A stretch of DNA of 64,000 nt. It comes from a virus. The stretch is taken from the IMG/VR virus record IMGVR_UViG_3300038722_000002, positions 1-64,000 of that record; one strand, written 5' to 3'. The notes under the pieces are model-generated. The model saw only the letters and a list, made by a program, of their open reading frames with translations. It was not told the DNA's origin and made no database searches. Positions 1 through 64,000 of the stretch are shown here, piece by piece (positions within the stretch are counted from its first letter, which is position 1; every line of letters begins with the position of its first letter). The translations under genes and the position numbers were made by a program.

Positions 1-2
1 GC

Positions 3-170
3 ATTATATTAGGTGCAGGCTACCCACACGATGAAGGCTATAAGGGTTATACTGGGAACAAGCATTTCAGAGGAATGGCTATGTTGCATCAAGTGAAGAA
101 TGGTAGTTTTAATCCCAGCTTTATTGATTTGGAGTACCTAGAGAAGCGTTATGCCGAAATAGTTTTATAA
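3..170 (+). CDS. C-terminal end of a phage calcineurin-like metallophosphoesterase (partial, starts before the window)
   Basis: Open frame IILGAGYPHDEGYKGYTGNKHFRGMAMLHQVKNGSFNPSFIDLEYLEKRYAEIVL*, resembling the C-terminus of phage phosphoesterases. Confidence 0.65.
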   Translation: MILGAGYPHDEGYKGYTGNKHFRGMAMLHQVKNGSFNPSFIDLEYLEKRYAEIVL

Positions 171-196
171 TCAACACAACTAAAGAGGAGAGTATT

Positions 197-373
197 ATGA
201 GCAACACCAATAATTTACCCAAAGAGATGATGGCACTTCTGGAAAAGTATTCTAAGACGGAGGGTTACATTAACCCACACTTCCTAATGGAGGTTACAGG
301 GCCGTTATACATGTATTATGAATTGGAGTCTGATGCGGTAGATACTTGGGTGCAAGAGATGTTTGGTCTGTAG
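197..373 (+). CDS. Small hypothetical protein (58 aa)
   Basis: GAGGAG RBS then ATG; MSNTNNLPKEMMALL...EMFGL*; below the ORF-track cutoff. Confidence 0.7.
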   Translation: MSNTNNLPKEMMALLEKYSKTEGYINPHFLMEVTGPLYMYYELESDAVDTWVQEMFGL

Positions 374-402
374 TTGTATGAGTAGTTTGTATGGTTTATA
401 AT
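374..402 (+). promoter_or_regulatory. Sigma70-like promoter
   Basis: TTGTAT-17 bp-TATAAT. Confidence 0.6.
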
Positions 403-409
403 GGAGGCT

Positions 410-437
410 CCTACTGGCGAGAGCTGGTAGGGTTTTT
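410..437 (+). terminator. Rho-independent terminator
   Basis: CCTACTGGC-GAGA-GCTGGTAGG stem with G-U pairs, followed by GTTTTT. Confidence 0.65.
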
Positions 438-458
438 GTTTATTTAAGGAGAAATGAT

Positions 459-746
459 ATGACAGATTTTGATGTATACGCAGACACATCCCCCGACAAG
501 AAGGGTGTGGTATTTGGCACAGGTTACCTAGTAGAAGGCATGAAGGAGCTACTTACCAAGGCAATCGGTGAAGCCACCTCTACGGAAGATATCCGTGAAA
601 TGCTTAATGACGAGTGTATGCAATTCTGCATCCTTGGCTTCTTCTATGGTAAGGGGTTGGATTCGGATGAGTTCAATCAGATGTTCGCCCCATTTGTCGA
701 GGGTGATATGGAAGATTTAGTACGGTTGATTGCGAAGGAGAAATAA
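459..746 (+). CDS. Hypothetical protein
   Basis: 95-aa ORF with AAGGAG RBS. Confidence 0.75.
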   Translation: MTDFDVYADTSPDKKGVVFGTGYLVEGMKELLTKAIGEATSTEDIREMLNDECMQFCILGFFYGKGLDSDEFNQMFAPFVEGDMEDLVRLIAKEK

Positions 747-771
747 TATCATAACTACACTATTATTAGTA

Positions 772-800
772 TTGCTAACAGCATCGTAGATATGTATACT
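772..800 (+). promoter_or_regulatory. Sigma70-like promoter
   Basis: TTGCTA-17 bp-TATACT upstream of the 828 ORF. Confidence 0.6.
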
Positions 801-827
801 ACCTCCAACTAACAACAGGAGAGAAGA

Positions 828-1745
828 ATGACAGTCAAACCATTTTACATTAGATCAGGAGTGTTGACGGACAATCAAATTAATGGAGTTTTAGATAAAG
901 CTGTAGCTTGTGGGGCTATGGCTTATGAATGTAAAGAAAGGGCTTCTTTACATGGGTACTCTGATGTGTATTCCTCCAACTATTTATACTTTGGGGTAGA
1001 TGATGACAACCATACATACATTACTAACAATATGAACATATACGGAGTAGGAGCAGTAGAGCTGACTATCGATCAGGTGGATGAACATCTAGGAATTACT
1101 ACACCTAAATCAAATACCACAAAAGAGTATGTCCGTGAACGTGTAATCACCACATTAAGGAAGTTCAGTTGCGAGAACTATGTTGGCGACACACTAGCTG
1201 AATATGGACTTGACAGTCTTGACGAAGTGGAGCTTTGCTTTGAATTAGAGGAGGAGTTTGGCACCGAAGTAACAGATGCTACGGCTACGGCTTTCACTAC
1301 AGTTACTCAGGTGGTGGATTACATCCTAAACCATGTGGATTTTAATTTAAAGTTTAATTTAAAGCAGAAGGAGGCACAGGTGGAACCAGAACAAGAGGAC
1401 ACTATTTTTAATAAAGAATATGATGTCGTAATAGAGCAGACGGGGGCCTCTACGCCTTCGCAGTATCGACGAAGTATTACTGTTCCAGAGACAGGTAATC
1501 GTGGTGTGCATCATACTGTGGACATTGAGGTGTTTGATGTTGACCATGCTTACGGGTTAGGGCCAACGGGTCATAATATCCTCAAAGCTCTATGTCGGGA
1601 GGGTAAGAAAGAGGGGAACGTAGAGGATTATGATTATAATAAAATTATGTTTAATTCCTTGCTAATATGGAAGAACAATGGTAAAATCACACCTAAGCGG
1701 TTCTGGGAGCTTGCTGTGGAACTTGGTGTGGCTAAGGAGATATAA
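828..1745 (+). CDS. Three-domain protein: N-terminal domain paralogous to 5019-5423, acyl-carrier-protein domain, DUF3310-like C-terminal domain
   Basis: GLDSLDEVELCFELEEEFGTEVTD...TTVTQVVDYI matches the AcpP phosphopantetheine region (Ser130); C-terminal GHNILKALCREGKKEG..EDYDYNK resembles DUF3310. Confidence 0.8.
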   Translation: MTVKPFYIRSGVLTDNQINGVLDKAVACGAMAYECKERASLHGYSDVYSSNYLYFGVDDDNHTYITNNMNIYGVGAVELTIDQVDEHLGITTPKSNTTKEYVRERVITTLRKFSCENYVGDTLAEYGLDSLDEVELCFELEEEFGTEVTDATATAFTTVTQVVDYILNHVDFNLKFNLKQKEAQVEPEQEDTIFNKEYDVVIEQTGASTPSQYRRSITVPETGNRGVHHTVDIEVFDVDHAYGLGPTGHNILKALCREGKKEGNVEDYDYNKIMFNSLLIWKNNGKITPKRFWELAVELGVAKEI

Positions 1746-1747
1746 TA

Positions 1748-2035
1748 ATGGAAGTTATAATTATACCTGATAAATGGAAAGTGGTTGTTGACAATTACAA
1801 TCACTCTCTGTATAAATGGAATACTGAATACGTTAATAGGAAAAAAGAGGTTGTCCCTGCTAAATGGAAACCTGAATATATATACTTCCCAACACTACCT
1901 CAGTGTGTCCGTTACATCTTGAAACAGGAGATGTTACATGATACATACGATAGTTTAGAAGCTTGTCTATTAGCACAGGAAGAAAAACTACAAGGAATAT
2001 TACAGGAGTTTAAATGTCAACAGATTGGTTCTTGA
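1748..2035 (+). CDS. Hypothetical protein (DUF5405-like)
   Basis: 95-aa ORF coupled to its neighbours; YFPTLPQCVRYI motif. Confidence 0.65.
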   Translation: MEVIIIPDKWKVVVDNYNHSLYKWNTEYVNRKKEVVPAKWKPEYIYFPTLPQCVRYILKQEMLHDTYDSLEACLLAQEEKLQGILQEFKCQQIGS

Positions 2036-2619
2036 AGAAGAGTAAATTTAATCGTTATGCTGAAGCGGTTGTACTGTTCAATGAAATTGCTCGTAAGGAG
2101 CCTCCCACACTCTCACAACAACGAGCGTTAGGGGTAGAGGAGTTCACTGAGACTTACAAGGCATGGGAGGAGAGGGATAAAGTTGAATACTTAGATGGAC
2201 TTATTGATTCATTTGTAGTGTCAAGTTACTTCCATTACATGCAATCGGGTAGTACAGATGTAGAGCAATTCAAAGGCGACCCTACTGTCTATATGGGGGA
2301 GGTGTTGGATAATGTCAAGTACAACTTCGACATGTGGAAACTACTGCACGTCTCTATGTTACTATTACAATCTATTGATGTAGATTATGAGGGAGCTATA
2401 CAAGAAGTGTTGTATAGTAATATGAGTAAGTTTACACTATACCACAGTAGTGACGAAGGTGCCTACGACAGGGAACGTGATTGGATTATGGAGAACACGG
2501 AATATGTAGGAGTTACATGGGAAGTCAATAAAGACTATGTTGTCTTTAAAGATGAGAACAATAAGGTGATGAAGCCTTCTTACTATGTAGCGCCTGTATT
2601 AGAACCATATATTAATTGA
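2014..2619 (+). CDS. MazG/PRA-PH-like all-alpha NTP pyrophosphohydrolase
   Basis: EEFTE...DGLID...EVLYSNMSK...KVMKP motifs. Confidence 0.8.
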   Translation: MSTDWFLKKSKFNRYAEAVVLFNEIARKEPPTLSQQRALGVEEFTETYKAWEERDKVEYLDGLIDSFVVSSYFHYMQSGSTDVEQFKGDPTVYMGEVLDNVKYNFDMWKLLHVSMLLLQSIDVDYEGAIQEVLYSNMSKFTLYHSSDEGAYDRERDWIMENTEYVGVTWEVNKDYVVFKDENNKVMKPSYYVAPVLEPYIN

Positions 2620-2629
2620 GGAGAGAAGA

Positions 2630-3502
2630 ATGACAACACAACCAAGCGCTAAAGTTATTTGTGATAGTGTTAGCCCTAACGGTGACAGACTGATAACGAT
2701 GGAAATAGAACTACACAGGTTCATACTTCCTGAATGGAACACACATAGAAGTATCTCACGTAACTTCCAAAGTAGTCGTGCTATTCCTATTCTACGTCAG
2801 TTACAACAGATTATGGATGACCCTGCTCTCCCTGTGTACTGGGGTAAGAATCAGGCAGGTATGACCGCCAAGGAGGAGCTATCGTTAGAAGCTATTGAAG
2901 AGTGTAAAGATGACATTTTGATGCTTCGCGACATGGCTGTAGCTGTGGCTAAACGTCTTCACAAGCGAGGACTGCACAAGCAAACAGTGAATCGTTATGT
3001 AGAACCGTGGATGTGGACTAAAGGTGTTGTAACAGCCACCTGTGAAGCATGGCGAGGACTGTTAGACTTACGCAATCATCCAGACGCTCAACCAGAGTTC
3101 AAAGCCTTGGCTGTGGAGATCGAACGTAATATCCGTAACTCCAATCCCACACAACTCGAATGGGGTGAGTATCACATGCCTTATGTGAATAAGACAGTCG
3201 ATATGAGTGTGGTGAATCAGGTTAAGTTGTCCACCAGCTGTAACGCACAAGTATCTTATCGTGTGCTAGACGAGACGTTAGATAAGGCTATTAAGATTTA
3301 CGATATGCTCAACTTACCTGTGGCTGCAATATACGGAGAAGATCCTCCACATTTCAGCCCTACAGAGCATGTTGCATTGTGTTATGATGGTTTGTGGGTA
3401 GGTGATAGTGGTAATTTCCACTCAGATGATTGGTGGCAATATCGTAAAGCATTAGAGACAGGGCAAGAAGATTTATTTATTAAACTAGGAGAGGGGAAGT
3501 AA
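2630..3502 (+). CDS. thyX: FAD-dependent thymidylate synthase (phage ThyX-like)
   Basis: RFILPEWNTHRSISRNFQSSRAIP, GLHKQTVNR and LRNHPDAQPEF motifs. Confidence 0.85.
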   Translation: MTTQPSAKVICDSVSPNGDRLITMEIELHRFILPEWNTHRSISRNFQSSRAIPILRQLQQIMDDPALPVYWGKNQAGMTAKEELSLEAIEECKDDILMLRDMAVAVAKRLHKRGLHKQTVNRYVEPWMWTKGVVTATCEAWRGLLDLRNHPDAQPEFKALAVEIERNIRNSNPTQLEWGEYHMPYVNKTVDMSVVNQVKLSTSCNAQVSYRVLDETLDKAIKIYDMLNLPVAAIYGEDPPHFSPTEHVALCYDGLWVGDSGNFHSDDWWQYRKALETGQEDLFIKLGEGK

Positions 3503-3798
3503 TGAAAACTATTACGAAGAAATTCACAGTAGAGGCATCTATCGGTATGGAGATTAGCCTAGAGGAGCTTATCGAACGAACGGGCGGGGTATGTTGTAAT
3601 GCAGGTCATAGTCATTTTGTTAATGAGCTTACAGAAGTACTTGTTAAAGGTAAGCCTGTCAACTTATCTGACATCAAGGTACGTCTGTTTGCAGAGGAGG
3701 ATGAGGCTACTGACATCGTAAGCGATGCTGTACGTATGCAAGAGTTCACTATTGCTACACCTAAGAAGGTAGCTCCGAAGAAGAAAGGAAACAAGTAA
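3502..3798 (+). CDS. Hypothetical protein
   Basis: 98-aa ORF with TAATG coupling at both ends. Confidence 0.75.
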   Translation: MKTITKKFTVEASIGMEISLEELIERTGGVCCNAGHSHFVNELTEVLVKGKPVNLSDIKVRLFAEEDEATDIVSDAVRMQEFTIATPKKVAPKKKGNK

Positions 3799-4151
3799 TG
3801 TACGTTTTACTACACGTAGTATATGATGATAACGGCGCTCGGTATGAGGAGTTTGTAGGTGTGTTGCAGGAGGACGATCCGTATGGTGCGCCAATTAAGA
3901 GACTTATGACAGAAACCAACGACATTTATTGTACTGACCGTAAGACGAGTAAGGCTCTCGATGGTAGTGAGACAGATCATTACTTGTTACTCCCCATACA
4001 GGAGGATGGAACTGTAACACCAGCCCCACACCCGTTACAGAACATACACGACCTATTAAGCGAAGTTGATAGACACGAAATAGTAATTTCACCTGAAGTT
4101 ACACGTGAATGGATTAATATTTTAAAAGAGGAAATTAATAAAGATGACTAA
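3798..4151 (+). CDS. Hypothetical protein
   Basis: 117-aa ORF within the operon. Confidence 0.7.
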   Translation: MYVLLHVVYDDNGARYEEFVGVLQEDDPYGAPIKRLMTETNDIYCTDRKTSKALDGSETDHYLLLPIQEDGTVTPAPHPLQNIHDLLSEVDRHEIVISPEVTREWINILKEEINKDD

Positions 4152-4401
4152 AGAACTAACTAAACAGAAAGAAGGTGAGTTGATTAACGAGGCAATTAAC
4201 CTCATCGTTGCTCGTGAGTCAGCTAAAGAGTCCCTAGCTGGTAATTTAACTATCAGTAAAGACACCTATGGTGACGCTGCGGCTAACATCAATAAAGATG
4301 CAGAAGCGATCTACAAGGCTACTCAAGACCGTGAGAAGTATGAGAAGAATAAAGAAATCAAACAGCGTGAGTTTGATGTCGTAGAAGAAGCACTGAGCTA
4401 A
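4144..4401 (+). CDS. Small helical protein, possibly a T4 DsbA/GapR-like DNA-binding protein
   Basis: 85-aa charged all-helical ORF with GAGG RBS; family call is weak. Confidence 0.6.
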   Translation: MTKELTKQKEGELINEAINLIVARESAKESLAGNLTISKDTYGDAAANINKDAEAIYKATQDREKYEKNKEIKQREFDVVEEALS

Positions 4402-4407
4402 TCGAAT

Positions 4408-4439
4408 GGGACACATGACTTCGGTTGTGTGTCCTTTTT
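4408..4439 (+). terminator. Rho-independent terminator
   Basis: GGGACACATGAC-TTCG-GTTGTGTGTCCT followed by TTTT. Confidence 0.85.
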
Positions 4440-4479
4440 GTTATCTGGAATAAAATAAATATACATATATGGAGTATTA

Positions 4480-4965
4480 ATGGAATACGAAGAGAACTAC
4501 GACGAACTAACCACAGATGATTTACAAAACAACCTGTTTCTTGCTTTGCTTGATGCGGGATATACAGGAACACAAGCCGAGATGTTGGCTGAGAAGCGAT
4601 ACAGTGGTGCATACAGCACACAAGAAGCAGAGGCTAGCATTTACCCTATCCGTAAGCTAATCGCTCTCCATCGGCTACCTGAGCAGTTTCATGGGCTATC
4701 TGACAAACAGAAGGATAAGTTTCTATGGGAACTAGGATTTGACACTAAACTATATAAGTACCAAGTACGTTTAGATTGGATGCGCGACTCAGAGGATAGC
4801 CCTAAGCAACAATATGGTGAGTTCATCGTCTGTACTGAGAGGGTTGATAAAGGCTGGACTGTAGGTAATCCACATGCTAGTATAGAAGCACGTTATTTCT
4901 ATGACCAAGAGGAAATGCGGGACATAATCTCATGCCGAGGGAAGGCGGTGAGAAAAAAGGTATGA
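4480..4965 (+). CDS. Hypothetical protein
   Basis: 161-aa ORF with GGAG RBS. Confidence 0.75.
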   Translation: MEYEENYDELTTDDLQNNLFLALLDAGYTGTQAEMLAEKRYSGAYSTQEAEASIYPIRKLIALHRLPEQFHGLSDKQKDKFLWELGFDTKLYKYQVRLDWMRDSEDSPKQQYGEFIVCTERVDKGWTVGNPHASIEARYFYDQEEMRDIISCRGKAVRKKV

Positions 4966-4989
4966 CATTTGGTATTAAAGATGTATAAT
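4962..4989 (+). promoter_or_regulatory. Sigma70-like promoter
   Basis: ATGACA-16 bp-TATAAT upstream of 5019. Confidence 0.55.
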
Positions 4990-5018
4990 ACACATACTTT
5001 ATTGACTAGGAGAGAATA

Positions 5019-5423
5019 ATGACAGTTAAGCCATTTTATATTAAATCAGAAGGGTTGACGGACGACCGAATTAATGAAGTTTTAGATAAAGCTGTAGACT
5101 GTGGAGCTAGGGTTTATGAAAGTAAAGAAGGGGCTTCTCGGTATACGTACCCGCATACGCTCGTCGAGAGATACTTATACTTTGGAGTGGATGATGAGAA
5201 CGATACATATGTTTCTGACGAGATTGACATGTACGGAGTAGGAGCAGTAGAGTTGACTGTAGATCAAGTGGATGAACATTTACTAGGGAACACCCATGCA
5301 GTGCCCGTTGTAGACGACATTGATGAAACTCACGAGGCGTTGTGTGTTGCGATAGACCGTATCCTAACGACAGATATTACACCTAAGATCAAGACCATTT
5401 TAATCAAGAAGTTACTACAGTAG
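5019..5423 (+). CDS. Hypothetical protein, paralog of the N-terminal domain of 828-1745
   Basis: Shares MTVKPFYI.S..LTD..IN.VLDKAV.CGA...YLYFGVDD.N.TY...YGVGAVELT.DQVDEHL. Confidence 0.8.
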   Translation: MTVKPFYIKSEGLTDDRINEVLDKAVDCGARVYESKEGASRYTYPHTLVERYLYFGVDDENDTYVSDEIDMYGVGAVELTVDQVDEHLLGNTHAVPVVDDIDETHEALCVAIDRILTTDITPKIKTILIKKLLQ

Positions 5424-5437
5424 TAATCATCAGACGT

Positions 5438-5473
5438 AAAAAAGCCCCGAACCAATAAAGGAACGGGGCTTAC
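5438..5473. terminator. Terminator between convergent operons (end of the late operon)
   Basis: AAAAAAGCCCCG...CGGGGCTT inverted repeat; U-tract on the - strand. Confidence 0.75.
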
Positions 5474-5505
5474 TTCAATCATCGAAGTCAATCTCACAGG
5501 AGGAA

Positions 5506-5973
5506 CTATTTAGGAGGTGTTATATTATGTAGGGATTTTAAATACTGAGTTGACCTGTACAAGTCGTCATTAGACCTCTGTAACAACCGTACACTCTCCT
5601 TGTTCTCAGTAACGTCCTCTTTTAACCTCTCTATATCCGTCAAGTATGTCCTGATGTTTTGTGATAACTCTCTGTTATCGTCTTCCAATTCTCTATAGTT
5701 CTCTGTGAACCTATCCTGTAATTTAGCCATTTCTTGTGAAAACTCTCTTTGGAGTTCTAACTTGGCTTTGTCCGTACTATCGTTCCACTTCTGTGTCTGG
5801 ATTCCTGTGAAAAATATCGCCCCTATTATTGTTATGATTATAGGTAGGGCGTTAATGAACTTCCCTGTTGCATCTACAGGAGGTCTTGTGGGACGGTCAC
5901 TCTGAGCAGGTTGCTTTGCAGCTTCCAACATTTTACTTACTTCCAATATACGAGCTAACTCTTCATTATCCAC
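5506..5973 (-). CDS. Single-TM coiled-coil membrane protein
   Basis: Hydrophobic ALPIIITIIGAIFFTGI followed by a heptad-rich segment. Confidence 0.75.
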   Translation of the reverse strand: MDNEELARILEVSKMLEAAKQPAQSDRPTRPPVDATGKFINALPIIITIIGAIFFTGIQTQKWNDSTDKAKLELQREFSQEMAKLQDRFTENYRELEDDNRELSQNIRTYLTDIERLKEDVTENKESVRLLQRSNDDLYRSTQYLKSLHNITPPK

Positions 5974-5987
5974 AACGCCTCCATAGG

Positions 5988-6209
5988 CTAATCTTTCTTC
6001 TTCTCAGCCCATCGTATTGCTGTACGTACATCGTCCAATGTATGTTCTAGGTTATTAATACGAATATGTGTGTGTTCTTTGTGATCATCAAAGTCTTGCT
6101 TATGATCATCGAGTGAAGACTTCTGCTCGAAGAACTGGTGTGTCAAAGTGGTTAGCCAGATAGTTATTAGGATCACCAACGACCAGAATAATATAAAATC
6201 AACGCCCAT
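5988..6209 (-). CDS. Small single-TM membrane protein (lysis region)
   Basis: Likely start MGVDFILFWSLVILITIWL; ORF track 5988-6242. Confidence 0.7.
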   Translation of the reverse strand: MGVDFILFWSLVILITIWLTTLTHQFFEQKSSLDDHKQDFDDHKEHTHIRINNLEHTLDDVRTAIRWAEKKKD

Positions 6210-6504
6210 TGTATTCATCCACCCAACTGTTATGACGAACAAAACATGGTTCGTATTTGGTCATTATCTCTTGTATCTGATATAGACTATCCTGCTCTGT
6301 CTTTATCTCCCCCAACCATCTAGGCCATTCGCACTTAGTAGTGTAGAATGAATCATACTTAGTGTTAATATCATTGACTGCCCCTACAAGAGCCTCTGTG
6401 GCCTCTTGTTGAGGTTTAGCTACGACACTAGGCTTAGTATTAGTTAGGGTAGAACATGCGCTCACAGACAGCACAAGGAGTCCTACGGCTATCTTACTCC
6501 ACAT
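6199..6504 (-). CDS. Lipoprotein, putative o-spanin (Rz1-like)
   Basis: MWSKIAVGLLVLSVSAC lipobox; C-terminal CEWP...YEPCFVRHNSWV. Confidence 0.7.
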   Translation of the reverse strand: MWSKIAVGLLVLSVSACSTLTNTKPSVVAKPQQEATEALVGAVNDINTKYDSFYTTKCEWPRWLGEIKTEQDSLYQIQEIMTKYEPCFVRHNSWVDEYNGR

Positions 6505-6784
6505 TATCATCTCTCCATTTGATGTCGGCATCGGGTTGGTGTTTATTAATCATCATCTCTATGAGTTTATATAGCCCTGTAATGATTCCTGTGACGATAC
6601 CCGCCCAAGCCATACCTTGCCATTCGTCATATGTTGACATAGCCACCATGAGGTGTGTTATGATACGGTTAAATTCGTAGACAAGGAATAAGGTGAATCC
6701 CAGAGGTGCTACACGGTAAGTCTTTAGGAGGCGGTGTAAGTCATAGTAAATGAAGTGTTTAATATTATTAACTATTTCATTCAT
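6494..6784 (-). CDS. Two-TM membrane protein, putative holin
   Basis: Likely ATG at 6784 after GGAGG; two hydrophobic segments and a charged C-terminus. Confidence 0.6.
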   Translation of the reverse strand: MNEIVNNIKHFIYYDLHRLLKTYRVAPLGFTLFLVYEFNRIITHLMVAMSTYDEWQGMAWAGIVTGIITGLYKLIEMMINKHQPDADIKWRDDNVE

Positions 6785-7190
6785 TACGCCTCCCTGAAAC
6801 CAACTGTTTGACAACTTCGTTATAATCCTCACTTAGTTCACATTGAGATTGTATTGTGCCAATCCTACGTGTAATCTCAATGATGGGTCTATCGTCCAAT
6901 TCCTGTTGTAACTCAGCAGCCCTATTAGAGCTGGATGTAGAAGCCTCCTGAGAGACCGTCAGTTGCGTTGTAAGCTCGTTTATCCGTTCACTATACTCAT
7001 TGTATATCTCTTCCCTTAGAGCCTTCTCTTGTGCCATGTAGGACGCCTGAGAGGCATTGAATCCCGCAGTGTAGTTCTGTGCATCACGTTTATTAACATA
7101 ACTTATGATTGCAGCCAGAATAGCTAGGATTAAAGCGAGTTTAGCAATGCCTGAATCAAATAAACCTAAGAAGTCTTTAATTAATGACAT
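6777..7190 (-). CDS. Putative i-spanin (Rz-like)
   Basis: N-terminal TM (IAKLALILAILAAIISYV), coiled coil, C-terminal Cys (QCELS). Confidence 0.7.
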   Translation of the reverse strand: MSLIKDFLGLFDSGIAKLALILAILAAIISYVNKRDAQNYTAGFNASQASYMAQEKALREEIYNEYSERINELTTQLTVSQEASTSSSNRAAELQQELDDRPIIEITRRIGTIQSQCELSEDYNEVVKQLVSGRRNE

Positions 7191-7200
7191 TGCTATCTCT

Positions 7201-7437
7201 TTAAGCTATAGGACGATAGTTAGTTTCATAACCAGCAGCACCAGTTACAAGGAGACGTATCTCAGCGTTGAAGCCTCGCCATTCTGTAGGACTATCTTGT
7301 GTAGCAGTAACCTGCGTTACATATGCACCATTAATCTTCTGTTGCAACTCAACAGTACCACCACCTGAGAGGTCGTAAGCTGCATAGAAGTCTTGTCTAC
7401 CTATGACGAACTCTTTTGTTTCACTGTAGTAATTCAT
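7201..7437 (-). CDS. Small virion-associated or hypothetical protein
   Basis: 78-aa beta-rich ORF with AGGA RBS. Confidence 0.7.
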   Translation of the reverse strand: MNYYSETKEFVIGRQDFYAAYDLSGGGTVELQQKINGAYVTQVTATQDSPTEWRGFNAEIRLLVTGAAGYETNYRPIA

Positions 7438-7556
7438 GTGTTTCCTATTATTTATATGTAGATTACATAAGAAACTGGGTCAGCTTATTAATGACATACA
7501 GTTTCTTCGTTTTGGTTCTTGTTGTTTTAACCTGAGTGGGATTAGGGGACAACCTC

Positions 7557-7919
7557 TTATCCCCTGATAAAGTCCTGCATCACCCGTATGGTAGAGTCAT
7601 TTAGGCAGACCTCAACGAAACGTACTGATGAGCTGACTTTATAACCGACACCAAACTTGTAATTACCCCCAATTACTAACCCGCCAACACCCCAAGCATC
7701 GCTAGGGATGGTAGCTAGTATTTTAGTGTTTGTGTCATCCCAAGATAGGCCAGCACCCAAGGTAAGTGTTACCAAAGAGTCGGGGTCACTATCAGTAGCC
7801 GCGGTTTTTACTAGCAAGATTGCTTCTACTATATCAGCACTGGTAATTTCTTCAGAGGCTAGGATAGAGGAGAAATCCAGTACTATCTCTTCCTGTGTCT
7901 CATAAAACAATTCCATCAT
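7557..7919 (-). CDS. Putative virion structural protein (Ig/BppU-like)
   Basis: 120-aa beta-rich ORF with GGAGG RBS. Confidence 0.65.
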   Translation of the reverse strand: MMELFYETQEEIVLDFSSILASEEITSADIVEAILLVKTAATDSDPDSLVTLTLGAGLSWDDTNTKILATIPSDAWGVGGLVIGGNYKFGVGYKVSSSVRFVEVCLNDSTIRVMQDFIRG

Positions 7920-8080
7920 TTACCTCCTAATACTGTAACTGTTTTTGTTTTAATAGAGACTTCTACTTCTTTGGGTAGCATGGCGGCAGAGACTTCCTTC
8001 TTAGGTAGCTCTGCAAAAACATTATTCGTCTGTACTGCGACAACCTTGGGAGGTTGTGAAAAACCATAAGTGTAAAACAC
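7916..8080 (-). CDS. Small hypothetical protein (54 aa)
   Basis: GTG start overlaps the stop of 8080-8682 and the stop overlaps the ATG of 7919; VFYTYGFSQPPKV...LGGK*. Confidence 0.55.
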   Translation of the reverse strand: MFYTYGFSQPPKVVAVQTNNVFAELPKKEVSAAMLPKEVEVSIKTKTVTVLGGK

Positions 8081-8682
8081 TAGGGAGACTCCTTCGGTGC
8101 TATTTCATCTGCATCATACAGTGTTGAGGGTATGCCATTCTTATATGATTGATTTACATGTCTAGGTGTTATGTTGTCTTGATCGTATATAGTAACCTCA
8201 CCAGAAGCAATATCCTGTACACGCCTACCTAACAAGGAGAGATAAACCGACTGTAGTTCTGCGGCTTGCTCAACAGATAGACCAGACCCAGAACTGATTG
8301 TAATGACCTCTACTTGTGGCGGTATATAGTTGATGTCTATAGACGTTGTGGGGCTTAGTCCACTTTTATCAAAGCAATCAACACCCTCTTGTCCATCGTC
8401 CGTGATTATTGTACCAGTGACGGTAATTACATGACTATCATCGTATGGTACTATTTTAGTGCCGTGCTCACACCTAACATAACGTTCAGTAGCTTTACCG
8501 CCACCCTTATCGACATTACCAAACGCTTTTAAAAACACTTTGTATTTACGCAGGCTCTCATCGGTTTTACGAAGCGCCCTCATTTCCTTATAAATGTCTA
8601 TCGGGTGTACATCATTTCCTTGAGTGCTTGCGCTTAAATATATTCTTCTATTAACTCCATCTATGCTATCAATCACTGCCAT
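8080..8682 (-). CDS. Putative virion structural protein (fibre module)
   Basis: 200-aa ORF in the late operon; VEVITISSGSGLS segment. Confidence 0.7.
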   Translation of the reverse strand: MAVIDSIDGVNRRIYLSASTQGNDVHPIDIYKEMRALRKTDESLRKYKVFLKAFGNVDKGGGKATERYVRCEHGTKIVPYDDSHVITVTGTIITDDGQEGVDCFDKSGLSPTTSIDINYIPPQVEVITISSGSGLSVEQAAELQSVYLSLLGRRVQDIASGEVTIYDQDNITPRHVNQSYKNGIPSTLYDADEIAPKESP

Positions 8683-8716
8683 GCTTTACACCCCGATATA
8701 CTTTGAAACAAGGGCA

Positions 8717-8730
8717 CCTGTGGTGCCCTG
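8717..8730 (-). terminator. Hairpin, probable terminator (stem spans about 8710-8730)
   Basis: AGGGCAC-CTGTG-GTGCCCT. Confidence 0.4.
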
Positions 8731-8737
8731 AAAACAT

Positions 8738-10189
8738 CTACACGTTTGTCTCTACTGTGGGGATACATGATTGTGATACTGCCGAGTCAGTAATGGTGAA
8801 GGCTGTTAATGCCTGCGTAACACCACCATCACCTTCACACAAGAACACGACATTCGTACTACCGTCAGTTGTGTAGTCGTGAGAGAATGAAACATAGGTG
8901 TTTGCACCAGAGATAAACGGTGAGGTATTATCTGCAACACCTTTAACCTCAGCACTATTTGCATCTTCATAAGTTGCTGCTGCTGCTGTATCGTAGTTGG
9001 CAGCTAAGAAGCAGTGGAACCAAGCCTCTGTATCAGCTATAGCGCCTGAACCAAGCTCTACTTGAACTGGAGTAAATACTGGATATACAGCAGTCAAACC
9101 ATTATCATCTAGGAACTCAACCTGAGTTAAGTCACTGACTGGCAAGTCTTCAATAAACACACCAAGACCATCGCCAGCACCAGTGATAGGACGAACCTTA
9201 CCTGATGGGGTATACGTATACCAAGTATCATAATCTTTACCGTTTAAAGACGCTGTACCATCTGTGACAATAGCATCAGCTTGTGCTATTGCATCTAGGT
9301 AAGCAACACATTGTGCTAAAGAGCCTCCACCTGTGTTATGTAGTATCCACGAGAAATCAGCATCAGGGCCAGCAAAACCTGTTTCGGTCTGTGGTGTAGC
9401 TAGTTTCTCTAAACTCATACCGTCCCAAGGTGATATTGGCGTAGTGTAAACATCTGCCAGATTATAGTCACCAGAGGTTAGGTGGTTGCTTTCGTTCAAA
9501 GCGGCACCAGTAGAGTACCCACCAAGCTCAGCAATACCTAGAGTTCCCGCAGTATCAATACGGTCATAGTTCTGACCATATGTACGAATACTCATGTACA
9601 TTGCTGCGGCAGTATTATCTAGTGTTGGTGTACCTGTAGCTGCATCATCTTGATATACAAGTACGGCTTCATCAATGTTACCACCCTTAGCGAAATCAAT
9701 AGAAGAAGCATATTGTGAAGGTTGCCAGTATGGTGTAGATGTTGGTAAGATTGCACCAAGACCTTTAGGGCCGAAATACTTACGTGTAATAACACCAGCA
9801 GCGTTAATCTCATCCCAACCAGAGCCTCGATGAAGCGCTCTTGTAGCATCATTAGCTGGCTTACGTCCATTAACAAATTTGTATGAACCACCGAACTTAA
9901 ACGTACCTTGTGTCCAGCGTTTATACTTACGAAGGTCTTCATCAACTTTACGCTCTTGGTTTTCAAAAGCATAAGTAGCTTCCATCTTAACACCATCAAG
10001 ACGGATAAGTGGGTTTGGGTCAGTGGCACCACCACCATGCGAGGTTAAATCTAAGGTTGGATAATCTGTAGCATCACCATACTCAAGTGTGCCTGCTGCC
10101 TTGTCAAAGAATACGTTACCATCTGTAAAGGAATTACTTGAGGCTTGAAACAAGCTTGTAGCGTAGTTGGATAGATCAATAGTAGCCAT
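8738..10189 (-). CDS. Putative virion structural protein
   Basis: 483-aa Gly/Thr/Asp-rich ORF with highly-expressed codon usage, in the late operon. Confidence 0.75.
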   Translation of the reverse strand: MATIDLSNYATSLFQASSNSFTDGNVFFDKAAGTLEYGDATDYPTLDLTSHGGGATDPNPLIRLDGVKMEATYAFENQERKVDEDLRKYKRWTQGTFKFGGSYKFVNGRKPANDATRALHRGSGWDEINAAGVITRKYFGPKGLGAILPTSTPYWQPSQYASSIDFAKGGNIDEAVLVYQDDAATGTPTLDNTAAAMYMSIRTYGQNYDRIDTAGTLGIAELGGYSTGAALNESNHLTSGDYNLADVYTTPISPWDGMSLEKLATPQTETGFAGPDADFSWILHNTGGGSLAQCVAYLDAIAQADAIVTDGTASLNGKDYDTWYTYTPSGKVRPITGAGDGLGVFIEDLPVSDLTQVEFLDDNGLTAVYPVFTPVQVELGSGAIADTEAWFHCFLAANYDTAAAATYEDANSAEVKGVADNTSPFISGANTYVSFSHDYTTDGSTNVVFLCEGDGGVTQALTAFTITDSAVSQSCIPTVETNV

Positions 10190-10203
10190 TGTTTAGTTCA
10201 TTC

Positions 10204-10554
10204 CTATTTTATAATTAATGTTGTTTCATTGGTGGTTGGAATATCAAACTTTAACCCTACTGGGCTGCAATTAGTCCATCTAAGATGACGACGTAAAAGC
10301 TCGCCCTCATCAGAGCGTCTAATGCTAATTTCAAATGCGTACAATGCTTGCGCAGTGACACCTCCTATATTAGATAAGGAGTTTTCGTGGGTTGAACTAA
10401 GCCCCTTGCGCGATAGGTCTAGTGTAGGATGCAGTTCTTTTGTACCTAGCTCGACAGTTTTATTTTCAGTGTTAAAGAATACATTACCATCCAAGAATTG
10501 ATCTGTTGAAGATAAGAACAGATTTTCCCTATAGTTATTAATATCAATAATCAT
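10204..10554 (-). CDS. Short paralog of the N-terminus of 8738-10189
   Basis: IDINNY..LF..S..F.DGNVFF...HPTLDL...GV...A.YAFE...R shared with the downstream gene. Confidence 0.7.
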   Translation of the reverse strand: MIIDINNYRENLFLSSTDQFLDGNVFFNTENKTVELGTKELHPTLDLSRKGLSSTHENSLSNIGGVTAQALYAFEISIRRSDEGELLRRHLRWTNCSPVGLKFDIPTTNETTLIIK

Positions 10555-10555
10555 C

Positions 10556-10864
10556 TTAGTTTTCCTCAGAGATGATATGTTGCTCTAGTGCGTTTGCTAG
10601 TCTTAGGTTTTCCTGTTGTAGCAGCTCAAAAGATTTTCTTGCACCCTTCTCAGCAGCCAGTAGTTTCTGCTCGAACTCACCTTCTGCGCGTCTCTTACCT
10701 TCAGAGTAAGCTTGTTCAAGTAGCTTGCTTACCTGATCCCTTATTGCAAAAGTTTCTTGTGCTGTTGTTGCTGGATGTAGGGAGTAAAGAACCTCCCCCT
10801 CTAAGCTGACAACCCAAGGGCCATCCCCTTGCTTATTGGCTGACGCTTTGGTCATATCAATCAT
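10556..10864 (-). CDS. Coiled-coil hypothetical protein
   Basis: 102-aa ORF coupled to the upstream gene. Confidence 0.7.
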   Translation of the reverse strand: MIDMTKASANKQGDGPWVVSLEGEVLYSLHPATTAQETFAIRDQVSKLLEQAYSEGKRRAEGEFEQKLLAAEKGARKSFELLQQENLRLANALEQHIISEEN

Positions 10865-12143
10865 TATTATCTACCTGTAGGTTTGGAATTACTGTTTGGT
10901 TTTCACTTCCTAGTATGATCGGCTGGGCCAATTCAACGTAGGTAGGGTGCATTATTTGTAAAGTAGTATTAGTGTCTGTAACGTATTCATAAGAGTATAT
11001 GTAGGTATCTGATACAGCATCCTCTATACCTGTTAGCTCAACACGAGAGGCTAATGGGTCTGGGTCTGTGACATACAACCTAAGCTCTGCCCCTATTGGG
11101 ACGTTTACGATAGTCAGTGTGGACTGTTGTGTTACTGTCTCAACAGTACCAGCACTAGCAAACGAACTTGTACTATTATAATTATTCCATCTAGTTTGAA
11201 TAACATCTACAGGAGTAAGTACTGGAGTATTTCTTGTGAAACGTAGGCTACTTATTGAACAGTTTGTGTTGGGGTACTGTACAGGCTTTGCGGGAGTATC
11301 TGCACCAGACAACCACTTCAATCGCTCTATGTCTGAAGAAAAAGCTCCGCTACTATGCAATACACCATCTAGGTAATAGTACACCGTACCGCTTTCCCTA
11401 TAGAAAGCAACATGGTGCCAAATACTCCAATCCAGCCACTGAGCGCCACCAATACTGGTGTCTCGTAAAACAAGAGCACCATAGTTGATACCTATGCCAA
11501 CAGAACCTACCCCAGAGAAGTAGTCCACTGGCGAGAAGACATTCTGAGTACCTGCGGTTGGTGCTGTCCCGTTGAAATTAACAAGAAACTCAAAATAGAA
11601 GTCACCAGATATATTCATCTCTTCTTCTAAGATTGCGTAGTTGTCTTGAAGTATGTTCCAAGCCTTCTGCCCAGCCACCTTACCATTGACATGTACTGGC
11701 GTACCTTTCTCTGATAGGGCGTTGTATGTTCCAGCTGAGTCTTTTGCAGTCTTAAAACCATCACCTACTGTAGCTTCTTGGAAGTGTATAGCTGCGTAAT
11801 ACTCAGACCAAACTGTACTTAACGGAAGCTGTGCCGAAGGATTGCCCCAGAACAAATAGACTATAGTATCAACAGACCCAGACAATGCTGTCTTTACATG
11901 CACTACGATCTCATCAGCCGATTTATCAATCATTTGAATATCAAAATCCAAAAGATTATTGCCGTTGACATCTGTAGCGAATCTAATGTCAGAACCATCT
12001 AAATTACAACCACCTACGTCAGCTAAAAGTTCTGCTGGGACATTAGAGGCGTTCAGCAATACTTGTGCAGCGGCTATATCGCCTGTTACTAGAGAATTAG
12101 TAATAGTAATAGGGCACTTCTTTGACCATCCATTAAGTGCCAT
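10857..12143 (-). CDS. DUF2341 plus LamG/ConA-like domain structural protein
   Basis: DGSDIRFATD and VYLFWGNP (DUF2341); WHHVAFYRESGTVYYYLDG (LamG). Confidence 0.75.
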   Translation of the reverse strand: MALNGWSKKCPITITNSLVTGDIAAAQVLLNASNVPAELLADVGGCNLDGSDIRFATDVNGNNLLDFDIQMIDKSADEIVVHVKTALSGSVDTIVYLFWGNPSAQLPLSTVWSEYYAAIHFQEATVGDGFKTAKDSAGTYNALSEKGTPVHVNGKVAGQKAWNILQDNYAILEEEMNISGDFYFEFLVNFNGTAPTAGTQNVFSPVDYFSGVGSVGIGINYGALVLRDTSIGGAQWLDWSIWHHVAFYRESGTVYYYLDGVLHSSGAFSSDIERLKWLSGADTPAKPVQYPNTNCSISSLRFTRNTPVLTPVDVIQTRWNNYNSTSSFASAGTVETVTQQSTLTIVNVPIGAELRLYVTDPDPLASRVELTGIEDAVSDTYIYSYEYVTDTNTTLQIMHPTYVELAQPIILGSENQTVIPNLQVDNND

Positions 12144-12391
12144 TAGACCTCTCCTACCATTGGTATGAACTCGGTTTGTACTGGCCCCTTAACAACGTAA
12201 GTGGATGAGCCAAACTCTAACCTTCCATTACTATCAATAGAGAACCGCCATTCGTCAGGGAAAGTTGTTTCTAGGAAGCCTATATTCTCTAGGTGGATGT
12301 AGTCAAAAGATACTCCATTGAAATCCAAAGTCCACACATCACCTATCCACAAGCCATCACTTGTTTCATCTGCAATCACTTGTATTAACAT
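12143..12391 (-). CDS. Hypothetical protein
   Basis: 82-aa ORF with GAGG RBS. Confidence 0.65.
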   Translation of the reverse strand: MLIQVIADETSDGLWIGDVWTLDFNGVSFDYIHLENIGFLETTFPDEWRFSIDSNGRLEFGSSTYVVKGPVQTEFIPMVGEV

Positions 12392-12417
12392 AAACGCCTC
12401 TTTTATTGTTTCTACTA

Positions 12418-14214
12418 TTATACAGCCAACTTTCGACCCTCAGCAGTGATCGACCCGATAGCAGGGGCAAAAGTGTTGCCTGTTACTTCATCGAGATCCC
12501 ATGCGTGCGTCGTGCCCGTTGGGTATGTAACACCGTCATCATCTGTAGCCACTACAGTACCGTTAGCAATCCATAGTCGCTCAATCTGACCCTGCCAACC
12601 AGTGTTGTCATAGCTGTAGCTAGTTAGGTGGACGTCTCGATTCACTGGGTTAGAGAATTGCAGATCTAGGGTATTGGCGAACGTAGAGTCCCAATAGCTT
12701 GAGATGCTGTACTCGTAGTATTTAACACCATCAACATAAAAGCTCAGTGTAGTTCCCGACACCGTTACACGAACAACAGCGCCAGCAGGGAAGCCATTAG
12801 CTGGCAATGTGGTAACTTCTGTGCTGTCATACGTTCGACTTGCGCCATTACCAACAATCATCTCTGAGTAGGTAGCATCATGGCCTATAGCAACCGCCAT
12901 CCAGTTGCGGCCTTCACGGCTGAACATCCCGCGGCCCATGCCGTCTTTTGGCCAAGCGTCAACGAGAGTGAAGCCAAAACTATGATGACCAGCTTTGGTC
13001 AATACGTTGTCTAGTGAAGCATCATTGCCAAAATGAATGTACTGGAAGCCAGTCCCCCAATGAACGTCTGTTCGGTCGCTTGGGTAATAGGTTGCTCCTA
13101 CCGTGTAGTTAAATTCACTTGATTCAGTAGGCTGTTCTATAGAATTTTCGTAAGCTGTTGAACCTATAAATAATGTAGATAAAGAATCTACGAAACCTAA
13201 ATTACTATTGTTAGTGGGGCTATTCACAAAATCATAGCCAGTCTTCGTTATTAATTGCCATTGTGAACTAAATTCTGAATAGACTAAAGCTGTATCTGAT
13301 GCTCCATCCTTAACAAACATATAGTGACCTCCACCTGATTTCCATACTGCATTTCCTGAGAAGGTGTCTTCTGTTACTAAGGTATAAGAAGGCAATGTTT
13401 TTCTAGTGTACGTACCATCAAAACCAAAGTAACCTGAAATCTCTAACACTGAATAGTCAGTAGCTCCGCCCTCAGCTATGTCTTGACTTGTAGGTGCAAC
13501 TAAGTCGTATGTTAGTGATGTTGTAATATCAGTTGACAGCCCATCAACCAAAGTAGAAGGATCGGTTGATGAACCAATAAACACTGCCCAGTAGTTGTAG
13601 CCTGTAGGGGATATCAGATAGTTCCAAGTACCGTCGCCGTTATCTTTTACATAGATGGGCCATGCAGCATCCTCAATCAACGTACCGTTACTTGCGCCCG
13701 CTGTTCTGCCGTGAAAAGCAGTCTTAATGTAATACTCGGTATTATCAGTATTTGACGTGCTAATACGCATGAACGGATACGGGTTCAAGGCATTGGTGAA
13801 CTCAAGAACCCCTTGTGATGCTCGAATCTCCCAATCAATCTGATATGCAGCCGATGTTCCAGCAGGGTTTGAAGCTGTCACAAAGAAAGTGCCAGAACCA
13901 GTTGCCGCAGTAGTCGTATAAGTAATCACACCGCTAGAAGTGTCAAAACTAAACTCGGCAGGCAGAGTTCCGCTAGACACCGACCATAGAGTGAAAGGTT
14001 GAGACCCAGACAAAATAATTGGGGCAATTGTGCCTGAGCTGTCAACATTAACCTCTACTGATGGATATGCAAAGGTGGGCGCAGTAAAAACGTCACCTTC
14101 AAGCATCCAATCAACAACGTCAAAGGCATCATTTACCTTTTCCCAAGCAACCCTGTTCACATCGCCAGTGCCGTCATTTGGGGCAGCGCCTACATTGATT
14201 TTTTCAAGTGTCAT
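12418..14214 (-). CDS. Tail fibre or appendage protein with Ig-like and LamG-like domains
   Basis: N-terminal INVGAAPNDGTGD motif (T4 gp9/gp10-like); SGTLP..F.FDTSSGVI Ig segment; C-terminal LSFYVDG...WQGQI LamG-like. Confidence 0.75.
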   Translation of the reverse strand: MTLEKINVGAAPNDGTGDVNRVAWEKVNDAFDVVDWMLEGDVFTAPTFAYPSVEVNVDSSGTIAPIILSGSQPFTLWSVSSGTLPAEFSFDTSSGVITYTTTAATGSGTFFVTASNPAGTSAAYQIDWEIRASQGVLEFTNALNPYPFMRISTSNTDNTEYYIKTAFHGRTAGASNGTLIEDAAWPIYVKDNGDGTWNYLISPTGYNYWAVFIGSSTDPSTLVDGLSTDITTSLTYDLVAPTSQDIAEGGATDYSVLEISGYFGFDGTYTRKTLPSYTLVTEDTFSGNAVWKSGGGHYMFVKDGASDTALVYSEFSSQWQLITKTGYDFVNSPTNNSNLGFVDSLSTLFIGSTAYENSIEQPTESSEFNYTVGATYYPSDRTDVHWGTGFQYIHFGNDASLDNVLTKAGHHSFGFTLVDAWPKDGMGRGMFSREGRNWMAVAIGHDATYSEMIVGNGASRTYDSTEVTTLPANGFPAGAVVRVTVSGTTLSFYVDGVKYYEYSISSYWDSTFANTLDLQFSNPVNRDVHLTSYSYDNTGWQGQIERLWIANGTVVATDDDGVTYPTGTTHAWDLDEVTGNTFAPAIGSITAEGRKLAV

Positions 14215-14226
14215 TGTAAATTCCTA

Positions 14227-15459
14227 TTAAGTTTGATCAGCGGTGTATGCTGTTGTATCTACCGTTATGTCGGTGGCATCAGTAGTCGGTGCTGATGAAG
14301 GTGTGATCGGGGTTGTAATTTCTAACCTATGCGCGTATGCCTTTCGCTGTTCCTCATTAAACACTGAGATCAGCACCGAGCCTGTAACAGACTCCAAATC
14401 ACCGCCTATATAGTTAGGCATTGGGTGGTCTACATCACCAAGGTCTAGCGTTAATGTACCCTCAGTCACCGTTACAGTCTTCGGCAATACCAGCGCGTCA
14501 TTCTCGCCAGCGTATTGCTGTACACCTGTTAGCAGCGAGTTGTCCGCTATGTATTGCGATTTAGCGAACGGAACTGATTCGTGAGTGCTTACAACCTGAT
14601 TGGTAAACTCAAGCGTCAAATCATCATCATCGGCAGCATTGCGCGTAATCCAGCGAGTTTTCCAGCCCGTATTGGTTAGCGGCATTGCGTCAAACGCATT
14701 ATTAACGTCCGTTAGTGATTCCTCGTAACCCTGCTTAACATCAATGTCGAATGTAGTAGCTGTGCGATTACTCACCCAACTGGTTACATCAACATCGAAC
14801 GGAATTGTTGCGAAGTCGTCCAAAGATGCCTGAAATCTGAACGGTGCCGTGGTCGATAGATCAGTACCCGTGCCAGACTTTATGCCGTCTGAATCTATTA
14901 GGCTTGGCTCTGTTAGTGCTGGCCCGCCAGCCTGTACTGTGAACTGTGAGTGAGTGATAGCCGCATAGGCATTGGAACCCCCCGTACCTTTTGAAAATGT
15001 TAGGGATATTTCGCCATTAGCGGGTGCAACAACCTGCAAGCCAGAATAAGGCTCTGCTGGCGCATCTATGGCGCTCCCCGTGTAGTCAAACACCACTGGA
15101 GCGCCGTCACCCTGTATTGTTACTAAAGTTCCTGCGTCACTACCAAGGTAGTTAGACCCGCCAAATGTAACAATATCACCAGCGGTAAAGCCTGTGTAGG
15201 TGATTGTTGTGGAAACCCCAAGCGCAGAGCGGACAGAGTATTGCCACATTTGCTGGTCAAGCCCCCAGTGAGGTTGAGTAGCCCACGCCAATGCCTGCAC
15301 ATACGATCCCAGATCGGTATCAAGCCGAACGGAGTAAGGACTAGGGAGTCCATCATCTGTTAAAGCTTGGGTCTGACCTGATGTTAGGAGGCTGCAATTC
15401 TGCCACCCCGACTGGGCAGCTGGGGCTGCGGAGTTACCATATCTTATTTTAACCGCCAT
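14227..15459 (-). CDS. Putative virion appendage or receptor-binding protein
   Basis: 410-aa Thr/Gly-rich beta protein ending TTDATDITVDTTAYTAD. Confidence 0.7.
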   Translation of the reverse strand: MAVKIRYGNSAAPAAQSGWQNCSLLTSGQTQALTDDGLPSPYSVRLDTDLGSYVQALAWATQPHWGLDQQMWQYSVRSALGVSTTITYTGFTAGDIVTFGGSNYLGSDAGTLVTIQGDGAPVVFDYTGSAIDAPAEPYSGLQVVAPANGEISLTFSKGTGGSNAYAAITHSQFTVQAGGPALTEPSLIDSDGIKSGTGTDLSTTAPFRFQASLDDFATIPFDVDVTSWVSNRTATTFDIDVKQGYEESLTDVNNAFDAMPLTNTGWKTRWITRNAADDDDLTLEFTNQVVSTHESVPFAKSQYIADNSLLTGVQQYAGENDALVLPKTVTVTEGTLTLDLGDVDHPMPNYIGGDLESVTGSVLISVFNEEQRKAYAHRLEITTPITPSSAPTTDATDITVDTTAYTADQT

Positions 15460-17075
15460 TATGCATCACCTACTTGAACCGATGTAATCTGAACACCATC
15501 AGCCCCAATTATATTTAGGAATCTTGAAGAAATGTCGACTTCATTATAGAAGAAACCCATCTCGACACTATCAACCACAATTTGCCCAGAAGCCCATGAC
15601 CCGATAGTTAGTGGCGTGAATTTTTTAGCTAATGTTATGTCAGCGTTATCTGAAATCACAACTCTTGCTCTAGCGCCTTCACCACCAGTTATATATGTGT
15701 GCGAGGAAATCGCATAACAATCACCAGCTCTGCTCATGCCTCGAACAAAGGCAGGGAACTTAACTCTATCGACAAAAAACTTATCTGCTACATCAGCAGG
15801 AGGTGTTGCAGTCTTGAGGTCGTAATCGGCAGCAACACCAATATTGTTACAGAAGTTGCCTCGCTCGGTATCAGTCAGACGGTAATCAAGCAAACCATCC
15901 TTTGCACCATACGCCGTACCCAGATAATCGTATTTCTCGACAACATATTGCTCTCGCTGACTCTCAGCTATTGCTGGTGCAACATTAGTGCTTGTAAAAT
16001 TCTCACCCGATGGGAAAGTCGCATCAATACTTTGTAATCCGTTTGAGCTTAACGAAAGAGTTGTCCCTAGCCACGCATCAAAAGAATCCACATATCCTGC
16101 TACTGTCCCGCCGAACATATCGATGTGACTTGCTTTATCTCCATCGTCCGACTCCATTAACCACATCGATTTAACGCCTGATCGATACCCGATACCTTTG
16201 ACTGCAAATACATCTGCATTAGCTTGATTCGCATCTGGGTAAGTAACAACTTGGTAGCAATATGTATTCTTATAATCCGCACCAAAAACCGCATCAATCT
16301 TTTTAAATTGAAGACCATCGATATTTAATACAAAGTAGCAACTGGCGTTAATCGCAATTGCTGATGGATCATTGACCGTACCATTTATGGCTAGAGTGTA
16401 ATAACTGCCCGAATCTATGACGCTAGTTATTTTCTCAGCTATCGCTGGCGCTGTCTGCCCAACAACCTCTCTTGAGGTCATTTGGTAAGCACCTATAAAC
16501 TCTGCCGTTCTATCAGTCGAGTTTTCGTCCGTTTTACTGATTAGAATGCTTGTGCTGTCGGTTGACACACTAAAGAATCCTGCCGCTGGTGCGGAATCGC
16601 TGACCCCTGCATACTGGTAATTCATTAGTGCAGCCGCAGCCCCCTCCGCCCCAACAATTATGCCCTTGCCTGCTGGTAAATTCGCTGCGGACGTTACTAC
16701 AGGTGAACCGTAAAAACTTGGGGAAACTGTACTTGTGCCGTCAAAACTTCCTACAGGTACATCGACATCATCTGTAAGTCCTTCGTAGGTGTTAATTAAT
16801 AAATTAACAGGCCCGACAGCGCCGAAATCATAGGTGCCATCCGTAGTGATTGTGATTGATTCCCCCTGCGCAATATTGCCAGTAACAACCAACGCGCCTG
16901 CTGGTATTGATGTGTCTTTAGTCCCACCACTACCATTACCATCACTATACCAAAATAAGGCAGTCGATGACGGAAGCGAGGGAAGCAGACCACCGCCACC
17001 TCCTCCAGCACCTCCATGACCTATTGCACCACGTATCGCGCACCGTATAGCTTTCGTCAGTGCTTTTCTTATCAT
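15459..17075 (-). CDS. Putative fibre or receptor-binding protein
   Basis: Likely start MIRKALTKAIRCAIRGAIG followed by a poly-Gly linker; ORF track 15459-17117. Confidence 0.7.
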   Translation of the reverse strand: MIRKALTKAIRCAIRGAIGHGGAGGGGGGLLPSLPSSTALFWYSDGNGSGGTKDTSIPAGALVVTGNIAQGESITITTDGTYDFGAVGPVNLLINTYEGLTDDVDVPVGSFDGTSTVSPSFYGSPVVTSAANLPAGKGIIVGAEGAAAALMNYQYAGVSDSAPAAGFFSVSTDSTSILISKTDENSTDRTAEFIGAYQMTSREVVGQTAPAIAEKITSVIDSGSYYTLAINGTVNDPSAIAINASCYFVLNIDGLQFKKIDAVFGADYKNTYCYQVVTYPDANQANADVFAVKGIGYRSGVKSMWLMESDDGDKASHIDMFGGTVAGYVDSFDAWLGTTLSLSSNGLQSIDATFPSGENFTSTNVAPAIAESQREQYVVEKYDYLGTAYGAKDGLLDYRLTDTERGNFCNNIGVAADYDLKTATPPADVADKFFVDRVKFPAFVRGMSRAGDCYAISSHTYITGGEGARARVVISDNADITLAKKFTPLTIGSWASGQIVVDSVEMGFFYNEVDISSRFLNIIGADGVQITSVQVGDA

Positions 17076-17156
17076 ATCAACCTTCTTATTTATTTCACCA
17101 GTAGTAGAGAGCGCCAAGCTTATCTGATTTCAGCCGTTAAAAATCCGTAGTTAGGT

Positions 17157-17579
17157 TCATAGCGACTCCACCTCATAGACTACCTCGTTGTAGCCACCCT
17201 TGATCTCAGCCAACCCATTCTTACCCGTGGCTGTAGTTGAAGCAGATCGAGCCTGAAGCGCCACAGTATAGGTTCCCGCCTGAAGCTCTACATTAGCGTG
17301 GACTGGCATGATTCCATAATGCTGTTCAGTACCAACGATATTACAACCAGTCACTGACCCCCTAATCTGGGAGCCGTTAAGTAGGAGCCTCATGGCTACC
17401 ATTACCGCCTTATCCTTTGTGCCATAAACTCCGCGATGATGACAATCAATATGCCCAGAGGCTCGGAAAATACTCGGCTCATCAATAGTGAACTCCCAGT
17501 TGAATTGAGAGATGGTTGTCATTGCCTCTGGGAGATCGGGCGACCACCCTTCAACTGATAATGCTTTACGCTGCTTCAT
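17157..17579 (-). CDS. Hypothetical beta-sandwich protein
   Basis: Likely ATG at 17579 after GAGG; LQAGTYTVALQARS jelly-roll-like segment. Confidence 0.65.
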   Translation of the reverse strand: MKQRKALSVEGWSPDLPEAMTTISQFNWEFTIDEPSIFRASGHIDCHHRGVYGTKDKAVMVAMRLLLNGSQIRGSVTGCNIVGTEQHYGIMPVHANVELQAGTYTVALQARSASTTATGKNGLAEIKGGYNEVVYEVESL

Positions 17580-17859
17580 GGTAATTGAACCTCGTCCAGC
17601 CAAATAACCGAACTATTAGAAAAAAGAGAATTGCTTGAGTAAATCGGATTAGGCGTCGACCACCTTTATGTCGTAAGGTGTCTCGTTTCATTGCTAACCA
17701 AAACTTCCAGTCGCACTCAAAGCGATATAGCTCATCACCACCTTTAACATAACCTTCATCGTGTTTATTGCACGATGCCTCAAAGAACCAGTCAAACAAA
17801 AAAGACTTGATCCACCGAGGCATCCAAGCAGGGCCGCAACCATTAGGCTGCTGGGTCAT
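17566..17859 (-). CDS. Phospholipase A2-like / DUF1353-like protein
   Basis: NGCGP...CNKHD..Y..GG...CD.KF...M...VRLFG. Confidence 0.65.
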   Translation of the reverse strand: MTQQPNGCGPAWMPRWIKSFLFDWFFEASCNKHDEGYVKGGDELYRFECDWKFWLAMKRDTLRHKGGRRLIRFTQAILFFLIVRLFGWTRFNYHEAA

Positions 17860-18286
17860 AGGTATCCCATATCTGCATTGCTGCCAACTGTCCAGCCGAA
17901 AGTGCTGTTTTTAGCTCTCCAAGGGTAACAGGATGCTTCACATTATCAACCATAACCCAGCCAATGAATGGAATACCTTGGGCCTCCATCACCTCGATTG
18001 CGTTTCGGATATTGCTCTCATCCCTCTGTCGAACCTGCATAACTCGACCATCACCAAAATCATGGACTAACGCATCTAAATCTTGATCGCGTTTTTTCTT
18101 GGCTTCTATGTTGGCAAGATAGGACGCAAGTGATGAATCAGTCATGTAAGGTAAAATACCCTCGATGGTTTCATCTGCTAAATTTAGCTTCTCCATTTCA
18201 TCTAAAGTGTATTCAACACCACTAATTTCAACGCTTGTATTTTCAGGGTTTAACCATCTGTCAATTAACGCACTCATTATTTCCAT
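17843..18286 (-). CDS. DUF4376-like tail fibre assembly protein
   Basis: Q...RD..NI...W...DN....VT..EL pattern; follows the fibre gene. Confidence 0.65.
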   Translation of the reverse strand: MEIMSALIDRWLNPENTSVEISGVEYTLDEMEKLNLADETIEGILPYMTDSSLASYLANIEAKKKRDQDLDALVHDFGDGRVMQVRQRDESNIRNAIEVMEAQGIPFIGWVMVDNVKHPVTLGELKTALSAGQLAAMQIWDTYDPAA

Positions 18287-18903
18287 CTCCCCTCAGCTAC
18301 AATGGAAGTCCAACAGCTACCACCAGTACCCGTCGCTGTTGTTACATAACGAATAGCAACTTCATCCTTGCTCGCTGCGGTTCCGCCATTCACCGTAAAC
18401 GCATAACCATTGCGATTGCCAGTGATATTATTAGCTGTAACATTTACCGAATGGGGTTCAGTCGCGACAGCTATAAAGCTGGTCGGATATTGCAATGTTA
18501 CATTAGTTGTTGTGGCAGTTGTAACAGGGACATTTCCTGCGAAAACTAATCTAAGCCGACCGCTAGGGTACTTATACTGAGTCCATGTATAAGAGCCTTC
18601 CGTCTCACGAGTTACAACAGGGTTGTCAATTGCTAGTTGCCATGTCCCTGTTAAGTCACCAACAGGATTGACGTTTGTGTTCGTTATATTGCAGACATAT
18701 AAGTTAGTGTCCGATTTGACTATACTAAGACCACCTGTATACTCCAAGGTGTTATCCCATTCAGTTACCACGTCCTGCGAATGAGTGAAGTCGTTTACAG
18801 TTATTTTCTTATCAGATCCCCCTTGTCTTAAATGTAAAAGGTCTGTCTTGTTAGTCGTAACTGTTGGGGGTAAATCAGGTAACTGTTTATCTAAATCTGC
18901 CAT
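18277..18903 (-). CDS. Short tail fibre protein
   Basis: N-terminal LPDLP...DLLHLRQGGSDKKITV; EWDNTLEY segment; C-terminal KYPSG...YPTSF...AEGRWK gp53-like domain. Confidence 0.75.
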   Translation of the reverse strand: MADLDKQLPDLPPTVTTNKTDLLHLRQGGSDKKITVNDFTHSQDVVTEWDNTLEYTGGLSIVKSDTNLYVCNITNTNVNPVGDLTGTWQLAIDNPVVTRETEGSYTWTQYKYPSGRLRLVFAGNVPVTTATTTNVTLQYPTSFIAVATEPHSVNVTANNITGNRNGYAFTVNGGTAASKDEVAIRYVTTATGTGGSCWTSIVAEGRWK

Positions 18904-18905
18904 TA

Positions 18906-19265
18906 TTAATTAACCTTCTTAAAGTATTTAACTGTTTCTGCGCCTAGAACCTGAGAGTGAAACTCTTCCCAATCACCACCTAATCTTGCACTCACCGATG
19001 CGTCATCCTCTGTTGCCAATATCGTTGTGTAGACTGAACCTACTACATATAATTCATCTAGGTAACGCACCCATAGTCCTATTAGGTTAAGGGTTTGGTT
19101 TAAGAATTGACGGAAGGGGTTTTGTCTGTATAGGATTCCTGATAGTCGATATTCAGGAGGGACAACTGCCTTGTTGGTATAGGAAGTCTCCACCCCCTCA
19201 GAGTTAAGTTTGACTTCTACGACATCCTCTGTTGCAAAGTCAGGATAATCTGTGGGTTTACTCAT
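18906..19265 (-). CDS. Tail fibre / baseplate-associated protein
   Basis: KPTDYPDFAT...RQFLNQTLNLIGLWVRYL motif typical of myovirus fibre N-termini. Confidence 0.7.
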   Translation of the reverse strand: MSKPTDYPDFATEDVVEVKLNSEGVETSYTNKAVVPPEYRLSGILYRQNPFRQFLNQTLNLIGLWVRYLDELYVVGSVYTTILATEDDASVSARLGGDWEEFHSQVLGAETVKYFKKVN

Positions 19266-20041
19266 TGTGTGATCTCCTCAAGCACTTGGTATCGCAGTCT
19301 GCCACCATTATCCAGTGCTATATAATCGTCTTCGTTTGTTTTTATATACCCTAAGTAGATTCGGTACTGGGTATCAGATACTATATCGGCAAAGTAGTTT
19401 ATACTCACAGGATCGTCTTGTTCAGGGAGGAAGTAACTTGTATCTTCAAATTCACCTGTGACACCACTTATGGCTATATGGGCAGGCTCATCTGTAACCA
19501 GAAAATCGTCACCATCCACCTTCAGACGTGAGGTGGCCGCTGATGCCTCCCCGAACACCATAGAGCCGCCTTGATCGTCTACAGCTAGTAATCCCCTCAC
19601 CCCTACGGGGTTAAGTAGTTCTACTGTGGTTGCGGTTGTGTTATCAACAACACCTCCTGTTAAGGTGATCGACATAGCAGGCTGATGTTCCCATAGCTTT
19701 ACTGCGTCATATCCTGAGATAACTGATACTGCGCTCATAACACCATCAGGTGTACCGTCACAGGAATCTATGACAGATCTGGCTAATATCGCAGCCCTAT
19801 ACTTATCATCATCTCTCCCTTCTCTCAGCTCCCCTACAAGACGACCTAAGATGTCAAGTTGCTCGCCTACGGCTTCATATATGCCACGTTCGGTTAGGAG
19901 TTGCCACCGTTGGTCTTCCGATACCTGAATTGTCTCCAATATCGATTGTATGACACCTATTACTTTCTCTTTATCCTTCCATTGGTATAAGAGGTTTGCT
20001 AATCCTTGAGCAATTAAATCTTTCTTTAAAGGCTCGGACAT
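19262..20041 (-). CDS. Baseplate wedge protein (DUF2612-like)
   Basis: AVGEQLDILGRLVG..R....DDKYR motif. Confidence 0.8.
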   Translation of the reverse strand: MSEPLKKDLIAQGLANLLYQWKDKEKVIGVIQSILETIQVSEDQRWQLLTERGIYEAVGEQLDILGRLVGELREGRDDDKYRAAILARSVIDSCDGTPDGVMSAVSVISGYDAVKLWEHQPAMSITLTGGVVDNTTATTVELLNPVGVRGLLAVDDQGGSMVFGEASAATSRLKVDGDDFLVTDEPAHIAISGVTGEFEDTSYFLPEQDDPVSINYFADIVSDTQYRIYLGYIKTNEDDYIALDNGGRLRYQVLEEITQ

Positions 20042-20042
20042 A

Positions 20043-21491
20043 TTACGGCCCCACTGGATAAACGTCTTGGGTTGACCCTGAAGCTATCTCTGTAGAGCTA
20101 ATCTCTATGACATCCCCTGACCACATTCCTCCGTCAGGAGCATCACCTGAATTAGCCAAGGTTTGCATCTCTATGATAATATCCTCTAGCCCCGCTACAT
20201 TACTGTAAATAGGGCCAATCATACGTTTAGGGATAACATCTACACCTACACCTAACGAGTTCAAATGATCAGCAACAACTTGTTTGATAGTTACCTCTCC
20301 ACCACTTAGGTCGAAGCTCTCTTCGTCGTAGTATGTGTATGTGACCTGTACCGCTACATTGACACTCGTTGGACGTGTGAAGTAGACTGTCCGTTGCTGC
20401 CCATTGGGACGAGTTATGATGACCATAGTGTTACCTACAATCTTGATACCCGTTGGTTTGGTTTCCCATAGAACCGTAGCAATCTCTGTGTTGTCACCAC
20501 CTGATACGATAGGCTCATAGGACTTAGGAGGACGACCATCCACTTCAACACTCTCATCGTTCTCTACAAGGAAGGAGTCTGTGACACCTGCTATAGCTGA
20601 TAAAGCTGCTTCAATAGACTCAACGGTAGCTGTACCCGACAATGCGCGTGTGTTGATGATGCGGTTACGGAAGACTTCATCTGACTCTGTAAGATTGCCT
20701 GTGGTGAGAACTAATGGGTTAGTCACAGCAACTACAGTAGAAGGGACACCGACAACGATTTGTGTAATCGTATTAGCAGGTGCTAGTATGACACCAGCCT
20801 CTTCTGCCTCTATGTATATCTCCGCATCTACACTATCTACGCCAATGTATGTGATACTTGACACAGCTATTGTATTTACGGTAGAGGTTTCGATAACTAA
20901 TTCAATGTCGTCTACAATAGTTGCCGTATAAGGAACACCACTGTCAGCATCTATCTCCGCCTTCAAACCTGTGATGATTTCTAACGCTGTAGCATCTACA
21001 TCAGAGGTATACTCATATACCGTCCCGTTGACATCGATAGTGTACAGCTCAGAGTTATACAGGTTCTTAACTGTCATTACAGCTTTAAGACACGTTAAGG
21101 ATGAGAGTGTGTTATTGGTAACACTAAGATACCGATCAGAAGTGATAGGGTTAGCGAATATAGCCCCCGATGGAACTACAACACCGTTGCCTGCTGTAAC
21201 ACGTAAAAACCCCTGTGTCTTTCTTTCTTCAATCCTACGGTAGCCTAGTAGCGCACCTAAGTCATCTAGGTTCTTACCTTCTGCTTTCAGTAGGTTGAAA
21301 GCATCGTATACTGCCTGATCTAATTCTTCTCCGTCAGCAATAGCTTCTGCTATGATCTGAATAAACTGACCAAGGAGTGTATCATCAGATGTGTCAATCG
21401 AAGCGTCTACGTTAGCTTTTAAGTTGTTAATTAAGTCTTCAAGTATTTCTGGGTAGCGTCTAATGACCAACCCGTCAGCCGTTAAAGCCAT
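20043..21491 (-). CDS. Baseplate J-like wedge protein
   Basis: AEGKNLDDLG, ESDEVFRNR, GRPPKSY..IVSGGD and FTRP motifs. Confidence 0.9.
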   Translation of the reverse strand: MALTADGLVIRRYPEILEDLINNLKANVDASIDTSDDTLLGQFIQIIAEAIADGEELDQAVYDAFNLLKAEGKNLDDLGALLGYRRIEERKTQGFLRVTAGNGVVVPSGAIFANPITSDRYLSVTNNTLSSLTCLKAVMTVKNLYNSELYTIDVNGTVYEYTSDVDATALEIITGLKAEIDADSGVPYTATIVDDIELVIETSTVNTIAVSSITYIGVDSVDAEIYIEAEEAGVILAPANTITQIVVGVPSTVVAVTNPLVLTTGNLTESDEVFRNRIINTRALSGTATVESIEAALSAIAGVTDSFLVENDESVEVDGRPPKSYEPIVSGGDNTEIATVLWETKPTGIKIVGNTMVIITRPNGQQRTVYFTRPTSVNVAVQVTYTYYDEESFDLSGGEVTIKQVVADHLNSLGVGVDVIPKRMIGPIYSNVAGLEDIIIEMQTLANSGDAPDGGMWSGDVIEISSTEIASGSTQDVYPVGP

Positions 21492-21502
21492 GCTCTCTCC
21501 TG

Positions 21503-21898
21503 TTAAAATTCAATAGGTAGGTCTTGGAAGGGGATAATCTCACCACTCTCTGTACTCGCTGTAAACGAGATTGAGAGCTGACGTGTGTTCATATCTAAGG
21601 TTGAGGTGTAATCTAAGAGTTTGACAATATGCTCTCTGCCGACTATCACACTCTTTATCTCAGCATCTACGATACGCTTATCAACTTTACCTAGTATCTG
21701 AAGACCGTTATTATCATTCTTCAAGTAAGGTGTTCCGAACAGGATATTAAACTTCCATTCGCCCCTGAAAGCCCGTAGAGCTATCTCTACTTGTTGCCTA
21801 CATAACTCTTCTATTGATTGTGTCTTTCGTATAATATTGTTAGTTAAATCTAAATCCCCTGTTTTGGGATCTATATAAAAGTCCAAGGACATATTCAC
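21503..21898 (-). CDS. Baseplate wedge subunit / sheath initiator (gp25, DUF2634-like)
   Basis: LRAFRGEWKFNILFGTPY motif. Confidence 0.8.
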   Translation of the reverse strand: MNMSLDFYIDPKTGDLDLTNNIIRKTQSIEELCRQQVEIALRAFRGEWKFNILFGTPYLKNDNNGLQILGKVDKRIVDAEIKSVIVGREHIVKLLDYTSTLDMNTRQLSISFTASTESGEIIPFQDLPIEF

Positions 21899-21900
21899 CT

Positions 21901-21990
21901 AATGCCTCTGAGGGCGTCTGTATGCCCCGTAGAGGGCGTTTAAGAGTTGAGTAGTACAATGACCTTAGTTTACAATAGGAGCGCTTGTAG
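21901..21990. repeat. Member of a dispersed ~100-bp periodic element family (strong-gyrase-site-like)
   Basis: AATGCCTCTGAG shared with 60346-60357; ~10-11-bp alternation of GC and TA patches. Confidence 0.5.
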
Positions 21991-22263
21991 CTACCCTGAC
22001 GTGGCGTTAGAGCTACCTGATGATATACTATGTCCACAAGAGGTAGCGTCACCTTGTCTAGCCACTGCTATGCCGCCTGCAAAGACTGTAGAGGACGCTC
22101 CTGTAATCTTTGAGGATGCGTGAGGGCCAGAACCGTGTGCGGCTATGCTATCCCCCTTAACCGCTACATTGGAACCATTACACTTGACAGTGGATTGTCC
22201 TGCGCCTGTGATTACACCACCACCTGCTTTATCCACTCCAACTCTAGCCAGTGCATTTCCCAT
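21991..22263 (-). CDS. PAAR spike-tip protein
   Basis: ALARVG, VAVKGD..H..GPH and AVARQGD..SCGH repeats. Confidence 0.9.
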   Translation of the reverse strand: MGNALARVGVDKAGGGVITGAGQSTVKCNGSNVAVKGDSIAAHGSGPHASSKITGASSTVFAGGIAVARQGDATSCGHSISSGSSNATSG

Positions 22264-22272
22264 ACAACACCT

Positions 22273-22902
22273 CTAGTTTAAGTTGACTGTGGAGCCTGTA
22301 ATGTTAACAGCACCTACCGCAGCTATATTAATATCACCAGCAGAGTTTAGATTGAGGTTGCCGTTAGAATTGATAGTGGTTGTGCCCGTAACCGTTAAGT
22401 TGGCATCACCAGCTACCTGTCCCTCGATGTCCCCGTTATTTTTAAATTGATAACTAGACCCTGCGAATTTAAGTTCTACGTGATCTGGGTTAGGTGTTGC
22501 GTTGTTTTTATCTGTCCCAAACCCTGTTATGACAAAGGCATCAGTAATATTATGTGAGCGTGAAGTATTAGGTATGTTGCTCGTTTTACCGTCACTAGAA
22601 GCCCACTTATCTATATCCCGTTGTGAGAAAATGGCTAACACCACATCATCCTTTGCTACAGGCATTGTGAGCCATGCACCACCACCACCTAACATGTGAA
22701 CTGGGACTTCGAATACGCTTTGTGCAGGAAGGGATTTACCATCCTCGTACAACCTGTCAATTGTCACAGATATATCCACCACCTGTCTTGTCTCATAATT
22801 CTCCGTAGATGTTATGACTGCTGGGAGGGCGGTGTAGATTGAGTCCCTTGCGAATGCTTTAGCAATCCGTTGAACACTCTCTTGGAAATTAAAATCAAGC
22901 AT
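22273..22902 (-). CDS. Baseplate central spike (gp138/gpV-like)
   Basis: TALPAVI, VPV...GGG...P...DD.VL.IFSQRDID, HNITDAF; short C-terminal beta-helix. Confidence 0.85.
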   Translation of the reverse strand: MLDFNFQESVQRIAKAFARDSIYTALPAVITSTENYETRQVVDISVTIDRLYEDGKSLPAQSVFEVPVHMLGGGGAWLTMPVAKDDVVLAIFSQRDIDKWASSDGKTSNIPNTSRSHNITDAFVITGFGTDKNNATPNPDHVELKFAGSSYQFKNNGDIEGQVAGDANLTVTGTTTINSNGNLNLNSAGDINIAAVGAVNITGSTVNLN

Positions 22903-23851
22903 TGAGGTTATGTCTCCTGAGAGAGATCTCAGTGTCCCAAGTATCTCCTTCCGTATCTAATCTATGTGTTATACCGAAGGGCTGGTATGTGCCGTTGTAA
23001 TCTATTCTATCCACCACTTCGATGAACCTGTCCAGATTGATACGTCCGTCTAGGAACGTAACCAATGTAACACCCTCTGTAGCTGCCGTATCTTGATCAG
23101 GAGTGCTGTTATTGTCACTAACTGGTTGCAACTGGCCTTTTATATTATCTGGGCCTATGCGTACCACACTGGCAAACGAAGGTGCTTCTTTAGGTTCTAT
23201 GTGTATCGTACCTAAACTGAGGTAAACTCTGTAATCTACTGCTACAGCAACTTCAGATAGTTTAGGTAAGAGAAACCCTTCGTATGTATGTCCTTTAGGG
23301 AGTTGTTGTTGAAGCCTTTTAGCCCCCTCTAAGGATGTATCTATAGGCTTGACAGGGATCTTAAACTCTTTCGCGGTATCAATAATCTGATTAAATACTT
23401 GCAGGTATGTGCTCTTAGGAGGAAGAGAACCCCCTATCCTTAAATTAATAGTCGAATGAGCTGAGTCTGCACAAACTATCTCAGTTATCAGGTCAGCCCC
23501 ATCTCTGCGGGTAAAGGTATTCCCTACTTGTCCCGTGAAGATTAAACTCAAGCTTTCCTGTGTGGCATACCCTGCGTACAAGAAGACACTAAACCCTTGT
23601 TGTATCTTAGCCTTAGTGTCTTTAGATAGATTATATAAAGATATCGTACAAGGACTTGAGGCACCACTTCCATTCTCCTTAGAGGAAGTAATGGTTGCTG
23701 CCATTCGCACACTATTTATCTTAATTGCAGACTGTGTAACCTCACTAGGGTTGGCTACAAGAGGGTTGGTTGTGTTGTAGACTTTCGTCTCTAAAGGTTC
23801 TCTTGAGTCCCCTATCAGGAGTTCATACTTTCTACCGAATAGTGTTGTCAA
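22895..23851 (-). CDS. Baseplate hub protein
   Basis: FGRKYEL, ISLYNLS, LYAGY...IFTG and HRLDT motifs. Confidence 0.8.
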   Translation of the reverse strand: MTTLFGRKYELLIGDSREPLETKVYNTTNPLVANPSEVTQSAIKINSVRMAATITSSKENGSGASSPCTISLYNLSKDTKAKIQQGFSVFLYAGYATQESLSLIFTGQVGNTFTRRDGADLITEIVCADSAHSTINLRIGGSLPPKSTYLQVFNQIIDTAKEFKIPVKPIDTSLEGAKRLQQQLPKGHTYEGFLLPKLSEVAVAVDYRVYLSLGTIHIEPKEAPSFASVVRIGPDNIKGQLQPVSDNNSTPDQDTAATEGVTLVTFLDGRINLDRFIEVVDRIDYNGTYQPFGITHRLDTEGDTWDTEISLRRHNLNA

Positions 23852-24201
23852 GTCACACCTCTTTCCTCAAGCTCCTGTTTACTCCAATAGAGTAAGGAAT
23901 AATCTTTGTCTATACCGAAGTTATCGAACCCCAAAGGTCTATTACTGTTATTGTTACGGACAACTTCTAATTCACCCTCAAAGCCATCCAAGATGTAACC
24001 CTCTAGCAACCTCTGCGGTTCAAATATCTTGATACCACCTATAATCAATACTCCGAAAGCATTGTACAGGGAGATACGCCACCGTCCTTCACCTGCGTTA
24101 TCCCTTTGGTTATAGGAGTAGTCTATCTTGTAAGGCGTCTGGGCTAATGGCACAGAGTCTAGCTGGCTCGCTACCAAAGGGATGTTTAATTGAACTGGCA
24201 T
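23848..24201 (-). CDS. Baseplate-associated virion protein
   Basis: YNQR..W.ISLY...FG....LLY; conserved position. Confidence 0.7.
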   Translation of the reverse strand: MPVQLNIPLVASQLDSVPLAQTPYKIDYSYNQRDNAGEGRWRISLYNAFGVLIIGGIKIFEPQRLLEGYILDGFEGELEVVRNNNSNRPLGFDNFGIDKDYSLLYWSKQELEERGVT

Positions 24202-24211
24202 TTCTATTCGC

Positions 24212-24922
24212 CTATGTGAGAGGTACTTGACTACTAATACTACTAGATATTGAATCCCTATCTATGACAGGGAACTTCCTATCTATGGGAGTATACCCGC
24301 CTTGCGAATCAGGGGGCGCTGGTTGAGACGAGCGACTAAGCGTAGTGTTTTCACGTTCTTGTTTTTCCTGAGCCGTCTTCTTGAAAGTAGCACCAGCAAC
24401 CTTGACAGTTGCCTCTGTAGCCTCCGTACCGAACCTAACTTGCTTGGCTTGGAAAGAAACCTTGTAGGCTTTAACTGTCCTATCTCTAGCAGTCATAACA
24501 CCGTGTGTGCTGTCCTGTGTGACAGAGAATCTTTCAAATAAGCAATTCTCCATTACATTGAACGAACCTAACGCACCGCTATCATCTACACCTACATCAC
24601 CTGTGATTAATGTTATAGGTTGTCCGACTTCCCACAACTTCTGAAGAATGTATAAGTATTCTCCTGTCGTTTTAATGGAACCAGACCCCGCACCTACATC
24701 TGTGATTACACCATCAAAGGTGGCTGTCTGGTTTCCTGTGAAGTAATGATCAGCTAGTGACTTATTATTAACACTAGAACCTTCAACTATATTATCAGTT
24801 ATGGTTGCTGGTGCTGTGCGGGTAATATTCCTTGTAGCGTTCATTACGAGGGTTTCTCTTGGCGCGCCCTCGCTCGTCTCCCTAAAAGGGTCTGTATACG
24901 ATATAAAAAATAAATTAGCCAT
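24212..24922 (-). CDS. Tail tube initiator / Dit-like protein
   Basis: ITDNIVEG....ADH...FDGVITD; immediately after the tape measure gene. Confidence 0.7.
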   Translation of the reverse strand: MANLFFISYTDPFRETSEGAPRETLVMNATRNITRTAPATITDNIVEGSSVNNKSLADHYFTGNQTATFDGVITDVGAGSGSIKTTGEYLYILQKLWEVGQPITLITGDVGVDDSGALGSFNVMENCLFERFSVTQDSTHGVMTARDRTVKAYKVSFQAKQVRFGTEATEATVKVAGATFKKTAQEKQERENTTLSRSSQPAPPDSQGGYTPIDRKFPVIDRDSISSSISSQVPLT

Positions 24923-24933
24923 AAAGATCCATA

Positions 24934-26646
24934 TTAAGAAGAAGGTATGAACTGTGCCTGCGACGATAGATAACCTCCAACAGCCTGAGCAGCTTCTTGT
25001 GAGTTACTTGCCTTAACAGTGATGGGAGCTTGTATATTGTTGATCACAGTTGTCTTATTGCTCGTTGTAGAGGCATTGTTAGATTGTTGAGTGGCTTTAT
25101 TAGCACCACCACTTGATGACAACCCTATCGCTGCTGAACCTGCAACACCTACAGCCGCCAAAGCCCAACCTAACGGGCCTGCTGCTGCGAGGAAAGACAA
25201 CATTGCCACCCTAGCTGCGAGGAACGCAGAACGTAACCCTGTCACCATTGTAGTAGCGAAGCCTGCTTTGGCTCCTATTCCCATCAACCCTGTAACTACA
25301 GACAATTGAGCAGCGGCAAATTTACCTAACCATAGAGTTGCGAGTAACGTGGTTATTAACCCCAACCCTCCTCCTGTAAACCCTAGTTTTTCTAATACAG
25401 GGTCAAGTATACCAACAAGTGTGAGGAACGCTTTGACTATCGCTCCGATAGTACCTACAACTAAAATCAACGGAGGAAGTAGTCCTTGGATTATCTGAGA
25501 CAAGGCGTTAAATAAATCTGTAACTACTGTATTACCACCTAACTTCTTAAAGAGAATAGCGATGTCCAAGAAGGAGTTCTGGAACCTAGACTGTTCGGCT
25601 CCGAGAGTTTTCATACCCTCTTCAAGTGCTCCACCAGCTCTCGCTGCTATCTTAAGTTGCTTGGCGAATTTAGGTAAGAAGTCCTTAGAACCAACCTCAC
25701 CTTTCTTCAACATTTTACCTAATTCATCAGTGGTGACACCCATAGCTTCGGCTGCGTTTACGAATGCACCGTAGAGTCTATCACCTAACTGACCACGTAA
25801 TTCTTCAGCCTGTACTGAACCTTTAGACGCTATCTGACTAAATGCTCGCATAACACCATCTGTGTCTTCCACAGATAGACCAAACGCAGTAGATGCCTCC
25901 ATAGCAGCACTAAAGACTTCTTTGATTTCATTAGCCTCAAATCCTGCTGCGCGCATCGACGTACCTATTTGTTGGAAACCTTTAGCTGACGCTAGAGCAT
26001 TCCTACCTAATTCATCCGACATATCCCTAACATACTGGAAATCTATCGCAGCTTGTTCAGCACTACCTGATGCAGCCAACATCGAAGCGTTAACACTATC
26101 TAACTTCTTAGACATGTTAAAGAACGAACGTCCAGCTTCAATGACAGCGAACACTGAGACATAACTTCTGGCTAGATTGTTAATCGAAGATGAGAGTCCT
26201 TTAGCAACCAACCCTTGTTCTTTAAACTTCTTAGTGAGTTGTGAAGTACTCTCCCTTGCTCTTACCATACCTCTTCGTAATTCTGCGAAGTGGTGGGGAG
26301 ATGTCGCCTTCTCCACTGCCGATTTAAGCTGATTAACTTTTGCAATTTGTGCCTGATATTCAGCAGTTGTCTTAGGGAGAGACGATTCAATCTTGCGTTG
26401 AATAACACCTATGTTTGTTAGTGTATTGTATCGCTTGGTCTCTAAAGTAGCTAGTTTCCTAACTTGTTGTTCTTCTTTACTTCCCCCTGTAGATTTAGGG
26501 CCAACAGGAGAGTTACCTCCTGCCCCCATTCCCATCCCATATTTCCCTAGTTTCTTCAGCCTACGTTCTATCTTATTGATAGCCTTTTCAGCTTTAGATG
26601 TATCTAGTCCGAGGTCTAACGTAAAGTCATTACTATTCTCAGCCAT
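24934..26646 (-). CDS. Tail tape measure protein
   Basis: AFSQIASKGSVQAEELRGQLGDRL tape-measure motif; Ala/Gly-rich hydrophobic C-terminus. Confidence 0.9.
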   Translation of the reverse strand: MAENSNDFTLDLGLDTSKAEKAINKIERRLKKLGKYGMGMGAGGNSPVGPKSTGGSKEEQQVRKLATLETKRYNTLTNIGVIQRKIESSLPKTTAEYQAQIAKVNQLKSAVEKATSPHHFAELRRGMVRARESTSQLTKKFKEQGLVAKGLSSSINNLARSYVSVFAVIEAGRSFFNMSKKLDSVNASMLAASGSAEQAAIDFQYVRDMSDELGRNALASAKGFQQIGTSMRAAGFEANEIKEVFSAAMEASTAFGLSVEDTDGVMRAFSQIASKGSVQAEELRGQLGDRLYGAFVNAAEAMGVTTDELGKMLKKGEVGSKDFLPKFAKQLKIAARAGGALEEGMKTLGAEQSRFQNSFLDIAILFKKLGGNTVVTDLFNALSQIIQGLLPPLILVVGTIGAIVKAFLTLVGILDPVLEKLGFTGGGLGLITTLLATLWLGKFAAAQLSVVTGLMGIGAKAGFATTMVTGLRSAFLAARVAMLSFLAAAGPLGWALAAVGVAGSAAIGLSSSGGANKATQQSNNASTTSNKTTVINNIQAPITVKASNSQEAAQAVGGYLSSQAQFIPSS

Positions 26647-26647
26647 T

Positions 26648-26956
26648 CTATGCCCCAGATGTAAGCTGTTTTAATTTATCATCCATATTACGTGCAACAT
26701 CTATAGCTTCTAATGCGTCTACGTAAGACTTAATTGCCATAACTCCTTCAAAGGAGTAATCGTACATTAATGCTTGCATATTCTTCTCAGGACAATGAGG
26801 AGAGGATATTAAGTTTAAGAAGAACCAATCAAAACTACCTAGAGGACATTTCTGTTCTATTAAGCTTTTTGTTCTAAGGACGTGGTGTCCTGTGTCTCCG
26901 TCTCCATAGTCGAGTGACCCAGAGTACGGAGATTCAAACCCTTGTCCTTGAGCCAC
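26648..26956 (-). CDS. Tail assembly chaperone, gpT-like part (probably expressed by -1 frameshift)
   Basis: Overlaps 26860-27402 in the -1 frame, directly upstream of the tape measure gene. Confidence 0.7.
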   Translation of the reverse strand: MAQGQGFESPYSGSLDYGDGDTGHHVLRTKSLIEQKCPLGSFDWFFLNLISSPHCPEKNMQALMYDYSFEGVMAIKSYVDALEAIDVARNMDDKLKQLTSGA

Positions 26957-27402
26957 TTCGTAAAAGACTTCTGGTATGTCTCTTGAAGGACAAACACCAA
27001 CACCTCAATAAACTCATCAAACTCACGAAAATCTTCTGTTAAGTTTACAGGCTCACCATCTAATGTAGCTGTCTCGAATAACGAATTGATGATCTCAGGT
27101 AAGTCTTCTTCTTTAATTCGATTACACAAAAGTACAACTGCTTCTGTGATAACCATTTTATCTTCAAAGCTGGTTTCTGGGTCATTATCAAACACAGATG
27201 CGATAGTTGGCCCCACAATTGAGATCAACTTAGAGAAGGACATTAACGTAGGTAACGCTCCCATTTTACGGAACTTAAACTCTACCTCTTTTCCTTCTTC
27301 ACCGATATACATTTTACGATAACCACGGCGGTATTCTACTGCTTCTTCTTTACTCAAAATCTTGTCTCCTGAAACAAAAATGGAGGACAGGTCATAGCCC
27401 AT
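26860..27402 (-). CDS. Tail assembly chaperone (gpG-like)
   Basis: Lies between tube and tape measure genes; GAGG RBS. Confidence 0.75.
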   Translation of the reverse strand: MGYDLSSIFVSGDKILSKEEAVEYRRGYRKMYIGEEGKEVEFKFRKMGALPTLMSFSKLISIVGPTIASVFDNDPETSFEDKMVITEAVVLLCNRIKEEDLPEIINSLFETATLDGEPVNLTEDFREFDEFIEVLVFVLQETYQKSFTKWLKDKGLNLRTLGHSTMETETQDTTSLEQKA

Positions 27403-27421
27403 CCTCTCAATTATATTTTAA

Positions 27422-27940
27422 TTAAAAGCTAGGTAAGCCTATCTGATCTAAGATCGTTGATACGGCAGAACTAACCTGTGCTAGAGCTGTAGCATCCTCG
27501 CTACTGAACTCATCAACACCAAGGAACGGCATATAATCAACGTGGAAAACCCATACTCGTGTACTACCAGTGGCAGAGCTACCCAAGCCTTGTTCTGGTG
27601 TTACTTTAATTGAACACTTCTTAGCGAGACACACAATAGAACCTGAAGGGTCTGCCACAGCCATAGAGAACTCAGCTAAGATGCCTGATGCGTCCTGTGC
27701 CTGTAGAATTGCAGATAACACTTTATGTGTCTGTGAGTTCTGTTGCAACGAGAGTGTCGCCAAACCTGTTTTATCAGGGATGATAGACTTAGCAATGTCG
27801 CTTGTGTGTGCGCCAACTTCAACGTCCAACACATCTGAGTTACGTTGCAGAGTAATGAAGTTATCAGGAGCTAATCCTGTTACATTCTGTCCAGCAATCG
27901 CAATCGAAACATTATTGGAGCTATATGTACTTAAAGCCAT
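27422..27940 (-). CDS. Tail tube protein (DUF3277-like)
   Basis: TYS...V.I...G..VTG...D.FI, VGA, G.ATLSLQQNS motifs. Confidence 0.85.
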   Translation of the reverse strand: MALSTYSSNNVSIAIAGQNVTGLAPDNFITLQRNSDVLDVEVGAHTSDIAKSIIPDKTGLATLSLQQNSQTHKVLSAILQAQDASGILAEFSMAVADPSGSIVCLAKKCSIKVTPEQGLGSSATGSTRVWVFHVDYMPFLGVDEFSSEDATALAQVSSAVSTILDQIGLPSF

Positions 27941-27971
27941 TTTATTTATATACCTTTATATTGTGTTACGA

Positions 27972-29330
27972 TTAAGCGTCTGGAGCGTCAAGAGTTAGAC
28001 GACCACTTGTAACAACCGATTCGATTGCACCAGCAAGATAACCTGTGAACTCGATGTACAGAATACGAGATGCTTTAGTAGCAAACGCAATCTCATTTGA
28101 GTCAGGAGCTTTGATAATGTAAGGCTTATCAGCTTGTAGAATATTAGGAGAACCTTCCACTGTTACATACTGATCTAATGTGTTCTGCAACACGCTAACC
28201 ATCTCATTGATACCTACGCGGTCGTAGGAAACTTTCAAAGAATTGATTAGTTTATTCTGATACGCTTCGGTGATACGAGCTTCTAGGAAATCCTTAGAGC
28301 GAATCACATCAATGTATTCACCGCCAGCAGTCTTACATACACGAGTGATGGTCATACCACCAACATCTTCAGTGTAAGTTGCGTTACGGTCAGCTACATA
28401 ACCTTTCTGCGTAGTACTCAGGCTCTTACCTGTTGCAGGATCTTTAGCGTCTGTGAAACCAACAACACGTTGGTTAGCCCAAGTGATTGTACCTGCCTGA
28501 TATGGAGCACCTTTGGCAACAAAACCACACTCAAACAATGCATCGTTGTCGTGATAGAATGCACCAGCCGTTTGAATATAACCAAGGTCTTGTAGTTTAG
28601 CTAGAGTGTCTGTCGCTTCAATAGGGTCTGAGATTGCTGTAAGAGCATCGGCTTCTTGTACGGCAACAAAGTATAACTTCTTACGGGCTTCAACATCAGC
28701 CGCCATGTCAAGAATGAACTCTTGAGTTTTGTCGTGTGCTGTAACCAAATAGAAGTCGTTGTTCTCTTCTGTGATCTCTTGCATTACGGTGGCGGCATTC
28801 TCTGTCGCAGTAACAACAACAGGAATATTCTCACTTACATTACTAACAACATAGTCATCTGTAGCTGTAGCAGGAGCCACTGAGAAGCTACCTGTGTCGT
28901 CAGAGATCAATACACCAGTAACACTGCCTAATGCGGCTACAAGAGCCGTAGCAAGCTCTGCTGACGTTTCTGTACCAGTTGCAGTGATAACTTCAGCATC
29001 TACTTTAACGAGGTCTGTGCCTGTGATAGAGATGGTGTAGGTTTGTCCGATTGCTGTAGCAGCATCAGGAGTATATGAAGCGGTATCAACCTTGCGGCGA
29101 CCAATCATTACTGTTGCAGGTTGTGGGTTCTGTCCGAACATCGCTTCGACAGCGGTACGTTCTGGACTACCTACAGGTAGATCGCCTTGTGCGCCTTCTA
29201 AGTCCACATACGAACGTACACGTTCAGGGAAATGACGGTGAGCGCCGATGAAAATAGGGATACCAAAACCAGCTTGTTTTACAGCTTGGGTTTGGAGAGT
29301 AATTGTTGTTCGTGCTAGAGGGGTATACAT
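27972..29330 (-). CDS. Tail sheath protein (DUF3383-like)
   Basis: GFGIP.FIG, FGQNPQP..VMIGR, GEYIDVIR..DFL and LAGAI motifs. Confidence 0.9.
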   Translation of the reverse strand: MYTPLARTTITLQTQAVKQAGFGIPIFIGAHRHFPERVRSYVDLEGAQGDLPVGSPERTAVEAMFGQNPQPATVMIGRRKVDTASYTPDAATAIGQTYTISITGTDLVKVDAEVITATGTETSAELATALVAALGSVTGVLISDDTGSFSVAPATATDDYVVSNVSENIPVVVTATENAATVMQEITEENNDFYLVTAHDKTQEFILDMAADVEARKKLYFVAVQEADALTAISDPIEATDTLAKLQDLGYIQTAGAFYHDNDALFECGFVAKGAPYQAGTITWANQRVVGFTDAKDPATGKSLSTTQKGYVADRNATYTEDVGGMTITRVCKTAGGEYIDVIRSKDFLEARITEAYQNKLINSLKVSYDRVGINEMVSVLQNTLDQYVTVEGSPNILQADKPYIIKAPDSNEIAFATKASRILYIEFTGYLAGAIESVVTSGRLTLDAPDA

Positions 29331-29347
29331 TTCTGGTGTATTCTCCG

Positions 29348-30307
29348 TTAGTTAAATAGCATATTGATAAATAAATTTAAATCTTCTTCTTTGAATGTTT
29401 CCGTAAACCCATCTGGAAACACCTCCTTGCTCACGTAAGAACCTATCCGTTTCTTAATGTAAGACTCTTTAGTGCTGCACTCAGATCCTCTTGGAAAATA
29501 CAAAGTCATAAGTAATTCACTATTTCCAGAAAAACTCTTCAGTTGATGTTCAATCCTGTCCTTAGGTTGATTATTGGTGATTCCATACTTATAAAATACA
29601 TCACCTTCATTCGGGGATAATCTATGAAGGTAGAGATGTGCGGGTTCTTCTGGTCTAAACCCTCTTTTACTGCAAGATGAACATCTTTGTTTTTCTTTAT
29701 TTCTAAGATGATGTAACAATTCGGTGGTTATCTCACCACAGTGTTCGTGCTTAGATTCCACGACCACGCGGTTAGTATCATTGCGCCAATAAGATATGAG
29801 AGTCCTGTCTTTGCTTTCCAACACCTCAATGATTTGCGACTCAGTGTAAGTCCCTATATATCCCGAGCATTCCGTACATCCAGAGGAACCACTAAGTATG
29901 TTACCTACGTTAGCTGATATTCGATGTCCTTGTGGACACCTTAAACGCCACTTACTAGAAGTCGGTGTCGTCTTAGGTGCCTCTATAACCTGAAACCCTT
30001 TCTGTGCTAACCTGTCAGTTAATTGTTTTGTTTTGAATTTTGCACAACCACAAGACTTAGTATTACCTGAAGTTAACGATCTACTCATTACTACAAAATA
30101 ATTTCCAGCACACAATCCCTGACATCTAACTAGAACGTAATTACGCTTATCACGTCTTGATCTTCCTTCAGAAGATATGACATCCAGTGTCCCGTATCGC
30201 AAACCCTGTACATCATTTTGCTTCTTGGATATATCTAGATTGTAATAGGATGAGTAATAATTCCTCGCCTCTTCCTCCGTAGAAAAGCATTCTCTTCTAG
30301 CCTTCAT
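29348..30307 (-). CDS. Free-standing homing endonuclease: Zn-ribbon repeats plus GIY-YIG/T5orf172-like domain
   Basis: SGNTKSCGC, CPQGH...GCTEC, then HLYLHRL...YKYGITNN..DRI...E...GFTETF. Confidence 0.8.
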   Translation of the reverse strand: MKARRECFSTEEEARNYYSSYYNLDISKKQNDVQGLRYGTLDVISSEGRSRRDKRNYVLVRCQGLCAGNYFVVMSRSLTSGNTKSCGCAKFKTKQLTDRLAQKGFQVIEAPKTTPTSSKWRLRCPQGHRISANVGNILSGSSGCTECSGYIGTYTESQIIEVLESKDRTLISYWRNDTNRVVVESKHEHCGEITTELLHHLRNKEKQRCSSCSKRGFRPEEPAHLYLHRLSPNEGDVFYKYGITNNQPKDRIEHQLKSFSGNSELLMTLYFPRGSECSTKESYIKKRIGSYVSKEVFPDGFTETFKEEDLNLFINMLFN

Positions 30308-30321
30308 GCTTTTATTATCCT

Positions 30322-30900
30322 CTAAGGAGTTGTTACAACTATATCAATGGGAATAGGATTAGGGTCATCCTCCCCTTCTTTCAATTCACCATCTATATCT
30401 ACGGTATCAATGAAGCCATCTGACTCCACATCCACGTAACGGTCATTTACATTAACCACTAAGCTGAATGAACTTGATTCTACCCATTTATCAGCCAACT
30501 TCTGAGGGAGGCTGATAACAGGGTTTGTATTAACTATTAAAACTTCTACTTCTGTTTCAATAGAATTTCTTACACGTTCTAATCTGAAATACGTTTCTAA
30601 GTCGTGTGCTATCTTTACAGCATCGTTGTATCCATACACAGTATAATTAAGCAGAAGCTCATAATGTGTTTCGTACATCTTGTTGCCGTTTAGGTCTATT
30701 CCTTCATTGAACAACCAACCTGCTTCCTGACGTGTCTGTAATAAATCTAAGACCACGTAAGGGTAATCTGGTTTAGCAGGTTTCTGCCTTGCTCGTATGA
30801 CCGAAGGATGTGTCCCATCGATGAGAGATAGTTGATCTCCTACCCCGTCTGCTGCCACACGAATAAACTTACCAAGGATTGCATCGTAATCTATTGCCAC
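30322..30900 (-). CDS. Tail completion / terminator (neck) protein
   Basis: RQ...KPDYPYV motif; upstream of the sheath gene. Confidence 0.75.
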   Translation of the reverse strand: MAIDYDAILGKFIRVAADGVGDQLSLIDGTHPSVIRARQKPAKPDYPYVVLDLLQTRQEAGWLFNEGIDLNGNKMYETHYELLLNYTVYGYNDAVKIAHDLETYFRLERVRNSIETEVEVLIVNTNPVISLPQKLADKWVESSSFSLVVNVNDRYVDVESDGFIDTVDIDGELKEGEDDPNPIPIDIVVTTP

Positions 30901-31286
30901 TACACAACCTCCTGATCTCGTCTAATGAAGATGGCTTTGACGTTATCCGTAATTAGTCCATATCCACCCCAATACTCAACGTAAAAACACTCATAGACTC
31001 TTCCACGGTACTCTGTGGTATCAGCCCTTCCCTTACCGAACTGATCGGCAGTCTGTAGGATGTTAGCCTCATCTGTGTATATAACGATTGTATCGTTGGA
31101 CGTTACACCTTCAGGAAGTTCTATCTGATTCTTACCGTTCCTAAAAGGTTGAACACTACATTTAATATCAAAGGTCGTTCCCACAACTTCAACTGAATAC
31201 TGACCAGTATTAGGGTCGTACTGTGAGTCACTTGAATCGTATCGTGTGATAGTCTGTGTGTGTGTTTGCATTAACAATAATGACAT
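30900..31286 (-). CDS. Head closure protein
   Basis: CSVQP...LPEG...IYT...AD...Y.G..Y. Confidence 0.75.
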   Translation of the reverse strand: MSLLLMQTHTQTITRYDSSDSQYDPNTGQYSVEVVGTTFDIKCSVQPFRNGKNQIELPEGVTSNDTIVIYTDEANILQTADQFGKGRADTTEYRGRVYECFYVEYWGGYGLITDNVKAIFIRRDQEVV

Positions 31287-31780
31287 TAAGGTTTCACCAC
31301 ATTATCTACACTTGTTTTATATGCGTAAGCTGCTTTCAATGCACCTGTATCTTCAAGAGGAGCATCAAACCCCTTCTCTTTGATTGTACTTCTGGCGTTA
31401 GGAGTTAAGGCTGAACTATTACCGAACAACTCTTTACCACTATCTCTCACTGCCTGCCCTATCTTATCCAAGAACATTCCCATAGCTCCCACACGTTGTT
31501 GACTCTGTTTCCAGTTGACCAACTCTTTACGTACATCCAATGTATTGATTGAACGCTTGGCGTTGTGAGCAACGATGGTATTAACTGGACGGGGTGGAAT
31601 GTTTCTTTCAGGGTTTCCGAAGTGGTGATAAGCTAATAATTCAGGGAAGCTCATACCACTGTAGTGTGTACCTTGTGACGCAAAACAGCCTACTTCTACT
31701 TTCTGTTCATCTAACTGCTTAAGATCGTTAAGAAGTTGCTGTAACTTCTGACTTCTCTTTTTTAGGCTTACTTTTAACAT
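31286..31780 (-). CDS. Neck / tail completion protein
   Basis: VEVG...HHFG...IPPRP...PNA.STI..KG.DAPLEDTG. Confidence 0.8.
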   Translation of the reverse strand: MLKVSLKKRSQKLQQLLNDLKQLDEQKVEVGCFASQGTHYSGMSFPELLAYHHFGNPERNIPPRPVNTIVAHNAKRSINTLDVRKELVNWKQSQQRVGAMGMFLDKIGQAVRDSGKELFGNSSALTPNARSTIKEKGFDAPLEDTGALKAAYAYKTSVDNVVKP

Positions 31781-31862
31781 TACGTTTAGCCTTTGGTTTT
31801 ACTTTACTTTCTTCTTGCTCCAAGACAACTCCGTCTTTGGATACTTTACGTTTGATAATCAA
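31728..31862 (-). CDS. Small Lys-rich protein (44 aa)
   Basis: GGAG RBS and TTG start overlapping the upstream stop; IIKRKVSKDGVVLEQEESKVKPKAKR...; fills the intergenic gap. Confidence 0.5.
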   Translation of the reverse strand: MIIKRKVSKDGVVLEQEESKVKPKAKRNVKSKPKKEKSEVTATS

Positions 31863-32272
31863 TATTCATCTCCGCAGCAAGGGTTAATATCAGGAGGACA
31901 AGAAGTTGTAATCTTAATACCACCTTTAGCCTTCAATCCGTAATATCCAAAGATAGGACAAATATCACGTAATGAATCTATGTAGTCATCCCACCCTTGT
32001 TTAGCTGAACTACCATCGAAGTACGATACTTCAACTTCATCGGTGCGTTGTTTTTGGATACCACCTGTTGCTGCGCCTACATTAGCAGCATTTACACCAG
32101 CAAGACTTCGTAATGATTTACAAAGCACTTCTGCGTAATTAGAGTCATCGTCACCTACGTCAGCAATAATGTACTCATTAATATTTAACATCTGTGCGTC
32201 GGATAAACTATTACTTGGCGGGAGCCAGAGTTTATCGTCAGCTAATAGTTTATCTCTATCTATTGCTGCCAT
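31859..32272 (-). CDS. Head-tail adaptor protein
   Basis: Follows the capsid gene; QRTDEVEVSY...W motif. Confidence 0.7.
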   Translation of the reverse strand: MAAIDRDKLLADDKLWLPPSNSLSDAQMLNINEYIIADVGDDDSNYAEVLCKSLRSLAGVNAANVGAATGGIQKQRTDEVEVSYFDGSSAKQGWDDYIDSLRDICPIFGYYGLKAKGGIKITTSCPPDINPCCGDEY

Positions 32273-32339
32273 TTATGTTTTACCTAATGTTATCCTTTAT
32301 TATTAACGTCTAAGTTATCCACCTAAAAGTTAATAATAA

Positions 32340-32361
32340 AGGAGCTGCGTTAACAGCTCCT
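32340..32361 (-). terminator. Terminator after the major capsid gene
   Basis: AGGAGCTG-CGTTAA-CAGCTCCT with TTTATT on the - strand. Confidence 0.8.
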
Positions 32362-32373
32362 AAACAACTAATA

Positions 32374-33477
32374 TTAGTCTGAGGTAGTCAGAGCAATAAT
32401 TAGTTTAGGGTTGATGTTCATAAAGAGCTTATTAGACTCTTGTGCAACATGAACACCAGTACGGTTAGAGACTTTACTCTGAGTGTACATAGGCAATGCA
32501 GTGGTGTTTACATTCTCACGGTCTTGAGCAGGAGCAAAAGCACGTTTAAACAATACATCACAACCTACAGGTACAACGTAAGCATCTGCGTCTGCAATCA
32601 ACTTAGTGCCTTTGATTGAGGCGGTGTAACGGATGTAACGGAAACCGTCATGTGAATCGAAGTATTGATACTGGAAGATACCAGAACCGCTACCGAAGTT
32701 GTCACGCGGAACTTCCATAGATGCTAGATCCAATGGGCCACGAATGTCACGTGCCAAGCCTTCTTGCTTCTCAATATCGAAACGAGAATTATAGAAGTCT
32801 TTACCACACAAGATAACAGGACGGGTCATAGAACCACCTACGTTATCCAACTCTTCGTGTAGCTGGTCGTAGATTGCCGCGAACTCACTAATGTGATCGT
32901 TAGCTGAACCCAAAGTCATATCGATCTTAGCGGGACGAGTTGTACCGTAGATGTCATTGTAGTAGTCGTAAGTTGCGTTAGGGCCACCAGCTTCATAGTT
33001 AGTGTCACCAGTAAGCAAACTAGCGAAACCTAGCTCGTCATCCAAGTCCCAAGCCTTACGAGATTTCTTCAACATCTGAGCAATTACATACTCTTCTGTC
33101 ATCAATTCGTTTGTGCCAGCCTGACGCTTGTTTGCGTAATCTTTAGGAGCTACATTGTAGCTAAGACCACGTGAACCTACGGTGTAGATCAACTGGCGAC
33201 CTTTGTCTTTACTTAGACGATCACCATAGGCTTCAAAAGTTTTACCGTTAGGAAGCTGTAGAGTTTCCTGTAGGTCATCATACTTGATGGTGTTGGTTTC
33301 TAGGTAAACGTCATCAGTTGAGTTACCGAACAAGGCAGTCAACAGCATAGGTTTAGATTCGAAACGCTCAACTACACTTAGTTCAACATTCTCCATCTCG
33401 AAAGCATTATCAAGAGAAGCCGACAGTGCTTTGTTCATACCAGCTAGGGATTGTTCTTCATTAATCTTAATAGTCAT
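32374..33477 (-). CDS. Major capsid protein (HK97 fold, lambda gpE family)
   Basis: 367 aa; strongly biased codons; FAPA...VNT..LP.Y...ESN.L...NP motifs. Confidence 0.85.
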   Translation of the reverse strand: MTIKINEEQSLAGMNKALSASLDNAFEMENVELSVVERFESKPMLLTALFGNSTDDVYLETNTIKYDDLQETLQLPNGKTFEAYGDRLSKDKGRQLIYTVGSRGLSYNVAPKDYANKRQAGTNELMTEEYVIAQMLKKSRKAWDLDDELGFASLLTGDTNYEAGGPNATYDYYNDIYGTTRPAKIDMTLGSANDHISEFAAIYDQLHEELDNVGGSMTRPVILCGKDFYNSRFDIEKQEGLARDIRGPLDLASMEVPRDNFGSGSGIFQYQYFDSHDGFRYIRYTASIKGTKLIADADAYVVPVGCDVLFKRAFAPAQDRENVNTTALPMYTQSKVSNRTGVHVAQESNKLFMNINPKLIIALTTSD

Positions 33478-33496
33478 TTTATTATTAAATCCTTAT

Positions 33497-33979
33497 TTAC
33501 AGGTAAGAGGCTTCAGCAGCTACGGCATCAGCGGTAGTGGTGATACGTTGTTCTTCAAGCTGAGTCAAGAACAGAGCTTGTGCAGGTGCAGCGGCGCTAC
33601 CCCAAACCATACCCTCATTTTTAATGATTGCATCACCACGATATAGAACAGTCATGGTTACGTCACCAGCAGAAAGATCAGTATCGGCTTTATTGAAACC
33701 TAGACCATTGGCTGTACCAACTACGATAGCGATAGCAGCATCACCTTTCAGTGGTGAAGTACCAGTAGCCATAGCAGCACCGATATCTTGTGCAACGTAA
33801 ACCTCGAAACGAGAGTTCGCATTAGACCAGATAACAGGAACACCGATTGCTGGGATAGTTGCACTACCACCTACTGTTACAGATGCGTAGTTGAAATTAG
33901 TTTTAGTGTCTTCTTCAAAAGACATCACGCCAGCAATTAGGTCTGACAAGTAAGCGCGTTCAGTAGCGTTAACAGGCAT
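33497..33979 (-). CDS. Head decoration protein
   Basis: LSDL N-terminal motif and VLYRG; lies between scaffold and capsid genes. Confidence 0.75.
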   Translation of the reverse strand: MPVNATERAYLSDLIAGVMSFEEDTKTNFNYASVTVGGSATIPAIGVPVIWSNANSRFEVYVAQDIGAAMATGTSPLKGDAAIAIVVGTANGLGFNKADTDLSAGDVTMTVLYRGDAIIKNEGMVWGSAAAPAQALFLTQLEEQRITTTADAVAAEASYL

Positions 33980-33994
33980 TATGTATAACTCCGA

Positions 33995-34696
33995 TTATTT
34001 AGATTGTGGGGCGAAGGCAGCAATGCGATCACTTAGAGATTTCTCAATCTCCACTTCTGCTTCTACTGATTCACCAGCTTCTTCAGATAATTCTTTAACT
34101 AGGGGATTCTCAGGAGATACACTCTTCTGTGCTTTCTCTAGTTCAGCAGCAGCAACTTCACCAGCTTCAGCTAGGGCTACTTCGCCTTGTGCGATCAAAG
34201 CATCAAAGGCTTTTAGTAGAACGTCTTGTCCTTCTTCAACAGAAGCTAGAACAACACTAAGCTCAGTCTCAAGTTCTTTCTCAAAAGAATACGCTGAAAG
34301 AGTTGCAGCAGCGTTAGCGGTTTTTAGTTGCTTCTCAAGGGCAACAATACGAGCCTCTTGTGCAGCCATGATTTCATCAGACATGTTTTTGTCATTTCCT
34401 TTAGTAATAGTAGGGGTTTCTACCTCAGCAGCCTCGTCAGTATTAACATCTGAGGTAGAGGATTTAGTACATTCTTCCATAGATTTATCTACTTCAGAAA
34501 TATCGTAACCAACGCTCTCTAACAGGGAACGCTGTTTTAATGAAAGAGTTTTACCTTCCTCTAACGACTTCAGGAGGATAGGGTTATTCATAAGCGAACA
34601 TGCCCCACCTGCACTAACGTCTGTCAAAGCTAAATGCGCTTTGTCGAAGTCAAAACTAATCTTTGTTAGCTTTCTTTTCACTGTCTTACTCATCAA
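33995..34696 (-). CDS. Capsid scaffolding protein
   Basis: Acidic Ala/Glu-rich coiled coil; N-terminal KRKLTKISF...HLAL. Confidence 0.75.
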   Translation of the reverse strand: MMSKTVKRKLTKISFDFDKAHLALTDVSAGGACSLMNNPILLKSLEEGKTLSLKQRSLLESVGYDISEVDKSMEECTKSSTSDVNTDEAAEVETPTITKGNDKNMSDEIMAAQEARIVALEKQLKTANAAATLSAYSFEKELETELSVVLASVEEGQDVLLKAFDALIAQGEVALAEAGEVAAAELEKAQKSVSPENPLVKELSEEAGESVEAEVEIEKSLSDRIAAFAPQSK

Positions 34697-35393
34697 CTTC
34701 TTCCCAAGTAGCTACAGCACCAATTGATACACCCATAAATTCTCCTTGCTTACGGAGATCCCATGCGTCTTTATTAACGTATTGAACTTCTACCAAAGGC
34801 ATACCTTTCTTGACTTCAGTTTCTCCTATCATGCAATCACACTCGTTAACCCAAGCGCGAACAGGAGTAAAATCTTCCGTCATTACCTTATGGAAATAAT
34901 TACCTGACATGGTGCCTTCTTCACAAGCCTTGTTGAAGCTCTTAACCATGTCATAACACACTTCAGGAGACGCATACGTATCTCCAACCCCATCTACATC
35001 ACCTATTGCAATGTATAGAGGTTCAATGGCAATCATTTTCTCATCTTCAAACTGCTTAACGATAGGCATCAAAGCCTCGCCTTTCTCACTGTCACCGAAC
35101 TTAGATACGATTGATTCCAGAGCTTTAACTAATGTAGAAGTAGTTTGATACTCAGTGGTCGATACTACAACCTCAGCTTCATCACCTAGCTCTACATCTA
35201 CACCATTCATTGTGTAAGACGTTCGGAACATTTCATAATGCCCGTCTCCTACACTACCATCCCAGTAGACATAACTTTCATCGTAATCTGTTAGGTAGGG
35301 GTATCCGTGAGAGTTACTAAACTTCTTAGAGATTGCACGATTGAGTAATCGGTGCTTATCCTTCTCAGTAGCCTTGTTCAAAATTGCTGTCAT
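34686..35393 (-). CDS. Prohead protease (XkdF / S78-like)
   Basis: PLY....VD..GD, FH, W...K.GEFMGVSIG. Confidence 0.8.
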   Translation of the reverse strand: MTAILNKATEKDKHRLLNRAISKKFSNSHGYPYLTDYDESYVYWDGSVGDGHYEMFRTSYTMNGVDVELGDEAEVVVSTTEYQTTSTLVKALESIVSKFGDSEKGEALMPIVKQFEDEKMIAIEPLYIAIGDVDGVGDTYASPEVCYDMVKSFNKACEEGTMSGNYFHKVMTEDFTPVRAWVNECDCMIGETEVKKGMPLVEVQYVNKDAWDLRKQGEFMGVSIGAVATWEEVDE

Positions 35394-35402
35394 ATAACCT
35401 TC

Positions 35403-37007
35403 TTATAAGTTCTTCTTAATAAACATTGGAGCACCTGTTGTTGTATTAACCACTACAAGCTCATCTTCGGTTTCATAATCCACCTCGAATGACTCCATTG
35501 ATTTATTCTCAGAGTTTGTACTTGAGGCTGCACCACCTGACTGTGTATCACCTGTACCACTAGAGCCTTTGGATTCCCCAGCGCGTGACTGAATATTCAT
35601 CTCTTTACGTTCAACTAGGTGTTCTTCTAAACCGTCTAAAGACCATCCAGCCGATGTGTACAGATCAGCTATTGCGGCATCCGTAAGCAATTCCACAGAA
35701 CCACCACGTTGCAATACCTTAGATAATGTATCGTGGTCTGGTTTACTAGGGTCATCTGGAACAAATACTGGCATCTGATCGTAAGGGAGGTAAATATCAT
35801 TGGCAGCTAAGAGACGAGGAATGAGTTGTGTGTTAATCACATCAACTTTCCAGTCGATACAGCGTCTAATGAAGTAATCATGTGTGGTCATCTGACTACC
35901 AGCTAAGGCGTTAGACCCATGACCATTCTGTCCGAGCAGCAAGAACCCTGTACCAAAAACATTGTAAATAGATTTACGTTTCTGGTTAATAATATCCTCT
36001 GTACGATACTGTGTACCGCCACCTTGAATACCTTTTAGTTCCAAGTCGTATAAATACTTCTTACTATATTCATCTACATCTGAAGTTAGAACTATGTGAG
36101 TTGACTTACCTGCCTGCAATCGACTTGCATCTGACTGTAGAGCGGCATACTCTTTAGCTTCTTCAGGATAACGTGTTGGATCGTTAGCTCGTTCTATCAG
36201 CTCCGAAGGAACCCTAACAACAACTAAACCACCGAAATCTTTACTGACACCAACCACTTCATAATGCTCAACCAACTTCTTCTCTGTCAATGCGTCATAA
36301 CACATGTTCAACGGAGAGTTACCTTGAGGGTTATTAAATGTTGGGTTGTGCCTGAAATGCAACATCTGTTGTGTACTAATAAAAGGATACTTATTATTAT
36401 CTAAATAAGATGAACCCGATATATCAGTCAGCGGTATGTTGCTGCTGAAATCTGAGTACCCTTTTTCTCTTGCTTGTACAAGATTAGGTTTCTGTACGAA
36501 GCCCTTCAGGTCACGATTATGTTTATCCCACACCCAACCGTATAATGATTTAGGATCACGTGGAGCCAGTTTCTTGAGAGTGTAAGCACCTTTATATTCA
36601 CCGTACTTAGCTTTCTCTAAAACTATATTCTCTATGGCAAACCCATAAGTCAAATCAGTGGCAGCGTTATTCATCGCCTCCATCCAAGTGCCGTAGCCCA
36701 TGTTCCTAATACAATAGTTTAAGAACTTAGCCATTTGCTTACTTAGATTGGAATCTTTAGCAACTACCTGTCCTCCGTTCAACGCTGCTACCACTTGAAT
36801 ATTGGTAGTATCAACACTGTTACCAACAGCATCGTCTAACATCATATTCTCATACGTGCAGAAGCGTCGAGGGAGCTTTAAGTCATCCTTTTTTAAATCT
36901 TGGATGAACCTAGAAGAAGTTACGATACCTGATTGACCTTTCTCGTTTGTTAGAGGCCGTGTCACCGTCTTAGGTGTACTTTCAGCCTTATCTAAACTTT
37001 CGGTCAT
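35403..37007 (-). CDS. Portal protein
   Basis: 534 aa after terL; YGFAI.N.V, KKLAPR, NPQGNSPL, IPRLLAAN. Confidence 0.85.
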   Translation of the reverse strand: MTESLDKAESTPKTVTRPLTNEKGQSGIVTSSRFIQDLKKDDLKLPRRFCTYENMMLDDAVGNSVDTTNIQVVAALNGGQVVAKDSNLSKQMAKFLNYCIRNMGYGTWMEAMNNAATDLTYGFAIENIVLEKAKYGEYKGAYTLKKLAPRDPKSLYGWVWDKHNRDLKGFVQKPNLVQAREKGYSDFSSNIPLTDISGSSYLDNNKYPFISTQQMLHFRHNPTFNNPQGNSPLNMCYDALTEKKLVEHYEVVGVSKDFGGLVVVRVPSELIERANDPTRYPEEAKEYAALQSDASRLQAGKSTHIVLTSDVDEYSKKYLYDLELKGIQGGGTQYRTEDIINQKRKSIYNVFGTGFLLLGQNGHGSNALAGSQMTTHDYFIRRCIDWKVDVINTQLIPRLLAANDIYLPYDQMPVFVPDDPSKPDHDTLSKVLQRGGSVELLTDAAIADLYTSAGWSLDGLEEHLVERKEMNIQSRAGESKGSSGTGDTQSGGAASSTNSENKSMESFEVDYETEDELVVVNTTTGAPMFIKKNL

Positions 37008-37015
37008 GTATCACC

Positions 37016-37339
37016 TTATTTCTTTGTGGTGGTCTTCTTAGAGGACTTAGGTTTATCTTTCTTCTTAGGAGTCTCTTTAACTTCCACCTCTTCAGTAGGA
37101 ACAGGAGCCTCTTTCTCTTTAACAAACGTCAGGGTGTCTTCTAGCTCTCGGTACAATACTGCACGACCAGAATTACCTTTGAAGTTACGCATAGACGCAT
37201 CAGCACGTTTGTTGTTATCAGCTATACGCCAACCATCAACAATAGCCTCTTGTAAGCGTAGGAAGAACTCTTTCTCCCACTTCATACCTGTACCTTTGGT
37301 GTTGATCACCTTACGTTCTAGTTCTTTTTCTACGGTCAC
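37016..37339 (-). CDS. Hypothetical protein with Lys-rich tail
   Basis: 107-aa ORF between terL and portal. Confidence 0.7.
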   Translation of the reverse strand: MTVEKELERKVINTKGTGMKWEKEFFLRLQEAIVDGWRIADNNKRADASMRNFKGNSGRAVLYRELEDTLTFVKEKEAPVPTEEVEVKETPKKKDKPKSSKKTTTKK

Positions 37340-38962
37340 TTAGGACTCCTTGTATTTAGGTGTTTCTTGTAAGGTGGCTGTGTAACTGTCTATGACGTTA
37401 GCCGCTCTTGATTCGTTTTGTTGTTGATTTCTTGTTACTATGTTTACTGTCCTACCTGAACACGCTGCGGCAAACGCCATACTCATAGCATCCACCCAAT
37501 CATCTTTACGTGCGCTATTACTTTTCTTTTCAGGGTCAAAGGCTTCAAGTTCAGAATACAGGGCGTTCAGGGTAGGTTTATCAAACGTACTTTCAACTAT
37601 GTGTACTAAACCTAATGAACACGCCTGACAGAAGGGTTGGAATGCAACCAACTTCTTATTAGGTGTATTATGTGCAGACTTATCTTCCTTAACCTTCAGT
37701 CCTTCCTCTTGGAAACGACCTAACGTATAGTAATGATCTGTCGCAGCACCACCTGTATCTTTTGTAAATACCCAAGTGGTGTCGTCGCCGTCATGGTGGG
37801 CTTGTCGGATAAGCATGGAGTCTCTAGCCCCTGCTAATTTCCGCATCCTCCCATGAACCCTTTCCTTAGCATCTAATTTAAGCTGCTGAACGTCTGTATA
37901 GTCGTCTAGGTAGTCACCTATTAACCAATACTCTCCATTCCTATCCTTAGCTATCTTAGGGGATGTGGCTGTGAAGTCTGGTTGGGCGTAAACCTCACTA
38001 GGTTCACTATACCCCTTATCCGTTCCTCTGTACCACTTGAGATCAGGAGGTATATCTGCCAAGGAGCTAACCTTCTCTCCTGCTTCTCCTCTTAACCAAT
38101 GTCGTTGCCATAACGACTGACTACGTGGACGAGAGTACCAGTTACCCCACAATTGAGTATCACGTTCATGGTCTGGTAGGTTATTCAACTCCGATAGGTA
38201 CACAGGGTTCGCTTTCAAACCTAATGGGTTATCGAATATATTAAAGAAGAAGTATGTGAACTTCTTCGGACGTATGTAAATCGTTTCATCCGAGTTAGGT
38301 ATATCAACCCACAAACACTCAGGGTAGTTCTCTTGAAACCACTCTTCCGATGGGCCGAAGATGAACTCACCTTCTTTTACTATGAACCACCTAATGTCCC
38401 CTCGTTTGTCGGGGTCTGGTGAACCATCCTCTTTCAAGTAGTATTCTACTAGAGGTAGGCACCAGCTATCAGGGTTAGGGTTGAGTGTCCCGACACAAAA
38501 GGAGTTCATATCTGCCTCTGAACGCAGACATGTCATCAAGAAGGTTACTTGGCTCTTAGAGAACTGATCGATTTCATCGAATCCTATAAGTGAGTAGCCT
38601 TTACCTCGGTGTGAACTCTTGTCGTCCTCGTAGAACATGTGACGATAGAATTGCTTTGCTCCCGAAGGCCACACCCAAGCCTTATCTGAAATCTTAGGTT
38701 GTGCGCCGAAGAGGGGATATTGGTTTTCACCTTTCTCCCACAGGCCGTTAGCACCCATAATTTCATCGTATTGTCTTCGGAAGAATATCCCCCTGAAACT
38801 CTTATCCTCTGCAAAGCAGCAGGGGATCATACTAAGTATTTCTGACTTGCCACCGAATCGTGCGCCACCCCATAACATGAAGTCCACATCACCGATCATA
38901 CTGAAAGCTAACTCTTGATTACCTTCTTGGGGGCGTACATCTTGCCACGTCTCATATCCCAT
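37340..38962 (-). CDS. terL: Terminase large subunit
   Basis: Walker A GGARFGGKS, Walker B LIGFDEIDQ, TLNP coupling motif, KDDWVDA nuclease motif. Confidence 0.92.
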   Translation of the reverse strand: MGYETWQDVRPQEGNQELAFSMIGDVDFMLWGGARFGGKSEILSMIPCCFAEDKSFRGIFFRRQYDEIMGANGLWEKGENQYPLFGAQPKISDKAWVWPSGAKQFYRHMFYEDDKSSHRGKGYSLIGFDEIDQFSKSQVTFLMTCLRSEADMNSFCVGTLNPNPDSWCLPLVEYYLKEDGSPDPDKRGDIRWFIVKEGEFIFGPSEEWFQENYPECLWVDIPNSDETIYIRPKKFTYFFFNIFDNPLGLKANPVYLSELNNLPDHERDTQLWGNWYSRPRSQSLWQRHWLRGEAGEKVSSLADIPPDLKWYRGTDKGYSEPSEVYAQPDFTATSPKIAKDRNGEYWLIGDYLDDYTDVQQLKLDAKERVHGRMRKLAGARDSMLIRQAHHDGDDTTWVFTKDTGGAATDHYYTLGRFQEEGLKVKEDKSAHNTPNKKLVAFQPFCQACSLGLVHIVESTFDKPTLNALYSELEAFDPEKKSNSARKDDWVDAMSMAFAAACSGRTVNIVTRNQQQNESRAANVIDSYTATLQETPKYKES

Positions 38963-38964
38963 GC

Positions 38965-39340
38965 TTTAAACCAACAGGACAATAACCTCTCACAGTACTG
39001 TCTATCTCAAAATGTTAATAGATATAGGACACTGCTTAGGTGAGAGATAGGCCATACAATATGACAACTAAACAGTGTTACAGCAGAAGATGATGAACTC
39101 ATCTCCACCACCATTCCAAGCTAAGGAGTGTGGATGATCAAGACCACGGTTACTTAGAACGCCTATAAGGAGGTTGTTACACATGATGTATAACGAATTT
39201 GTGTCAACGCTGCCACTTCGCCTGCACGTTGAAATCTCTGTCTCTCATCACTGTACACCACCTTGCTAGGAGAGGGAGCAGGGGGTGGTGTAGGGAGTAG
39301 TTTAGACAGCCTCGTCTCTGAACTGAGGGTGTTTAGTCCT
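38965..39340. ncRNA. Candidate structured non-coding segment between terS and terL
   Basis: ~375 nt with no ORF of 60 aa or more; at least six hairpins. Confidence 0.4.
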
Positions 39341-39928
39341 CTACTTCACGTCTGCCTTGGCTTTAGCCTTGGAAGCAGATTTGAAATCTAAGTTCTTATG
39401 TAATTGTTTATCTGTAAGAGGAGCTTTAGGCTTCATCTTCTTACCAGCAAAACTAGCTAGGCTCAACACGGGAGCTGATTGAGTATCACTGGTCTTCTTA
39501 TTTTCCAACTCCTTCTCTTTCTGGTCTATCTTAGCCAGTGTGTTAGAGTTGAAGAATCTGACTACTTCGAGTTTTGAAGTCTCTTTAACTTCTTTACTGT
39601 TGAGGAACCAGACCAGTGTATCAAGCGCCTCTGCCGAGTGGCGTAGAATCTTCGCTTTATACGCATCAGGAGCCTCCACCTTGCCCTCTAGGATCTTTCT
39701 ATGTGTCTCTAGTAGTTGTATAGCTATTTTACGCTTAGCTGACTCTGAGCCTTTCCTGAGCAACGTCACCATGACATCAGCAGCCTTTAGGCTATACTTG
39801 TCCGTCACAGCGTCCCAGTTGTTAATAGCCCTACTCTTGTTCTTTGAACCTTTCTTACGTCCCGCTGAGATACGGGGGTCTCCTTTTACAAAGCGTCCAT
39901 TGTTAGGAGCTTTCTTCTTAGTCATCAT
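39341..39928 (-). CDS. Putative terminase small subunit
   Basis: GRFVKGDPRISAGRKKGSKNK (DUF5681-like) N-terminus; upstream of terL. Confidence 0.7.
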   Translation of the reverse strand: MMTKKKAPNNGRFVKGDPRISAGRKKGSKNKSRAINNWDAVTDKYSLKAADVMVTLLRKGSESAKRKIAIQLLETHRKILEGKVEAPDAYKAKILRHSAEALDTLVWFLNSKEVKETSKLEVVRFFNSNTLAKIDQKEKELENKKTSDTQSAPVLSLASFAGKKMKPKAPLTDKQLHKNLDFKSASKAKAKADVK

Positions 39929-39943
39929 TGCTCCTATTAGGAT

Positions 39944-40099
39944 CTACTCTTCTGAATCTAAGTTAATATCATCAGGAAATTCTTCTGCACCCAAGACAGC
40001 GATATGACATTCTTCACAAACTTCGTCGTCTATCTGGACAACTTGCTTAAATGGTAATCTAATATCCAAGGAGCATTCACGACAATGTTTGTGTGACAT
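39944..40099 (-). CDS. Small Zn-finger protein (51 aa)
   Basis: GAGGTG RBS; MSHKHCREC...VCEECH... Confidence 0.65.
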   Translation of the reverse strand: MSHKHCRECSLDIRLPFKQVVQIDDEVCEECHIAVLGAEEFPDDINLDSEE

Positions 40100-40134
40100 T
40101 ATCACCTCTGTGAGTGTTAGTTGTTATTTAGGGG

Positions 40135-40163
40135 TTGACACGTCCGAAAGGACATGAGATACT
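40135..40163 (+). promoter_or_regulatory. Possible sigma70 promoter with a palindromic spacer
   Basis: TTGACA-17 bp (containing GTCC-GAAA-GGAC)-GATACT. Confidence 0.4.
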
Positions 40164-40203
40164 TCTGTTTACTGGGGAGTTTATTTCCTCCCTCTATAAT
40201 ATG

Positions 40204-40235
40204 TATTCTGCTACTAACTTTTGCCATTTGTCAAG
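40204..40235 (-). promoter_or_regulatory. Promoter facing the late operon (twin of 40572-40603)
   Basis: CTTGACAAAT-N8-TTAGTAGCAGAATA on the - strand. Confidence 0.65.
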
Positions 40236-40271
40236 TAATTTTTAACATTTTTTACAAAAAAAGGGAAATTA

Positions 40272-40583
40272 ATGAAAAATATGAAGAATTTACCTCCTAT
40301 TCCACATGAATCTGAGGTCAAACAGGCGTTTTATGGACACATCCAAGAGACTCTATCCAGTGGGTCGTTGAATATTCCTGATGTTGGACTGCAAGAAATC
40401 ACATCATTTAGCGGAGGACACATCGGTTATAACAGCCCTATTAGCATCCTAAAGAGTGAAAATACAGACCTTCTCCTCTATTCTGTCGGGGGTATCGGCA
40501 CACTAGATGTCTATAATAACTACTCTGAAAGGCAAGAAATGAATGTATTTGTCCGTAAAGCTAAGAAAGTGCTTGACAAATAG
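40272..40583 (+). CDS. Hypothetical protein
   Basis: 103-aa ORF between the twin promoters. Confidence 0.6.
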   Translation: MKNMKNLPPIPHESEVKQAFYGHIQETLSSGSLNIPDVGLQEITSFSGGHIGYNSPISILKSENTDLLLYSVGGIGTLDVYNNYSERQEMNVFVRKAKKVLDK

Positions 40584-40603
40584 ATTAAATTAGTAGCAGA
40601 ATA
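40572..40603 (+). promoter_or_regulatory. Promoter upstream of the structured RNA / HNH locus (twin of 40204-40235)
   Basis: CTTGACAAAT-N8-TTAGTAGCAGAATA. Confidence 0.65.
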
Positions 40604-40609
40604 GGAATT

Positions 40610-41160
40610 AGAGTAATACAGAAGGTGTGGTTGTAAGACTACACCTGTACAAAATACATCACAATATACATTCCACCTGAGTGTGTATTCTAATGTATTT
40701 ATACATAGAGGCGTTTCGGCAAGGTTTCCCTCGCGTGGTAGCAAAAGCAAAACCCGACATATTGGTATATATGGAGCTGTAATGGATGACAGCGTTGAAG
40801 TGTAGTATCAAGAGTATACAATAACAAATCCTAGCTCTGACGTCCTCTGTCAACTGGGTAGGTGGAAATGGAACAAGGCCCGATCACTAAACATACCGAA
40901 TACCCTAAGATAGTCGTAGGTATGTTTACTCACTAGGGTTAAGTAGTGGGAGAATGCGTGTACCAAGGGGCAGGTCACGATAACGCAGAACCGATGACGT
41001 TATAGAGTAAACTCTTTATTTGGAATAAGTAATAATGAAAGTGACCAGTTAGGTCATATTACTTATATTGTACTTTACTAGGTACAATGGTTATATCTTT
41101 CAAGCAGTTATATATTATTAGAATATAATTGTTAGGATAGACCACCGAATAGAGAGGGCC
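40610..41160 (+). ncRNA. Candidate large structured ncRNA (~550 nt) upstream of an HNH gene
   Basis: About ten consecutive hairpins whose non-WC pairs are G-U on the + strand; no credible ORF; promoter directly upstream. Confidence 0.6.
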
Positions 41161-41193
41161 TAGTTGCATCTGAAACTTGAGAATGGAGAGAAT

Positions 41194-41997
41194 ATGGGTG
41201 ATTTACTACTGAAATTTAATGTACTAAAAGAGATAGAAGGGAGTGATGAAAACTCCTTCCAGCAGTTCGCTAATGATATGGCTTTGAAATACGGTATATT
41301 AGGAACTACTAATACAGTGATAGATTCGCTGTGGACTAAGAAGCGGCTGAACGTGAAAGACTACTTGCCTCCTAAGAAGAAGAAACGTAAGAAGCAGGAG
41401 AGACGTGGCTACCACTACAGTCCTAACGCAGACCTAGAGTGGTTATCCTTGAGACGTGATGTGATTAAGGTATTAGGAACTCGGTGTCTTTGCTGTAGAA
41501 AGAAACCAAAGAAGACTAAAGACCTACACGTTGACCACGTTCTACCAAGGAGTAGACATCCACACCTAACGTATGACATAATGAACCTTCAAGTGTTGTG
41601 TAAGACGTGTAACTACGATAAGTCAGATATACACGCAACGGATTACAGGACAGACGAACAACGAGAGAGGTTATTGATTATGAAGGGTGTTAGAGGTAAT
41701 TGTGTTGTGAGTGAGGATATGGTAGATGATGTGTATGATGTACTAGGGGATATCCCCACTGAATACCTACAGGAGCTACACAGCTTACTTGAGAAGACGA
41801 AGAACAGTAAAGTAATGCTAGAGGTAGAGAATGATAAACTATGCTCTGTAGTGTACCTGATAAGCTCTAAGGGCAGACATGTCGCCCACTGTAGTAAGAA
41901 TAAGATAGTTGTCCGTGAGTATCGCAACTGGAGCAACGACAACCGAGAGTTTAAGAATATAACCAAGGAGTTGTTGATTAAATGCAGGAAAGATTAG
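41194..41997 (+). CDS. HNH endonuclease (McrA/HNH_5-like) with Lys-rich N-terminal segment and C-terminal extension
   Basis: W..LR..V...CLCC...LHVDHVLPRS...NLQVLCKTCN..KS; likely ATG at 41194 after GGAG (ORF track start 41164). Confidence 0.85.
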   Translation: MGDLLLKFNVLKEIEGSDENSFQQFANDMALKYGILGTTNTVIDSLWTKKRLNVKDYLPPKKKKRKKQERRGYHYSPNADLEWLSLRRDVIKVLGTRCLCCRKKPKKTKDLHVDHVLPRSRHPHLTYDIMNLQVLCKTCNYDKSDIHATDYRTDEQRERLLIMKGVRGNCVVSEDMVDDVYDVLGDIPTEYLQELHSLLEKTKNSKVMLEVENDKLCSVVYLISSKGRHVAHCSKNKIVVREYRNWSNDNREFKNITKELLIKCRKD

Positions 41998-42200
41998 AAG
42001 AGTTTATAAATAAGTTAAAAGAAAGGTTGACGGCAGAATGGGGAGACACTATAATCGTCACCAAGATACAGGCAAGAGGATATGGCCCTACAATGAATGT
42101 GATACAAATTAAGAATAAAGGACTTGCAGAAACATACGGAGTGTGGGAGACTAGAACAACTGGAGGGGGTAGCTTAGTGCAGTGGTGCTACTTCACATAA
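41982..42200 (+). CDS. Hypothetical protein
   Basis: 72-aa ORF with AAGGAG RBS. Confidence 0.65.
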   Translation: MQERLEEFINKLKERLTAEWGDTIIVTKIQARGYGPTMNVIQIKNKGLAETYGVWETRTTGGGSLVQWCYFT

Positions 42201-42207
42201 GATTAAC

Positions 42208-42246
42208 GGGTAGCTAGGAATTTGGAGGTTAAAATCCTCCCTGCCC
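42208..42246 (+). ncRNA. tRNA remnant or minihelix (acceptor stem plus T arm only)
   Basis: GGGTAG...CTGCCC stem enclosing GGAGG-TTAAAAT-CCTCC. Confidence 0.4.
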
Positions 42247-42450
42247 TAACCTACGAGCTGTGTGACTACAGCTAGTACAGCCCTGTACGATGAGAAGTAA
42301 GTTGTGGTGACTTGCATGGGAGGCCGCGTAAGGTGGGCTGAAAACACCTCAGTCTTGTACAATGACTTAAAACTTAGGGGTGGAGCTTCGGTGTAGAAAT
42401 CTTTGAGAGGTGTATCCAGTTGCTAGTCTGGTTAAAATTAGCACGAATTA

Positions 42451-42571
42451 CGGGGTGTAGCTTAAAAGGTAGAGCAGTTGGGCCAGCCGCCGCTAACTAG
42501 TATCGCGCAAAGGCGTTGACTAGTATCGGAAAGGGCGCTAATCAGTACGGTCTCGATAACCGTCACCCCGT
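42451..42571 (+). ncRNA. tRNA-like RNA with a long hairpin replacing the anticodon loop
   Basis: Acceptor CGGGGTG/CACCCCG, U8A9, D arm GCTT-AAAAGGTA-GAGC, anticodon stem GTTGG/CTAAT, T arm ACGGT-CTCGATA-ACCGT. Confidence 0.65.
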
Positions 42572-42590
42572 CTTAGTTAAGGAGAGATGT

Positions 42591-42866
42591 GTGTATTTTA
42601 AAAAGAAACCAGACAGGCGTGTAGGGGATCTGTATTGGGAACAGTTATCTATGTGGGATAGATCACCTACTGATGCAGTTGACATGTACAGCGAAGATGG
42701 GTTTCACTTCGAGCTTAGGTTAATTACAGAGGTGAGGAGTGCTACGGGTTGGAGTAATAGGTTTGTGATGTGGGATGAGTTAACATCTGAGCAGATAGAG
42801 GGGCTTGTACCTCAAGAAGGACACAACTGGTCACGGATAATGGGGAACGTAGAGGACTTTAGTTAA
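42591..42866 (+). CDS. Hypothetical protein
   Basis: GTG start after AAGGAG; the longer track ORF (42516) overlaps the tRNA-like element. Confidence 0.65.
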   Translation: MYFKKKPDRRVGDLYWEQLSMWDRSPTDAVDMYSEDGFHFELRLITEVRSATGWSNRFVMWDELTSEQIEGLVPQEGHNWSRIMGNVEDFS

Positions 42867-43091
42867 ATGACAAAACTGATAAAACCACACGAGGCGTGGA
42901 AAGAGGTTGTCCACACCGCTAGGGATAATATCGATAACCTTAACGACTTCAAGGAAGATACAGCAATCGTATGGGCTGACAAGGAGTTGCAGAACTATAA
43001 GAGGGCTATGATGGCCTTGGCTACAAGGAGTAACTCACAGGATGATCTATCCTTGATAGACACAATGGTAAGACGGGCGGAGGCACAATGA
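42867..43091 (+). CDS. Hypothetical protein
   Basis: 74-aa ORF within the operon. Confidence 0.65.
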   Translation: MTKLIKPHEAWKEVVHTARDNIDNLNDFKEDTAIVWADKELQNYKRAMMALATRSNSQDDLSLIDTMVRRAEAQ

Positions 43092-43264
43092 GCGCACTAA
43101 GAACTAAAGAAGTAGTCCCCCTAGTAGAAGAAGCTCACAACCGAGGACTATCACTATCAAGGTCTAATGACCTAGATACACATTCCTACTTACTAATTGG
43201 ACTCTTTGAAATAATCTCTGAGATGAGGGATGAGATCGATTTACTACAGGAGAAATCAAAATGA
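43088..43264 (+). CDS. Small hypothetical protein (58 aa)
   Basis: GGAGG RBS; ATGA overlaps at both ends. Confidence 0.6.
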   Translation: MSALRTKEVVPLVEEAHNRGLSLSRSNDLDTHSYLLIGLFEIISEMRDEIDLLQEKSK

Positions 43265-43455
43265 CATATTTCACAATGAGCACATTCAGATCGAAGGAAG
43301 ACCTGTACAAAGCCAAGGCAGAGTACCTAGAGAGCGCCCTCAAGCAGATCGTTGATGCACACCAGCTTGATGACTCCGTGTGGAAGGAGGATGATTTGTG
43401 GTGTACTGATCAATCGGAAGGGGAGTATCCCTTAGTGTGGGGTGAGTTGAAATGA
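43261..43455 (+). CDS. Hypothetical protein
   Basis: 64-aa ORF with AGGAG RBS. Confidence 0.65.
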   Translation: MTYFTMSTFRSKEDLYKAKAEYLESALKQIVDAHQLDDSVWKEDDLWCTDQSEGEYPLVWGELK

Positions 43456-43598
43456 GTAGTGACAATACACATAAGGTGCTTGCAAGAGAGACACCAACTA
43501 TGTATAATGACCCCTTGGGTTGTTTAACTAAATGACGGCAAAGTAAAAAGTTTCCGAGGCTTCCCTCTTTGCCAGAAGACTACACATAAGGAGAACAA

Positions 43599-43754
43599 AT
43601 GATATCAGAAGTAACAATCTCAACTGAGAAACTAGAATATTTATATCAACGAGATCAATTACTATCAGCACTAGAAGCAGCAGGTGTAGATAATTGGGAA
43701 GGATATGACTGTGTAATAGAATCACTACTACAACAATGGAGAGAAGAAGTTTGA
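43599..43754 (+). CDS. Small acidic protein resembling the T3-type gp5.9 family (annotated RecBCD inhibitors)
   Basis: MISEVTISTEKLEYLYQRDQLLSALEAAGVDNWEGYDCVIESLLQQWREEV*; AAGGAG RBS. Confidence 0.6.
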   Translation: MISEVTISTEKLEYLYQRDQLLSALEAAGVDNWEGYDCVIESLLQQWREEV

Positions 43755-43771
43755 TTGAAGAACAACAAGAT

Positions 43772-44026
43772 ATGTTTAAGAAAGAAGTAACAGTGTTCAC
43801 AAGTGGTTGGTGTACTAACTGTAAGCCCGTCAAGCACTATCTAAGCCTCTTAGAACAAGAAGGGGTGGTAAGTGTAGAGTATGCCGATGTAGACGCTCTA
43901 ACGGCCTCTCAGCAGTCTCTAAAAGAACAACACAATATACTGAGTATTCCAGTAGTCGTCTATGGAGATAAGACACTGATTGGAAGTAAGACTAAGCAAG
44001 AGATTATGACTTTTCTGGAGGTTTAA
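43772..44026 (+). CDS. Glutaredoxin/thioredoxin (NrdH-like)
   Basis: WCTNC redox motif and SIPVV; immediately upstream of nrdA. Confidence 0.85.
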   Translation: MFKKEVTVFTSGWCTNCKPVKHYLSLLEQEGVVSVEYADVDALTASQQSLKEQHNILSIPVVVYGDKTLIGSKTKQEIMTFLEV

Positions 44027-45819
44027 TGACTATAGAAGAATATAACGGTATCACTATTGATTATTCAAGAGATGCCGACCTTCCCGAACAAGGCAAGGTG
44101 ATGTTGACAAAGAAAGGGTTTTACAAGAAAGACTATGAGGACTCCCCACAACAGGGATTCGCCAGAGCAGCTAACTGTTTCAGCTTCGGGGATAAAGCAT
44201 TTGCACAACGAATGTACGATTACATGAGTAAGTTGTGGTTTACCAACGCTAGTCCCGTACTATCTAACGCAATAGACTTCACATGGCCTGAGAATCTAAG
44301 CTTTGACGAGGCTGCTGAGTGGTTGGAAGGTAATATTACACCTGATGGACTACCTATCTCCTGCTTCCTTCCAGATATTCCTGACACTAAGGAGGGGCTT
44401 GTATCGACGGCAGCGGAGGTTAAGTGGTTATCTATGATGGGTGGTGGTGTAGGTGTGTATGCAGGAATGCGCTCACCTGACGAGAAGTCCACTGGTGTAA
44501 TGGCACACATGAAAGAATATGATGCTATCGCCTTAGCCTATAAGCAGACTGAATCACGGCGGGGGAGTATCGCAGCATATTTAGATATAGATCATCCTGA
44601 GATCATATCCTTCCTAGAGATGCGTAATCCTGTAGGAGGGGAGATTAATAAGAAATGCTTCAACCTTAACAATGGTGTCAATATTCCAGACTCCTTCATG
44701 GAAGCCGTAATAGCAGGAGATACTTACCCACTTATTGATCCTAAACATGGGGACACAGGTCGTGAGTTAGATGCGCGTGAAGTATGGGAGAAGCTGCTGG
44801 AGCTGCGTAAGGAGACAGGTGAGCCGTATATCATGTGGAAGGATACAGTTAACCGTATGCTACCTGAGTGGATCACACGTCCTTTGTATAAGGTTAAGCA
44901 AAGTAATTTATGTAGTGAAATAACCTTAATGACATCTAAGAAGCGAACAGCGGTATGTTGCCTTAGTTCTCTGAATCTTGAGAAATATGAAGAGTGGAAA
45001 GACACAACTATCGTGGAAGACTTGATTCGTTACTTAGATAATGTTTTAGAGTATTTTATCCGCTTGGCACCACCTGAACTACATAGGGCTGTGAACTCAG
45101 CTAAGAAAGAGAGAGCTATAGGACTAGGTACACTAGGGTTTCATGCTTATTTACAAAGCAAGATGATCTCGTATCAGTCGGGTGGATTGAACAGTGCATC
45201 GCATGAGAATCACAGGTTATTTAACCTTATCAAGACGCGAGCAATTGCAGGGTCTAGGCAGTTAGCCAAGGAACGCGGAGAGGCAAGGGACGTAGAGGGT
45301 TCAGGTATGCGTAATAGTCATCTATTAGCCGTAGCACCTAACGCAAGCTCTAGTAGTATTGCAGGGACAAGTCCGAGTATCGAGCTATGGTCAGCCAACG
45401 CATTTAATGCTCAAGGACGTGCGGGTAGTTTCCTGATCAAGAATAAGTATCTTGAAAAATACCTAGAAGGTGTAGGTAAGAACACCAAGGAGGTATGGAG
45501 TAGCATTATCGCCAATGAAGGAAGTGTGTACCACTTAGATTTCATCCCAGATGATGTTAAAGAAGTGTTTGCTACGTCCAAAGAAGTTGATCCTATGTGG
45601 GTTATCGAACACGCAGGTATACGGGCACCATTAGTATGCCAAGCTGTTAGTAATAATTTAACGGTGCCTTCTAATATCACCAAACAACGGATGTCGGACA
45701 TCCATATGAAGGCTTGGCGTAAAGGGGTTAAGACGTTATATTATTGCCGTAGTGAAGAAGCAATGAAGGCTTCCGTAGGTAGTAGTTATGAAAGTGAATG
45801 TTTAAGTTGTGAAGGGTAA
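44026..45819 (+). CDS. nrdA: Ribonucleotide reductase class I alpha subunit (no ATP cone)
   Basis: PISCF, SNLCSEI, VCCLSS, APNASS, KTLYY and C-terminal CLSCEG. Confidence 0.95.
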   Translation: MTIEEYNGITIDYSRDADLPEQGKVMLTKKGFYKKDYEDSPQQGFARAANCFSFGDKAFAQRMYDYMSKLWFTNASPVLSNAIDFTWPENLSFDEAAEWLEGNITPDGLPISCFLPDIPDTKEGLVSTAAEVKWLSMMGGGVGVYAGMRSPDEKSTGVMAHMKEYDAIALAYKQTESRRGSIAAYLDIDHPEIISFLEMRNPVGGEINKKCFNLNNGVNIPDSFMEAVIAGDTYPLIDPKHGDTGRELDAREVWEKLLELRKETGEPYIMWKDTVNRMLPEWITRPLYKVKQSNLCSEITLMTSKKRTAVCCLSSLNLEKYEEWKDTTIVEDLIRYLDNVLEYFIRLAPPELHRAVNSAKKERAIGLGTLGFHAYLQSKMISYQSGGLNSASHENHRLFNLIKTRAIAGSRQLAKERGEARDVEGSGMRNSHLLAVAPNASSSSIAGTSPSIELWSANAFNAQGRAGSFLIKNKYLEKYLEGVGKNTKEVWSSIIANEGSVYHLDFIPDDVKEVFATSKEVDPMWVIEHAGIRAPLVCQAVSNNLTVPSNITKQRMSDIHMKAWRKGVKTLYYCRSEEAMKASVGSSYESECLSCEG

Positions 45820-45829
45820 GGAGAATTAA

Positions 45830-46840
45830 TTGTCAGTATTTGAAAGATCGAAGGCGTATAAGCCTTTTAAATTCCCTAAGTTGGTTGAAGAGGAGAAGAA
45901 GCATAGGATTGATATGTATTGGCATGAGAATCAGACAGACTTATCTGATGATTTACGTCAATATCACAGCAAAGAGGGTTTGAAGACGGAGAATGTCAGC
46001 CATGAGCGACACAAACTCCTACTAGAAAAACTACTCCCCTTGTTTACAGCATCCGATACAAGCGTCTCGGAGGGGTATGCAAAACTACTACCTCACGCAA
46101 ATAATAATGAGATACGTGGGTTACTATTCACGCAAGGCGCAAGAGAGGTGACACATTATCGTGGGTACGCTCTAGCTAATGAGACTTTCGGGTTTCCTGA
46201 GTCTAGCTGGGAAGAGTTCCATGAGTACAAGGAGATGCAAGATAAAGTGGATCTCATGTTAGCCGACGTGGGGGATTTATCTAACAAGCTTAACTGGTGT
46301 AAGCAATTGGCGGTTGTATTACTAGGTGAAGGTATATCACTGTTTGGTAGCTTCTGTCCTCTCTTGAACCTGAAACGATCAGGGCTATGTGTAGGTTTTA
46401 ATGATATTAACCAGTGGAGCCTCATAGATGAAGCTCACCACATCAGTAATAATATCTACATTCTACGACAAGCATGGTTGGAGTTATCTAACGAGGAAAG
46501 AGATGAACTATGTACTTTCATTCTTGAATGTTCTCAAAGGTATGTTGATGCAGAACACCGTTTCATTGAGTTGATCTTTGAAGATGGGCCACTGGAAGAC
46601 TTAACTGAGGCGCAACTGAAAGGGTACATTACGTATTTAGGTAAGCATTGGTTACGTGAGCTAGGGTTGATCGGATCGTTGGATGTCCCTGAGAATACGA
46701 TTGAATGGATGGACTGGATGCTATCAGGTGTTAAGCATGATAACTTCTTTGAGAAGAAGGTTACATCCTACTCTCATAATGGACTACAAGGCGATGTCGA
46801 TTATACAAAGTATCTAGGAGATGAACTAAATGACTATTAA
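45830..46840 (+). CDS. nrdB: Ribonucleotide reductase class Ia beta subunit
   Basis: Metal ligands and radical Tyr present: D, EVTHYRGY, EGISLFGSF, DEAHH, NFFE. Confidence 0.92.
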   Translation: MSVFERSKAYKPFKFPKLVEEEKKHRIDMYWHENQTDLSDDLRQYHSKEGLKTENVSHERHKLLLEKLLPLFTASDTSVSEGYAKLLPHANNNEIRGLLFTQGAREVTHYRGYALANETFGFPESSWEEFHEYKEMQDKVDLMLADVGDLSNKLNWCKQLAVVLLGEGISLFGSFCPLLNLKRSGLCVGFNDINQWSLIDEAHHISNNIYILRQAWLELSNEERDELCTFILECSQRYVDAEHRFIELIFEDGPLEDLTEAQLKGYITYLGKHWLRELGLIGSLDVPENTIEWMDWMLSGVKHDNFFEKKVTSYSHNGLQGDVDYTKYLGDELNDY

Positions 46841-47075
46841 GATTACACAGAAAGGCTCTACTGTTTCCTTATCAGGAGACATTAAAGTTATGAAACAAGT
46901 GATAGCTGCTTCAAGTCACATTCAAGGTGATGTATTTAACGGGTGTGAGCTGCATTATGACGATCCACTACACCCTGATAATTGTTGCGGAACATTGGAG
47001 CAAATAATCTCAGATGTAGATGTGTCAGATAACAAAGTGGTTGTACATTGCGACTTTAAACCTACAGGGGAGTAA
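46830..47075 (+). CDS. Hypothetical protein
   Basis: 81-aa ORF with AGGAG RBS. Confidence 0.65.
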   Translation: MTIKITQKGSTVSLSGDIKVMKQVIAASSHIQGDVFNGCELHYDDPLHPDNCCGTLEQIISDVDVSDNKVVVHCDFKPTGE

Positions 47076-47084
47076 CGAACAAGG

Positions 47085-47561
47085 ATGACATATAAGTGCT
47101 TTAACTTTGAGATCGAAGAATTAGTAAGTCAAGCAACTTACAATTCATTTATTGACATGTTTGGTGTTGATATAGGGGAAGAGTTCATGTGGAGGTTGTT
47201 TGATGACAACTTCCTTGAAGCACTCGACGCCTTACGGGATAAATATGGCCCTATTACAATCAACGATTGGTGTTGGGGAGGAAGTTATGACCAATCAGGA
47301 CTAAGGACAACTTTCTCGCAGTATTACAGCAAAGGGAGTATGCACAGTTGGGCATGTGCTGTGGATATGAAGTTTGGTAATTTCACAGCACCAGACATAC
47401 AAAAACTATTAGAGGAGTTGACGGTAGACGATGAATATGGCGATATTATCCTTGAAGGTATTACAAGGGTGGAACGTGGCACACCTACATGGACTCATGT
47501 TGACAATAAAGATGTGTCTAAGGATACATTAGAAGAAGGTTTGTATTTCTTTAATCCATAA
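47085..47561 (+). CDS. Peptidase M15A-like Zn peptidase, candidate endolysin
   Basis: GLR...SMHSWACAVD...WTHVD. Confidence 0.8.
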   Translation: MTYKCFNFEIEELVSQATYNSFIDMFGVDIGEEFMWRLFDDNFLEALDALRDKYGPITINDWCWGGSYDQSGLRTTFSQYYSKGSMHSWACAVDMKFGNFTAPDIQKLLEELTVDDEYGDIILEGITRVERGTPTWTHVDNKDVSKDTLEEGLYFFNP

Positions 47562-47572
47562 GGAGAAGTAGT

Positions 47573-48328
47573 TTGGGAAAGCAAGATAAGCATTGTAATC
47601 AACGATCTAATAAACGTAAAGATAAACAGCGCAAAGGTGAACGTGAGATACGCGAGAAGTTTGTAGAGGAGAGGGTACATCGTGCGCCACCAATATTGGC
47701 GAAGACACAGAACCAACGTAAGTATATGCAGGTACTTCGTACAGAGAAGTTAATTGTATGTCGTGGAAGTGCGGGTGTGGGCAAGAGCTTTCTAAGTAGT
47801 GCTTTAGCAGGGGACGCCCTATTGCGCGGCGACATTAGTAAAGTGATTGTTTGCCGTCCCAATGTAGCTATGGGGGAGAGTATTGGGTATAGAAAGGGTT
47901 CTGACGAAGACAAATTATTTCCTTTTGTCCGCCCAATGCTAGATACGCTCAAGAAACGTATGGGTTCGGGTAGTTATGAAGTCGCTATAGCTAGTAAGCA
48001 GATCGAGATCCAAGCACTAGACGCCATACGAGGGATGTCTTTTGATGGTAACGTGGTAATACTGTGTGATGAGATGTCTAACTCAACACCTGCGGAAATC
48101 CGTAGTGTAGTAACTCGCCTCGGTGAGCAAGCCCAGATGGTCATTATGGGCGACCCCACACAGACAGATATACGAGGAGAGAATGGACTGGACTATATCT
48201 GTGGTCTAATAGAGAAATACGACATCCCCGATTCAGCTATTGTAGAGTTCACTTCTGCAGATATTGTACGTTCAGGTATTGCTAAGGCGTTTGTTACAGC
48301 CTTCGAGAAGGAGGGTGTTAATGGCTAA
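47573..48328 (+). CDS. phoH: PhoH-family ATPase
   Basis: GSAGVGKS, IRGMSF, DE..N, TRLG, GDPTQTD, DIVRS. Confidence 0.92.
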   Translation: MGKQDKHCNQRSNKRKDKQRKGEREIREKFVEERVHRAPPILAKTQNQRKYMQVLRTEKLIVCRGSAGVGKSFLSSALAGDALLRGDISKVIVCRPNVAMGESIGYRKGSDEDKLFPFVRPMLDTLKKRMGSGSYEVAIASKQIEIQALDAIRGMSFDGNVVILCDEMSNSTPAEIRSVVTRLGEQAQMVIMGDPTQTDIRGENGLDYICGLIEKYDIPDSAIVEFTSADIVRSGIAKAFVTAFEKEGVNG

Positions 48329-49085
48329 GAAACTAGACATACGTTCTGGGGATGTATTTGGGGATTATACCGTAGTCACTGAAGTACCCAAAACCCAACA
48401 GAACCAGAGGAGGTTTCTACTTCGTTGTGTTTGCGGTACAGAGAAAGAATTGGATCTCCCCTCTTTTAAGTACAATAATAGTGGGTGTGGGTGCCGTAGC
48501 ACAGATAAGATGGTAGCGTCAAAACTGAAGAGGGAGGATTTTCATGGTATGACAGGAAGCCCCGAATACAGGTCTTGGGCACGAATCAAGAGTCGGTGCT
48601 TCAATCCTAATAGTGCTGATTTTCCTGACTACGGGGGCAGGGGTATCACTATGTCCCAAGAGTGGCGGGATAGTTTCCCCAAGTTCTACGAACACATCGG
48701 CCCCAAGCCTTCCGATGGTAAGAGATACAGTGTAGACAGGGTAGACAACACCAAAGGATATGTACCTGATAATGTCAGGTGGGCTACGGACGCACAGCAG
48801 GCACGAAACCAGAACGGGAGGTCGAAAGCAAACACTACAGGGGTTACAGGTGTTTACTGGGACACTAAAGTACACCCGACTGGCAGGGATTCTACTCGGT
48901 ACGCCGTAGCGCAATGGGTATCTCTGGAGGGAGTCCGTAAGAAGAAATGCTTCTCGGTCAAAAAACTCGGAGAAGAACTAGCCTTCTTAGCAGCCTGCGA
49001 ATGCCGAGATAAGCAAATGACCTTGCTAAACTTACAAGGGGCAGGTTATACTGACCAGCACCTTAACAATAGGAGTTATACATGA
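48321..49085 (+). CDS. HNH homing endonuclease with AP2-like C-terminal domain
   Basis: CVCG, YGGRGI, SVDRVDNTKGY.P.NVRWAT...Q.RN, NTTGVTGV...FS.KK.G; ATG at 48321 after GGAGG. Confidence 0.85.
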   Translation: MAKKLDIRSGDVFGDYTVVTEVPKTQQNQRRFLLRCVCGTEKELDLPSFKYNNSGCGCRSTDKMVASKLKREDFHGMTGSPEYRSWARIKSRCFNPNSADFPDYGGRGITMSQEWRDSFPKFYEHIGPKPSDGKRYSVDRVDNTKGYVPDNVRWATDAQQARNQNGRSKANTTGVTGVYWDTKVHPTGRDSTRYAVAQWVSLEGVRKKKCFSVKKLGEELAFLAACECRDKQMTLLNLQGAGYTDQHLNNRSYT

Positions 49086-49369
49086 CAGGTGAAGTTGTAG
49101 GATTGAACGGTAAGACTTTCTCCCCAGAGGAGCAAATTAAACCTAACGAAAACTTAATCAATGTGTTAGAGTCCTACCTAGAAGATGCTAAATCGGGTAA
49201 ACTACAAGGATTCATAGGTGTAGGGAGGTGGCCTGATTCACAAAGCTACCCTCTCATCTTAGCAGGAGCGTTTGACGGAAACTCTCCGTACATCCTACTG
49301 GAAGCACTTAACGACCTAAAAGAACAAGTTAGGTTTCAGATGCTATACCCAGAGGAGATAGGTGAATGA
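49082..49369 (+). CDS. Hypothetical protein
   Basis: 95-aa ORF with AGGAG RBS. Confidence 0.7.
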   Translation: MTGEVVGLNGKTFSPEEQIKPNENLINVLESYLEDAKSGKLQGFIGVGRWPDSQSYPLILAGAFDGNSPYILLEALNDLKEQVRFQMLYPEEIGE

Positions 49370-49403
49370 GTTGTTTATTGAAATGTGAGGAGTAATTAAA
49401 TAA

Positions 49404-49715
49404 ATGCAGTATGTAAGGGGTCAGAAGGTGAGAGTCTTATCTGACGGGAAGATTACACTAGGAGAGATAGCATATCATCAACCCACTTGTCTCACATATA
49501 AAGTGAACATTGATGGTATGCTCGTCTCAGTCAACTACGAGGACATAATGAACGATCAGGATGAATCTGTAGCACTAGGTGTCTTGTGGGCACAAGCAAG
49601 GGACGAAGGGTGGCAAGGAATGATGTGTGATGCACAATTAGCTAAATTATTCCTAGACAAATGCGAAAAGGCTGGTATCATCACGCACACATCAAACAAA
49701 GGAGAAGAGAATTGA
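49404..49715 (+). CDS. Hypothetical protein
   Basis: 103-aa ORF with GAGGAG RBS. Confidence 0.7.
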   Translation: MQYVRGQKVRVLSDGKITLGEIAYHQPTCLTYKVNIDGMLVSVNYEDIMNDQDESVALGVLWAQARDEGWQGMMCDAQLAKLFLDKCEKAGIITHTSNKGEEN

Positions 49716-49918
49716 TCTACATGTTACTAGGAGCTATATACTTCATCTTCAACATCATCTCATTATGTACATTCTACAAAGGTATATGTCAAGGAGATAA
49801 TAAACTCAAGGTCTTAATCTTAACATTCGGTAGTGTGTTCTACGGTGTAGATAAACTCGTATTGGCATATTATGGGATTTCAGATTTCATTAAGAAAAAG
49901 CTTGCAAAGTCAGATTAG
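49712..49918 (+). CDS. Small membrane protein
   Basis: TTG start after AAGGAG; two hydrophobic segments. Confidence 0.55.
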   Translation: MIYMLLGAIYFIFNIISLCTFYKGICQGDNKLKVLILTFGSVFYGVDKLVLAYYGISDFIKKKLAKSD

Positions 49919-49972
49919 TCTATATATAATCCCCGCATTGATTGTCGAAAGGCAGTTGTGCGGGGATTTTTA
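49902..49972 (+). terminator. Terminator overlapped by a sigma70 promoter
   Basis: TTGCAA-17-TATAAT (49902-49930) runs into ATCCCCGCATTGATTGTC-GAAA-GGCAGTTGTGCGGGGAT-TTTT. Confidence 0.75.
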
Positions 49973-49998
49973 TTGTCTGTAATATGAGGAGAGAATGA

Positions 49999-50340
49999 AT
50001 GGAATATAAGAATACACAACATCTACAAGAGATGGATTTAAAGTGCTTTATGTTGAAATTGGGATATAAGCTATACTATTTCAGAAAATCATTTGAGAAT
50101 GTACATGTGTCACATTCTATGGCACCAGCGTTATCCTATAATACAGCAGTGATGTTATATAATACATGTACTTCGTGGTTGTTCGATGATACACTGCAAG
50201 TCAAATACCCGTTCACCAAGGAGGTGTTTGCAGAAGCTAGGTACGAGCGTGTATTCTCCCGTATTTACTTGCAAGGTTGTAAAAACGGTGAGATCAAATG
50301 CACTAAACACCAACTGAGGTTCAACTATGATCAAGTATGA
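49999..50340 (+). CDS. Hypothetical protein
   Basis: 113-aa ORF with GAGGAG RBS. Confidence 0.7.
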   Translation: MEYKNTQHLQEMDLKCFMLKLGYKLYYFRKSFENVHVSHSMAPALSYNTAVMLYNTCTSWLFDDTLQVKYPFTKEVFAEARYERVFSRIYLQGCKNGEIKCTKHQLRFNYDQV

Positions 50341-50521
50341 CCCTGTAGGCATAGAAACAGTCCGTCAATGTGCGGTGGACAGTTTAAATGAGTTCCACAT
50401 GTACCGAGAAAACTACACAGAAGATACCATGTGTTCTGAATCGTGGTTGGACTTGGGTGGTAAGTTTGTAGCCGATGGTTACTTCTATTTATTTATGAAA
50501 CAGGATGCTACTTATGAATAA
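50327..50521 (+). CDS. Hypothetical protein
   Basis: 64-aa ORF with GAGG RBS. Confidence 0.6.
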   Translation: MIKYDPVGIETVRQCAVDSLNEFHMYRENYTEDTMCSESWLDLGGKFVADGYFYLFMKQDATYE

Positions 50522-50696
50522 GAAACAATATGTACTATACCTTATCGACAACGCAGTAACGGATTTATTGTATTATGACCGCGAAGAGGATGCTCAGTTG
50601 GGTGTAGGGGAGATTGAACGTATGGTGAAAGAAGGTGAGATTACTTTAGACGAGATGTACAACGCATTTATTCGCTCACTAGGAGAACAAGTATGA
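50505..50696 (+). CDS. Hypothetical protein
   Basis: DLLYYDREED..L..GEIE motif; coupled to the ligase gene. Confidence 0.65.
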   Translation: MLLMNKKQYVLYLIDNAVTDLLYYDREEDAQLGVGEIERMVKEGEITLDEMYNAFIRSLGEQV

Positions 50697-51841
50697 CAGG
50701 TGAAACACCAATTCTATTCGGGCGTGACTCGAAAGGTAAACTCAAGCAATGGTTGATCTATACCGAAGGAGCTGATGTCATCATCCTACACGGTCAAGTA
50801 GGTGGTAAGCAAGCTGAGTCTCGTACCACGAGTGTCGGTAAAAACATTGGACGTTCAAATGAAACATCCCCTGAACAACAAGCAGAGCTAGAAGCAAAGG
50901 CTAAGTGGAATAAACAACTCAAGAAGGACTATGCCCTATCTATAGAGGAAATCCCTGAGTCTACCCTCCCACACCTTGCTACCAAACTACAGGATAAGGC
51001 CCATACGCTGAATTACGATGCTGGTGTTGATGTTCTCTGTAAGAAGGATGGTGTACGCATGTCTGCCTTCCTAAAGGATGGTGTAGTATTCTTCCAGAGT
51101 CGAGGTGGTGAGGAATATCCGATCATACGTGAAATAGTTGATGAATTGTGGAGAGTATATTTCAGTAAGAATGCAAACTATGTGGTCGATGGTGAAATCT
51201 ATTGCCACGGTATGCACCTAGAGGATATTACCTCTGCTGTCAAGAAGCACAATGAGAACACACATAAGCTAGAGTTCCACGTGTTCGATCTTATTGATAA
51301 AACTAAGCCAGAGCAGCCTTGGTGTGAACGGTATGAACAATACATAAGTCTATGGTTGGAAGCCCGACCTTATATATCACGGATAGCTGTCATCGCAGCA
51401 CACCCAGTACGTAACTCGGATGATGTTTACACACTACACGATGAGTTTGTAGATGATGGATATGAAGGCATTGTTCTACGTCCTCATAATGGTGTAAACT
51501 CTTTCGGGAACCGTACAGCAGACTTCATCAAGTATAAGAAGCGTAAGGATGCTGAGTTCCGTGTGGTTAAATTCACAGTCGATAAGAAGAATCGTGCTAT
51601 CCCTCACTGTGAAGTTGATACAGAGGTTGGTGTCAAGACCTTCAAAGCCCCTATGATCGGCTCAGACGAACGTATACAAGCTCTATGGCAGGAATACTTA
51701 GATAACAACTCAACACTTCCAGAACACCGTCAATGGTTGACTTGTGAGTTTGAGAACTACTCTAAATACGGAGTCCCTGTTAAAGTTAAAGGTGCTAGTT
51801 TCCGTGACTGTGACAAAGAGACAGGTGAACCACTTGAGTAA
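50693..51841 (+). CDS. ATP-dependent DNA ligase
   Basis: KKDGVR (KxDG), VDGEIY, FHVFDL, YEGIVLR, IKYK. Confidence 0.9.
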   Translation: MTGETPILFGRDSKGKLKQWLIYTEGADVIILHGQVGGKQAESRTTSVGKNIGRSNETSPEQQAELEAKAKWNKQLKKDYALSIEEIPESTLPHLATKLQDKAHTLNYDAGVDVLCKKDGVRMSAFLKDGVVFFQSRGGEEYPIIREIVDELWRVYFSKNANYVVDGEIYCHGMHLEDITSAVKKHNENTHKLEFHVFDLIDKTKPEQPWCERYEQYISLWLEARPYISRIAVIAAHPVRNSDDVYTLHDEFVDDGYEGIVLRPHNGVNSFGNRTADFIKYKKRKDAEFRVVKFTVDKKNRAIPHCEVDTEVGVKTFKAPMIGSDERIQALWQEYLDNNSTLPEHRQWLTCEFENYSKYGVPVKVKGASFRDCDKETGEPLE

Positions 51842-52013
51842 CCTAATAGAAGTCAAAGGAAGGGGTTGTTATTGTCGTATATGTGACTACATTATCCCAA
51901 TAGGAACAGTAGCTCTTATGGTGGAAGGACGTAAAGAATGTTTGCGTGTATGTAAGGAGTGTGTTACTTTAGCGGCTATTGAAATTTCAAACAACGAGGA
52001 GACGGATGAATGA
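51834..52013 (+). CDS. Small Zn-finger protein
   Basis: CRIC...CKEC; likely TTG start at 51834. Confidence 0.55.
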   Translation: MSNLIEVKGRGCYCRICDYIIPIGTVALMVEGRKECLRVCKECVTLAAIEISNNEETDE

Positions 52014-52567
52014 ATAAAACAAAACCACCCAAGGATAGAGAGTTTCTAGGATTAGTTAATCACAACAGTCCGTATTGGGATATATTCTTTTACGGCAGGA
52101 AGGAGGATGGTGTGCCTAAAGCTGAGTTTGTAGATAGGGGGGGTTATTCTCTATGCCCAAGCTTATCGGGTGGGAAGAGTTGCCTGTTATGGAGGATGTC
52201 TGAGGTGATTAAACTAATCATAGCAGGTGGTAGAGATTTCAATCGTGTCTTAACCCTCAAACGTGAAATGTTAAACTACGACACAACATCATTGGAAGTT
52301 GTCTGTGGTGGTGCCAAGGGAGCAGACACCTACGGTGAACGCTGGGCTAAGAAAAATAATGTCCCTATCAAGTACTTCCTTGCAGAATGGGATAAATATG
52401 ACAACGCTGCTGGGTATATCCGTAATCGACAGATGGCTGAATATGGAACACACTTACTAGCCTTCTGGGACGGAGAGAGTAGAGGAACTAAGAATATGAT
52501 TGACACAGCTACAGAATTAGGTTTAAATGTGCAAATCGTAATGTATAACAACAGGAGTTTAGTATGA
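52010..52567 (+). CDS. YspA/DUF2493 SLOG-family protein (N-terminal 60 aa probably a separate gene fused at a G7 tract)
   Basis: IIAGGRDF, CGGAKGAD, AGYIRNRQM, FWDGESRGTKNMI. Confidence 0.8.
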   Translation: MNKTKPPKDREFLGLVNHNSPYWDIFFYGRKEDGVPKAEFVDRGGYSLCPSLSGGKSCLLWRMSEVIKLIIAGGRDFNRVLTLKREMLNYDTTSLEVVCGGAKGADTYGERWAKKNNVPIKYFLAEWDKYDNAAGYIRNRQMAEYGTHLLAFWDGESRGTKNMIDTATELGLNVQIVMYNNRSLV

Positions 52568-53025
52568 GACACACAGGACGTAAAGGGTGGCAAGCGTCAT
52601 ATAAAGACACATGGAGTTTAGATGCTACACTATCTCCTATCATCCTTGCGGGTTTGATTAAGTTTAAGCAGGTTATTACCAGTGATGAGAAAAAGCACTA
52701 TATTGGTGTTCCCAGTGAGCATGTTACATGGGAACCCGACACATATTCAGAAGAGATATGGTATGAAGCATTATCTACGTGGTTAGCCGATATCGACAAG
52801 ATGATATACGCATTCAGGAATATAGAGCCTGAGTATGTTGGAGGATGGAAGGATGGATCAGAACACGAGGATGATGACCTAGAAACAGGATACCGTCTGT
52901 GGCATAGGATACCATGTGATGAAGAAGCACATGCTGCATATCTGAAAGCAAAGACTGAACATGTAGATATGGTAAAAGAAGGACGTGAACTCTTCGCTAA
53001 ACATTATGATTCCCTATGGTGGTGA
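52564..53025 (+). CDS. Conserved phage hypothetical protein
   Basis: DTWSLD..L..II...L..F...GVP...W...IDKMIYAF...G..LF..HY..LW. Confidence 0.75.
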   Translation: MRHTGRKGWQASYKDTWSLDATLSPIILAGLIKFKQVITSDEKKHYIGVPSEHVTWEPDTYSEEIWYEALSTWLADIDKMIYAFRNIEPEYVGGWKDGSEHEDDDLETGYRLWHRIPCDEEAHAAYLKAKTEHVDMVKEGRELFAKHYDSLWW

Positions 53026-53026
53026 T

Positions 53027-53236
53027 ATGACACCTGAATGGTACGATAGCATCAAACTAACTATACAAGAAGGCCCTCCCACACAGGAGAAGGTGGTGTA
53101 CAAGGATGTAGATAACCCCACATATGAGGAACTGCTTGAGGAGCTAGAAAGGGCTTGTACCCTAGAGGCGTATGAGCTATTATCTACACATAAGAAGATT
53201 AAGTGGGATGGGAATATATTACAGGAGCGAGATTGA
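53027..53236 (+). CDS. Hypothetical protein
   Basis: ATG at 53027 directly after the upstream stop; ORF track 52985-53236. Confidence 0.6.
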   Translation: MTPEWYDSIKLTIQEGPPTQEKVVYKDVDNPTYEELLEELERACTLEAYELLSTHKKIKWDGNILQERD

Positions 53237-53577
53237 TGATTGATACAATAGCTAGGCCCAACTATACTAAAATCCGAGAAGAAGCTTTATCTCATACGCC
53301 ACCAGACAGGGAGGCTATCCGTAAATATAGCGGAATCCCCGCAGGCTGGGACAGTTTGATTCCTGAGATACAAGCCTTATGGGGTGATGATCTAATGCAA
53401 GCTAAAGAGAAGTTTGGTCAACTACGAATATCCCCATCTTTAGATGCGTGTCCTGTTACGACTGAACTACAAAACAGAGCTAGGTTTATGTGCATGGAGT
53501 GTGGTAGCCATGCAGAGTACTTCCAACAAACAGGGTGGGTTGGGCCTATATGCAAGAGGTGTATAATCAATGGATGA
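53236..53577 (+). CDS. Hypothetical protein with C-terminal Zn ribbon
   Basis: GW...QAKEKFGQLRI...CMECG...W..ICKRC. Confidence 0.7.
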   Translation: MIDTIARPNYTKIREEALSHTPPDREAIRKYSGIPAGWDSLIPEIQALWGDDLMQAKEKFGQLRISPSLDACPVTTELQNRARFMCMECGSHAEYFQQTGWVGPICKRCIING

Positions 53578-53743
53578 ATTAATTATAACACGGTTCCTGA
53601 GAGAGAACCTAGTTGTCCGTATAAGCAAGGAATATGGGAGTTACAGTGTGCCAGATGCGTTACATATTAACATCTCGATAGGAGATGAAATAATAACAGA
53701 AGATTATATTGACATAGAGGACATAACAACTAGCTATGATTAG
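53570..53743 (+). CDS. Small hypothetical protein (57 aa)
   Basis: GAGGT RBS; MDELIITRFLRENL...; fills the gap. Confidence 0.6.
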   Translation: MDELIITRFLRENLVVRISKEYGSYSVPDALHINISIGDEIITEDYIDIEDITTSYD

Positions 53744-53757
53744 ACGGGAGACTGCAC

Positions 53758-54438
53758 ATGTTTAATTGGGGTAAAACACAGAAGAATGTATCGGAGCCTG
53801 TGGCTGAAATCATACGTCTACTAGAGGAGGAGATATCTACACTTCATGATGTGGGGCCGTCTATCCTACGAAGATGGAACGTCTCTTATGTTGACGAGAG
53901 AAAGAGAGAGTTCTCCGTGGCAGATATTACCAAAGGGTTGTACTATACAAACCACACATCATGGTTAACCTCTCAGGAGGTTGAACAACTATTCTGTGTC
54001 TGTCATAAGTACCATGTGCTAGAACAACTACAACAAGACATCATCAAACGACATGATGAACTCGTAGTACAAGAGACTCTTGAGATACCTGAGATCGAAG
54101 CAGTATTAATCCGTGACATGGAACAGGCTGTGGAGTCACAAAAGGAGAGTGATCTTTATGATTATAGGGAATATCACATTTACCTTCCCTATATAATGAA
54201 AAAGGGCTTTGCTTTTAAGCTGCACCCCGACATCACAACCCACTCACGACACGGTATACCACTGACTCCGTACACCATAGTACATCTCAGCCTAGAGGCT
54301 AGTGGCCGTCTCCTAGAATTGACAAAACGTATGTCACAAAAGGAAGAACGAGCGTATGTTGTAAGACGACAGAAGAGAGCACAAGATGAAAGGCAGTGTA
54401 TTATGGAACGATATTTTGAGGAGATAGAGAATGACTAA
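53758..54438 (+). CDS. Hypothetical protein
   Basis: 226-aa ORF with GGAG RBS. Confidence 0.7.
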   Translation: MFNWGKTQKNVSEPVAEIIRLLEEEISTLHDVGPSILRRWNVSYVDERKREFSVADITKGLYYTNHTSWLTSQEVEQLFCVCHKYHVLEQLQQDIIKRHDELVVQETLEIPEIEAVLIRDMEQAVESQKESDLYDYREYHIYLPYIMKKGFAFKLHPDITTHSRHGIPLTPYTIVHLSLEASGRLLELTKRMSQKEERAYVVRRQKRAQDERQCIMERYFEEIEND

Positions 54439-54757
54439 AGACGAACAAATATACGACATCATCAACAACTTTGACTTTGACAAAGTACATAAGGTTATGG
54501 TATTCTTAGATTGGAAGTGGTTACAAATGAGGGGACTAGAAACACCGTCTATCCCTCAACTCAAAGATAAGGCTTACGAGTTGCTATCAAGAGTATATGA
54601 CAACACAGACTCCCTAACACCCTATAGCCTACGAACAGGAGGACTATGTGCTAGTGGAGTATACTACGAAGACACAAACGAACTAAGCTTAGAACTCATA
54701 TTTGAACTAACAGGGTGGATGCATAGTGTGATACACGTACCTACCAAAGCCCCATAG
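54431..54757 (+). CDS. Conserved phage hypothetical protein
   Basis: IINNFDFDKVHKVM..LDWKW...P....L...TGG motif. Confidence 0.75.
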   Translation: MTKDEQIYDIINNFDFDKVHKVMVFLDWKWLQMRGLETPSIPQLKDKAYELLSRVYDNTDSLTPYSLRTGGLCASGVYYEDTNELSLELIFELTGWMHSVIHVPTKAP

Positions 54758-54762
54758 CTTAG

Positions 54763-54870
54763 CAGCCCCTACAAGCCGTTTTAAGGCACATTTCACACCA
54801 CCCTATACAATCACACTAGCAAACCCCTAAACGCTCCCTATGGACGTTCTAGGGCTGCTGTGAGGCATCC
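54763..54870 (-). repeat. Periodic element (strong-gyrase-site-like), inverted relative to 60345-60450
   Basis: Reverse complement contains CCTTAAAACGGCTTGTAGGGG and GGGAGCGTTTAGGGG. Confidence 0.55.
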
Positions 54871-55113
54871 TAATATACTCTACTCTCATATATAGTACAG
54901 GAACACCTCCTCCACCTAAAGGGATAACCCCCTTATTCCCTCCCAAATATCCTCACACACAACCTCTTCCCCAATAATAGCAACACATTCCCTGTAAGGA
55001 CACGCCGACACAAACCCCCTCAATATACCCCAAATATCCACATATCTACCACTAAATTATATGTAGCACATTAATTCCCCACCAAAAATCTAATATTCCC
55101 TCCTAAAATATCC

Positions 55114-55194
55114 TTGACACCTACCATCACATATATGAAAATATCAAATAGCTGAGAGTAGTCTCAGGAGACAACCACACCCCCTGCCTCAAAT
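55114..55194 (+). promoter_or_regulatory. Promoter plus 48-nt unit, copy A
   Basis: TTGACA-17-GAAAAT-N4-AATAGCTGAGAGTAGTCTCAGGAGACAACCACACCCCCTGCCTCAAAT. Confidence 0.55.
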
Positions 55195-56124
55195 AAAAAT
55201 ATCAACAACAACACAATGAGGGCATCCTCCGTTCGCCCGTTCAGGAATATCATGTTATCAATGATAGAGATAATAAGGACATGTCAGCGGCTAACCTCCC
55301 CAACATACTCCCCCAACTACCTCCTCCCCGCATATATGTGATTGTAAGATGGTAGGAGAATGGCGAAGCATTCTCATAGGTGGGACACAGGGGTAGGGTT
55401 GTACCCCTGTATACAGTATAAGGAGATAATACTCTAGGGGAGCGTATAGGCAGGCAGAATGCGGTGTGTAGACGTGTTGTGTGGTGATATTCCTAGTGCT
55501 CATTTCTAATAATAGATTCAATATTTAGCTGTTTAACACCCTACCACACCTCCTATAGAAAGTCATTATAATTCTAAAATATCCTTAGAACCATTAGCTA
55601 TATCCCCCGACAATATTCCCCCATATACCTTATATACCCCTTTTATGTTCCCCCTTATAACCTTTTGTTATACAGTTCGCATAACATAGATTATGTTAAA
55701 TAGCCTATAACGATATTATTTGATGAACCATATGTTGGTACATATAAACCATAATATGGTACATAGATATAACTAATAGTTATAACAACTTCAAGGCGCT
55801 ACTACCATTGTATCATAAGAGGATATTTGAGGTAAAGTGGAGTTTTATACCTATTTGTTATATAAAATGAGGTGTTAAGTGGGAAATGGTATAAGAAAAA
55901 GGGCGATTATTGTTGACTTTGTGGGGTTTGTGGTGTTAAACATATAGGGGGATATAATATTGTTAGGATATTATCAACATATTGGGTATAATATTATCAA
56001 CATATAGTGTACATATTGGATAGAATATATATACATATCACATAGAATATTGATAACATATACGCACTAGAATATATACCCCCAGCATATGCACCCCTGT
56101 ATATTATCCCCATTACTATTATAT

Positions 56125-56253
56125 GCGTCTATATAGACGCCTACCCTCTATACACCTTTTAAGGTGTAACACAACTCACACCCCAGCACTCGCTCCCCCT
56201 AACATTGCTCCCCCTATATGGCAATACCACTATATAAGCGTCTATATAGACGC
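56125..56253. repeat. Two copies of a perfect 16-bp palindrome GCGTCTATATAGACGC
   Basis: At 56125-56140 and 56238-56253. Confidence 0.9.
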
Positions 56254-56485
56254 ATAGTAGGGCAGGCGGCAAGGTTAGCCGCTATCATACCTCTAAACGC
56301 CTATATCTACCTATCATACCTCTCTCACTAACACAACGCCCCTAGAACGTCCTCTATTGCGTTCTAAGGGCGTTGTAAGGTTGGGCTTTACGTTAGTATT
56401 AGATTGTCCCTAAACGCTCTGAATAGCTATAGGTTATAAGCGTGAGGGTTGTTAGAACTAAATGTTATATTAAATTGTAGGTGTT

Positions 56486-56508
56486 AAAAAGCCGCTTAAT
56501 AGCGGCTT
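56486..56508 (-). terminator. Terminator at the end of the early gene block
   Basis: AAGCCGC-TTAATA-GCGGCTT preceded by AAAA (U-tract on -). Confidence 0.75.
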
Positions 56509-56522
56509 GTGTGTGGGGGGTG

Positions 56523-56756
56523 TCATTTTGTTTTCTTGGCTTCTCTATAGTCTTCTCGCATGTCTTTAATAGTGTGTCCGATAGGGGCGATCATTGTAGC
56601 AGTGTAATAATCATAATTATCCTCTATACAAATCATGTAATACCCCCAGTCATAAAGTGATGCTAGCACGTTGTTTACTGCCGCATTTTCCGACTGCTTA
56701 AAATCTAAGTAGAAGCAACCGCTTGAGTCCAGTGTACTGCTATATCTTGCTTTCAT
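56523..56756 (-). CDS. Early hypothetical protein
   Basis: 77-aa ORF with own promoter at 56796-56823 (TTGTGT-16-TACAAT). Confidence 0.7.
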   Translation of the reverse strand: MKARYSSTLDSSGCFYLDFKQSENAAVNNVLASLYDWGYYMICIEDNYDYYTATMIAPIGHTIKDMREDYREAKKTK

Positions 56757-56880
56757 AATCTTTAGTCCGTTTGGTTTGTTGCTTAACTGGTACCCATTGT
56801 ACAGGAACCAACTAAGGACACAACACCTCTCTTAGAATAAAAAGGAATAGTAACCCTCTCGTTTATAACAAGAGGGTATA

Positions 56881-56960
56881 TAGAGCGTTTAGCCTTAAAG
56901 TAATACCATCGTAAGGGGTAGCTCTAAACTCGCTTAAAACGGCTTACAGGGCGTTCTAAG
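56881..56960 (+). repeat. Periodic element (strong-gyrase-site-like)
   Basis: 56921-56951 matches 60418-60448 at 30/31 nt. Confidence 0.6.
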
Positions 56961-57039
56961 ACTATTGGACGCATAGGTTTATAACAGCCCCTAACAATAT
57001 TAACGGTACAATGTAGTTGATCATAAAAACACCCCCTCT

Positions 57040-57279
57040 TTATGCCGCTTGTAACAACTTGCGAACCATGCGCGAATCTAAGACGCGCCCTTGTGCGTTT
57101 CTATACTCAAAGCCGCCCACTATGTCGGGACGGTGGCGCACTGCTAAGCATGGAACACCTTTAGCGTTTACCACGTGGGCTACAGTATGCTTTAGAATGG
57201 CGGTTTTACGTAGCGCGCCCCCTAGACGACAGCGAAAATTAGGTGACGATAGAGCGGCTTTTAATGCTGTATAATTCAT
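57040..57279 (-). CDS. Early hypothetical basic protein
   Basis: 79-aa ORF with AGGA RBS and TAATG coupling. Confidence 0.7.
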   Translation of the reverse strand: MNYTALKAALSSPNFRCRLGGALRKTAILKHTVAHVVNAKGVPCLAVRHRPDIVGGFEYRNAQGRVLDSRMVRKLLQAA

Positions 57280-57416
57280 TATTTAGTTCCTACGTTGATA
57301 GATTGTTCTAATTGAGCGGCGCGTCCTTCTAGTACGTTTACGGCGCTTGTGGAAGCTTCAAAAGCGCCAAAAAATTGTGCTGATGCAAGTGCGATAACAG
57401 CGAGAATTGTTTTCAT
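57279..57416 (-). CDS. Small protein with signal-peptide-like N-terminus (45 aa)
   Basis: MKTILAVIALASAQFFGAFEAS...; downstream of promoter 57470-57497. Confidence 0.6.
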   Translation of the reverse strand: MKTILAVIALASAQFFGAFEASTSAVNVLEGRAAQLEQSINVGTK

Positions 57417-57469
57417 AATGTTGGCCTTTAAAGTTTGTTTGTTAGGCGTTATTGCCTTCAGTGGTTTCT

Positions 57470-57497
57470 ATTATACATGAGCCGCATCATCATACAA
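57470..57497 (-). promoter_or_regulatory. Early sigma70 promoter
   Basis: TTGTAT-16-TATAAT on -. Confidence 0.65.
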
Positions 57498-57500
57498 GGG

Positions 57501-57815
57501 TTATTTTGATAAATAACCTACATAATCAGAATTACACACCCACACGCGCCCCACTTCAAGCATACCACTTGCGCCTTCTTCTTTATAAGTAGCAACTTGA
57601 ACCTTATCCTTCTTATCAGGCCATTTAATAACCACACCCTTAGTTTTCCAACCAAACTGTTGATTAATGGTTATATGGCGGTCTAGGCAATATTGGGCTA
57701 CTGCTTTATATATCTTGCTTTCGAGTTTACGCGTAAAATTGCCCTTATAAGGCGTATAAATACGATTTTCGCCTACTATACTAACATATGCTTTATCTAT
57801 AACTTGATTGTACAT
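57501..57815 (-). CDS. Early hypothetical protein
   Basis: 104-aa ORF with promoter 57865-57893. Confidence 0.7.
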   Translation of the reverse strand: MYNQVIDKAYVSIVGENRIYTPYKGNFTRKLESKIYKAVAQYCLDRHITINQQFGWKTKGVVIKWPDKKDKVQVATYKEEGASGMLEVGRVWVCNSDYVGYLSK

Positions 57816-57864
57816 AATAACACTCTATTGTTGGCTTGTGCGTCTTTGCTAAGCCGATGAATAG

Positions 57865-57902
57865 ATAATATAGAAGGGCTTTACTATTGTAAAGCCCTTT
57901 TT
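57865..57902 (-). promoter_or_regulatory. Promoter overlapping a perfect hairpin
   Basis: TTTACA-17-TATTAT on -, overlapping AAGGGCTTTAC-TATT-GTAAAGCCCTT. Confidence 0.6.
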
Positions 57903-57913
57903 GTAATTATTTA

Positions 57914-58483
57914 TCAATAATCTTCTAACAGCTCGCTGATAGTGTCTAGTTGCTGTCGTGTGAACACCTTATTTAGTTTGCTGGCATTGTCACAACAAGC
58001 CTGATACAGTCTAAAGTCTTTCATGCTGTCGTTATCATAACCAAAATTATCACACCAATCGTTGAAGCTCTCGCTTGCTGCTTGCGAATCTAACACTAGA
58101 CAATAAAGTACACTCGCAGGTGTGGGAGTTACGGCGTGAACTGATTTGGAAAAGCCGCCGCCTTTTGGGTAATAACTCTCCCCTGTTGAGTGTAAAAGTT
58201 TCCCCGCGATGCCTGTTTTAATATAAGCCTTTGCAAGGCTTCGCGAGGCATTGACCACTCTATTCCCTATGCCTGTTTTATATTCAAATTGTGAACACTC
58301 TCCAGCTTTACTAATAAAGCCAATAGACCATTTATCGCACTCCCAGTCTGTTTTCACTTGTGGCTTGTGAATTTGGGTGTGTTTAAGGGTGAAATATTGA
58401 ACGCCGATAGACGCTAGAAAAGCACCTACTTCTATATCTTGCGGGTATGGTTTGGCTAGTGCTTTAACAGTTTGGTTTAACAT
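57914..58483 (-). CDS. Early hypothetical protein
   Basis: 189 aa; YKTGIG...P..ASVLYCL..D...SF.DWC..FGYD.DS; promoter TTGACA-16-TAAAAT at 58517-58544. Confidence 0.75.
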   Translation of the reverse strand: MLNQTVKALAKPYPQDIEVGAFLASIGVQYFTLKHTQIHKPQVKTDWECDKWSIGFISKAGECSQFEYKTGIGNRVVNASRSLAKAYIKTGIAGKLLHSTGESYYPKGGGFSKSVHAVTPTPASVLYCLVLDSQAASESFNDWCDNFGYDNDSMKDFRLYQACCDNASKLNKVFTRQQLDTISELLEDY

Positions 58484-58551
58484 GGCTTTTTACCTTATTT
58501 GTTTAGTGTGTGGGCTATTTTACAGTGTTCTGGTTTAGTGTCAAAGGTTAT

Positions 58552-58830
58552 TTAGACTATTTCACCAATAATACGCGCATAGGAGTGAATGCAGAAATAG
58601 GCACTACTAGCAAGGCTATGCTTTACAGGTTTACGGCGTTGTAGTTCGTAACACTCGACAATAGTACCACAAGAACGGCGAACACGGACAGATGCCGCCG
58701 GAACGTAGTAATTCGCCATAGTGTCCCCAAAGAACTTCATGCTTTTACGATCAAAAAAGAAACTGTCGGCGTTACATGCTTCATGGCGGGATTTTAAAAC
58801 AGATGCGGTGATACGTTCAACTTTTGGCAT
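58552..58830 (-). CDS. Early hypothetical protein
   Basis: FFDRKSMKFFGD motif; promoter at 58885-58912. Confidence 0.7.
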   Translation of the reverse strand: MPKVERITASVLKSRHEACNADSFFFDRKSMKFFGDTMANYYVPAASVRVRRSCGTIVECYELQRRKPVKHSLASSAYFCIHSYARIIGEIV

Positions 58831-58906
58831 GGTCTTTGCTCTTTAATTATAAGGCCGCATTATTGCCGCCTTTCAATAGTTGCTATATTACAGGGTTTAG
58901 AAGTTA

Positions 58907-59131
58907 TTACAAGGCTTTTTTCCACTTTGCGCCAACTTTCTTGGCTAATTCTTGTACATGATACCCGCAATTATAGCGAATACTTACATTATCCAAACCG
59001 TTTCGCGTCGCGTAGTTCTTGGCACCTCGCTCTGTTTTGCTTGTGTCGTAGTGTGTGCCGTTGATAATTGAGCCGTAAGCGTGGTGAGTCATAATTTTAT
59101 TACTCTTTGAAGTTTTAGTAGGTTTAAACAC
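58907..59131 (-). CDS. Early hypothetical protein
   Basis: KTERGAKNYATRNG motif; start uncertain. Confidence 0.6.
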   Translation of the reverse strand: MFKPTKTSKSNKIMTHHAYGSIINGTHYDTSKTERGAKNYATRNGLDNVSIRYNCGYHVQELAKKVGAKWKKAL

Positions 59132-59197
59132 TATAATCGAAAACTTTTATATGATCAATACTAAATTGTTATATAAAAGTTTTCTGTTATAACTATT

Positions 59198-59458
59198 TTA
59201 TAAGGTGCTTTCAAGGTAGCTTTCAAAAGCCATATACTTCTCAGCTAGTCGAGCATGGTGGTAATAGGCGGCTGTGTCGTGGCTTTGTTCCAGCGCCTCT
59301 GCTTTACATTCCTCGCTAGTACGTAGCGCCCACAGTAGAGATGCCTCAAAAGCTGCACCGCCTATATGTAGCAACTTCTTTTGGTCGCTAGTATAGCCTG
59401 CGCGTATCTCTTCAAGATCTTTAAAGAAGGTTTCATTGTCTACCTGTGAATAACTCAT
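59198..59458 (-). CDS. Early hypothetical protein
   Basis: ATG at 59458 coupled (TAATG) to the upstream small ORF. Confidence 0.65.
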   Translation of the reverse strand: MSYSQVDNETFFKDLEEIRAGYTSDQKKLLHIGGAAFEASLLWALRTSEECKAEALEQSHDTAAYYHHARLAEKYMAFESYLESTL

Positions 59459-59565
59459 TATGCCACCGCTTGCCACTGTTTACCGCGTCCGTTTTTGCGA
59501 TTGTTACGCGCTTGCTTTGCTTGTTTGCGTTGTGCTTTGTCTAGTCGTTTATTATTGCTTGACAT
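59458..59565 (-). CDS. Very basic 35-aa early peptide
   Basis: MSSNNKRLDKAQRKQAKQARNNRKNGRGKQWQAVA*; AAGGA RBS. Confidence 0.6.
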   Translation of the reverse strand: MSSNNKRLDKAQRKQAKQARNNRKNGRGKQWQAVA

Positions 59566-59568
59566 AGT

Positions 59569-59829
59569 TTAAAATTCCTTTTCTGTTAGTTTTTTAGTTA
59601 GTTCAATATTACCGTTGTGCAATGTTAGCGTGTATTGTCCACCAATGTCAACACTTGACACACCCTCTTGTGTCATTTCATGCTTTATTAGGTTTAGTTT
59701 GCTAATAATACACGCCGCTTCGACTGGCTCAATACCTAGTGCCTCAAAATCAGCCTTCAAGGTTAAAGAGGTTATCTCACTAGGCTGGGCTAGTTGCGGT
59801 GTTTTCGTTTTGTTGAATAAACCAAACAT
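59569..59829 (-). CDS. Early hypothetical protein
   Basis: ATG at 59829 after AGGA; promoter TTGACT-18-TACAAT at 59864-59893. Confidence 0.65.
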   Translation of the reverse strand: MFGLFNKTKTPQLAQPSEITSLTLKADFEALGIEPVEAACIISKLNLIKHEMTQEGVSSVDIGGQYTLTLHNGNIELTKKLTEKEF

Positions 59830-59980
59830 TTTGTTGTTTCCTGTTATTTCCATAAGGTGCCCCATTGTAAAAGCAGGGATAATCAAGAGTCAAGAGTTAC
59901 TTTCAAATAATGTAAATTAATTGTCGTATGTCTTGTTTCCTTTATATGCTAATAAATATTCAAATAAATGTAAATAACGC

Positions 59981-60060
59981 TTGCGTTGGTCGGTGGTTGC
60001 TGTAAAATACTTAATAGCTGGCGGAAACGACAGGAGACAATCACCGCCCCTGCGTGAAAT
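59981..60060 (+). promoter_or_regulatory. Promoter plus 48-nt unit, copy B
   Basis: TTGCGT-16-TAAAAT-N4-AATAGCTGGCGGAAACGACAGGAGACAATCACCGCCCCTGCGTGAAAT. Confidence 0.55.
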
Positions 60061-60063
60061 TTA

Positions 60064-60128
60064 ATATAACCATTTGGAATAAGGCATATAACCAAAGTGA
60101 ATAAGGTTATATCCATTTGGAATATGAG
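60064..60128. repeat. Three tandem 21-22-bp repeats
   Basis: ATATAACCATTTGGAATAAGG / ATATAACCAAAGTGAATAAGG / TTATATCCATTTGGAATATGA. Confidence 0.8.
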
Positions 60129-60143
60129 AATCAGCTTCTCTAC

Positions 60144-60305
60144 AGAAAAATCGAGTTTGAAAATGAAAAAGTGCTCAAGACCAGAAATTTAATTCGAGTT
60201 GAGATATGAGATTTCGCTCAAGACCCCCGATTATGATAGAAAAATCGAGTTTGAAAATGAAAATCGTCGCAAGACCTCGGAATAATCGAGTGGGAATATG
60301 AGAAT
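60144..60305. repeat. Four degenerate ~41-51-bp repeats with a TCGAGT core
   Basis: 26-bp exact repeat AGAAAAATCGAGTTTGAAAATGAAAA at 60144 and 60238; CAAGACC ends three units. Confidence 0.75.
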
Positions 60306-60344
60306 GTTGTCTGGATTTTGGGAAAGGTAGTAGGCTCTCCACAG

Positions 60345-60450
60345 GAATGCCTCTGAGACAGCCTGTAAGCAACGAAGGAGAGCTTTTAAGAATGAGGGAG
60401 TATGTTAGGGTAGGGTTGCTCTAAACTCCCTTAAAACGGCTTACAGGGGG
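60345..60450 (+). repeat. Periodic element (strong-gyrase-site-like)
   Basis: Shares blocks with the 21901, 54763 (inverted) and 56881 elements. Confidence 0.6.
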
Positions 60451-60460
60451 GGTTGTTAAG

Positions 60461-60958
60461 CTATGGAGCTTCAGCAGGGAACGTATCAATTGTATTTAAT
60501 AACCACTCTTTATGTTGCTCCCATAACTCAGCAGCTTTTTTCCCACCCCTCCATAAGACTCGTTCGAGAGTAATAGTTCTCCAATCTTCTATAGAATGAT
60601 TCGCACAACCTATTTGGAGATGTGTGTGAGTGTAGGTTATATTATATTCTGATGTTATAGATAGGTTTTTGACTTGACGTAAATTACCTACTGTTCCCTC
60701 TAAATCACACTTACTCAAGTTACACTCGCTCAAGTTAGACCCTCTCAAGTCAGACTTACTTAAATCAGACTCACTTAAATCAGACTTACTGAAGTTACAC
60801 CCTATCAAGGTAGACTCACTCAAGTTAGACTCGCTCAAATCAAGCTCACTCAAATCGTACCCGATTAAAAATAACAGCTCTCCTTCGGGATCACCTTCTA
60901 AGTATAGCTTGTGTAATTCTAGTTTCTCTTGTAACTCTTGTTTAGTGATGGTTTTCAT
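60461..60958 (-). CDS. Pentapeptide-repeat protein
   Basis: SESNL SESTL IGCNF SKSDL SESDL SKSDL RGSNL SECNL SKCDL; LELHKLYL N-terminus and LQIGC C-terminus; promoter at 61007-61034. Confidence 0.85.
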   Translation of the reverse strand: MKTITKQELQEKLELHKLYLEGDPEGELLFLIGYDLSELDLSESNLSESTLIGCNFSKSDLSESDLSKSDLRGSNLSECNLSKCDLEGTVGNLRQVKNLSITSEYNITYTHTHLQIGCANHSIEDWRTITLERVLWRGGKKAAELWEQHKEWLLNTIDTFPAEAP

Positions 60959-61041
60959 TATCTTAACTATAACCCCTTGTTGTGTGTTATTGTATTGAGT
61001 GGTTCCATTATAAGGATATGAAGATAAAGTACAACCTTTAA

Positions 61042-61230
61042 TCAACGAATACAATGTTCGTGGTGTATGTCTATTAACCTATCAGCGGCTTGACCTCTGG
61101 GCCATACATTATACACCTTTCTGGACAAGTTTTTATTCTGCACTTGTACATTTAACCACCAACGACACTGTTGGTTATACTTCCGCTGTATTCCTAGTGC
61201 GTTTTCTCCACACCTTTCAGCCCACTCCAT
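61042..61230 (-). CDS. Hypothetical protein
   Basis: 62-aa ORF with AGGAG RBS. Confidence 0.55.
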   Translation of the reverse strand: MEWAERCGENALGIQRKYNQQCRWWLNVQVQNKNLSRKVYNVWPRGQAADRLIDIHHEHCIR

Positions 61231-61354
61231 ATTATCTCCTACCTATTGATTAATTTGTGTCAGATTATTATATAACCTCACGTTAGTAATATTAGTTCCC
61301 GTTAGTTGATTTAATCAAGAGGCCCATTATTTCAGAGCCTCCCTGTTAAGTCAA

Positions 61355-63532
61355 CTAGATTTGTGAAGCAATCTTAGCTCGAATGTCTCGGAGGGTGGTT
61401 TTATTGTACAACTTACCATCCTTGAACACTGTACGAAGCAAACCTTGCCCTTCTTGCTCAGGTGTCTGCTCCTGATATAGAGTAATAACACCTTCCTCAT
61501 TATGGTCTACACGCAACAAACCTTTAGCTGACTTCTTACCTTGATCAGTCTTAGGGTCTTTACCGAAGTCAATCTGCTCACCTTTGTCGTTCCATGCACA
61601 GGTAGCCTTGATAGCTGACCCGTGAGTGTCACGGGTGACATATTGGTAACTGTAGGAGCCGATGCCAAGCACTACGCTAGGAGCAAACCCCTTAGCCATC
61701 AAACGGGTGTGGATCTCTTTTTGACGCTCTAGGGTGATACTGTCACCGTAGATAGCACCGATATGGGAGTCTAGTAGTTTGTATCCCTCTGAGGTGGTTG
61801 TGCCACCGAAGATGTCCCAGAGGGATTCTACTAGACCTTTGGCTTCTGTAGAGCTAACTTCCTCGTACTCGTTATCATACATAGTATCATAGGTGCCCCC
61901 TGAAGACACGTAGTAGAATTTATCATCAGCTTTGTTCAGGTACAGCCTTTTTCTGCCTCGTATTGTTAAGGTCTGTATGTTATCCACTGTCTCATACTCC
62001 AATCCACACAGCACGCTAACAGGGTCTCCAGAATCTGGACGAATGACCGTGGTACCGTCACGAGCCATGATATCATCTTTCAATAGTGGTAAACCTTCCT
62101 CAACAAACTTCCAGAAGTCATAGCTGTCTGATACATGAGAAACAATCCCACTTGGAACCTCTGTGAACAACTTCTCCCGTACAAAAGCAACCTCAGCATC
62201 AAACTTACTGATGCCCCGCTCCTTCTCTAGTACCGCAATGTAGCTTGTTGCGATTGCATGTTCTGTAGCTGGTACACTGCAACCTACCAACTCAGTCTCG
62301 CAGTCAGCACCGTAGTATATCTCAGCCAAATCAATAGCTGGAACAGTATCAGTGCCAGCAAAACCTGCTGCTAGATGACCAAAACCTGACATTGCAGCTG
62401 CTTGTGGGCCAAAACAACCTCGCATGGAGAAATCGTGACACATAAACGGGACAGTTGCCTCGTCTAAGCCTGTCTTACGGAAGCTCTCTACAGTTTGCTT
62501 CATGTAAGCTGTAGCTGTAGTGGCTGAAGTCTGCATAGGCCATACATACGTGCTGATGATAGTCTCTAGGAAGCCTACGAGCCAAGGGTATCCGTCTACT
62601 GTGTTGGTTACAGTAAAGCACGGTACACCGTAGGGGCAAAAAGTACCCTCTTCCATAGACTTAATCTCAATTGGAAGATAACCTAAGTCATGTAGCTCCT
62701 CAAAATGTTTCACATCGAAGTCACTGCCGAAATAGTTATCTAATCGGCGCTTCAAGCTACGGACAGCACCTTCCTTACTCAGGTTAAAGAATGTATTATT
62801 CCACTCATTTACCATGTAGTGCATCATCATATACTGCAAACCTACGTGGACAACACCGAAGTCCTCTGGGATGTAGGATAGTCGTCCACTCCTAGCAGTG
62901 TAATTTTCATATAGGCGCACAATATTGGTGTGCAGGAACTTCTTGTGTGCAAATTTGTAACCGTCTGCTTTAGTGATAGCTGACATACTATTCTCCTCAT
63001 TGGTTTTATCGTATATTCTATTAATATGCCTCAGGAAACCTCCCTTGGTCATATCTCTCTTCATGTGGTTACAGGCACCACAGCAAGGTAGACAATTACT
63101 ATAGGTATACCCTAAGTTGTTGTCAACCCGATCTACTCCGTTCATCTCTACTTTGAAAATACCCCTAGCTTTCGGTTGGCTTCCACAGTAGTTACAAGAA
63201 TCTGTTATTAGTGAGATGAACTCTTCATCAGTTAATTGGTACTCGTACCCCCTACTTTTAGCGGCTTGCTTATAGCTGTTGATCTCTTTATTGTACGCTC
63301 GGAGATTTTTGGGTATTCTAGGTACACTCCTTGTGCACTTGTTGCAACACTTCTTAGGCCGCTGTCTCCGCCTGAGTTGTGAAGTAGTAATATAGCAGGT
63401 AACCCCACAACTACACAGGCACTTCCACTTTGGTGTACCACCAATTAACTCCCTGTCACTGATCACCTTTAGTTTACCAAACATCTTCCCTGTCAAGGCA
63501 TCATCCGCTAGGTGTGTTGACCCATTCTTCAT
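61355..63532 (-). CDS. nadV: HNH endonuclease fused in frame to a nicotinamide phosphoribosyltransferase-family protein (NARP1 Namat-like); internal start at 62986
   Basis: N-terminal CNYCG...NGVDRVDNNLGY..NCLPCC..CN.MK; then ADGYK..H, HDFSMRG, PATEH, SDSYD, IRPDSGDP, YGDSIT, KDPKTD.GKKSAKG. Confidence 0.9.
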   Translation of the reverse strand: MKNGSTHLADDALTGKMFGKLKVISDRELIGGTPKWKCLCSCGVTCYITTSQLRRRQRPKKCCNKCTRSVPRIPKNLRAYNKEINSYKQAAKSRGYEYQLTDEEFISLITDSCNYCGSQPKARGIFKVEMNGVDRVDNNLGYTYSNCLPCCGACNHMKRDMTKGGFLRHINRIYDKTNEENSMSAITKADGYKFAHKKFLHTNIVRLYENYTARSGRLSYIPEDFGVVHVGLQYMMMHYMVNEWNNTFFNLSKEGAVRSLKRRLDNYFGSDFDVKHFEELHDLGYLPIEIKSMEEGTFCPYGVPCFTVTNTVDGYPWLVGFLETIISTYVWPMQTSATTATAYMKQTVESFRKTGLDEATVPFMCHDFSMRGCFGPQAAAMSGFGHLAAGFAGTDTVPAIDLAEIYYGADCETELVGCSVPATEHAIATSYIAVLEKERGISKFDAEVAFVREKLFTEVPSGIVSHVSDSYDFWKFVEEGLPLLKDDIMARDGTTVIRPDSGDPVSVLCGLEYETVDNIQTLTIRGRKRLYLNKADDKFYYVSSGGTYDTMYDNEYEEVSSTEAKGLVESLWDIFGGTTTSEGYKLLDSHIGAIYGDSITLERQKEIHTRLMAKGFAPSVVLGIGSYSYQYVTRDTHGSAIKATCAWNDKGEQIDFGKDPKTDQGKKSAKGLLRVDHNEEGVITLYQEQTPEQEGQGLLRTVFKDGKLYNKTTLRDIRAKIASQI

Positions 63533-63999
63533 AATTCAATTATGTTTAGTTGCTTATCCAACTCTTCATCTCGGATTCGAGAGTCAGTAGTGTATATACG
63601 TGTGATACCTGCGTCAAGTAGTTCTTTCAGGCCATTTGAGAAGATGCCGTGTGTGACGTACAGGGTGATCATGCCAGCACCCTTATTCTTTAAGGCTTTA
63701 GCTAGTTCAATAAACGTACGCCCTCCAATACAAAGGTCATCTGTAATAACACAGTGAGCGCCATTAAGCTCCTCACAGTACACAACAGTCTCTAGGATGG
63801 CCCCAGTTGCCGTACAGCGAATCTTATCAGCTCGGATGACCTCTGATACCCCAAACTCTTTAGCGAGCTTATACGTGGTCTTAAGTGCCCCTGCGTCTGG
63901 TGAGACTAGGGTACATTCAGTGTTACGTAATGTAGTAGCTAACTCACTGTCCTGTAAGATCATGTGTCGTGGTATATTACTACAGCGGTCGATCAAAGC
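63529..63999 (-). CDS. prs: Ribose-phosphate pyrophosphokinase-family protein (NARP1 Adps-like), C-terminal part; starts beyond the window
   Basis: VSPDAGA, KIR...TG.I, ITDDLCIGGRTF, LYVTHGIFS, TTDS. Confidence 0.88.
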   Translation of the reverse strand, partial: ALIDRCSNIPRHMILQDSELATTLRNTECTLVSPDAGALKTTYKLAKEFGVSEVIRADKIRCTATGAILETVVYCEELNGAHCVITDDLCIGGRTFIELAKALKNKGAGMITLYVTHGIFSNGLKELLDAGITRIYTTDSRIRDEELDKQLNIIEL

Positions 64000-64000
64000 A

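What the first reader, a model, noticed from the sequence alone, without database searches (positions are those of the whole stretch)
828..1745. Phage protein carrying an acyl-carrier-protein domain between a duplicated N-terminal domain and a DUF3310-like domain
Seen: residues ~97-168 follow bacterial AcpP closely (GLDSLDEVELCFELEEEFGTEVTD...TTVTQVVDYI), with the phosphopantetheine Ser intact (Ser130, codon 1215-1217). No other fatty-acid or PKS gene is in the window. Established: host AcpP binds MukB and SpoT and serves many acyltransferases. Inference: an ACP mimic or decoy that titrates ACP-dependent host or defence proteins, or a targeting tag for the C-terminal domain.
Basis: partly seen in the sequence, partly recalled or inferred. 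Interest (0 to 1): 0.75.

Follow-up and report, generated by a model that had tools for sequence, protein, structure and literature searches.

The report
Phage acyl-carrier domain fused to DUF3310-like module
An uncultured marine phage makes one protein that joins a complete bacterial-type acyl carrier domain to a distant relative of the phage T7 nucleotide-kinase domain, a rare combination that suggests a testable link between the host's acyl-carrier network and phage nucleotide supply.

Summary
ORF 828-1745 (305 aa) has three modules.

1. Residues 1-88 are a phage N-terminal cassette. A second copy heads ORF 5019-5423 (65% protein identity; 83-86% DNA identity, starting at the ribosome-binding site).
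2. Residues 97-169 are a full AcpP-type carrier domain. PF00550 scores 34.7 bits against a cut-off of 20.8, and Ser130 is at codon 1215-1217.
3. Residues 205-305 are a divergent DUF3310-superfamily module. It falls below Pfam's threshold, but relatives link it to the DUF3310 domain of T7 gp1.7 through shared PHROG families and an ESM Atlas look-up.

The gene lies in an operon with MazG-like and ThyX-like genes. Related phages keep the C-module gene at this position but with other N-terminal modules. The roughly 83.6-kb genome has no phosphopantetheinyl transferase, ketosynthase, acyltransferase or adenylating enzyme.

The carrier+C-module fusion was seen in only one other protein (P0003, 37% identical) and in none of 50,697 phage records.

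My reading (confidence 0.4): the C-module is the working core in nucleotide handling. The carrier domain, probably modified by the host AcpS, acts as a docking or sensing module. The decoy reading is not excluded.

This scan has noted carrier-domain fusions before on other DNA (rIIB fusions, a serine-less copy), but not this one.

The parts
817..827 (+). Shine-Dalgarno AGGAG (817-821) and spacer; also the first bases of the duplicated N-cassette
   Evidence: sequence read; repeat D1 starts at 817
828..1745 (+). whole ORF, 305 aa plus stop (P0001)
   Evidence: identical sequence held by two sources (JGI/IMG, Logan)
828..1091 (+). N-module, residues 1-88: promiscuous phage N-terminal cassette of unknown function
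   Evidence: 65% identical to ORF 5019-5423. DNA repeats at 83-86%. The module is found at the N-terminus of 48 of the 150 best HMMER hits (query included), followed by many different tails. No Pfam or PHROG family.
1116..1334 (+). acyl carrier (PP-binding) domain, residues 97-169
   Evidence: PF00550 34.7 bits against 20.8. Alignments to whole ACP chains. TIGR00517 49.5 bits, below its equivalog cut-off of 70.45. phrog_5934 'acyl carrier protein' 2.7e-11.
1215..1217 (+). codon of Ser130, the predicted phosphopantetheine attachment serine (D-S-L motif)
   Evidence: aligned to the DSL serine of ACP chains; invariant column in alignment A3
1335..1439 (+). linker of about 35 residues (170-204), charged, no family
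   Evidence: lies between the domain matches; P0003 has a linker of similar length
1440..1742 (+). C-module, residues 205-305: divergent DUF3310-superfamily module (phrog_4521 lineage)
   Evidence: 26 of the 150 best hits (query included) share it. 24 of 26 members hit phrog_4521 and 5 of 26 hit phrog_236 'nucleotide kinase'. 7 of 26 hit PF11753 at E<=1, best 0.0026. Own-genome PF11753 hit of 13 bits at 1572-1631. ESM Atlas: 29 of 30 feature hits fall in DUF3310 clusters, TM 0.59.
5019..5423 (+). paralogue: the same N-module with a different 46-residue tail (P0002)
1748..2035 (+). next gene in the operon, 95 aa, starts 2 bases after the stop
   Evidence: weak phrog_154 match 2.6e-6
2014..2619 (+). 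MazG-like nucleotide pyrophosphohydrolase
   Evidence: phrog_671 2.9e-21; weak homologue at the same relative place in L005
2630..3502 (+). ThyX-like thymidylate synthase
   Evidence: phrog_85 4.6e-53; PF02511 36.4 bits; 39.7% identical to the L005 gene in the same order
409..432 (+). terminator-like hairpin before the operon
   Evidence: 10-pair stem plus T run. The number of such sites in the region is no more than shuffles give.
4408..4435 (+). terminator-like hairpin after the operon
   Evidence: 12-pair stem plus T run

Best explanation
The gene encodes a three-module protein of the replication and nucleotide-metabolism region of a marine tailed phage.

Shown:
- The middle module is a complete AcpP-type acyl carrier domain with its serine.
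- The C-module belongs to a phage-only family that is a distant branch of the DUF3310 superfamily, the domain found in T7 gp1.7 nucleotide kinase and lactococcal SaV.
- This C-module is the part kept at this place in related phages, next to MazG-like and ThyX-like genes. What stands in front of it is exchanged: an SH3-like module, other small modules, nothing, or here the N-cassette plus the carrier domain.
- The phage encodes no transferase to load the carrier and no acyl-handling enzyme.

Inferred:
- The C-module does the protein's work in nucleotide handling, either as a gp1.7-like dNMP kinase or as a nucleotide-binding takeover function.
- The carrier domain is an accessory module that the host AcpS converts to the holo form. 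It then docks the protein onto proteins that normally bind host AcpP, or reports the host's acyl-ACP state to the C-module. It does not carry intermediates of a phage pathway.
- The likely history is a carrier+C-module gene of the P0003 type, to which a copy of the N-cassette, ribosome-binding site included, was added by duplication within this genome.
For: Domain calls:
- Carrier domain.
- C-module to DUF3310. T7 gp1.7 residues 122-184 are PF11753 at 4.5e-23. C-module relatives and gp1.7 hit the same PHROG families at matching profile positions: phrog_4943, 236, 4897, 25460, 5839, 11450, 11324 and 2781. 7 of 26 members hit PF11753 at E<=1. In the ESM Atlas, 29 of 30 feature hits are DUF3310 clusters.

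Operon and synteny:
- Genes run 459-4401 with 2-base gaps or overlaps, between two terminator-like hairpins.
- L005 keeps the order C-module gene, MazG-like, ThyX-like (39.7% identity), w4480-like. L004 keeps the C-module gene and the w4480-like gene.
- Upstream lie primase/helicase, DNA polymerase, exonuclease and metallophosphoesterase genes.

Module swapping:
- The 26 C-module proteins among the 150 best hits have unrelated N-termini or none.
- The 10 C-module ORFs in fetched loci have no carrier domain. An ACP HMM gives nothing better than E 0.74, against 5e-28 for the control.

The fusion is kept under divergence: P0003 (214 aa) has carrier+C-module at 37% identity, with the D-S-L motif and acidic helix II intact.

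No phage-encoded loading or acyl enzymes. The record is close to a whole permuted genome. A Logan contig of 83,647 bases holds the stretch at 33,513-35,013. One metallophosphoesterase gene is split over the record's ends.

N-cassette duplication.
Against: - No test of function, fold or binding was possible.
- P0001 itself does not reach Pfam's DUF3310 threshold and does not hit phrog_4521 at E<=0.01. It is the lowest-scoring full-length member of its own family profile.
- A profile-profile comparison with a narrow gp1.7 alignment gave only P about 0.01 and probability 4%.
- Kinase activity is known for T7 gp1.7 only. Its N-terminal 120 residues have no counterpart here, and other DUF3310 proteins (SaV, Hammy gp54) are known only as toxic early proteins (passages read).
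- 0 of 5 phage records with an unfused C-module encode any carrier protein, so nothing shows that the C-module generally needs one.
- Only two fused proteins are known. Whether their carrier domains share one origin is unresolved: they are not each other's nearest (ranks 83 of 83 and 72 of 76), but one clade is not rejected (p-AU 0.384).
Confidence: 0.4

Rival explanations
1. Decoy. The carrier domain is made in quantity early in infection. It soaks up host AcpS/CoA or sits on ACP-client proteins (acyltransferases, SpoT, MukB and the like) and so shuts down host lipid synthesis or signalling. The C-module adds a second, independent takeover activity.
For: Helix II, the surface that ACP partners read, is nearly the AcpP sequence, and 24 of 47 residues are identical to E. 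coli-type AcpP. The phage has no acyl enzymes of its own. DUF3310 proteins SaV and Hammy gp54 are toxic early proteins (passages). From recall, not from a call: overproduced apo-ACP is toxic in E. coli, and AcpP binds SpoT and MukB.
Against: A decoy has no need to be fused to anything. Free-standing phage ACP genes exist and would serve as well. The fusion to the C-module is kept in a second, 37%-identical protein, which suggests the two parts work together. Expression level is unknown.
Confidence: 0.2
2. Passive module. The carrier domain is a small, acidic, well-folding spacer, solubility or oligomerisation unit picked up by chance. It has no ACP-specific role.
For: N-terminal partners of the C-module are highly variable and some members have none. 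Only 2 of 26 representative C-module proteins carry the domain. The carrier part has the same G+C content as its neighbours, 0.42-0.44.
Against: Both fused proteins keep the D-S-L serine and the acidic helix II despite 37% overall identity. Each carrier domain stays closer to ordinary ACPs than to the other, as expected under continued ACP-type constraint.
Confidence: 0.15
3. Intramolecular partner ('Rosetta stone'). The holo- or acyl-carrier domain docks on the C-module and switches it on or off. Unfused C-module (and perhaps other DUF3310) proteins would use the host's AcpP in the same way.
For: The two modules are joined by a linker of about 35-40 residues in both fused proteins. 0 of 5 phage records with an unfused C-module have their own ACP, so any partner would be host AcpP. 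The best PDB matches of the carrier domain are mitochondrial ACPs that serve as bound subunits of larger complexes.
Against: There is no direct evidence. No LYR-type or other known ACP-binding family appears among the Pfam hits of 26 members at E<=1.
Confidence: 0.1
4. True carrier. The pantetheine arm is loaded by host enzymes (FabD, AasS-type ligase or others). The acyl group then anchors the protein at the membrane or is passed to a phage or host target.
For: The carrier domain is complete with its serine. Notes from this scan report the same domain fused to membrane-associated rIIB in other phages (unchecked AI notes).
Against: No acyl-handling, adenylating or transferase gene was found in the genome. 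The neighbours are nucleotide-metabolism genes.
Confidence: 0.1

Closest known systems
Free-standing phage acyl carrier proteins (PHROG 5934; e.g. Vibrio phage helene 12B3 AGG58013.1, Vibrio phage R16F ORF117, Burkholderia phage BCSR5)
   Same: Same PP-binding domain with the serine (phrog_5934 2.7e-11). They are found in phages of marine gammaproteobacteria, and their function in phages is likewise unknown.
   Different: They are single-domain proteins of about 70-100 aa. None of the phage records matched covers 80% or more of P0003 (0 of 82) or of residues 96-305 of P0001 (0 of 20). Here the domain is internal, between two other modules.
T7 gp1.7 nucleotide kinase (NP_041967.1; PF11753 DUF3310 at residues 122-184)
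   Same: The C-module's relatives and gp1.7 hit the same PHROG profiles at matching positions. The motifs are colinear in the hhalign output: S-x-Y, D-I-E, N-I-L-K, R-x-G-K-K, D-x-x-K. Both are early genes beside DNA-metabolism genes.
   Different: The match is below Pfam's threshold. There is a 14-residue insertion between the first two motifs. gp1.7's N-terminal 120 residues have no counterpart here. gp1.7 has no carrier domain. Kinase activity is untested here.
SaV of lactococcal phages and mycobacteriophage Hammy gp54 (DUF3310 proteins)
   Same: Small early phage proteins carrying DUF3310 and toxic on overexpression; SaV triggers AbiV (passages read). Like the C-module family, their biochemical function is unknown.
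   Different: These are Pfam-level DUF3310 members from Gram-positive or actinobacterial phages. No carrier domain is reported for them. Direct similarity to P0001 was not tested.
Bacterial AcpP and mitochondrial ACPM
   Same: Alignment across helices I-IV, D-S-L serine, acidic helix II, 51% identity to E. coli-type AcpP over 47 residues.
   Different: Below the NCBIfam equivalog cut-offs (49.5 against 70.45 bits). The helix I-II loop is shorter by 4-6 residues. Helix III is Thr/Ala-rich instead of acidic. The domain is embedded in a phage protein with no fatty-acid synthase partners encoded.
P0003, a 214-aa metagenomic protein (ENA; longest contig 13,444 bases)
   Same: Carrier domain + linker + C-module, 37% identical over residues 126-304, serine kept; phrog_5934 8.4e-15 and phrog_4521 6.7e-5.
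   Different: It lacks the N-cassette. Its genomic context could not be read (look-up of encoding contigs closed; no relative in viral contigs).
rIIB-ACP fusions and a serine-less ACP look-alike fusion noted earlier in this scan
   Same: A bacterial-type carrier domain joined in frame to a phage protein of unrelated function (AI notes, not checked here).
   Different: The partner protein is different (rIIB, not DUF3310-like). Here the serine is present.

Membership tests
PP-binding / acyl carrier domain (PF00550) | HMM score at or above the curated gathering score | tested here: met
   34.7 bits against 20.8; 37.5 bits in the six-frame search
PP-binding / acyl carrier domain (PF00550) | Serine of the D-S-L motif at the start of helix II | tested here: met
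   Ser130 in G-L-D-S-L-D; aligned to the ACP serine; invariant column in A3
PP-binding / acyl carrier domain (PF00550) | Four-helix bundle fold | not testable with these tools
Sequence alignments span helices I-IV. The Atlas's own whole-protein model is poor (pLDDT 0.58, pTM 0.28).
PP-binding / acyl carrier domain (PF00550) | 4'-phosphopantetheine on the serine | not testable with these tools
   Needs mass spectrometry. No PPTase gene in the phage, so a host enzyme would be required.
Housekeeping AcpP (NCBIfam TIGR00517, NF002149 equivalogs) | Score at or above the equivalog cut-off | tested here: not met
   49.5 against 70.45 bits and 44.4 against 106 bits. It is a domain-level relative, not an AcpP orthologue.
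Type II fatty-acid or polyketide system | Partner enzymes (ketosynthase, acyltransferase, adenylating enzyme, PPTase) encoded alongside | tested here: not met
   0 matches for PF00109, PF00698, PF00501 and PF01648 in the 83,539-base record, with positive controls in 10-14 of 14 genomes
DUF3310 (PF11753) | HMM score at or above the gathering score of 24 bits | tested here: not met
   No hit at E<=1 for P0001. 13 bits at 1572-1631. Best relative 18.2 bits.
DUF3310 superfamily (remote) | Homology shown through intermediate sequences or profiles, with matching positions | tested here: met
   7 of 26 relatives hit PF11753 at E<=1. Relatives and T7 gp1.7 share 8 PHROG families at matching profile positions. 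ESM Atlas: 29 of 30 feature hits, TM 0.59. Against this, hhalign versus a narrow gp1.7 alignment gave only P 0.0097.
T7 gp1.7-type nucleotide kinase | Full-length similarity to gp1.7, including residues 1-120 | tested here: not met
   Only the DUF3310 part aligns.
T7 gp1.7-type nucleotide kinase | dNMP kinase activity | not testable with these tools
   Biochemical assay needed. The primary papers were not held.
PHROG 4521 (unknown function) | Profile match | tested here: inconclusive
   P0001 has no hit at E<=0.01, but 24 of 26 aligned relatives do, best 5.3e-12. These relatives match P0001's C-module at 1e-13 to 4e-26.

The most novel reading that the evidence does not exclude
The fusion is a Rosetta stone. 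Members of the DUF3310 superfamily (T7 gp1.7, SaV and this marine family) would act together with the host's acyl carrier protein, so that phage nucleotide supply or host takeover is gated by the cell's acyl-ACP state. In this phage the partner has been built into the protein. This would give a first handle on the mechanism of a very widespread phage domain and would fit the other carrier-domain fusions seen in phages.
Probability: 0.12. Interest if true: 0.8.

Novelty: new variant of a known kind. Interest (0 to 1): 0.55.

Why it matters
Phage-encoded acyl carrier proteins are annotated often and explained never. DUF3310 is one of the commonest phage domains, yet it has one biochemical datum (the T7 gp1.7 kinase) and several toxicity phenotypes. 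A natural covalent link between the two, kept in two diverged proteins and placed in a nucleotide-metabolism operon, gives concrete experiments: phosphopantetheinylation of Ser130, a kinase assay with and without the carrier domain, and a partner search with an S130A control. These could explain both. If the carrier domain proves to be only a hook or decoy for host ACP clients, it adds a new way for phages to tap the host's most connected small protein.

Tried and rejected

Searches with little yield:
- The search for homologous proteins gave almost nothing. It returned the query only, 3 proteins with alignment A1, and 3 with A2 'longer'. The word index misses this family, so these blanks say nothing about rarity.
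- The genome-contig scan gave one 21-residue match that I regard as spurious.
- PDB sequence searches for the C-module profile and for gp1.7 found nothing significant.
- N-module: no Pfam, PHROG or convincing Atlas family.
- Context of a free-standing phage ACP (helene 12B3): all neighbours are hypothetical proteins.

Analyses that did not settle a question:
- hhalign of the C-module against a narrow T7-like gp1.7 alignment gave P 0.0097, probability 4%. This is too weak to stand alone.
- My by-eye reading that P0040 is N-module plus DUF3310 was not borne out by Pfam. It gets only E 0.021 from the C-module HMM, so it remains a lead only.
- The tree of carrier domains was unresolved (1 starred branch of 48). 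One origin of the two fused carrier domains is neither shown nor rejected (p-AU 0.384).
- LYR-motif idea: no Complex1_LYR or other ACP-binding family among the Pfam hits of 26 members.
- A recent host capture of the carrier part is not supported by composition.

Expression: no RNA holder listed.

Papers: Tran et al. 2008 and 2012 on gp1.7 were not held. What I say of gp1.7 biochemistry comes from a citing passage and recall. No supplementary files were requested.
Full report
THE OBSERVATION

ORF 828-1745 on the + strand is open and encodes 305 residues (P0001). It is preceded by AGGAG at 817-821.

Pfam PP-binding (PF00550) matches residues 119-166 at 34.7 bits against a gathering score of 20.8. 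The six-frame search of the record gives 37.5 bits at 1182-1325, and this is the only PF00550 match in the record. phmmer against all PDB chains aligns residues 97-166/169 with whole acyl carrier proteins, helix I included. The best hits are the Yarrowia complex-I ACPM2 (5.5e-9) and a plant SDAP1. Bacterial AcpP chains follow at about 1e-7 and align without gaps over residues 123-169. By my count of the printed alignment, 24 of 47 residues are identical to the E. coli-type sequence.

The NCBIfam AcpP equivalogs match but stay under their cut-offs (49.5 against 70.45 bits). This is therefore an AcpP-type domain, not a housekeeping orthologue. The loop between helices I and II is 4-6 residues shorter than in most ACPs, which is within the range seen in alignment A3.

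THE N-MODULE

Residues 1-88 are 65% identical to the start of ORF 5019-5423. At the DNA level, two direct repeats (817-947/5008-5138 at 86%; 981-1091/5172-5282 at 83%) start at the ribosome-binding site and stop at codon 88. A cassette has therefore been copied within this genome.

The module has no Pfam or PHROG family and no convincing Atlas family. It is nevertheless common. 48 of the 150 best hits of an exhaustive HMMER search, the query included, carry it at the N-terminus, followed after a D-E-H-L-G-like boundary by many unrelated tails. One protein has three copies in tandem, and one continues into MutS domains III-V.

THE C-MODULE

Residues 205-305 are shared by 26 of the 150 best hits, the query included. 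P0001 alone gives no Pfam DUF3310 hit at E<=1 and only 13 bits, against a cut-off of 24, at 1572-1631 in the six-frame search. It fails formal membership.

Remote kinship is supported in several ways:
- 7 of the 26 family members hit PF11753 at E<=1, best 0.0026.
- 24 of 26 hit phrog_4521, 5 of 26 hit phrog_236 'nucleotide kinase' and 4 of 26 hit phrog_4897 'kinase'.
- T7 gp1.7, annotated as nucleotide kinase, carries PF11753 at residues 122-184 (4.5e-23).
- gp1.7 hits the same PHROG profiles as the C-module relatives, at matching profile positions: 4943, 236, 4897, 25460, 5839, 11450, 11324 and 2781.
- The ESM Atlas places residues 196-305 among DUF3310 clusters (29 of 30 feature hits, top score 0.93; structural TM 0.59 on its own low-confidence model).

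Against this, a profile-profile comparison with a narrow alignment of T7-like gp1.7 proteins was weak (P 0.0097, probability 4%). Its alignment is colinear over four motifs, with a 14-residue insertion in the C-module family. No solved structure is related by sequence to the C-module or to gp1.7.

I therefore call it a divergent DUF3310-superfamily module, not a Pfam DUF3310 member.

IS THE FUSION REAL, AND HOW COMMON IS IT?

- The same protein sequence is held by two sources.
- In a second sample of the same study, a 638-base contig covers 1104-1741 (carrier domain, linker and C-module) with no difference, and a 622-base contig covers 600-1133 across the N-module/carrier join. A run from another study holds 1175-1370 with one difference.
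- Among the 150 best representatives, only P0003 (214 aa, ENA metagenome) also joins a carrier domain to the C-module. It is 37% identical over residues 126-304 and keeps the D-S-L serine and acidic helix II.
- None of the 10 C-module ORFs in the loci fetched from viral and metagenome contigs has a carrier domain. An ACP HMM gives at best E 0.74, against 5e-28 for the window ORF as control.
- No record of the 50,697-record phage collection covers 80% or more of P0003 or of residues 96-305 of P0001: 0 of 82 and 0 of 20 matched records respectively. The 4 records matched by full-length P0001 match the N-module only.
- The C-module family was not found in bacterial genomes.
- No paper in the searched library holds both 'acyl carrier protein' and 'DUF3310'.

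Caveat: only the best 150 of 324 HMMER hits were visible, and the word-index searches were insensitive for this family. The fusion is rare in what I could see. It is not proven unique.

CONTEXT

TerL (37340-38962, minus strand) is nearest to Pseudoalteromonas phage H101 (50.7% identity), and the runs that hold the DNA are marine metagenomes.

The record is close to a whole, permuted genome:
- A Logan contig of 83,647 bases holds the stretch at 33,513-35,013, whereas the 83,539-base record holds it at 600-2100.
- One metallophosphoesterase gene is split over the record's two ends (phrog_221 positions 107-277 at the end and 308-355 at window 3-170).
- CheckV's estimate of 54% complete is thus probably too low.

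In this genome there is no phosphopantetheinyl transferase, ketosynthase, malonyl/acyl transferase or adenylating enzyme.

The gene lies after primase/helicase, DNA polymerase, exonuclease, HNH and metallophosphoesterase genes. It sits in a tight run of genes from 459 to 4401, bounded by terminator-like hairpins at 409-432 and 4408-4435. The count of such hairpins is not above shuffles. The following genes are a 95-aa ORF, a MazG-like pyrophosphohydrolase (phrog_671, 2.9e-21) and a ThyX-like thymidylate synthase (phrog_85, 4.6e-53).

Two contigs of similar size (82,457 and 83,483 bases) carry a C-module gene with an SH3-like N-terminus. It is followed by MazG-like and ThyX genes, a homologue of window ORF 4480-4965, and ribonucleotide reductase. 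tblastn confirms the shared order for L005: C-module, MazG-like (weak), ThyX-like at 39.7%, and w4480-like.

The C-module is thus the conserved, positionally orthologous part, and the N-terminal modules are swapped. None of 5 records with an unfused C-module has any PF00550 match. Only one of these records is rated complete and one is rated 89%.

HOW IT MOST LIKELY WORKS

Shown:
- a complete carrier domain with its serine;
- a DUF3310-superfamily C-module conserved at this operon position;
- exchangeable N-terminal modules;
- no phage-encoded loading or acyl enzymes;
- the fusion kept in a second, diverged protein.

Inferred (confidence 0.4):
- The C-module carries the protein's activity in nucleotide handling, either as a gp1.7-like kinase or as a nucleotide-binding takeover function.
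- The carrier domain is an accessory module that the host AcpS converts to holo form. It serves to dock on host ACP-client proteins or to sense the acyl-ACP state.
- The likely history is a P0003-type carrier+C-module gene, to which the N-cassette was added by intragenomic duplication.

Rivals:
- a decoy that titrates AcpS or ACP clients (0.2);
- a passive spacer or solubility module (0.15);
- an intramolecular switch that would imply unfused relatives use host AcpP (0.1);
- a true acyl carrier loaded by host enzymes (0.1).

The two fused carrier domains are not each other's nearest relatives in the set I held (ranks 83 of 83 and 72 of 76). With 88 columns, however, a single origin is not rejected (p-AU 0.384). 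Convergent fusion, which would be strong evidence for a functional link, remains open.

WHAT IS KNOWN

- Free-standing phage ACP genes are annotated in many phages, including Vibrio phages, without a demonstrated role.
- DUF3310 covers T7 gp1.7, lactococcal SaV (an early, toxic protein that triggers AbiV) and cytotoxic mycobacteriophage proteins (passages read). The primary gp1.7 papers were not held.
- The following come from recall, not from a call: AcpP binds SpoT and MukB, and excess apo-ACP is toxic in E. coli.
- Earlier AI notes of this scan report carrier domains fused to rIIB in several phage lineages and a serine-less copy in a giant phage. I did not check them. They suggest that carrier-domain fusion is a recurring phage habit, but none involves this partner. 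No look-alike of P0001 was on file.

VERDICT

The architecture is a new variant built from two known kinds of phage module. Its function is open but directly testable. Interest 0.55.

Noticed in passing
window 817-1091 and 5008-5282: Direct repeats of 83-86% identity, spaced 4191 bases apart. They copy the N-cassette with its ribosome-binding site and bracket the whole nucleotide-metabolism operon. They could mediate deletion or exchange of that block.
   Followed up: partly
window 2630-3502: The ThyX-like gene matches PHROG 85 strongly (4.6e-53), but Pfam Thy1 matches only partly (36.4 bits, profile 59-190). By eye it reads T-H-R-S where the shorter ThyX in locus L004 reads R-H-R-S. L005 has the same long type (39.7% identity). 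A changed specificity was not examined.
   Followed up: no
record ends: window 3-170 and G000:C1 82702-83539 (L030 10703-11539): One metallophosphoesterase gene is split over the two ends of the record, and a Logan contig 108 bases longer holds the finding in its middle. The genome is therefore permuted and nearly whole, and CheckV's 54% completeness looks too low.
   Followed up: partly
proteins P0026, P0064 and others: The N-module is a widespread phage N-terminal cassette with many different tails. P0026 has three tandem copies. P0064 (618 aa) continues into MutS domains III, IV and V (MutS_V 1.8e-78).
   Followed up: partly
L030 4568-6256 and 6246-6842 (G000:C1 76567-78841): The DNA polymerase ORF (562 aa) matches only positions 50-507 of a 663-position PHROG profile and overlaps the start of a 198-aa ORF. 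This may be a split or frameshifted polymerase.
   Followed up: no
proteins P0116, P0114, P0087: Other metagenomic proteins join a single carrier domain, serine included, to unrelated modules of unknown function. Carrier-domain fusions to small unknown proteins are thus not confined to this case.
   Followed up: no
protein P0040 (166 aa): N-module followed by a tail that looks DUF3310-like by eye. It gets no Pfam hit at E<=0.1 and only E 0.021 from the C-module HMM. It is a weak lead that N-module plus DUF3310-type tails recur without a carrier domain.
   Followed up: partly
window 1175-1370: A 196-base contig from a marine metagenome of a different study and year (run X5) covers the carrier-domain core with one difference (A1287G). 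This phage, or this module, therefore recurs beyond the source study.
   Followed up: no

What the first reader, a model, noticed from the sequence alone, without database searches (positions are those of the whole stretch)
40572..41997. Promoter, ~550-nt structured RNA and HNH nuclease: candidate RNA-associated nuclease (HEARO/OMEGA-like logic) or RNA-primed origin module
Seen: a dedicated promoter (40572-40603) is followed by ~560 ORF-free nt made of back-to-back hairpins (40623-40646, 40776-40793, 40888-40928, 40929-40950, 40980-41003, 41025-41066, 41067-41088, 41104-41134). Their non-WC pairs are consistently G-U on the + strand, which points to a + strand RNA. The next gene is an HNH protein with a PPKKKKRKKQERR basic segment before the HNH core and ~110 extra C-terminal residues, unlike the three homing-type nucleases elsewhere in the window. 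Established: HEARO/omegaRNA RNAs sit beside HNH-containing IscB, and ColE1 RNA II is a ~555-nt structured replication primer. Inference: the RNA is either a partner or guide scaffold of this RuvC-less HNH protein, or a transcription-primed origin.
Basis: partly seen in the sequence, partly recalled or inferred. Interest (0 to 1): 0.85.

Follow-up and report, generated by a model that had tools for sequence, protein, structure and literature searches.

The report
Structured phage leader RNA before HNH gene
A marine phage makes, from a promoter type of its own, a non-coding RNA stretch with two very stable folded modules in front of an ordinary HNH nuclease gene, and nothing ties the RNA to the nuclease as a guide.

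Summary
A sigma-70-like promoter (40573-40602) is followed by 580-610 ORF-free bases and an HNH gene (41194-41997). The + strand folds far better than shuffles (z -5.1; coding background never below -2.8). The excess sits in two modules: a 5' two-hairpin module (40604-40705, z -4.1) and a 145-nt four-way junction (41012-41156, z -6.7 on +, -2.5 on -). The ~300 nt between them fold like shuffles. Wobble pairs favour the + strand.

No Rfam family matches (HEARO, group I intron, tRNA, GOLLD, ROOL). The protein has no RuvC domain, and its basic segment is shared by its HNH relatives. In 6 of 6 homologous HNH loci the 160 nt before the gene are not structured. The same promoter recurs at 71142 before a second, unrelated 630-nt structured ORF-free stretch with no HNH, and a relative phage has a third such unit.

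Best reading (0.45): a structured non-coding leader of the rightward operon, from a promoter class private to this phage. Rival (0.25): a stand-alone stable RNA, as in phage ICP1. No homologues exist, so covariation was untestable. Another first-stage note covers this same stretch, read from another window of this genome.

The parts
40573..40602 (+). Promoter-like site TTGACA-18-CAGAAT. It is one of three near-identical copies in the 83.5-kb record.
   Evidence: The copies lie at 40573 (+), 40234 (-) and 71142 (+, outside the window). That it is functional, and a start near 40610, are inferred.
40205..40234 (-). Inverted copy of the same promoter. It faces the 53-aa gene, the terS-like gene and the terminase operon.
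   Evidence: One search gives an exact pattern match. One search shows a 57-nt inverted repeat, 74% complementary, at 40194-40250 and 40557-40613, flanking the 103-aa ORF at 40272-40583.
40604..40705 (+). 5' module. It has a 10-bp hairpin with a GUAA loop (40623-40646) and an extended hairpin (40647-40704).
   Evidence: -31.4 kcal/mol, z -4.11 with 200 shuffles, none as good; the - strand gives z -2.01; 32 pairs, 4 of them G-U.
40706..41004 (+). ORF-free middle stretch with no folding excess.
   Evidence: 40700-40860 gives z -0.74 and 40860-41010 gives z -0.65. Searches show no plausible ORF and no PHROG match.
41012..41156 (+). Four-way junction. The closing stem is 41012-41023 with 41145-41156. 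The three hairpins are 41025-41066, 41067-41088 and 41089-41143, with 0-1 unpaired bases at the junction.
   Evidence: MFE equals centroid, -51.3 kcal/mol, z -6.70 with 200 shuffles, none as good; the - strand gives -30.5 kcal/mol and z -2.46; 57 pairs, 8 of them G-U; 106 background 160-nt window-strands have minimum z -3.59.
41089..41129 (+). DNA-level motifs inside hairpin 3: GGTTATAT at 41089 and a perfect TATAAT at 41124-41129. They may form an operator and second promoter for the HNH gene.
   Evidence: GGTTATAT is shared by all three units about 450-490 nt from their promoters. It occurs 6 + 6 times in the genome against 2.2 expected per strand. TATAAT was read. The function is inferred.
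41185..41997 (+). GGAGAG ribosome-binding site (41185-41190) and the HNH endonuclease gene (ATG 41194, stop 41997).
   Evidence: One search gives the sequence. PF01844 at 5.6e-09 and PF14279 at 1.6e-07, residues 98-144; 24 PHROG families match, 21 annotated as HNH, endonuclease VII or junction nucleases, covering residues 57-160.

Best explanation
The stretch 40603-41193 is a non-coding, + strand transcribed leader at the head of the rightward (early, nucleotide-metabolism) gene block of an orphan marine phage. It is made from a promoter class private to this phage.

The leader carries two RNA-level modules. A two-hairpin module lies about 14 nt after the inferred start. A tight 145-nt four-way junction ends 28 nt before the ribosome-binding site of the first gene. 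I take these to act in cis on the fate of the transcript, by protecting the 5' end, blocking or directing processing, or possibly making the polymerase resistant to termination. With no convincing terminator, transcription would run on into the HNH gene.

The HNH protein is an ordinary phage HNH endonuclease that happens to be the first gene. It is not an RNA-guided enzyme.

Shown: the promoter match, the lack of ORFs, the strand-specific excess structure, the recurrence of the architecture and the lack of any link to HNH relatives. Inferred: that the promoter fires, where the RNA starts and ends, and what the modules do.
For: (1) Structure beyond chance and specific to the + strand. The whole stretch gives z -5.11 against -3.48. 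The junction gives -6.70 against -2.46. The backgrounds never come near: 24 window-strands of 560 nt reach at most -2.76, and 106 window-strands of 160 nt reach at most -3.59.

(2) Wobble bias. Internal G.T against A.C mismatches are 6:0 here and 4:1 in the second unit. That is 10 of 11 against an expected share of 0.55, P = 0.014. Gene blocks give 87:89 and 28:31.

(3) Recurrence. The promoter occurs 3 times in 83.5 kb. Both + strand copies are followed by the two most structured of the 20 ORF-free gaps scored on both strands, at -4.96 and -5.60. The next best is -3.86.

(4) A relative phage (TerL 63% identical) has a TTGACA-16-TAGAAT promoter at a divergent junction. A 615-nt ORF-free stretch follows with z -4.67, or -6.09 against -2.61 for a 600-nt window. 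A neighbouring ORF-poor stretch scores +0.30.

(5) All three units sit at the start of a gene block at a divergent junction.

(6) No convincing terminator lies between the RNA and the next gene. The scan finds one weak hairpin at 41041-41057 here and none in the other two units.
Against: - No homologue of the stretch exists in 50,697 phage records, in five relatives' whole records or in 91 fetched loci. Covariation could therefore not be tested, and the structure rests on thermodynamics and wobble bias in one sequence.
- The wobble counts are small.
- The three units share no sequence beyond the promoter and a short DNA motif, so they may not have one function.
- In the second unit and in the relative, a strong sigma-70-like promoter lies between the structured stretch and the next gene. 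A perfect TATAAT lies inside hairpin 3 here. The downstream genes may therefore not need this transcript, which favours a stand-alone RNA.
- The 3' module is AT-rich and built of near-perfect palindromes that also carry a DNA motif. Part of the signal may be at DNA level.
- G.T pairs would also stabilise single-stranded DNA.
- In the fold of 40604-41230 the ribosome-binding site is only weakly paired, so no simple translational switch is visible.
Confidence: 0.45

Rival explanations
1. Stand-alone stable non-coding RNA. The promoter's main product is the RNA itself or pieces processed from it, for example the 145-nt four-way junction. It acts in trans. It would be of the same kind as the abundant ~800-nt ORF-less transcript of vibriophage ICP1 or the large phage RNAs GOLLD and ROOL.
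For: - In 2 of 3 units a strong sigma-70-like promoter separates the structured stretch from the next gene. Here a perfect TATAAT lies inside hairpin 3.
- The two units are the most structured non-coding stretches of the genome.
- Weak tRNA-like elements lie 1 kb downstream, at 42176-42248 with 22.2 bits. Relatives carry tRNA genes in comparable promoter-led ORF-free units.
- Precedent: ICP1's most abundant transcript is a ~800-nt RNA in a ~1-kb ORF-less space (PMC7567579, passages read). GOLLD and ROOL are phage-borne and often lie near tRNA islands (10.1101/2024.12.08.627333, passages read).
Against: - No terminator is predicted after any of the three units.
- There is no match to GOLLD, ROOL or any other Rfam family.
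- The middle 300 nt show no excess structure, unlike ornate RNAs.
- There are no homologues and no covariation.
Confidence: 0.25
2. Mainly a DNA-level element of the divergent control region. It could be operators and a second promoter for the rightward genes, a replication origin primed by the transcript (T4 or ColE1 logic), or a packaging site next to the terminase genes and the HNH gene.
For: - The 3' part is 31% G+C and is made of three adjacent near-perfect palindromes.
- It carries GGTTATAT, a motif found mostly in non-coding zones and shared by all three units at a similar distance from their promoters.
- It lies 0.7 kb from the terS-like gene and 1.6 kb from TerL.
- HNH genes next to packaging genes are reported for cos phages (PMC12967558 and PMC5052747, seen as search listing and abstract start only; Kala et al. 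2014 recalled, not seen).
- Cumulative GC skew turns at about 40.1 kb.
Against: - The strand asymmetry of 21 kcal/mol in the junction and its 8 G-U pairs are not expected of protein-binding palindromes in duplex DNA.
- The second unit at 71.2 kb has the same features but is far from the terminase.
- There are no iterons here and no antisense promoter. Tandem repeats suited to an origin lie at 55.7-56.1 kb instead.
- The skew turn coincides with the switch of gene orientation.
Confidence: 0.15
3. The RNA is a partner, scaffold or guide of the HNH protein, on OMEGA/IscB-like logic.
For: - The two are adjacent and in the same orientation.
- A basic segment precedes the HNH core, and the N- and C-terminal parts have no informative relatives.
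- Three of the 7 homologous HNH loci examined have an ORF-poor stretch of 450 nt or more upstream.
Against: - There is no RuvC domain and no HEARO match at E up to 10.
- The basic segment is shared with relatives.
- Four of 7 homologous loci have no upstream gap.
- In 6 of 6 loci tested, the 160 nt before the HNH start give z between -1.38 and +0.73.
- The junction model finds nothing in those loci.
- Two of 3 structured units have no HNH gene.
- The strains laid show no listed differences in the stretch, so no variable guide-like end is seen.
Confidence: 0.04
4. A known mobile or stable RNA in disguise: a group I intron carrying the HNH gene, a decayed tRNA array, or a decayed protein gene.
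For: - Relatives carry group I introns (L085:10335-10624 and 10883-11208, 93 and 69 bits).
- Relatives carry tRNA arrays near the terminase, with 18 tRNAs in L003.
- HNH genes often ride in such places.
Against: - The same Rfam library that finds those introns and tRNAs finds none here at E up to 10.
- ARAGORN finds no tRNA in the window.
- The flanking 103-aa and 72-aa ORFs match no family, so no split host gene is visible.
- Eight ORF fragments from the stretch match no PHROG.
Confidence: 0.03

Closest known systems
ICP1 ~800-nt non-coding transcript between gp139 and gp140 (PMC7567579, passages read)
   Same: It is a lytic phage of a marine gammaproteobacterium. The RNA lies in an ORF-less space of 0.6-1 kb, has no family assignment and has no known function.
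   Different: ICP1's RNA is shown by RNA-seq to be the most abundant transcript, whereas expression here is only inferred. There is no sequence similarity (one search found no phage record matching 40272-42300). ICP1's RNA lies beside the lysis cluster, not at a divergent junction.
GOLLD (RF01998) and ROOL (RF03087) large phage RNAs. The accession numbers are recalled.
   Same: They are several-hundred-nt structured RNAs carried by phages, often near tRNA genes, with unknown function (10.1101/2024.12.08.627333, passages read). Here weak tRNA-like elements lie 1 kb downstream.
   Different: No Rfam family, these two included, is matched. Only about 250 of about 590 nt show excess structure. No covariation data exist.
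Structured early-operon leaders of lytic phages, for example the T7 early leader with its RNase III site before gene 0.3, and the HK022 put RNAs just downstream of early promoters (both recalled, not checked here)
   Same: A strong promoter is followed by several hundred untranslated nucleotides with stable hairpins before the first gene. A two-hairpin element lies directly after the promoter.
   Different: No sequence or model comparison was possible. A tight four-way junction is not a feature I know of in those leaders.
IscB with its omega (HEARO) RNA, the OMEGA systems (PMC13565253 and others, search listing only)
   Same: A structured RNA lies next to a protein with an HNH domain.
   Different: There is no RuvC domain and no HEARO match. 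The HNH is of the PF01844/PF14279 type. The RNA does not follow the nuclease clade.
Phage HNH endonucleases of the McrA / HK97 gp74 / endonuclease VII kind
   Same: The protein shares the CxxC...HVDH...N...CxxCN core, preceded by W..LR and a basic stretch. Of 24 PHROG matches, 21 are annotated as HNH, endonuclease VII or junction nucleases. It aligns with 10 relatives with 22 invariant columns. It lies within 2.3 kb of the terminase genes.
   Different: It has a unique ~100-residue C-terminal part with no informative relatives. It is transcribed away from the terminase genes rather than towards them.

Membership tests
IscB / OMEGA (HEARO omega RNA plus nuclease) | RuvC domain split by the HNH insertion | tested here: not met
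   Pfam finds only PF01844 and PF14279 at residues 98-144. All 24 PHROG matches lie within residues 57-160.
IscB / OMEGA (HEARO omega RNA plus nuclease) | Adjacent RNA matches the HEARO family | tested here: not met
   There is no match at gathering score in the window and none at E up to 10 in 40300-42600.
IscB / OMEGA (HEARO omega RNA plus nuclease) | The RNA co-occurs with the nuclease clade | tested here: not met
   In 6 of 6 homologous loci the 160 nt upstream give z -1.38 to +0.73. The junction model hits only itself. Two of 3 structured units lack an HNH gene.
IscB / OMEGA (HEARO omega RNA plus nuclease) | Variable guide segment at one end of the RNA | tested here: inconclusive
   The strains laid are about 99% identical and show no listed difference within 40584-41163. 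No diverged homologues are available.
ColE1-type RNA II primer origin | Antisense regulator promoter (RNA I) within the first ~110 nt, on the opposite strand | tested here: not met
   The scan finds no - strand promoter-like site within 40604-41163. No RNA I-type family is matched. The feature itself is recalled.
ColE1-type RNA II primer origin | Replication starts at the 3' end of the processed transcript | not testable with these tools
   This needs replication-coverage or end-mapping data.
Group I intron carrying a homing endonuclease gene | Catalytic core matching RF00028 and a host gene split by it | tested here: not met
   There is no match at E up to 10, while the same model scores 93.2 and 69.3 bits in relative L085. 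The flanking ORFs match no family.
GOLLD / ROOL large phage RNAs | Match to the family covariance model | tested here: not met
   No Rfam family is matched at gathering score in the window. In L001 only one chance-level match (L10_leader, 26.9 bits against a gathering score of 44) appears at E up to 1. None of these families appears at E up to 10 in 40300-42600.
tRNA or tRNA array | Cloverleaf recognised by ARAGORN or RF00005 | tested here: not met
   ARAGORN finds 0 genes in the window. RF00005 matches only 42176-42248, at 22.2 bits and below the gathering score of 29, outside the stretch.
Phage HNH endonuclease (PF01844 / PF14279) | HNH core with its metal-binding Cys pairs and catalytic His | tested here: met
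   PF01844 scores 36.5 bits against a cut-off of 21.4, and PF14279 scores 31.6 against 27.5. Invariant columns C98, C101, H112, D114, H115, N131, C136, C139 and N140 are seen in the alignment with 10 relatives.
Packaging-associated HNH (HK97 gp74 kind) | Gene adjacent to the terminase genes across a cos site, in a phage with cohesive ends | tested here: inconclusive
   The gene lies 1.3 kb from the terS-like gene and 2.2 kb from TerL, but is transcribed divergently. The genome ends could not be determined. The family's definition is recalled.

The most novel reading that the evidence does not exclude
This phage lineage expresses, from a private promoter class, a set of unrelated but equally compact structured RNAs at the heads of its rightward gene blocks. 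There are two in this phage and one in a 63%-TerL relative. They are stand-alone stable RNAs acting in trans. The 145-nt four-way junction would be a new phage RNA fold whose target is a host or phage factor. That factor could even be the neighbouring HNH protein.
Probability: 0.2. Interest if true: 0.65.

Novelty: new member of a known kind. Interest (0 to 1): 0.38.

Why it matters
If the RNA is real and stable, it adds a marine example to the small set of large ORF-less phage transcripts whose function is unknown (ICP1's RNA, GOLLD, ROOL). It also offers a compact, very stable four-way junction that can be tested directly by probing, deletion or pull-down.

The finding also corrects an attractive but unsupported reading. 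A structured RNA next to an HNH gene is not in itself evidence of an RNA-guided nuclease. Here the RNA follows a promoter class, not the nuclease.

Tried and rejected
- **Rfam.** The whole window at gathering score, 40300-42600 at E up to 10 and L001 at E up to 1 gave only chance-level rows.
- **Sequence homologues of the stretch.** I found none in the phage records by blastn, in five relatives' whole records or in 91 fetched loci (the best rows were in coding DNA).
- **Relatives by HNH protein.** The viral contigs scan gave none.
- **Relatives by TerL.** The single protein gave two loci at 37%. The scans in viral contigs gave five contigs at 57-63%.
- **CsrA-sponge idea.** GGA motifs occur 9 times against 10.3 expected. 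Rejected.
- **Homology between the two units.** Only the promoter aligns.
- **Pseudogene idea.** No PHROG matches.
- **C-terminal part of the HNH protein.** The Atlas gave no match by features, and structure matches were all below TM 0.5. The full-library phmmer search gave, apart from the protein itself, only a 40-residue helical repeat in a 1991-aa protein and a weak hit in an amidase. These are not informative.
- **Sequencing runs.** Six DNA holders from 3 studies, all marine or seawater metagenomes. No RNA holder is listed.
- **Laying contigs of X3-X6.** No listed differences within 40584-41163 or within the HNH ORF, so no covariation data.
  - The contigs of X3 and X4 both stop at 40820/40810 and resume at 40903/40917 without loose ends. 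The tool states that a hole proves nothing. I keep it only as a lead for a read-start analysis of genome ends and do not use it as evidence.
- **Supplements.** I did not ask for supplementary files of papers. The ICP1 paper's figures and supplements may hold coordinates of its RNA that I did not see.
Full report
**Setting**

The window is the first 64 kb of an 83,539-bp virus record. CheckV rates the record 54% complete.
- TerL (37340-38962, - strand) is at most 51% identical to any isolated phage. The best is Pseudoalteromonas phage H101.
- TerL is 57-68% identical to proteins of uncultured marine contigs.
- The DNA occurs in marine and seawater metagenomes of three studies.
- Genes run leftwards from about 40.1 kb (53-aa gene, terS-like gene, TerL, virion genes). 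They run rightwards from 40272 (103-aa ORF, the stretch in question, HNH, thioredoxin, ribonucleotide reductase).
- The finding therefore lies at a divergent junction.

**What is there**

A promoter-like site TTGACA-18-CAGAAT lies at 40573-40602. From the stop of the 103-aa ORF (40583) to the ATG of the HNH gene (41194) there is no credible ORF on either strand. Eight ORF fragments taken from the stretch match no PHROG.

The 560-nt + strand folds to -167.2 kcal/mol against -133.2 +/- 6.7 for shuffles, z -5.11. The - strand gives z -3.48.

Controls from the same genome:
- Twenty-four window-strands of 560 nt range from +1.03 to -2.76.
- Among 20 ORF-free gaps scored on both strands, this stretch (-4.96) and a second one at 71172-71800 (-5.60) are the two lowest, both on the + strand. 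The next best is -3.86.
- A cruder regression of 300-nt window energies on composition did not single the region out, giving -1.2 to -2.0. This is because the signal is local.

**Where the signal sits**

The excess structure lies in two modules.
- 40604-40705 holds a 10-bp hairpin with a GUAA loop and an extended hairpin. It gives z -4.11.
- 41005-41163 folds into a four-way junction.
  - It has a 12-bp closing stem and three hairpins, with 0-1 unpaired bases at the junction.
  - MFE equals centroid at -51.3 kcal/mol, z -6.70, and none of 200 shuffles is as good.
  - The complement reaches only -30.5 kcal/mol, z -2.46.
  - Of its 57 pairs, 8 are G-U.
- One hundred and six background 160-nt window-strands have mean z -0.27, sd 1.04 and minimum -3.59.
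- The 300 nt between the modules fold like shuffles, at -0.74 and -0.65.

**Strand**

I ran a hairpin scan that treats G.T and A.C mismatches alike.
- This stretch gives 6 G.T and 0 A.C on the + strand.
- The second unit gives 4:1, and the unit of a relative gives 6:3.
- Gene blocks give 87:89 and 28:31, and the whole genome 219:212.
- For the two units of this genome, 10 of 11 against a composition-expected share of 0.55 gives P = 0.014.

The counts are small, but they agree with the energy asymmetry. Single-stranded DNA would show the same bias.

**The promoter class and the second unit**

I confirmed three copies of TTGAC(A/T)-18-CAGAAT in the record, at 40573 (+), 40234 (-) and 71142 (+).
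- The first two are part of a 57-nt imperfect inverted repeat around the 103-aa ORF.
- The third copy also sits at a divergent junction.
  - It is followed by 630 ORF-free nt, with z -4.43 on + and -1.98 on -.
  - A TTGACA-17-TATAGT promoter comes next, then a 232-aa protein of PHROG 6452 and a PIF1-like helicase. There is no HNH gene.
- The two stretches share nothing but the promoter.

**A relative**

The contig behind L085 (TerL 63% identical) shows the same arrangement.
- It has divergent promoters at 777 (-) and 831 (+, TTGACA-16-TAGAAT).
- The + promoter is followed by 615 ORF-free nt with z -4.67. A 600-nt window gives -6.09 against -2.61.
- A second copy of the promoter and a 64-aa gene follow.
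- That promoter motif occurs only at these two places in the 70-kb record.
- An ORF-poor neighbour, L085:1960-2760, scores +0.30.
- There is again no HNH gene.
- In another relative (L103) the comparable promoter-led ORF-free unit holds tRNA genes and a long terminator hairpin.

The three units share one 8-mer, GGTTATAT, about 450-490 nt from their promoters. The motif occurs 6 + 6 times in the genome against 2.2 expected per strand, mostly in non-coding zones. I read it as a DNA-level operator. Together with a perfect TATAAT at 41124-41129, it suggests a second promoter inside hairpin 3.

**The HNH protein**

- Pfam finds HNH and HNH_5 at residues 98-144 and nothing else.
- Twenty-four PHROG families match residues 57-160, and 21 of them are annotated as HNH, endonuclease VII or junction nucleases.
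- Among 5.8 billion proteins, only the core has relatives, covering 27-46% of the query.
- In an alignment with 10 relatives, a basic stretch precedes the W..LR motif in most of them. The 'basic arm' is therefore shared with relatives.
- The C-terminal ~100 residues have no informative relatives.

**Does the RNA follow the nuclease?**

I examined 7 of the 16 phage records that hold a relative of the HNH core.
- Three have an ORF-poor stretch of 450 nt or more before the gene.
  - Pantoea phage LIET2 has 591 nt, which includes three annotated tiny ORFs.
  - Vibrio phage 1.178.O has 459 nt.
  - Sulfitobacter phage phiGT1 has 641 nt.
  - Their whole-stretch z values are -4.07, -3.25 and -3.04.
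- Four have none.
- The 160 nt directly before the HNH start are unremarkable in 6 of 6 loci tested, at z -1.38 to +0.73.
- The one strongly structured window (L180:2304-2463, -4.75) lies 240-400 nt upstream of the HNH start, where a long hairpin followed by a U-run reads as the terminator of the preceding operon.
- Vibrio phage 1.161.O was left out of this test because its HNH ORF is not annotated.
- A covariance model of the junction scores 190 bits on itself and at most 13.6 bits (E 0.35) in 393 kb that include these loci and the relatives.
- Rfam finds no HEARO, group I intron, tRNA, GOLLD or ROOL here. The same library finds group I introns and tRNAs in the relatives.

**Reading**

The structured RNA is tied to a promoter class and to the heads of rightward gene blocks, not to the HNH gene. 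I therefore read it as a structured non-coding leader (0.45). The main rival is a stand-alone stable RNA (0.25). That rival is favoured by the second promoters and by the precedent of ICP1's abundant ORF-less transcript (PMC7567579, passages read).
- A DNA-level role for the AT-rich 3' part remains possible (0.15).
- The RNA-guided or RNA-partnered nuclease reading is left at about 0.04.
- What the modules do is inferred, not shown.

**Limits**

- There are no diverged homologues, so no covariation test could be run.
- No RNA data were available.
- Two tools that would have helped were closed: contig look-up for the closest TerL relatives, and structure prediction.
- The wobble statistics rest on 11-20 mismatches.

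Noticed in passing
L001:7142-7800 (genome 71142-71800, outside the window): This is a second promoter-led, ORF-free, + strand structured stretch of 630 nt. It gives z -4.43 to -5.60 on + and about -1.9 to -2.0 on -. It lies at the other divergent junction, before a PHROG 6452 protein and a PIF1-like helicase. An RlaP-family gene lies upstream on the - strand.
   Followed up: yes
window 40194-40250 and 40557-40613: A 57-nt imperfect inverted repeat (74% complementary) carries the two promoter copies. It brackets the 103-aa ORF at 40272-40583, which matches no family. It is unclear which promoter serves that ORF.
   Followed up: partly
window 42176-42450: A weak tRNA-like match lies at 42176-42248 (22.2 bits, below the gathering score). 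Strains in runs X3 and X4 carry many substitutions from 42167 to 42402, and their contigs run on into unlike sequence after 42449. This is a variable spot just downstream of the HNH gene and the 72-aa ORF.
   Followed up: partly
window 54758-57016: This is a 2.2-kb ORF-poor zone at a convergent junction. It has 21-22-nt tandem repeats at 55726-55765 and 56002-56078, and TATAAC-N5-GTTATA dyads at 55656 and 55768. Hairpin mismatches lean to A.C on the + strand (4 G.T against 13 A.C), which hints at - strand RNAs. It is a better origin candidate than the finding.
   Followed up: partly
   Followed up: partly
L085:10335-10624 and 10883-11208: Two group I introns (93.2 and 69.3 bits) lie just downstream of TerL in the closest IMG/VR relative. 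The ORF that begins at 9586 ends at 10347, where the first intron starts, so that gene is probably split.
   Followed up: no
L003:2195-4898: Eighteen tRNA genes lie in a row 2-6 kb upstream of TerL in a 95-kb relative (TerL 37% identical). This 83.5-kb record has none recognisable.
   Followed up: no
window 41187: The only listed strain difference near the stretch is A>G at 41187 in run X3. It lies inside the GGAGAG ribosome-binding site of the HNH gene.
   Followed up: no

What the first reader, a model, noticed from the sequence alone, without database searches (positions are those of the whole stretch)
42451..42571. tRNA-shaped RNA whose anticodon loop is replaced by a ~56-nt hairpin
Seen: a complete tRNA scaffold (7-bp acceptor CGGGGTG/CACCCCG, U8A9, D arm with GG, 5-bp anticodon stem GTTGG/CTAAT, T arm). 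Between the anticodon-stem strands lies GCCAGCCGCCGCTAACTAGTATCGCGCAAAGGCGTTGACTAGTATCGGAAAGGGCG, which itself pairs (GCC/GGC, CCG/CGG, ACTAGT/ACTAGT, CGC/GCG). The T loop is non-canonical (CTCGATA) and no CCA is encoded. The insert is too short for a group I intron. Inference: a non-decoding tRNA mimic, such as a decoy for anticodon nucleases or a carrier for a processed small RNA.
Basis: partly seen in the sequence, partly recalled or inferred. Interest (0 to 1): 0.75.

Follow-up and report, generated by a model that had tools for sequence, protein, structure and literature searches.

The report
Broken tRNA relic in phage leader
This is a real tRNA-shaped sequence in a marine phage, but it looks like a leftover tRNA gene whose codon-reading arm was wrecked by a small tandem duplication, sitting among two more decayed tRNA remnants, not a purpose-built mimic.

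Summary
Window 42451-42571 (+) has a clean tRNA body: 21 of 21 stem pairs stand, with U8, A14, G18-G19 and A21. A 56-nt stretch sits where the anticodon loop should be. A generic tRNA-body descriptor hits only this site in the 83.5-kb phage contig and none of 100 shuffles.

It is not a working tRNA:
- ARAGORN, with or without introns, and Rfam tRNA do not call it.
- The T loop has C54 and U53-A61.
- No CCA is encoded.

The insert is not a designed hairpin:
- It holds two tandem ~23-nt copies that resemble the tRNA's own 3' anticodon-stem/variable/T-stem segment.
- Its fold is no more stable than shuffles.

Context points to decay:
- Two more degenerate tRNA-like sequences lie just upstream, behind one strong promoter.
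- A related phage has Met, Arg and Trp tRNAs at the matching place. Another has 18 tRNAs in the stretch fetched beside its terminase.
- In a sister sample a contig stops matching exactly at the element's 5' edge.

Best reading (0.55): a non-decoding tRNA relic, probably still transcribed and possibly still processed.

A retained non-decoding role (0.3) is not excluded. The body is better kept than neutral drift predicts, and a relative carries a 117-nt tRNA-like RNA above Rfam's cut-off.

No RNA data and no orthologue were available.

The parts
42451..42571 (+). tRNA-shaped element ('el2'): acceptor 42451-57/42564-70, D arm 42460-75, anticodon stem 42477-81/42538-42, T arm 42547-63, unpaired T at 42571, no CCA
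42482..42537 (+). 56-nt stretch in place of the anticodon loop; folds as an imperfect hairpin that is no more stable than shuffles
42491..42550 (+). three in-phase direct copies of a 15-mer (42491-42505, 42514-42528, 42536-42550; spacing 23 and 22). The third copy is the tRNA's own 3' anticodon-stem strand, variable region and start of the T stem
   Evidence: family D1; (13/15 and 11/15 identities; chance about 1e-6 and 1e-4 per offset)
42377..42450 (+). middle tRNA-like remnant: 5' end 11/12 like el2, T-loop-like GGTTAAAAT shared with the first remnant, no acceptor 3' strand, no stable fold
   Evidence: D4, D7; z -0.02
42163..42248 (+). first tRNA-like remnant: perfect 5-bp anticodon stem around an 18-nt loop, perfect 5-bp T stem, imperfect acceptor (4 Watson-Crick, 1 G-U and 2 non-standard of 7 pairs by Rfam's alignment; ARAGORN draws another register); below Rfam's cut-off
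   Evidence: 22.2 bits against 29; ARAGORN only at lowered threshold, with an 11-nt 'intron'
42027..42055 (+). best sigma-70-like promoter of the region (TTGACG-17-TATAAT, 11 of 12), upstream of all three tRNA-like sequences
42591..42866 (+). 91-aa ORF starting 20 nt after the element (GTG start behind AAGGAG); weak homologue in a Vibrio phage. In one sister-sample run (X2) one contig stops matching at 42449 and another starts matching at 42880, so element plus ORF may be swapped as a unit
41164..41997 (+). HNH endonuclease gene just upstream of the tRNA-like array

Best explanation
A tRNA gene relic. The phage's ancestors carried a small promoter-driven tRNA operon at this place. In this phage the operon is decaying, leaving three tRNA-derived sequences. 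The third keeps an intact tRNA body. Its anticodon arm was destroyed by local tandem duplication of a ~23-nt segment that resembles its own 3' anticodon-stem/variable/T-stem stretch, plus a GCC-rich 11 nt in front. The result cannot read codons. Inferred, not shown: it is still transcribed from the promoter at 42027-42055 as part of the leader of the early operon. Because the acceptor, D and T arms still pair, host RNase P and 3' processing enzymes may still cut it out, which would trim the leader off the downstream mRNA. On this reading the hairpin is a by-product: each repeat copy contains the palindrome ACTAGT, so two copies pair automatically.
For: (1) Not a working tRNA. ARAGORN finds 0 genes in the window and 0 in the whole contig with introns up to 200 or 3000 nt allowed; it is called only at lowered thresholds that give 169 calls in 83.5 kb. 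Rfam has no match at gathering score or at E<=10. The sequence shows C54, U53-A61, no U33/R37 loop and no CCA. (2) The insert is a duplication. A 15-mer occurs three times at spacing 23 and 22, and the third copy is part of the tRNA proper. Expected exact 10-mer repeats in 56 nt: 0.0013. P(>=11/15) is 1.4e-4 per offset. (3) The hairpin is not more stable than shuffles. (4) The neighbours show graded decay: 42163-42248 scores 22.2 bits, below the 29-bit cut-off; 42377-42450 shares 11/12 of the 5' end with the element but has no acceptor partner and no fold. (5) Relatives. L009 (TerL 57% identical) has Met, Arg and Trp tRNAs behind strong promoters, upstream of TerL on the opposite strand, as here. 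L181 (portal 57% identical) has 18 tRNAs next to TerL, and its tRNA-Gln shares the element's first 14 nt and CACCCC. The records behind L005, L006 and L018 have no tRNA match at E<=1, so the array is dispensable in this lineage; those records are 75%, 24% and 23% complete. (6) Normal-size phage tRNAs with the same 13-nt 5' end and 8-nt 3' end exist in 8 viral loci (Pro in 5, Phe in 2, Gln in 1). Long versions: 0 in viral contigs. The 2 genome hits are normal tRNA-Pro genes with a chance downstream match. (7) All 6 normal tRNAs whose 3' ends I read encode CCA; the element does not. (8) In a sister sample (run X2) a 233-nt contig matches 42265-42449 and then runs on unlike, exactly at the element's 5' edge. 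Another contig starts to match only at 42880. This suggests the element is replaced there.
Against: The body is cleaner than a long-dead gene should be: 21 of 21 pairs stand. If the body had drifted as much as the two repeat copies differ (4 substitutions plus 1 gap in 23, about 0.1 per lineage), about 3.4 broken pairs are expected, and P(0 broken) is about 0.03. The numbers are small and this assumes the copies drift neutrally. The strong promoter is kept. The cloverleaf is the MFE and centroid fold, even inside the 539-nt leader. A relative, L007, carries a 117-nt tRNA-like RNA with a canonical T loop and an intact acceptor, scoring 42.7 bits despite about 63 nt between its D and T arms. L007 also has a second tRNA with an enlarged anticodon loop. 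Enlarged anticodon regions therefore recur in this lineage. None of the 86 Rfam tRNA hits in eight other phage loci, most of them tRNA clusters, exceeds 94 nt. No orthologous normal tRNA was identified for this copy.
Confidence: 0.55

Rival explanations
1. A retained, non-decoding tRNA-shaped RNA. Selection keeps the acceptor/D/T body, while the anticodon arm is free to expand. The RNA might work as a processing signal: RNase P and 3' trimming would cut the early-operon leader just before the 91-aa ORF. Or it might act as a decoy or sponge for enzymes that recognise the tRNA body, such as tRNA-targeting defence nucleases.
For: 21 of 21 pairs are intact, against about 3.4 expected broken at the divergence of the repeat copies. 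The strong promoter is kept. The element ends 20 nt before the ORF start, and element plus ORF may vary as a unit between strains. L007's 117-nt tRNA-like RNA passes Rfam's cut-off (42.7 against 29 bits) with its anticodon and variable region replaced. Long tRNA-like bodies are rare elsewhere: 0 of 86 Rfam hits exceed 94 nt, and 2 real cases among 59 descriptor hits in 2.12 Mb, both in one huge phage. The phage encodes an RlaP-family 'RNA repair pathway' nucleotidyltransferase. By listing and abstract only, PMC10264068 and PMC11555353 report that phage tRNAs counter tRNA-targeting defences.
Against: There is no homologue of the element, so no covariation test is possible. The inserts of the element and of L007's RNA share neither sequence nor architecture. 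The T loop lacks T54 and G53-C61, which by my recalled knowledge tRNA-shape readers normally rely on. The two neighbours are plainly decayed. The element appears replaced in a sister sample. The homologue of the 91-aa ORF in Vibrio phage vB_CoeS_P1 has no tRNA-like sequence in front.
Confidence: 0.3
2. A working tRNA with a short intervening sequence that is spliced out.
For: A huge-phage contig, L186, has four tRNAs that ARAGORN calls at default threshold with 20-48-nt inserts in the anticodon loop. Two of them share one conserved insert, so short inserts in otherwise good phage tRNAs do exist.
Against: ARAGORN with introns allowed finds nothing here at default threshold. At a lowered threshold it proposes Thr(agt) with two non-pairs in the anticodon stem. 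Reading the loop around the insert gives C33 and C37, not U33 and a purine. No group I intron match, and 56 nt is far too short for one. The phage's relatives are phages of Pseudoalteromonas, Aeromonas and Vibrio; bulge-helix-bulge splicing is not known in bacteria (recalled).
Confidence: 0.04
3. A DNA-level site (two ACTAGTATCG boxes 23 bp apart as a protein-binding site or origin iterons) that only by chance lies in a tRNA-like frame.
For: There is an exact 10-mer direct repeat with an internal palindrome. It lies in a promoter-rich region between divergently oriented gene blocks.
Against: There are only two boxes in the window, none elsewhere at <=1 mismatch. The paired motif occurs in 45 viral loci, which I estimate to be about chance level for an 18-base pattern; I did not examine them. 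The tRNA body is far beyond chance and matches real tRNAs.
Confidence: 0.03

Closest known systems
tRNA pseudogenes and degenerate tRNA copies in phage tRNA clusters
   Same: It is derived from a tRNA: the 5' 13-14 nt and the 3' acceptor strand are identical to real phage tRNAs. It lies in an array with other degenerate copies, has lost its decoding elements and fails the tRNA finders.
   Different: The body is unusually intact (21 of 21 pairs). The damage is confined to the anticodon arm and comes from tandem duplication, not scattered substitutions.
Non-decoding stable RNAs of phage tRNA regions (T4 RNA C and RNA D; T5 'tRNA-like stable RNAs')
   Same: A phage RNA encoded with tRNA genes, tRNA-related and without a decoding role. 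[quoted passage not shown] Their tRNA-like shape and the T5 RNAs are my recollection and an earlier scan note (e1-5633470), not tested here.
   Different: No sequence or model comparison with them was possible. Those RNAs are shown to be expressed; this one has no expression data and no conserved relatives.
The 117-nt tRNA-like RNA of a related uncultured phage (L007:2701-2817, minus strand)
   Same: Same lineage (TerL 59% identical). Same place and orientation relative to TerL. A tRNA body with about 63 nt between the D and T arms. Missed by default ARAGORN.
   Different: It passes Rfam tRNA (42.7 bits), has a canonical TTCGAGT T loop and folds with a 4-bp mini-hairpin plus a branched extra arm. 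Neither its insert sequence nor its fold resembles this one.
Short-insert tRNAs of a 533-kb phage contig (L186)
   Same: Good tRNA bodies of 124 nt with a 39-48-nt insert in the anticodon region.
   Different: They are called by ARAGORN at default threshold with a proper anticodon, and two different tRNAs share one conserved insert. This element meets neither condition.

Membership tests
Canonical tRNA (Rfam RF00005 / ARAGORN) | Score at or above the family cut-off (29 bits), or a default ARAGORN call | tested here: not met
   No match at gathering score or at E<=10; ARAGORN finds 0 genes
Canonical tRNA (Rfam RF00005 / ARAGORN) | Cloverleaf body: 7-bp acceptor, U8, D arm with G18-G19, 5-bp T stem | tested here: met
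Canonical tRNA (Rfam RF00005 / ARAGORN) | 7-nt anticodon loop with U33 and a purine at 37 | tested here: not met
   56 nt lie between the stem strands; the bases next to the stem give no such loop
Canonical tRNA (Rfam RF00005 / ARAGORN) | T loop T54-Psi55-C56-R57-A58 closed by G53-C61 (rule recalled) | tested here: not met
   CTCGATA closed by T-A; positions 55-58 fit, 53, 54 and 61 do not
Canonical tRNA (Rfam RF00005 / ARAGORN) | 3' CCA and aminoacylation | not testable with these tools
   CCA is not encoded; addition and charging need experiments
Intron-bearing tRNA (group I or bulge-helix-bulge) | Group I catalytic core, or an intron whose removal leaves a tRNA that the finders accept | tested here: not met
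   No RF00028 match here, although relatives' introns were found by the same tool. ARAGORN -i at default threshold finds 0
tmRNA | tRNA-like domain with G3-U70, a tag reading frame and pseudoknots | tested here: not met
   ARAGORN and Rfam find no tmRNA. Pair 3-70 is G-C. The element is only 121 nt
YrlA-type Y RNA | tRNA-like module closed at the acceptor end, with the RNA's termini in a Ro-binding stem (recalled) | tested here: not met
   No Rfam match to any family. Here the acceptor end is open and the anticodon arm is closed
tRNA relic / pseudogene | Clear tRNA ancestry plus loss of decoding elements | tested here: met
   ancestry; loss
tRNA relic / pseudogene | Relatives have intact tRNAs at the matching place, and the copy is dispensable | tested here: inconclusive
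   L009 and L181 have intact arrays, three relatives have none, and a sister-sample contig diverges at the element's edge. No one-to-one orthologue was found, and the body is better kept than drift predicts
Phage non-decoding tRNA-like stable RNAs (T4 RNA C/D type) | A stable processed transcript, conserved among relatives | not testable with these tools
   No RNA run holds the stretch; no homologue was found

The most novel reading that the evidence does not exclude
This marine phage lineage keeps non-decoding tRNA-shaped RNAs (this 121-nt element and the 117-nt RNA of L007) in the promoter-proximal leader of its early operon. Selection acts on the acceptor/D/T body only, so the anticodon arm expands freely. 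The RNAs would serve as RNase P/3'-end punctuation for the downstream mRNA, or as decoys that soak up body-recognising tRNA nucleases of host defence.
Probability: 0.22. Interest if true: 0.65.

Novelty: new member of a known kind. Interest (0 to 1): 0.3.

Why it matters
If it is a relic, it mainly shows how phage tRNA arrays die: an anticodon arm knocked out by slippage while the body still folds, beside older wrecks. It also warns that tRNA-shaped sequences in phages are not automatically mimics. If the minority reading is right, it would add a marine example to the unexplained non-decoding tRNA-like RNAs of phages. It would also give a simple test case for body-only selection: delete it, map the RNA ends, and challenge with tRNA-targeting defences in a laboratory host.

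Tried and rejected
Searches for relatives of the element that found nothing useful:
- Exact 30-nt search in viral contigs: 0 hits.
- The 91-aa ORF in viral contigs: none. In GenBank phages: one weak hit without a tRNA-like neighbour.
- blastn of 41000-44000 against phages: no match.
- blastn-short and nhmmer of 42100-42650 against 16 related loci: only chance words.
- Long-form pattern: 0 in viral contigs. The 2 hits in genome contigs are normal Rhodoferax tRNA-Pro genes with a chance downstream match.
- A conserved downstream motif of L007/L009 in viral contigs: 8 loci, of which 6 are chance hits in coding DNA.
- The paired 9-mer motif: 45 loci, which I estimate to be about chance level; not examined further.

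Expression: no RNA holder was listed for 40500-44000. Three of the four runs laid (X5-X7) covered only parts outside the element, and X2 did not cover 42515-42817.

TRF found no tandem array at score 30; the repeat came from the repeat finder.

Repeats in the relatives' odd tRNAs: only one 7-nt pair in L007's RNA and none reported in L009's Trp. My idea that all three were expanded by slippage is therefore not supported beyond this element.

An 18-nt look-alike of the element's 5' end at 54212-54229 (minus strand) has no tRNA features around it.

Ancestral identity: the acceptor fits tRNA-Pro types best, in 5 of the 8 viral loci with the same ends. The anticodon could not be reconstructed; a Pro(UGG) reading of TTGGG needs an extra deletion, so I dropped it.

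Papers. PMC10264068 and PMC11555353: search listing and abstract start only. PMC9697503 and PMC10690425: passages found with 'find'. I found no paper on a phage tRNA-like decoy or on tandem duplication in an anticodon arm in the searches; this is not proof that none is in print. Supplementary files were not opened.

Full report
WHAT THE WINDOW IS. The window is the first 64 kb of an 83,539-bp uncultured virus record that CheckV rates 54% complete. It is a tailed phage. It encodes a T4-type large terminase, Mu-type portal, major capsid protein E, ribonucleotide reductase, ATP-dependent ligase, NAPRTase, PhoH, helicases and a family B polymerase. The closest cultured relative by TerL is Pseudoalteromonas phage H101 at 51% identity, followed by Aeromonas and Vibrio phages. 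The runs that hold the DNA are marine metagenomes. Structural genes run on the minus strand up to about 40 kb, and early genes run on the plus strand from about 41 kb.

THE OBSERVATION. The MFE and centroid fold of 42451-42571 is the cloverleaf with a long anticodon arm. It is still the predicted fold when the whole 539-nt leader is folded. All 21 stem pairs of the four arms stand: 18 Watson-Crick and 3 G-U. A descriptor made only of generic tRNA-body features hits this site alone in the contig and nothing in 100 dinucleotide shuffles. I wrote the descriptor after seeing the element, so it is a lenient test, but the result is clear. The body also matches real tRNAs. Eight viral loci hold normal-size tRNAs with the same 13-nt 5' end and 8-nt 3' end: tRNA-Pro in 5, tRNA-Phe in 2 and tRNA-Gln in 1. 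So it is a tRNA-derived sequence, not a chance look-alike.

WHY IT IS NOT A WORKING tRNA. ARAGORN finds no tRNA in the window. It finds none in the whole contig when introns of up to 200 or 3000 nt are allowed. The element appears only at lowered thresholds, the lowest of which gives 169 calls in 83.5 kb, which is noise level. Rfam gives no match at gathering score. At E<=10 it reports only the neighbour at 42176-42248. The T loop reads CTCGATA closed by T-A, whereas the near-universal form is T54 with G53-C61 (rule recalled). There is no U33/purine-37 loop in any register, and no CCA follows. All six normal tRNAs of related or matching phages whose 3' ends I read do encode CCA.

WHAT THE INSERT IS. 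The repeat finder shows a 15-mer three times, in phase, at 42491, 42514 and 42536. The first two copies are 13/15 identical and stay alignable over 22-23 nt, with 4 substitutions and 1 gap. The third copy is 11/15 identical to the first. It is the tRNA's own 3' anticodon-stem strand, variable region and first T-stem bases. Chance expectations are about 1e-3 for the exact 10-mer repeat and 1.4e-4 per offset for the third copy. The simplest history is two rounds of local tandem duplication of that segment. Each copy contains the palindrome ACTAGT, so two copies pair with each other. That pairing is the core of the 'hairpin'. The hairpin is no more stable than shuffled sequence (z -1.18 and -1.60). 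The motif occurs nowhere else in the window.

THE SURROUNDINGS. The element is the last of three tRNA-like sequences in the 390-nt gap between the ORFs ending at 42200 and starting at 42591.
- The first (42163-42248) has perfect anticodon and T stems. It also has an 18-nt loop, a poor acceptor and a TTAAAAT T loop. It scores 22.2 bits against Rfam's 29-bit cut-off.
- The middle one (42377-42450) shares 11/12 bases with the element's 5' end and the GGTTAAAAT box with the first. It has no acceptor partner and no fold.
- The best sigma-70-like promoter of the region (11 of 12) lies at 42027-42055, upstream of all three.
- An HNH endonuclease gene lies directly before them.

RELATIVES. From IMG/VR I obtained six loci at 53-63% TerL identity.
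- L009 has Met, Arg and Trp tRNAs behind two strong promoters, upstream of TerL on the opposite strand, as here. Its Trp tRNA is 82 nt and carries a small repeat in the variable region.
- L007 has two odd tRNAs at the same place that default ARAGORN misses. One is a 78-nt tRNA with an enlarged anticodon loop (37.9 bits). The other is a 117-nt tRNA-like RNA (42.7 bits) with an intact acceptor, a canonical T loop and about 63 nt between its D and T arms.
- The records behind L005, L006 and L018 have no tRNA match at E<=1, but they are only 75%, 24% and 23% complete.
- A more distant relative, L181 (portal 57% identical), has 18 tRNAs beside TerL. One is a tRNA-Gln with the element's first 14 bases.
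The lineage therefore shows every stage from a full array to none, and this phage sits near the end of that series.

POPULATION DATA. In a sister sample from the same study as the likely source (run X2), one contig matches 41000-42211 with 2 differences. Another matches 42265-42449 with 5 differences, 4 of them in the middle remnant, and then continues with unlike sequence exactly at 42449/42450. Matching resumes at 42880, just after the 91-aa ORF. This suggests that element plus ORF form a replaceable unit between strains. The replacing sequence was not recovered.

WEIGHING. Most of the evidence fits a relic: failure of every tRNA test, a duplication-made insert, graded decay of the neighbours, loss of CCA, a dispensable array and possible replacement in a strain. 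Three things argue against pure decay.
- The body has no broken pair. If it had drifted like the repeat copies, about 3.4 broken pairs are expected, giving P of about 0.03. This rests on few sites.
- The promoter is intact.
- L007's 117-nt RNA shows a second case in the lineage of a well-kept body with a replaced anticodon region.
Such lengths are rare elsewhere. None of the 86 Rfam tRNA hits in eight other phage loci exceeds 94 nt. The descriptor found only two real long cases in 2.12 Mb of other phage loci, both in one huge phage. However, the inserts of this element and of L007's RNA share nothing, so the insert as such shows no sign of a conserved role. I put 0.55 on a relic that may still be processed, 0.3 on a retained body-only function, and little on splicing or a DNA site.

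COMPARISON WITH KNOWN THINGS. It works like, and is best filed with, degenerate tRNA copies of phage tRNA arrays. It resembles the unexplained non-decoding RNAs of the T4 and T5 tRNA regions only in a general way. A passage of PMC9697503 says T4 RNAC and RNAD have unknown functions; their shape is my recollection. It fails the tests for tRNA, intron-bearing tRNA, tmRNA and YrlA (see Membership tests). Papers on phage tRNAs that escape anticodon nucleases (PMC10264068 and PMC11555353, listing and abstract only) concern decoding tRNAs, not decoys.

VERDICT. This is a new member of a known kind (a tRNA relic) with an unusual mode of breakage. Interest 0.3. The scan had noted the same stretch once more and its neighbour (e1-6115893, e1-6115894). 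On other DNA it had noted non-decoding tRNA-shaped phage RNAs (e1-5633470).

Noticed in passing
L186:4949-5072 and L186:13517-13640 (IMGVR_UViG_3300049215_000771, 532,729 bp); also L186:3609-3708 and 11921-12015: A huge-phage tRNA array holds four tRNAs that ARAGORN calls at default threshold only when introns are allowed (inserts of 39, 48, 20 and 21 nt in the anticodon loop). Two of them have different acceptor stems but share one conserved insert of about 48 nt with a UNCG-capped hairpin. Rfam at gathering score reported neither of these two 124-nt genes. It could be a mobile or spliced mini-insert.
   Followed up: partly
L007:2701-2817 (-) and L007:3153-3230 (-): A related phage has a 117-nt tRNA-like RNA (Rfam 42.7 bits) with its anticodon and variable region replaced by about 63 nt. 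It also has a 78-nt tRNA (37.9 bits) whose anticodon loop is 3 nt too long. Default ARAGORN misses both.
   Followed up: partly
L009:3820-3990 (-), L007:2330-2500 (-); window 42252-42300: L007 and L009 share a conserved non-coding stretch downstream of their last tRNA. Its hairpin changes on both sides between the two phages (CTGTA/TACAG against CTACA/TGTAG). The window has a look-alike between its first and middle tRNA remnants. No Rfam family matches.
   Followed up: partly
window 42449/42450 and 42880: In a sister-sample run, one contig diverges exactly at the 5' edge of the element and another starts to match just after the 91-aa ORF. Element plus ORF may be a strain-variable cassette. Divergence rises from 2 differences in 1212 nt to 5 in 185 nt towards the break.
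   Followed up: partly
contig 69529-70503 (-), = L179:5529-6503: A 324-aa protein matches Pfam RlaP, 'RNA repair pathway DNA polymerase beta family' (2.6e-15). No RNA ligase family was found among the neighbours scanned.
   Followed up: partly
L005:12335-12624 and 12883-13208; L010:2751-3081; L018:10988-11253: Group I introns lie in or just after the terminase region of related phages (93, 69 and 89 bits above cut-off; L018's 29 bits is below it). The window has none.
   Followed up: no
window 54212-54229 (-): An 18-nt near-copy (17/18) of the element's 5' end lies antisense inside ORF 53758-54438, with no tRNA features around it. It is probably chance.
   Followed up: yes
window 41982-42200: The best promoter of the region lies inside a 72-aa ORF with no Pfam match, and that ORF's last 38 nt overlap the first tRNA remnant. 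Whether this ORF is a real gene is open.
   Followed up: no
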